Shown piece by piece: positions 1 through 20,000 of a stretch of DNA of 20,000 nucleotides; position 1 is the stretch's first letter; each line of letters starts with the position of its first letter. The translations under genes and the position numbers were made by a program. The notes beneath the pieces are model-generated. The model did no database searches, was not told the origin of the DNA, and saw only the letters and a list, made by a program, of their open reading frames with translations. The DNA lies in assembly GCA_013239625.1 (NCBI GenBank), contig MU053722.1, forward strand, positions 54,234 through 74,233, written 5' to 3'. The stretch comes from Lama guanicoe. Lineage: Eukaryota.

Positions 1-740
1 AGCAATAAATTCTAAATATAGATATTAAACAGGAATTGAAAATAAATTTGATTTTAGGGTCAAGTCTTTTAAAACCTGAGTCAGTACTAAAGTTTAATCC
101 ATCAAAAGTTACAATAATTATCTTAGCAGTTAAAATTCTCTTAAGTTCAAAATATTAATTTGTACATCCAGTATACTTTCTTGATTGAGGAGAATGCTGC
201 AGAAGTTCTTCATCTCACTCAAAAAGCAAAAGCAAAAACAAAGACACCACTCATCTATTTCCGTGATATTAAACCAATTTAGTTTTAACTATACATGTTT
301 ATGTAAGAGCTCACACCGTTTATACGTTAGAACTTTTAGTTTTACTGTATATAGCAATTTTCATAGAGTGAAAAAGTTATGTAAATGGTAAAACTCTGAA
401 TATAACATAGCTAAGAAAATAAGCATTCTTTAATGAAAAAATTTCATGAGAAAAAAAACCTTAAGCATGAGTATGTAGGTTTTAGTTTATTCCAGTGTAT
501 TTTATTCACTGCATAATATCATTGTATTAGATGACATAAAATAAAATAATCCAAAGAGAATCTATACATACATACAACTACTTAAATACATTAAAACAAA
601 AGTTTCTTCCCATGAACAGATGGAACATCATTTTGACAGTACGAGGGCTACTTTGAGTAGAGTAACACACATTGAACGGTTTCTGAGGCAAGTCTTAAGG
701 CATAACTGAGAGGAAGTACAGGCCCCTAAATTGAATGGGA

Positions 741-775
741 ATACACACGTACACACACACACACATCACATACAT
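741..775. repeat. Short imperfect (CA)n microsatellite
   Basis: (AC)7 at 751-764 with degenerate CA/TA flanks. Confidence 0.8.
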
Positions 776-1499
776 ATTCTTTGTCTATTTATAAAAAGAG
801 CCATTCTCATAAAATCATAAAATTTTGGTCAGGTTTTCAGAAACCTTTCAGTAATTCTCAATGTTATTTTTTTTAACCTATGGGTATTTATTATTAAATT
901 TATTAGTGTATTTAAAATTTTCAAATTGTATTAAAACTATAGAGAAAATTTGATAAGCATTGGGTTAAGAAGCATTGGAGTAAAAAGTGAAATTTCATTA
1001 AAGGAAAGTCAGTGGATAAATTAAACTATCTGAATAATTGCTTATGATAGGAAGATTTTTAAATATAATTTAAAAAGAATGTATTCAATAATAGGTACTT
1101 GCTCTCCTTTTAAAAAAATTATTTTGAAAGCTAGAGAGATAACTAATTAAACTTTTTTTTTCCTGTTTGGATTGAGGTAGACAAATGTAACTGTTTTTAC
1201 TTACCCTAAATATTTTCCATCCTTAGCCATATCTCATTTGGCTGAATACAGATCAACACACACATTTCCAATTTTTGAGAATTTCACAATAGAGCTTAGT
1301 CAAATATGGTTAACACTTTATAATGAAAGGTGAAGATACATTGATGCTATATAAAAAGATGAAATATGGAAATATCAGCTAGAAAGAAAGACGGTAGAAG
1401 TTGTATATTGGGTGGAGGGGTGGAGCTTTGTTTGGAACCAGAGTTTTCACCCTTAACATAACCTGTGGATAACTCCCTACCCCCAGTCCTGAATTCCTG

Positions 1500-1780
1500 G
1501 ATCTCTGCTGATGCTTTTGTGCTGGCTGGAGGTCTTATGTCCCTCACCATGCTTGCTAAAATTTGCTCATCCTACCTTTGAAGACACCGATCAGACAGTA
1601 TTTCTCTGCCTTCCTCCCCACCCCACTCCGACAGCAATCATGGATCCATTTACTCCAGAATTTACCTCCCTTTAATGTGTACTTTCATAGAACTTTGCCT
1701 GTTTATAGTATTAGTAACAAAGCATTCTTATTTGTCTTTCTTGTGAACTGTGTCTTTGAGATCCTCAAGAACAGTACACA
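1500..1780 (+). mobile_element. Degraded L2 LINE 3' region, followed by a MIR; probable L2 tail resumes at ~2095-2185
   Basis: CTCATCCTACCTTTGAAGAC...GCCTTCC...TTATTTGTCTTTC...GAGATCCTCAAGAACAG resembles the recalled L2 3' consensus; highly diverged. Confidence 0.55.
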
Positions 1781-1787
1781 GTTTTTG

Positions 1788-1980
1788 GAGATGAAGAGAA
1801 TTAGAATCAAAGTCATAGTCACCCTCTTAACTAGCTAGCCAACTTTGACAAGTATGTTAATCTATAGTTTCCTCATCTGTTAAAACTGGAATAATAAAAT
1901 TAATTTCGTATGGTGATGGCAAAGACAGATTTAGATAAAATGGATAATGTGCTTAACACATTGCTTGTCATAACACTTAT
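1788..1980 (+). mobile_element. MIR SINE
   Basis: Core ACTAGCT..ACTTTGACAAGT..AGTTTCCTCATCTGTTAAAACTGGAATAATA..GTGCTTAACACATTGCTTGTCATA matches the MIR core and tail. Confidence 0.85.
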
Positions 1981-2094
1981 GGTCCCACATTCCCATACAA
2001 ATTCCTTACATTTATTTGTTGAAATTTAAATTCCTAGGGTATCTATTACTTGTTAAGTGCTGAGTATATGGCATTTCCTTTCCATTCCTTTCCA

Positions 2095-2186
2095 TTTTTC
2101 GTCCTCCTATTCATCTTCAGTTCTAGTCTGAGCATCAAGAAAACGCCTGACAAACAGTTAAAAATAATTATATTGAATTGAATGAT
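2095..2186 (+). mobile_element. L2 3' tail fragment
   Basis: GCCTGACAAACAGTT...ATATTGAATTGAATGA resembles the L2 terminus (GCCTGGCACATAG...TTGAATGAATGA). Confidence 0.45.
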
Positions 2187-2279
2187 GTGTGTATATTTTT
2201 TGAGTGGTCTAATTTTAATAACTTATAAAATGCAGCAGTTAAAAAGATGACAAACAAAATAAGCAATCATCCCATTGTC

Positions 2280-2645
2280 ATCAGACATCACATACACAAC
2301 ACATGTGTACACACATACACAAAATACCTTCTTTCTGCACTTTTATCATGAAAGTGTGTTTATGTCATATGTATTGTATATATCACTTATTGTAATATAA
2401 TACAATATATAGTATCCATAGTGTATATACTGTACCTTATATATAATATAATACATATACTATATGTATAGTATGCATGTATTATTGACATATAATATAT
2501 ACATACATATTTTAGCTTACATTTTTCACTTTAATATTCTGTTTCAGTCATCTTCATGTGGTTAAATATTGTAAACTATGTTATTTTAAATACCTGAATA
2601 CTGTCGCTTCAAGGGATGCACTATCATTTATTTAATCATTTTGTT
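2280..2645 (-). mobile_element. Ancient L1 (L1ME-like) 3' UTR fragment containing a degenerate CA/TA low-complexity tract
   Basis: TTTTTCACTTTAATAT...CATGTGGTT...TCATTTATTTAATCATT is typical antisense old-L1 3' UTR. TA-rich tract at ~2365-2510. Confidence 0.5.
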
Positions 2646-3384
2646 GTTTAGGTAAGAAAATGGTTAACATTTTTAAGTCTTTATCTCTAAAATATAACAT
2701 ATTTACATTTGCTTCCAAAATTAATATTTCTCATCATATTAGTTATATTTTGTGTTGTGTGTTTCTTTGATGTTTTGAGGTTTTTTGAGGAAAACGTAGA
2801 GTACACTAAAAACAAAGTAGGTTATACTCTCTTTTGTTTAATTAATGTTGATAAAGATATACTGAGCAGATGTACATGAGAAATGTCCTATATATAAAAC
2901 AGCTTTATATTTTAAGTTTTGAGGAAACTGTTGTAATCACAGGCAAAGAAAGCCAATCAATGCAGTTATCAAAATGACTGGTTTCCCAACTGAGTATTTT
3001 ATGAATTCAGAAACACTCTTTGTTACTAAAGAGATGTTGCAGAAGTAATGTCACCCAGGACATAGATTTACCTTGCTGTTTTATTGACAGTTTTATAATT
3101 TATTTTAGTTTTCCTCTTTTTTGGTCATTTTTCTTCCTTTTGAATAGTCACTGTTAATACACTTTTGTTTCCCTTACTAATTCACAAAATGCTTCAGTGA
3201 AATGTTTTTAAACAACAAAATCATTAACTGAACTAAATAATTATATATGCAGGTACCAACATCCATGGATTTTCACTTCTACTATTGGCATGATATTCTT
3301 GGCCTAATTTCCTGTTTATTCATCTATGTAAGCCAACATACTCAATAATTTTTATAATTTGAATCCGGATAAGTAAGTCAATAT

Positions 3385-3450
3385 TGTAAATAAGCTAGGG
3401 TACTTGGGATACATCGATGACAAATCAGACTAAGATCTCTGAAATAGAGT
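3385..3450 (-). mobile_element. L2 3' end fragment
   Basis: CTAGGGTACTTGGGATACATCGATGACAAATCAGAC resembles the antisense L2 CTAGGCGCTGGGGATACAGCAGTGAACAAAACAGAC. Confidence 0.5.
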
Positions 3451-3746
3451 AGTTTACTAAAATTTTTATTTTCTCTTTATTGTTACAGCTGCTAATTTTA
3501 TTTTAAATAATACATGTATTGGTGACCAAAGGAGATGCTGTCGTAACAACAAAAATTAAAAATTCTAAAAAAGAAGAGCAGCCTCTGTTAGAGGTTGTTC
3601 ACTAGGCAGAGAGCAAATTGGTAATAGACCTGGAAATTTGGAGACAGAACCTCCTCCTTGGTAAAAGTGCAAGAGATGCAAAGTTGACCAGGTTACCTTC
3701 TGAGACTAAGGCTCTATGGGAAAACATTTGAGACAGAGAGTTGAAG

Positions 3747-4046
3747 CATTTACAGATCTCAGACCCCCAAATTTATCCCTTCCTACTCCAGGTAACCATG
3801 AGATTGTGTACTATGTCTTTGAGATTTGCAGATATTAACTACTGTGTATAAAAACAGATGACAAACAGATTTCTTCTGTATAGCACAGGAAACTATATTC
3901 AATATCTTGTAGTAACCTTTAATGAAAAAGAATATGAAAACAAGTATATGTATATATACCCGTGAGTGAGACATTATGCTGTATACCAGAAATTGACACA
4001 TTGTAACTGGCTATACTTCAATAAAAAACATAATAAATTTGAAAAA
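3747..4046 (+). mobile_element. 5'-truncated L1 3' end (camelid/cetartiodactyl type) with an inverted 5' segment
   Basis: 3821-4046 is sense L1 3' UTR (CTGTATAGCACAGGAAACTATATTCAATATCTTGTA...AGAAATTGACACATTGTAACTG..TATACTTCAATAAAAAA) with an A-rich tail. 3747-3823 is the adjacent upstream L1 sequence in antisense (AAATTTATCCCTTCC...GGTAACCAT...CTATGTCTTTGAG). Confidence 0.85.
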
Positions 4047-4699
4047 GAAGACAGTTCACAGAAAATTGGGGGTGGAGTGGGTTCATACTGGACCAATGCA
4101 GAAGAAATGTTTAGCTTCACCTAACTAAGCTTTGGTCTATTCCTTGGTGATGTGTAGTTATATTTTATAGTATATAAATGTCATTATTTTTTAAACATTA
4201 AAGATATGTTGAGTGTGCATTTGCTCTTAACTGGCTGAGTTCAGCAAGGTATTAAAGAAATGAGCTCAGGCAAGACATGGGCAAGTTTGATAGCAAATAA
4301 TGAAAGCTAATAGAAAGAATCCAAAATCTTGGGGCCTCCAGTATTTGAAAAGTTAACTATTTCTAGTCCTCAAAAGTAAAAGATGTGATTGAAAAAGGAT
4401 TTGGATGGCATAGGACCATTCAGATTTATACCTCCAAGAGTAGATTAAAAATAGGGCCTTCCAATTCAAACTCATTCTTTCAGGCAGCCTCAAGATGCAT
4501 ATTAATTTGAGAGCAATAACCAAGGAAGTTAAATACAGAGACATAAATCAGTTTTAGAAGCTTCCTCTGGAAAAGATTTTTGTGTGGTTATTGGCTCAAA
4601 AAACTAACTGTAAATAAATGGATCTCAGTCCCACTGAATTTTTGAGAAAATGTTGTCAAATAAGTTACTGATTTAAAAAGCTTTGAATATTTGACTCTT

Positions 4700-5272
4700 C
4701 TATTTTTTATTGAGTGAAAGATTCTTTAAATTCTGCAAGGCTTTATAGTTTTCAAAAGTTTCACACACCGGATTTCATATAATCCCATCATAAACCTTTT
4801 TTAAAAAATCTCCTACACCTATATTGCCTCTCTCCCTTCCTGTCTCCCCACTGGTAGCCATTAGTTTATTCTCTATATATCTGTGAGTCTGCTTCTTTTT
4901 TGTCTTATTCACTAGTTTGTTGTATTTTTTTAGATTCTGCACATAAGTGATTATCATACAGTATTTGTCTTTTTCTGTCTGACTTATTTCACATGGCATA
5001 ATGCCCCCCCCCAGTCCATCCATGTTGCTGCAAATGGCAGAATTCCATTCTTTTTTATGCCCAAGTAGTATTCCATTGTACATATACCACAGCTTCTTTA
5101 TCCATTTATCTGTTGATGGATGCTTAGGTTGTTTCCATACCTTGGTAGGTGTAAATAATGCTGCTATGAACTTTGGGGTGTGTGCATGTATCTTTTTGAA
5201 GTAGTTTCAGTTTACATCCCCATCAACAGTGTAGGAGGGTTCCCTTTTACCCCACATTGTCGCTGACATTTG
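4700..5272 (-). mobile_element. 5'-truncated L1 (ORF2 C-terminus plus 3' UTR) with 17-bp TSD
   Basis: Antisense L1 end with AATAAA and a short poly(A) at ~4703-4711. TSD TTGAATATTTGACTCTT (4683-4699) vs TTGAATATTTGAGTCTT (5273-5289). TT/AAGA endonuclease-like site on the minus strand. Confidence 0.93.
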
Positions 5273-5552
5273 TTGAATATTTGAGTCTTAACCCTTGAGT
5301 CCCCAAACTTAAAGAACCTAAGTCTCCCCAAGAGATTTCATTCCTGACACCCACCTTAAATATGGAGGAAAATGGACAAGGAAAACCTCTTACTGTTAAG
5401 TCTGGAACATGAAGGACAATAGAGAGAAAAATTCCTCCTGGAAAGCAGAATCAAGGGATTCACCGGGAAGTTTAAAGCAGGATCCACCAACAGGAGTCGA
5501 TCATTGTCATGGCCCAGTGATACTGTGTTTTTTTCTTATGTTTCCTGATGAA

Positions 5553-5667
5553 NNNNNNNNNNNNNNNNNNNNNNNNNNNNNNNNNNNNNNNNNNNNNNNN
5601 NNNNNNNNNNNNNNNNNNNNNNNNNNNNNNNNNNNNNNNNNNNNNNNNNNNNNNNNNNNNNNNNNNN
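5553..5667. other. Assembly gap (115 N)
   Basis: Run of N. Confidence 1.
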
Positions 5668-5679
5668 TAATGTACTTTT

Positions 5680-5818
5680 TGTTAAGAAGAGAAAACATAG
5701 GTGAGGAAAAATATTGGAGTAGATGGTGAGTGAGTCAAGATAGTTATTTTGGACAGGTTTAGCTTGAGTTGGCTATCGGGGTGGAAGTTTTGAGGTCACG
5801 TATGCAGTTACACATATT
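5680..5818 (-). mobile_element. L2 internal fragment
   Basis: TCAAGATAGTTATTTTGGACAGGTTTAGCTTGAG resembles the antisense L2 TCAAGAGTTCAGTTTTGGACATGTTAAGTTTGAG. Confidence 0.65.
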
Positions 5819-5991
5819 GTCCTTATTAAAATTCTTTTATCTTGTGAATGTTTACTGAAGCATACTCCTCAGCCTCATGTTAAAGAAGTACTTACTACGA
5901 TCATGCTTAGCTTCTCCCTTATTTTTAGAGCTATCATTCTAGAAATGATTGGTCCTGATGGCAAGATCCATTTTCCAAAAAGGAAGAAAAC

Positions 5992-6230
5992 ATATAATAT
6001 AGTGGCTCAAGACAATGTAGTCAGTGCATCTGGATTTACATTTGTTCTCCAACTTTCAACCTCTATAACAATAATAAAGTTACTTCATCTCTATAAGTCC
6101 GCATTTCCTCCAATGTAAAGTGATATAAACTCTTGTCAACTTGATAGAAGATTAAATGAGCTAACATATTTAGTATGTAAACCATAGGAAATATTTGAAA
6201 TATGGTAAAAATAAAATGGCAATAATCGTG
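5992..6230 (+). mobile_element. MIR SINE
   Basis: TATAGTGGCT..., AAGTTACTTCATCTCTATAAG..CATTTCCTC..ATGTAAA and AGATTAAATGAGCTAACATAT match MIR in order. Confidence 0.75.
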
Positions 6231-7964
6231 GTAGATATGTTGATAAATTCCCTATTATGCAAAAAATTAGTACTAAATCACATTGCATGCTTCTGGGACA
6301 AATGATTCATGGTTTAAGGAATGATGGCTTAATGCTATCATACTTTTTTACAATACCCAATGACTTTTCCTTTTAGTAAAACCATGATATCAAACTCCTA
6401 GCTCTATTATTTAACTTAAAAATGATATCTCACAGTCATAATCTTTTAAAAATGGGGTAAATTATTTTTACCAAATAGTTTTCCTTGCCAAGGAAAGAAT
6501 AAAATCTGTTATTTTCTACCTATTTACATCATGTTGTGAAATATTTGTACAATTTTGATTAGAGGAATATAAAGAAAAGGGAGTTGCTTTTTTAAAAACT
6601 ATTAAGTGCCACTCTTAGCCTTTAATTCAAACTGAAACCTTTTTTCATAGTAATTTTTTAAGATGTTGGCAGTTTTTTATGGTCTGTTCTCAATATCTTT
6701 TCACGATATGAGGCATATAATGTGGGATTTTCTCTAAAAATTTAATTGTAACAAACATTTGATTTCAATGAAAAGTTGAACCAAAGGAAATTCTCACCTG
6801 ACTTTTTTTCCTGTTTTCTGCCCTGAGTTGCTCATTTTTAATAATTCTTTTTTACAATATGTCAGAGGTTACAGTATATGTTGCATGTACTACAAATGGC
6901 ATATCACAAGTTTTTAGCCCATAAGTTTAATTTTCTTACTATAAGCAGAATGACCAAATGCTTTTATCTAGCAATCGTGTCTGTAAATGTATTCTGTGTG
7001 GCATATTTCCAATGCTGAGAGATTAAAAAATTATTTTCCTTGCCTGGAAAGAGTACTCAGCAGATATAAAAAAAAAAAATAGGGGGATGATGCATTTAAA
7101 ATTAGTCCAGGTTCCAAAAGTGGATTATATATGATACATGTATAAATAATGCTCCCAAAGTGTAATAAGTGATGCACCAGGAAGGAACATTTTGATACTT
7201 TGGCAAAGAGAGACAATAGATTTTGAATCTACTTGCTCTTAGAAATAACAGTTTTGATGATTTTGAACTTGGCTGAATTTTCTGATGTCACTCAATAAAC
7301 TATTACAAATTTATTTTGTGCATATAATGAAAGGGCAGAATTCCCAAGCAAACAAAACACATGTTTTATTACTCTGCTTATGTTCCAAACAGGATAAGTT
7401 ACTGACAGTGCAACAGCTTAGTTTAAATATTCTAGTTCATCTTCCTCCAGAGACTTTTTCTTGGCAGGTTGACATTCAAAACTATTGATGACTGTATTCA
7501 CATATTAAAACCACTTTTTAAATTGCTTTTAACCAACATCCTTGTATTTGTCATTGTCCATCATATCTTCTCTATCTTAAGTCTAAGGAAATAATAAGCC
7601 CCCACCTTTCACTGTTTGTTTTTTTTTAAATTTTCACGCTTTTCAGTTTGCTTCTACATATATGTTGTCATTGACTATTCATGACATCCTATTAGAGAAT
7701 TAAGACAAATTTTTACCTTCACTCATTTTGCATGTAGGAAACAACAAACATTGTGAGAAGTTGGTGTTGCAAGCTAGTTATCGATATCTCCAATATTGGA
7801 ATGTAACTGTAATTGTTCAAATTAGGACTCAATTTAGGGTTTCTTATATCACAGAAATATTATTTGTCCTAGTGTGTTCTCCCTTTTAACTCTTTCCTCT
7901 CCTATTATTTGTATAATTTCTCACAGCAAGTAGCCACAGTAAGCATGGAGACCATCTCATAGTG

Positions 7965-8105
7965 GTCCCACTGTTTCATTAGTATATCAGCAAGCCCCTG
8001 TTACCTCACAGAATTGAAGTGTTTGAAGTCATGAGGAAAATAAGTGAAATGAAAATATTTCAAACAGCATGACTGGTATTGTAAACAGTTGATAAAATTC
8101 AGTTT
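7965..8105 (+). mobile_element. Possible degraded MIR 3' half
   Basis: TACCTCACAG..TGAGGA..AAGTGAAAT..CATGACTGG weakly follows the MIR tail. Confidence 0.35.
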
Positions 8106-8429
8106 CAATTCATATTTATCTAAAACATAGAATGCACATATTTAAAACTTCTAGAATAAAACAGTTCTCAATTTAATTGTACCCTTAGTAACAACAGTCA
8201 GCTGTTTTGGGTCTTTTTTTTTTAATGTCAAGGGAATCATTTTGTAACATCTTTTCAAGGACAGCCTGTTTCTATTCCACCGAAGGCTCAATTGCATCTT
8301 GTTTCTTTATTGACCACATTTTTTTTTTTAGAAGTGTGACACACTCCCATTAAGTTCATGTGGCTGTAGTCCTATATAGCAAGGCAGAAGTTCCAAAGTC
8401 CATACAAAAAGAACTTCCTTTTAAGCCTA

Positions 8430-8620
8430 TAATCAATAGTTGCCAATGATGTATAAGCATCGATTATTAACAATGGACGTGGTTAAGTTGTTTTACTTAC
8501 GTCTGCTTTTAAAGCACTTGTAATGGATTGCTACTGTCAGGTGCAGCCATTAAACAGAGTTCGTTCCGCTGAAAGCACAGAGAAGGGTCAGAATTGTTGA
8601 CCGGAGATATTTAATAATCC
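8430..8620. promoter_or_regulatory. Candidate conserved non-coding element or developmental enhancer
   Basis: Not recognisably repeat-derived. Six CpGs in ~145 bp against a depleted background, with clustered ONECUT/CUX, SOX, HOX, MEIS, E-box and TAATCC motifs. Confidence 0.35.
8501..8568 (-). other. Candidate 68-nt non-coding or poison exon
   Basis: Minus strand reads TTCTGAC (branch-like) CCTTCTCTGTGCTTTCAG | 68 nt | GTAAGT. Stop codons occur in all three frames. Confidence 0.3.
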
Positions 8621-9274
8621 CAGGTTATTTCTCTTTGATTCAAAAATTCACCCTCTGTGATATACTAAAAAAAAATCTGACTTACAGATGAATGTCTGCT
8701 ATATTATTTATAAAATATAAATATTAGGATTATTACATGTATTCAGATTTTATTGAACCTGCAATAAATTTACTACAAAACCAGAATTTGCCAAAGATTA
8801 GACATGAGTTTTTTCATAAAGCATTTCCAAATAAAAGTCAGAAATCTTTACTGGAATAAGGAAATAAATTACAAACCAAGTTGAGGTAAAGTCTTGGCAT
8901 GAGGCAGCACAGGGCAGCACTATAAAATTGTGATAAAATACACTAAGTGATTTTTTTTGAAAGGTATTACCTAAAGACCCAGAGGAGATCCCTGTGGAGC
9001 AAAATTTTAGATTGAAATTTATCCAGAGTATCAGGGCCAAGTGTGAAAAACAGAACTTTCAGTAAGACTCACTTAAATTTCAAAACTAGAAACCTAAGTA
9101 GAATAAAAGGCAGGCAAATGGTAGAAAAATCAACTCAACACCTTGAGTTTATACTATGAGAAAAAATGATGTGAAACCAAGGAAGAAATATGCAGAGATC
9201 TCATTAGCTTTTCTGGAATAGAATGACAAGGGTTGGACCTATTCAGAGGGAAAAAGATCATGATGAGATTATAA

Positions 9275-9387
9275 ATAGAGTATCATCTTTAAAAACTGTG
9301 AATCACTCTATTGTACACCTGTAACTTGTATAGTATTATATATCAACTATACTTTACTAAACAAAAATAATAATAAAAATAAAAAAC
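9275..9387 (+). mobile_element. Very short L1 3' terminus with A-rich tail
   Basis: GTGAATCACTCTATTGTACACCTGTAACTTGTATAGTATTATATATCAACTATACTT followed by an A-rich tail. Confidence 0.85.
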
Positions 9388-9414
9388 ATGATCACTAATT
9401 CATCATCAGCTATA

Positions 9415-9600
9415 TGTAATGTGCCTACTTCCTGCTAGTTTTCTCAAGTATTATCTTTAATTCTTAAAATAACCTTGTAGGGAAACCATTATAATAATTT
9501 TTATTCCACGTGGGTAACTGAGGTTCAGAGGTGTTTAATAGCATGCCCAAGGCAATATAGCTAAAAAATGAACACAGCACAGTTAATCCTTACCTGATTT
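9415..9600 (-). mobile_element. MIR SINE
   Basis: TTTAATTCTTAAAATAACCTTGTAGG...GGTAACTGAGGTTCAGAGGTGTTTAATAGCATGCCCAAGGCAATATAGCTA is the antisense MIR core. Confidence 0.85.
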
Positions 9601-10004
9601 ATGGTCTATCATTGGTATCTTTTGTAGCAAACAGCTTAGACCAAGAATAGAACTTAAAATACAATGTTTGGTATGCCTTATAATTTGTACTTTTCCCAAT
9701 ATCCCATCTCCTGCATACACTTGATTGTCTAGAAAAATATTAATGTATTAAATTAAACAGAACAGCACTTAGCACTGTTAATTCATGTATTAGTGAGTGA
9801 TATCCGAATATATTTCCTTATTATCAAATTCTAACTCTTCTGAGTTTCTACTAAGAACAGAATTTCTACTAACAATAGCAGCTGAAGTTGTGGATTATCT
9901 TTCATTGACCTGGAGCATGATTTCTTCCAGACTTTTCTGTGACAAATGTTAGGGTCTCTGACACATAGCTCTGGTTCTTCAAGGCTTGGTAGACACTGGC
10001 TGCC

Positions 10005-10335
10005 CCCATGTCCTTCCTAGCTTACTTCCCTCACTCTGAAACCTCCTGAATATACATAATAACTGAGAATTTCAAAAGAGAGATTTTCTCCCAGGGGATT
10101 TTTTCTCTGCATTCTGTCAAAAAATTAGGCTTTTTAAACTTTGACAAACATCCTTCTCTGAAGGCTTCCCACAATAACCTTTCTCTACCAAGGTTTGTAG
10201 TTTGATTGCTTTAATTATCTTAAATTGTAAAATTCTCCAAACTCTTGCTATTTTTTCTGAATAACATAGAGTGGATCGTTCACCTGAAACTCTTTGTTGA
10301 CACAGAATATCATTGAAGTGTGTATTGAGAAAACT
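10005..10335 (+). mobile_element. Possible highly degraded L2 3' region
   Basis: AAACATCCTTCTCTGAAGGCTTCCC and a tail-like GACACAGAATATCATTGAAGTGTGTATTGA. Confidence 0.35.
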
Positions 10336-11760
10336 AAGATTAAATATAACTGATAAATAAAAATGAAACAGAATTTTTATAGTGTCATTAAAATTTTTTA
10401 AGTTCAGATTTACAGTAATTTAAAACACTCGATTAAAATATGATTCACTTTGATACATTTAAGTACACATAATGTTTTTTGTTTCTTAGTTGTTTGGAAG
10501 AAAGTGTTGAATCATCTGAAGACATTTAAATAGAAATTTACCAGCCAAATCATAGTTTCAATATCAAGTTGTTTCTGTCCTCAAAGATCTACATAACTTA
10601 GAATTAAAGTTTAATTCTTTAATATAGTGAGCCCAGTATTTCCCTTAGACTTTATCAAACCTAGTCCAAACCAGGTTTCTGGAAAAACAGGTTAGTTTAA
10701 AAACTTCTTTAAAAATCTGAATTTGCGGTTGTGACTTTCATTCACTTAAGCATCTATGGAATAAAGAATAAAGGCTAATATACATTTAAAAATCATTTAA
10801 TTTATATAGGAGAATCCCTTCTTTCAAATGGTTTCTTTTATAAACTTTACTTACTTTATTGGCTTTTATATGTAACACAATTTTCAAACTTACTCCCCAA
10901 AAATGAAACCTAGTATCTTGGTAGAATCACATTGAAGGTATGTTTTCACATGCCTGTGTTTTACAGAATTTAGTTTGAAGATTAAGTCACTGTGCTAAGA
11001 TTAGAAATCTGAAATGTTTGCTTTCTGAAAATAGTGAAGAAAGTGCTTTACCATTTACCTTTGGGAACACTAGGCATTTAACAGGAGAGAACGTGTATTA
11101 AAGAGACTGAGAGTGTACCTGAACCTTTCCATTGTGGTCAGATGCTTTTTGCCATAAACTGAAGTGGTTCTACAAGATTCAATTTCACATCACTTTAATA
11201 AAATCAGACATGATCAGATTTCCATCTATTTCATTTCTTAAAATTAAAAGACTTTTAAGATAGTCTTTAAATTGATGTAAGCATTTTAAATTGTTGTAGA
11301 TCAAATGAGAATGGAAACTGATTATTTTTTTGAAGCACAAGTTATAAAGATTATGTAATATTTATGAAAGAAAATTAAATCTGCCTAACCATATGATATC
11401 CTCTATGATAAATTAATTATTTAAAATATAAAGAGATTATCACAATATATCTCTTACTATGCTTTTCCAAAATTAACTCATTAAATTGAAACACTGTGTG
11501 CAAAAGAGTCACAGGGACTCAAGCTTGGTTCCTGGAGCACAAGATAGCATTTGTTTTGATGATAAAAATATTTAAGTGAAAAAATTTCAGGATGTACATT
11601 ACTAATCTCAGTTATTGTTATTTTAACTAATTAATGAAAATTCATAAACTACAGAACAAATTGCTTTGTTAATTTTTCTACCAATATACTGCAGTGTCTT
11701 TGTTCTTTTTTGGCTAGGAAAACTGCAAAGCATTTAAATTGCCTCAAATTTTTCTCTGGA

Positions 11761-11798
11761 TCTCTCTCTCTTTCTCTTTCTCTCTCTCTGTCTCTCTT
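11761..11798. repeat. Imperfect (CT)n microsatellite
   Basis: TCTCTCTCTCTTTCTCTTTCTCTCTCTCTGTCTCTC. Confidence 0.85.
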
Positions 11799-12234
11799 TA
11801 ATTTTTCTTCTATCTCCTAGAGTTCAGGATCTTTTTCTCCACTTCAACTATATTTATTTTGTACTTAATACTGTGTTGATATTACAGTGAAATCGTTAAT
11901 CTTTTAAATAAAAAGCGGGTGAACAAGTACCACCTTTTTCCAAACTATGTAAGTGTAGGCCAGAGGGGAGAAATAATTAAAAGCAACATTGAATGTAGAT
12001 CCATTTCTGTCAACAAAAAGAATGAGAAAATCTTCTTGAGAAGATGGCTTTTTGAATTGTAACATATTTTACATTTCCAGAAGTTTTTTTTTTTTTAGAA
12101 ATTAAAAAGAAGGTACTCTGTACTCGGTCCTCTGAAAGGAGATGTAGAAACAAAGTGATTCTCTTGTTGAGAGATAAGCAGTTAAGAGAAAGTTTAGGTC
12201 TGGTGGCAACACATTCTCTTAGCGTCCCTTCTCT

Positions 12235-12960
12235 GAGAATTACATGATTTCTTCTTCATTCTGGAATGTTTTCCTGCATATAGAATTCTAGATTAATAGT
12301 TCTTGTCTTTCAGGCACTTAAAAAACTGTGCTAGCTACTTCTGATTGCAGTGGTTTCTGGTGGGAAGTTTGGTGTCATTCAAGTTATTTTCCCCCATATG
12401 TAAGTACTGTCTCACTCAAAGTACTTCTAAAAATTTTTTCTTGGTCTTTAGTTTTCAGAATTTTGACAAATCATGTGTCTTGGTGTGGTTTCTTTGAGTT
12501 CATTCTGTTTGGCATTTGTTCAGTTTCTTGAATCTGTAAGATTATGTCTCTTGCTGAATTCTGGAAGTTTTCAGTTCAGTATTCAAATACATTTTCAGCC
12601 CCACCCTTTTCTTCTGTTTTTCCAGGATTCTGATGACACAGATGTCAGATATGTAGTTTAAGTCCCACATGTTCCTGAGACTCTGCTTTCTTTGTTTGTT
12701 TTCAGTCTGTTATCTTACTTTTGTTTAGATTGGATGATTTCTGTTTTCTTCAAGTTCACTGATTCTTTCCTCTGTATACCTCATTCTGCTGTTGAGCCAG
12801 TCCATCAATCTTTTAAAAAATTAATCTATTTTTATTTATAAAATTCAATTTAATTTTTCTTCTATTTCATTGCTAAAACTTTGTTTTTGTTCATTTGTCT
12901 TAAGCATTTTAATAATTCATTACAACATCTTTATAATAGATGCTTTGGCATCCTTGAAAG
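12235..12960 (-). mobile_element. Old L1 (L1M/L1MC/L1MD-like) ORF1 region
   Basis: TATAGAATTCTAG..., ATGTGTCTTGGTGTGGTTTCTTTGAGTTCATTCTGTTTGG...TTCTTGAATCTGTA and TCAAGTTCACTGATTCTTTCCTCTG...CATTCTGCTGTTGAGCC are characteristic antisense L1M ORF1 blocks. Confidence 0.85.
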
Positions 12961-12969
12961 GTCATTTTA

Positions 12970-13347
12970 ACCTAAATGTACATTGACACATAAATGGATA
13001 AAGAAATTTTGTGGTATATATGTATAACAGAATATTATTTAGTTTCAAAAAATAAAATGATCCTACCATTCATGACAACATGGATGACCTGGAGGACATT
13101 ATGCTAAGTGAAATAAGCCATATATAGAAATCAAAACTATGTGGTCTGACTTATACACAGAATTTGAAAATGTCAAATACATAGGAGCACATATTTGAAT
13201 GGTGGTGGGGTGGGGAAGCTAGGAAGATATAAAATTGCAGTTATAAAGAATGAATAAATCTAGAGATTGAATGTGCATGATGAATATACTTAGTAATACT
13301 ATATATACTGCATCCTAGAAATTTGTTAAGAGAGTAGATTTCAAGTA
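12970..13347 (+). mobile_element. L1MA-like ORF2 end and 3' UTR fragment
   Basis: AATGGATAAAGAAA..TGTGGTATATA, ACAACATGGATGACCTGGAGGACATTATGCTAAGTGAAATAAGCCA and AAATTTGTTAAGAGAGTAGATTT. Confidence 0.88.
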
Positions 13348-13451
13348 AGGAGTACACATGTGAAAATTGAGAAGGTAGCAGTGGATGATGTCATCCAGTG
13401 TCAGAAGAAAATATTGTCCAAAACAGAAGACCTACTTAAAAATAAGCAGAG

Positions 13452-13627
13452 TATGGGGGGAGCTCAGTGGTAGAGTGCATGTCATGCATGAAGTCCTGAG
13501 TTCAATCCACAGTACTGCCATTAAAAAAAATGAATAAACAAACAAACAAACCTAATTAGCCCTCCCAAAAAAGATAAAGCTAAATAACTTTGATTTAAAA
13601 AAAAAGAATTTCAAAAAAAAAAAAAAA
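13452..13627 (+). mobile_element. tRNA-derived SINE, camelid Vic-1-like, with A tail and TSD
   Basis: A box AGCTCAGTGG (13461-13470), B box GAGTTCAATCC (13498-13508), AAACCTAATTAGCCCTCCC body and poly(A). TSD AAAAATAAGCAGAG (13438-13451) vs AAAAAAAAGCAGAG (13620-13633), at a TT/AAAA site. Confidence 0.88.
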
Positions 13628-13757
13628 GCAGAGAGAAAGAAACTAGAAAAAATATTATTATTATTATTTAGTTTGGCAAGGCTGTACTTGAAACATAGAG
13701 ATAGTACCTGACATCTAAGCAAAATTGTTGTAGTAAAATGTTCCACTGTAGAACTTA

Positions 13758-13793
13758 CTTAGATAATCAGACTTAGATAACTTCCTTAGATAA
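13758..13793. repeat. Three copies of CTTAGATAA
   Basis: Exact 9-mers at 13758, 13772 and 13785. Confidence 0.9.
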
Positions 13794-14834
13794 TTGAGGT
13801 GCCCCCTCACATATCTATATTGGTCTTTTTTTCTTAAAATGAGATATTTCTCCAATGTTGAGTTGACTCATGTATTTTGAATAAAAGCTTTTAATAGATA
13901 GCTGGTTTCTACAGTGCTGTCTTTGAAGAGTACCCAAGCACAGCCCTTGTAATTGCAGACACATGACTCATGACTAATCAGCACAGTAGATCCACATTTG
14001 AACCAGCTCACCAGTGACCCAGAAGCCTGTTAGAGCTAAGTCCGTATAACAGGGTGTTAACTTCCCTACAGCTCTTTGGAATTGAAGTGCTGTCCGGTAG
14101 TCATTAATTTTCATTATTCTTGATTAAATAGTTCTATTGAGAAGTGCATGAAAAATATGAGGTAAAATTAGGCTTTGGGAATTCCTACAGATTTTTTTTT
14201 TTGCAGACTTTTCAGCACTGTATATTATATACGCAAACTGAGGCTCATTCTTTTTGATTATCTTTAGAGATAAAATTTTTTTTGTTCAGTTCTGTTTTCT
14301 GTAATTCATGCATGAAGAAAAATCAAAATGACAATTGCTTGCATTCAATGTGGAAGAATATTGGATACTTTGGAGCAGACATTTTATCAAAGTTGAAAGG
14401 CTTTTCCAGCAGCATGAGTCCCTGTCATTTTTGGTTGGCACTGTCTCACATTTAGATATCTCACATTTTTGGGAGGTGCAGCACCATTGAATATGCTTTG
14501 ATTCTCATTTAGACATCAAGTTTTAAGTCTCAATAATAATTTCACCACAAAAAAAGGAGTACTGCCTTAAAATTCTCTACTAATAAATGCATAAGACATG
14601 GAACAAATGAAGATTTAAAATGCACATTAACTGCATCCTGAATTTAGTAACACTGCATCTTAATACCAGATGCTAAAATCAAACAGAGCTGCTTTGTGAA
14701 AGTGGAAATTGAATATATGATCACATGTCTAAATTTCTTGTTACTCACTGTAAAGATTAATAATGAAATTCAAAAGAAGAAACAAACATTCTGAAACAGC
14801 ATCAGCATATGCTGTGATGACCTCTGTATTCTCT

Positions 14835-15353
14835 TGCCCCACTGCAGGGGGCCAGCTCCACACACCACACAAACAAAAGATGCAGCTGGGTCTCACAGAC
14901 AGTTGTGCGGGGGGCCAGCCTGACACATCAGTGTGTCTGCAGCAGACACAGCTGGACCTCGCAGCCAGCCAGGCCAAAGCCTGCCCTTCCTTACAGTGTC
15001 CCCAGAAGAGTCACCTCCCCAGCTAGCAGGCCTGGTGGGCAGCCAGCACACCCCCAGCAGTTACAGCCTAATCACAACAGGAGGGTGCATGCGGCCCAAC
15101 CAGGAGATAACCTGTGAGCACCTGGCTCTTTAACCAGGGGGGACTGTGCCCCTGGGTCCCACAGATCACCTCGTATGTACAGCCACACTTTCAGGGCCAG
15201 GAGACATAGCTAACATATCCAGAAACAAACAGTTAAGCAAAATGAGGAGACAAAATACCTTCCAAACAAAAGGACAAGACAAATCTCCAAAAAAAGAACA
15301 AAATCAAGTGGAGATAAGCAACTGACCAGATGAAGAGTTCAAGGTTAATAATC
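14835..15353 (+). mobile_element. Old L1 5' UTR (L1M2/L1M3-like) plus start of ORF1, decayed
   Basis: GC-rich region with degenerate ~60-70 bp units (GGGGGCCAGC...CAGCTGG..CTC.CAG). ATG at 15242 gives MRRQNTFQTKGQDKSPKKEQNQVEISN*PDEEFKV, an L1 ORF1p-like N-terminus with an in-frame stop. Confidence 0.88.
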
Positions 15354-15624
15354 ACCTACTATTTCACCTACCTAACATGCTCAGAGTTTCTCTTTCTCTA
15401 CAGACTTCTCAAGGCAGAAATTAATAGTGTACCTCTGAGAAATCAGTAGTGCCAGGAGGCCTGTGTTGAAGAAAATTCTGAGTCCCATCTGTATTCAGTG
15501 CAATAGAGTTTTGTGAATTTTTTTCAGTCTTCACCCTTAATGCCTGCAAGTGGAAAAGTGTCACTTGAGGGTATGTTCATAGAGAGTACATGATGAAAGG
15601 CTAAGATAGTATTTTCAGAGCTTT

Positions 15625-15830
15625 GAAATTGGGTGATTTTAGTTTCTAAGCCTGGATCTGTGAATTACTACTAACTGTGTATCCTTGACAAGCTAGTTTG
15701 ACTCCTGGTCCCCTGGTTTTCTCATCCATTAAGTTCACTAATAATGCCCGCTGAAGAGGTTTAGTGTACACACAAATGAAAGGAGTCATGTGTGGAAAAT
15801 TTAGAGAAGTGCTTTATGTGTGAAAAGTGA
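15625..15830 (+). mobile_element. MIR SINE
   Basis: CCTGGATCTG..ACTAACTGTGTATCCTTGACAAG..GTTTTCTCATCCATTAAG..TAATAATGCC matches the MIR core. Confidence 0.75.
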
Positions 15831-15831
15831 A

Positions 15832-15873
15832 AAATATATATGGTTGATGTTGAAATATATATGGTTGATGTTG
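15832..15873. repeat. Perfect 21-bp tandem duplication
   Basis: AAATATATATGGTTGATGTTG at 15832-15852 and 15853-15873. Confidence 0.95.
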
Positions 15874-15959
15874 TTTTTGTATCTACTGACCACTCAGCCA
15901 CTATCTCTTCTTCCTCTGTGCTGTCAGAGTGCTTGAACCATAGCTTATACATGCCTTCC

Positions 15960-16105
15960 ACATGGATTTCTGAAACTCTGAACTTCTCTAGGTTAGAACC
16001 TGCATCTTACTCTTTAGTGTATTTCCAGCAGCTGTCTCGGTGCCAGGCATGTAGAAACACTCAATAAATCTTGAATAATTGACTAAATAAAATAACAAAG
16101 GAATG
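15960..16105 (+). mobile_element. L2 3' terminus
   Basis: GTATTTCCAGCA..GGTGCCAGGCATGTAGAAACACTCAATAAATCTTGAATAATTGA. Confidence 0.75.
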
Positions 16106-16854
16106 ACCGACTATATACTTAGATCTGGCTCAAACCCTCTCTCGGTCACAGGATTTTCCCTGTGATGCAGTTTGTTCAAATGTATCTTTCTTCCATCTTA
16201 ATGGCAGTCCTTATTATAGATTTTCATTGCAATATACAATTAAAGGTATGTACTTTTCCTTTAAAGTAAAAAAATGAGGGGACAGAAACTTCATGAATTC
16301 ATCTTTGTACTTGTTATTGTCACACATAAACCTAATGAGGGAGAAGGCATTAAACAAAGAAGTATTATGCAAAACAGAATTATATGTGTATTGTAATAAT
16401 AATATGGAAATCAGGCAAAGCACTCTGGAATAACAGAAGGGCCCATTGATTTTGACTGGAGATCTGAGGAAAACTACACTTAATTTTAGCATTTGAAAAA
16501 ACTTTGAGGCAAGAGTACAGATTTGATAGCAGAAATGAGAGAGAGTTCATTCTTTCATTCCCTTTCTTGAAATACATATTATTGTGATAAAATGTCTTTA
16601 TTTTTCAAAATATTTAGTGTGATTTATGTTATCTTTCTCTCATAAATACGGGTTAGTATTTGGGTGAAGAAATCAATAAATGGATACATGTCCCATTTCT
16701 TCCTCCAGTTTCTTTCTCAGAAGTAAATGTCATGGTGGGATAGTGCAGCATACAAGAACACATATTGTATGGTTTTATATTTCCTAATAGAAATACGGCT
16801 ATTATTTGAATAGTGACAATTTCCTCAAAACGATGTTATACAAATACTTGATTT

Positions 16855-18063
16855 AAAATTTTTTATTGAAATACACAATGTACAGGATGGAAAACATATG
16901 CATAAAATGCGTATAGCTTCTTTAATTTTCACAGTGTTAACGCAACTGTGTGAGAATCTCTCACATCAAAATATAGAAAATCACCATGAAAACCAGAAAT
17001 ATTTCCTGTGCGCCTTCCTTGGCATTATGCCCCCAAAGAACTGTTATTCTGAATTCTGTCAGCAGTGATGAGTTTTTCTTGGTTTTGGAATTTCCATTGA
17101 TGAAATCGTATAGTGCTTATTCTTGATTCTGACTTCTTTCACTGATGATTATAATTTGAAATTAATCTGTGTTGTTGCATGTAGCAGTGATCTGTGAGGG
17201 TCATCCATGCTGTTGCACATAGTGGGGATTTACTACTTTAGGTTACTAAACAATGTTACATATGAACATAGGTCACAATTTATTTGTCCATTCTATTGTT
17301 GATGGAATTTGTGGTATTTCCAGTTTGGTGCTATTACAAATAATGCTGGTTTCACAATTTTATGCATGTCTTTTGATGTAAAGTTATGTAGGAGTGAATT
17401 TGGCATATAATAGGATATGCATACATTGAACTTAATATTTTTAAAATGGTTGCACCAGTTTACAAACCTGCCAATAATAAATGTAATTCCAATCACACTA
17501 TATCCTCACCAACACTTTTTTTCTTTTTAGTTGAGGTGGGATATATAGGTAAATAGTTGTGGTTGTGACTAATAATGTTGAATATCTTTTAGTAGGTGTG
17601 TTGCAGTTTTAATATCTTCTGTTGAAAAGCATTTTCTAGTCATTCTCCCGTTTTCTTATTGCACAGTCTGTCCTTTCTCATTAATCTGTGGCAATCTTTA
17701 TATGCTAATGTATATGAATCTTCGGTCTGAGATATATGTTCTAAATATTTTATTCTCTGGTTTGTACTTTCAGTCTCTTAATTGTAACATATTTTACAAA
17801 TTCAAATTCGAATTTAAATAAGATCTATTTAATTAATACTTTCCTTCATTATTAATTTGTTGCTCTTTTATTTTTATCTTAAAAAAATTGTTGTTTGTCC
17901 CAAAGTAAGCAGAAGATATTCTTCTATAATTCTTTTGGAAAAATTACTTTATTTTTTCCACTTAGGACTACAACTCAACTGGATTTTTTTTTTTTTCGTG
18001 TGTGTGGCATAGGATAAGAGTCCAGGCCCATTTTTACTTATCTGAATATTCAGTTGATCCAGC
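16855..18063 (-). mobile_element. Ancient L1ME-like element, 3' UTR and ORF2 end (part left of the LTR insertion)
   Basis: TTTTTTATTGAAATA terminus, then CATCCATGCTGTTGCA, TCCATTCTATTGTTGATGGA..TTTCCAGTTTGG.GCTATTACAAATAATGCTG, GGTTGCACCAGTTTACA and ATCCTCACCAACACTT. Confidence 0.88.
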
Positions 18064-18255
18064 ATAAACTGTGGGAGCCCATGATTGGGTTAACAAATTG
18101 TAACAGACCACAGCCGCTTCTGGGCTGGTGGTCCACTTTAACATATTTATAAGAATGTATATTATTCCCCTCTCCCCATGACTTCCCTAAAGGTAAACTG
18201 TAGGCCCCCAAAGAAATGAGTCTTGGGCTGGAATGATAAGTTATAAAAAGCTGCA

Positions 18256-18341
18256 GACTCGGAGGTGAAAAGGCTGGTTAGCCAATGACGGGTAAGACCC
18301 CCAGAGGGGGGCAACCTAAGACAGGCACAGCTACCTGAGTC
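18256..18341 (+). other. Half-CTE (NXF1/TAP-binding RNA export element-like hairpin)
   Basis: AGCCAATGACGGGTAAGA (18280-18297) and CAACCTAAGACAGGCACAGC (18312-18331) match the recalled MPMV/SRV CTE loop strands. They are held together by nested complementary stems. Confidence 0.8.
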
Positions 18342-18490
18342 CAAGAAAAATGTTAAAGCAGCTACTTCTCAGACGTTTTGCCCTGATATGCTGTAAGGCT
18401 CGTTGATGTCAATACAAATATGACTTGCTAAAACCTAGAGGGCCTTCTGACCTTGAGCTAGACTCTACACTAAATCCCACCCTGTCTTTC

Positions 18491-18570
18491 CCTAAATTCC
18501 TGCATTCCATCTTACAATGCTCAGTGATTTCCTAAATTCCTGCTTTCCATGTCACAATGGTCAATGGTTT
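18491..18570. repeat. 40-bp tandem direct repeat inside the LTR (U3 enhancer-like)
   Basis: CCTAAATTCCTGCATTCCATCTTACAATGCTCAGTGATTT vs CCTAAATTCCTGCTTTCCATGTCACAATGGTCAATGGTTT, 34/40 identical. Confidence 0.9.
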
Positions 18571-18741
18571 CTCCTTTGATTGTAGACAATAAATGTGGGA
18601 GCAATTGAGATGTTCGGGAAGTTGGCTTCTGACTCCCTCTCGCTCTCTTGACTTTTTCCATAGAGTCTTGAGTAATTCATTCCGTTTCGGTGGGACTTCT
18701 GCTGGCCAGAACCCACGGGTGGTGACGAACCCACAATAAAT

Positions 18742-19810
18742 AGTGGCGATTATCGTTGTGAAGAAGTGACTATATATGCAGATTTGTATGTGTACAAGTA
18801 GGTCTGACACTTTGTTCTATCAGTCTGCTCTTTAATTCTTATTTCACCGATGCTTTTAATTATCATAAACTGGAAATAAGTCTCTACAACAGGTAGTGCA
18901 AATCCTTTAACTTTGTTATCCCTCACAAGGGTGTCTTCACTGTTCTTGCCATTTGCATTTCCGTATGTCTTAGATTTATTTTGTCAGTTTTCTCAGGCAA
19001 AAAAAAAAAACTGCGAATTTTATTTTAAATTGCTTTGGATCCATAGATGAATTTTAAAAGAATGAACATTTTTATAATGAATCTTTCTATTTATAAAAAG
19101 GATAAATTTAGGATAAATTTTCAATTTATTTAGATTTTTTAATGCTTCTCAGAAATATATTTCAGTTTTCTAAGAAGTTTTCCACGTCTTAATTGCTAAT
19201 TCCAAACATGGTTTGATATTTTTAGTACTATTACAAATGAATTCTTTTATTAGATCTTCTAATAGCTTGTTGCTGATGTATAGAAATGCAATTTAATTTT
19301 GTATATTGGCATTGTATCCAGAGATTGTGCTAAATTTATTTAATAGTTCTAATAGTTTACATGTATACTCTTGGGATTTTTTTATATAAACAGTAATGCC
19401 TGTGTTAAGACAGTTTTATTTCTCCTCTCTTTGTCATACTTGTATTTTTTTATGTTGCCAAAATAACATAAAATATAAATAATGTTAATAAATAGACTTC
19501 TCTAATTTCCTGCAGTGAGATTCCACTATTCTCTCTTTTAATGTGGTACTTCGTATAAATACTCATTTATTAAATGAAGGATCACCCCTACTTATCTTGG
19601 CTACCCTGATTTTTGGTGTGGCTTATTTTAATTTTGTTTCCTTGAACCATGATTGAGTGCTGAATTTTATCAAATATATTTATGCATTAAATACAAATTT
19701 TCTCATTTGGTCTCCTAAGTAGTGAGGTGCATGATAGGTTTTTAAACATTTAAATACACTTGCATCCTGAAATCAACTGTAGTTGACTTTTATTTGAGGT
19801 ATTAGTTCTT
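18742..19810 (-). mobile_element. Ancient L1ME-like ORF2 (continuation after the LTR)
   Basis: AACTTTGTT..TTGCATTTCC.TAT, TTGTTGCTGATGTATAGAAATGCAATTTAATTTTGTATATTG..TTGTATCCAG and TGCTGAATTTTATCAAAT are antisense L1 ORF2 blocks collinear with the left part. Confidence 0.88.
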
Positions 19811-20000
19811 CAAGTCCTGGCTGCCTTGGTAATAAGTCAGTGAGATTGCTACAAACTGAAGGTTTCTGCTTTCTGACAGCCAAAATTACCGAGGGGAAAA
19901 AAAAAGCCTGCAAAAATATAGGTCACCTCAATGTGTTTTCTTCTCCTTAATTCTTGGCCTGAGTACTGACTACCCACCAGTGCCTTCGAACACAGATTTG
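19811..20000 (-). mobile_element. Possible L1ME/HAL1-type 5' end fragment
   Basis: GAGGGGAAAA..GCCTGCAAA..TAGGTCACCTCAATGTGTTTTCTTCTC..TTCTTGGCC..TGCCTTCGAACA resembles antisense L1ME 5' sequence. Confidence 0.55.

Follow-up and report, generated by a model that had tools for sequence, protein, structure and literature searches.

The hairpin and the solo LTR that carries it

The 20-kb stretch of DNA analysed here (the window) carries a solo LTR of 666 bp on the forward strand (18070–18735; TGTGGG...CCCACA), which has TG..CA ends and full-length matches elsewhere in the genome. It is flanked by a target-site duplication of 6 bp, ATAAAC on the left (18064–18069) and ATAAAT on the right (18736–18741), the two copies matching at five of six positions. 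On the same strand it contains a single TATA-box-like motif (TATAAAA, 18242–18248), two tandem copies of a 40-bp unit that form an enhancer-like repeat (18491–18571), and a single polyadenylation-signal motif (AATAAA, 18588–18593). The three open reading frames of at least 110 aa in the window have no Pfam match. The flanks of the LTR are also present in L002 and L003, which represent one insertion inside a duplicated segment; identity to the window is 98.4% over 3.4 kb for L002 and 97.6% over 2.4 kb for L003.

A single-loop, CTE-like hairpin occupies positions 18256–18341 (forward strand), corresponding to positions 187–272 of the 666-bp LTR, with its base 8 nt downstream of the TATA motif. 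The minimum free energy (MFE) fold of the RNA is one nested hairpin of −30.8 kcal/mol. From the base upward the outer helices are GACUC/GAGUC, AGGU/ACCU, GGCUG/CAGCU, and GCC/GGC, and these lead to an internal loop with six nucleotides on either side, AAUGAC (18284–18289, inside CCAATGACGGGT at 18282–18293) opposite AAGACA (18318–18323, inside ACCTAAGACAGG at 18314–18325). Above the loop are GGGU/ACCU, an AA bulge, a G-C pair, and an apical CCCCC-AGAG-GGGGG stem-loop (18298–18311), in which CCCCC at 18298–18302 pairs with GGGGG at 18307–18311. A preliminary description of this DNA had drawn a single nested hairpin with an apical CCCCC/GGGGG stem, carried by a solo LTR. All of its base pairings are present, the MFE fold reproduces the hairpin, and the TG..CA ends, the 6-bp target duplication (5/6), and the dispersed copies bear out the carrier; the hairpin is thus confirmed as an observation.

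Dinucleotide-shuffled versions of the hairpin fold at −24.4 ± 2.8 kcal/mol (z = −2.29), and four of 200 are equally stable. Folding energy by itself is therefore just moderately unusual, and the case for the hairpin is made from its sequence. The two 12-nt loop strands, at a spacing of 8–38 nt, occur once in the 20-kb window, as compared to 0.00 expected from 200 shuffles. Rfam, which may hold no CTE family, gives no family at gathering score in the window, and none of the nine weak matches obtained at E values up to 10 within 17900–18800 is CTE-like.

The LTR belongs to a dispersed family, referred to here as family A. The genome (2.05 Gb) yields 823 first-look candidates, and the 40 that were scored all match end to end or nearly so; the 5′ 15-mer of the LTR has 293 exact genome copies as compared to two for a control. 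Thirty loci were fetched, providing 28 independent family A solo LTRs with the window copy included. The target duplication matches at six of six positions in 13 of these and at five of six in another 13, with one offset and one truncated, and neither a primer-binding site nor a polypurine tract was found beside the LTR in any of the 28. A 6-bp target duplication is the number characteristic of class II (betaretrovirus-like) elements, and the carrier is a solo LTR of a class II ERV. Family A contains at least three subfamilies, one of 620–680 bp, one of about 790 bp, in which position 50 is followed by some 160 additional bases, and a more distant one in which the apical loop is UGA rather than AGA; one of the 40-bp tandem units is missing in most copies of the long subfamily (occupancy 0.2–0.6).

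Family A proviruses are represented here by their 3′ ends, recognized at four loci (L077, L078, L081, and L083) by conserved internal sequence and by a polypurine tract, aaaaaagggggata, that abuts the start of the LTR. The frames immediately 5′ of these LTRs match GP41-family Env TM (best E value 2e-11) and run up to the polypurine tract. These ends were recovered with a looser polypurine pattern; genome patterns consisting of ten purines abutting the LTR, or of the LTR end followed by TGGCGCC, had no matches. Several other candidate signs of proviruses were rejected. The 168 matches to the LTR end followed by TGGTGAC reflect a repeat within the 3′ end of the LTR itself; a locus with hairpins 7.8 kb apart (L034) consists of two independent solo LTRs with their own target duplications and no long ORFs; and a locus with two LTR starts 3.3 kb apart (L039) contains fragments only.

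A second LTR family and pairing across ERV copies

Both 12-nt loop strands are intact at 88 places in the genome (45 + 43), as compared to none for a control pattern read backward, and these 88 hairpins fall into two LTR families. In a sizeable share of them the apical stem is instead UCCUC...GAGGA, and these lie in LTRs of 425–462 bp that start with TGTAGG and constitute family B (562 first-look candidates, of which 40 were scored). By BLAST, the LTRs of families A and B share just 60–64 nt (LTR A positions 203–262), which is the hairpin core; in the window this core, comprising helices P2 to P5 and the loop, spans 18272–18332 (forward strand), and it is common also to the exogenous retrovirus CTE discussed below. 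The family B hairpin folds at −32.4 kcal/mol (z = −3.99), with none of 200 shuffles as good.

Three family B proviruses (L061, L062, and L063) were fetched, with LTR-pair divergences (K2P) of 0.087, 0.050, and 0.052, respectively, and with every reading frame broken. Their gag-pro fragments match Gag_p10, Gag_p24, zf-CCHC_5, and a dUTPase adjoining RVP, and their pol-env fragments match RVT_1, RVT_thumb, RNase_H, Integrase_Zn, rve, and GP41; judged from these matches, the domain set is betaretrovirus-like. Families A and B have related Env TM fragments, with identity at 17 of 37 residues (E = 8e-11). The hairpin core of family B lies about 120–180 nt into the LTR and about 190 nt upstream of the TATA motif, which places the hairpin in U3, and the TATA motif is separated from the polyadenylation signal by 24 nt. 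A covariance-model search of the family A and B loci revealed no second hairpin between env and the LTR, with none in the 1.5 kb upstream of the family A 3′ LTRs or inside the family B proviruses.

Pairing was examined in an alignment of 63 ERV copies (39 of family A and 24 of family B), in which 18 inner pairs were counted. Standard pairs account for 96.8% of cells, as compared to 33–51% when the 3′ partners are slid by one to three columns. Double-sided changes are present in 45 cells, as compared to 10.0 ± 2.8 in shuffles, and none of 500 shuffles reaches 45. Most of these fall at two apical pairs that change from C-G to U-A between families A and B, and compensatory change in the ERV set therefore amounts to about two events, A versus B. 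Entirely different sequences make up the basal helix in the two families (GACUCA/UGAGUC in the majority of A copies, AUCCAG/CUGGAU in B), and the helix is present in both folds. The helices that adjoin the loop, GCC/GGC and GGGU/ACCU, are invariant and never covary, as expected if they are part of a recognized site.

Relationship to the type D retrovirus CTE

A viral contig collection was scanned with an 18-mer from the window, and three contigs were identified. Two are retroviral records, L032 (8557 nt, a length that fits Mason-Pfizer monkey virus) and L033 (8126 nt); the third (L031) is a GC-rich chance match to the 18-mer, has no covariance-model match, and was discarded as a CTE-bearing contig. 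Window positions 18280–18297 are identical to L032 at 18 of 18 positions and 18312–18331 at 19 of 20, the very figures that the preliminary description had given for the Mason-Pfizer monkey virus CTE. The loop strands, CCAAUGACGGGU and ACCUAAGACAGG, are each identical to their L032 copies at 12 of 12 positions, and the likeness reaches into the flanking stems (CTGG..AGCC before and GGC.CAGC after).

The Env ORF of L032 matches TLV_coat (E = 1.7e-163) and ends at 1472, and is followed by CCAATGACGGGT at 1503, ACCTAAGACAGG at 1537, CCAATGACGGGT again at 1574, and ACCTAAGACAGG again at 1613. This two-unit region (1503–1624) is succeeded by an A/G-rich tract and then by the start of the LTR, the env-to-LTR arrangement typical of a type D retrovirus CTE. 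In a MAFFT alignment the 5′ arm of the window hairpin falls on the first L032 unit and the 3′ arm on the second, with a gap between, and L032 1478–1645 folds as a long hairpin with two internal loops, each with a local pattern like that of the window. The alignment and fold together indicate that the counterpart of the window hairpin in the virus is the basal stem with the outer loop.

A covariance model (R1) was built from the 63 ERV copies only. In the 20-kb window the hairpin is its sole match (124 bits; the window copy belongs to the model). L033 is matched over the whole model with a score of 39.6 bits (E = 8e-10) and an 80-nt insertion in the apical loop, such that the window loop is aligned to the outer loop of L033 and the second L033 loop is the insertion; the two L032 units score 21.6 and 18.7 bits. 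A metagenome scan for both strands gave two contigs more, L086 and L087, which score 34.0 and 36.5 bits, respectively. These have the same loop and loop-closing helices, apical stems of CUGCU/AGCAG and UUUUCC/GGAGAA, and different outer stems, and their ORFs have no Pfam match below an E value of 0.07. The pattern '(((......((((..(.(((((' is common to five MFE folds, those of the window, family B, L032 (where it occurs twice), L086, and L087, although single-copy folding energies are moderate, with z-scores of −0.85 for L032 and −0.63 for L086. Pairing was also counted in a wider, model-fitted alignment of 67 matches to which L033, L086, and L087 were added. Nine of the 18 pairs are double-changed, as compared to 2.7 ± 0.9 in shuffles (0/500) and 4–6 in slid controls, a count that rests on three outgroup sequences and on an alignment that favors structure by construction. 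Apical and basal stems that differ and yet pair, as the preliminary description had it, are thus seen across families A and B, the exogenous virus, and the two metagenome contigs.

The window hairpin is therefore supported as a homologue of the type D CTE in both sequence and structure, with one loop rather than two. The alignment, the folds, and the position in the LTR agree with the earlier view of one loop inside an LTR here and two loops after env in the virus. That the likeness is convergent or a product of chance might be argued from the shortness of the motif, but we regard this reading as refuted, given that 0.00 occurrences are expected in shuffles, that the 88 genome matches compare with none for the control, and that the similarity extends past the loops into the flanking stems.

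The type D CTE recruits NXF1:NXT1 directly (PMC7551171). The window element shares with L032 and L033 both complete 12-nt loop strands, opposed in an internal loop with helices on both sides, the GCC/GGC and GGGU/ACCU loop-closing helices, the AA bulge and the G-C pair above, and similarity in parts of the outer stem, and in both cases every viral RNA would carry the element in its 3′ untranslated part. The differences are equally clear. The type D CTE is two-fold symmetric with two loops (PMC7551171, PMC4330390) and 150–175 nt in length (PMC7551171), whereas the window element has one loop and is 86 nt long, with a GC stem of 5 bp in place of the second loop and long inner helix. The type D CTE lies between env and the polypurine tract, whereas the window element is inside the LTR. 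The Env proteins also differ, a TLV_coat (gamma) type in L032 as opposed to a GP41-family Env TM in both ERV families, so that neither family points to a simple betaretrovirus carrying a gamma-type Env as its parent.

Other known export elements bear comparison with the window element. Its nearest cellular relative, the CTE-like motif in the retained intron of NXF1, presumably has a single loop. It is a cellular element for the same receptor (PMC4330390, PMC4338338) and a sound precedent, as had been suggested, although it is set apart by its description, being in the intron of a host gene whereas the window element is in a retroelement LTR. A Tap-RNA_bind search gave NXF1-like candidate genes, including one on contig C7465, the best matches being on contigs other than that of the window, and a loop pattern with a longer gap, sought for the host NXF1 intron, had no matches; the window element itself, being inside an LTR, is not in a retained intron of an NXF gene. 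One study reports that no sequence-homologous CTE could be identified in any gene other than those of the NXF family (PMC4338338).

Tap-binding elements, sought 'within and downstream of env', are predicted in group VII bat endogenous betaretroviruses (PMC3621094), and the occurrence of CTE-type motifs in ERVs is thus not without precedent; these are motif predictions, and the passages on them give neither a hairpin nor an LTR position (PMC3621094). The RcRE in the U3 of HERV-K(HML-2) and the MER11-derived SERV-K CTE are, like the window element, betaretroviral and LTR-linked (PMC11379458). The RcRE, however, requires the viral Rec protein, and the macaque SERV-K/MER11 CTE, of about 1000 bp, is stated by its authors to have neither NXF1-binding loops nor homology to published export elements (PMC11379458). 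The preliminary description had also cited murine IAP elements as a single-loop, CTE-like precedent, and this does not hold. The IAP RTE likewise serves a retroelement in RNA export and draws on the mRNA export machinery of the host, but it is structurally unrelated to the CTE-like loop (PMC1363727). Our literature search, which extended to sources other than subscription journals, repeat-database notes, and supplements, turned up no CTE homologue described as lying within an LTR.

Decay of the copies, proposed export function, and possible origin of the two-loop element

Among the 28 family A copies the hairpin is modestly conserved above the rest of the LTR. Mean pairwise identity is 0.931 for the hairpin and 0.89 for the remainder, and 3.9% of hairpin cells depart from the column majority as compared to 6.6% for the whole LTR; the 86-nt hairpin ranks 79th of 581 windows in conservation and the 61-nt core 103rd of 606. 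The two loop strands differ in this regard, with changes in four of 336 cells of the 3′ strand (rank 40 of 655 windows) and in 19 of 336 cells of the 5′ strand (rank 371 of 655), mostly at CpG.

These figures bear on whether the conserved block could instead be a promoter or enhancer module acting at the DNA level, with the RNA hairpin incidental. The sequence reads AGCCAATGACG, the 5′ loop strand as DNA comprises a CCAAT box and a TGACG half-site, and the block is in U3 near a TATA motif. It is nonetheless the 3′ strand, free of such motifs, that is better conserved (4/336 versus 19/336), the stems change in a compensatory way, and the same block operates outside any LTR in the exogenous virus. 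We consider a promoter module improbable.

In samples drawn without selection on the loop, an intact pair of loop strands is retained by 11 of 28 family A copies (BLAST sample), by one of seven (other-pattern sample), and by three of 15 family B copies, with decay mostly at the CpG of the 5′ strand. Two expectations of the preliminary description are therefore borne out in part. The hairpin itself is family-wide, but an NXF1-binding module is not retained at every solo LTR; likewise stems covary and the loop-adjoining helices are invariant, but the loop strands are often decayed in the copies. This pattern suggests that the element was kept while the virus replicated and has decayed since, and it lends no support to a general function in the host.

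A narrower proposal is that the window copy, or a subset of copies, has been co-opted by the host as an NXF1 site that exports intron-retaining or LTR-terminated transcripts. Both loop strands are intact in the window copy and at the 88 genome places, the 3′ loop strand ranks 40th of 655 in conservation, and contigs of two RNA libraries cover the LTR, with a summed depth of 6,000–21,000 over the hairpin as compared to 40–2,600 elsewhere. This depth is a sum over many conserved copies, however, and so is no sign of expression of this one, nor a guide to where its transcripts would start or end; the upstream flank (17800–18045) has zero depth in both RNA contig runs. Two raw-read RNA runs gave 0 reads. 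In addition, a loop strand has been lost in most sampled copies, mainly through CpG decay as for neutral sequence, and the three longer window ORFs are those noted above as having no Pfam match. Host co-option thus appears very improbable, and we read the window copy as a relic in which both loop strands are by chance intact, with no sign of present function.

We propose, with a probability of roughly 0.78, that the hairpin was the NXF1-dependent export element of these ERVs, situated either in U3 or at its border with R, and that what survives today is a relic in decay. In a provirus, every viral RNA would have U3 and R of the 3′ LTR at its 3′ end, and the hairpin would thereby be in the 3′ UTR, the place at which the exogenous CTE functions. 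The invariant flanking helices GCC/GGC and GGGU/ACCU would hold the internal loop open, the open loop would be bound directly by the host export receptor NXF1:NXT1, and export of the unspliced gag-pro-pol RNA from the nucleus would require no Rev-like protein of the virus. The copy in the window is what remains as a solo LTR after recombination between two LTRs. Each lobe of the viral CTE binds NXF1:NXT1 independently, and a half CTE has been crystallized with the NXF1 RRM-LRR (PMC4330390). A dimeric NXF1:NXT1 platform has been proposed to favor the two-fold symmetric, two-loop CTE (PMC4330390), for which reason a one-loop monomer may be weak.

The position of the TATA motif complicates this picture for family A. 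The sole TATA is 8 nt upstream of the hairpin, so that the transcription start may fall inside the 5′ arm, and the family A hairpin could instead belong to R and sit at the 5′ end of the transcript, with a role beside or instead of export, such as in translation, stability, or packaging. With a start about 25–30 nt past TATAAAA (18242), near 18270, the core would head an R of roughly 330 nt, and the genomic RNA would contain it at either end. In all four family A LTRs examined the TATA is unique and at a fixed distance, about 42 nt, before the 5′ loop strand, and no TATA is near the single AATAAA about 345 nt downstream; family B, by contrast, has the classical short-R layout, with 24 nt from TATA to polyadenylation signal. 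Yet the basal helix (GACUCA/UGAGUC in most copies) is kept although it would be upstream of such a start, the homologous family B hairpin, about 190 nt upstream of its TATA, is clearly in U3, and the element of the exogenous virus is wholly outside the LTR. An R-region role is possible but doubtful, and an export element remains the reading that we prefer.

Two related families of betaretrovirus-like ERVs in a non-primate genome, both with a beta-type Env, thus carry a clear sequence homologue of the CTE in their LTRs. The 88 intact, dispersed candidate NXF1-binding sites are places at which an effect on host transcripts could be examined. The origin of the type D CTE has been left open in the relevant discussions, as either betaretroviral or acquired with the recombinant gamma-type env and adjacent sequence (PMC3621094, PMC11379458). 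The occurrence of the element in ERVs with a beta-type Env would fit an element that was already betaretroviral, and the alignment of the 5′ arm of the window hairpin with the first CTE unit and of the 3′ arm with the second would fit a duplication. We tentatively suggest that the one-loop U3 hairpin may be near to the ancestral betaretroviral export element, and that the two-loop CTE may have arisen from it by internal tandem duplication rather than having been imported with a gamma-type env; this at least provides a concrete model for the origin of the two-loop CTE.

That the hairpin unit duplicates readily is evident from one family B LTR, truncated on its 5′ side by LINE sequence, which contains a tandem array of 16.0 copies of a 104-bp unit, each with the hairpin (L040 6508–8168, 96% matches). 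The element therefore occurs both as a monomer and as one natural 16-fold array, and these provide natural material for asking how many NXF1-binding loops are needed for export. The 104-bp unit is bordered by a direct repeat that ordinary copies also have, on either side of the hairpin, and such a repeat would favor tandem expansion.

Sequence features of LTR A

Read as DNA rather than RNA, the 5′ loop strand of the CTE-like hairpin (18256-18341) consists, at window positions 18280-18290, of a CCAAT box followed immediately by TGACG. This CCAAT-TGACG element lies approximately 40 nt downstream of the sole TATA motif in the LTR (TATAAAA, 18242-18248). The 3′-terminal segment of the LTR (18700-18735) contains an internal near-repeat, GAACCCAC...TGGTGACGAACCCACA, and the pattern RAACCCACA-gap-TGGTGAC was counted 168 times in the genome, compared with 25 for the control.

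Duplicated, variant and partial copies of LTR A

Window segment 16569-19966, which includes both the LTR and its flanking target duplication, recurs on two further contigs of the same genome, L002 and L003, with 98.4% and 97.6% identity respectively; this recurrence is the result of either segmental duplication or redundant assembly. The L003 copy is missing 22 bases from the 5′ arm of the hairpin. RNA-library contigs were also recovered in which window position 18197-18199 is joined to 18474, with 35-37 different letters in between. Such contigs appear to be related copies of the LTR that have a short unrelated stretch in place of the TATA motif and the entire hairpin.

Fragments corresponding approximately to LTR A positions 128-397, hairpin included, are present twice at each of two other loci of this genome, at 889-1152 and 5480-5753 in L035 (4.6 kb apart), and at 747-1006 and 3095-3355 in L036 (2.3 kb apart). 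All are without LTR ends, and the pairs are local duplications.

Hairpins in metagenome contigs

One-loop CTE-like hairpins are present in two metagenome contigs, at 374-484 of L086 (minus strand) and 400-448 of L087. In both, the loops and loop-closing helices are identical to those of the ERV copies, but the stems are quite different. A protein family was sought in 849 bases of each contig, and none was found.

Family B LTRs and proviruses

The family B proviruses have TGGTGACCCCGACGTGAT as their primer-binding site (1222-1241 in L062, and the equivalent place in L061 and L063), which we take to be the complement of the tRNA-Trp 3′ end. A tRNA-Trp primer would be unusual in a betaretrovirus. 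At another locus (L037, 3400-3470) a family B LTR is interrupted by a tRNA-derived SINE, with the target duplication aaaaagggagtct on either side. A single family B LTR on contig C2563 of the same genome, in which LINE sequence has truncated the 5′ side, harbors a tandem array of 16 copies of a 104-bp unit (L040, 6508-8168), each with a CTE-like hairpin; in most of the units CCAAAGACGGGT replaces CCAATGACGGGT.
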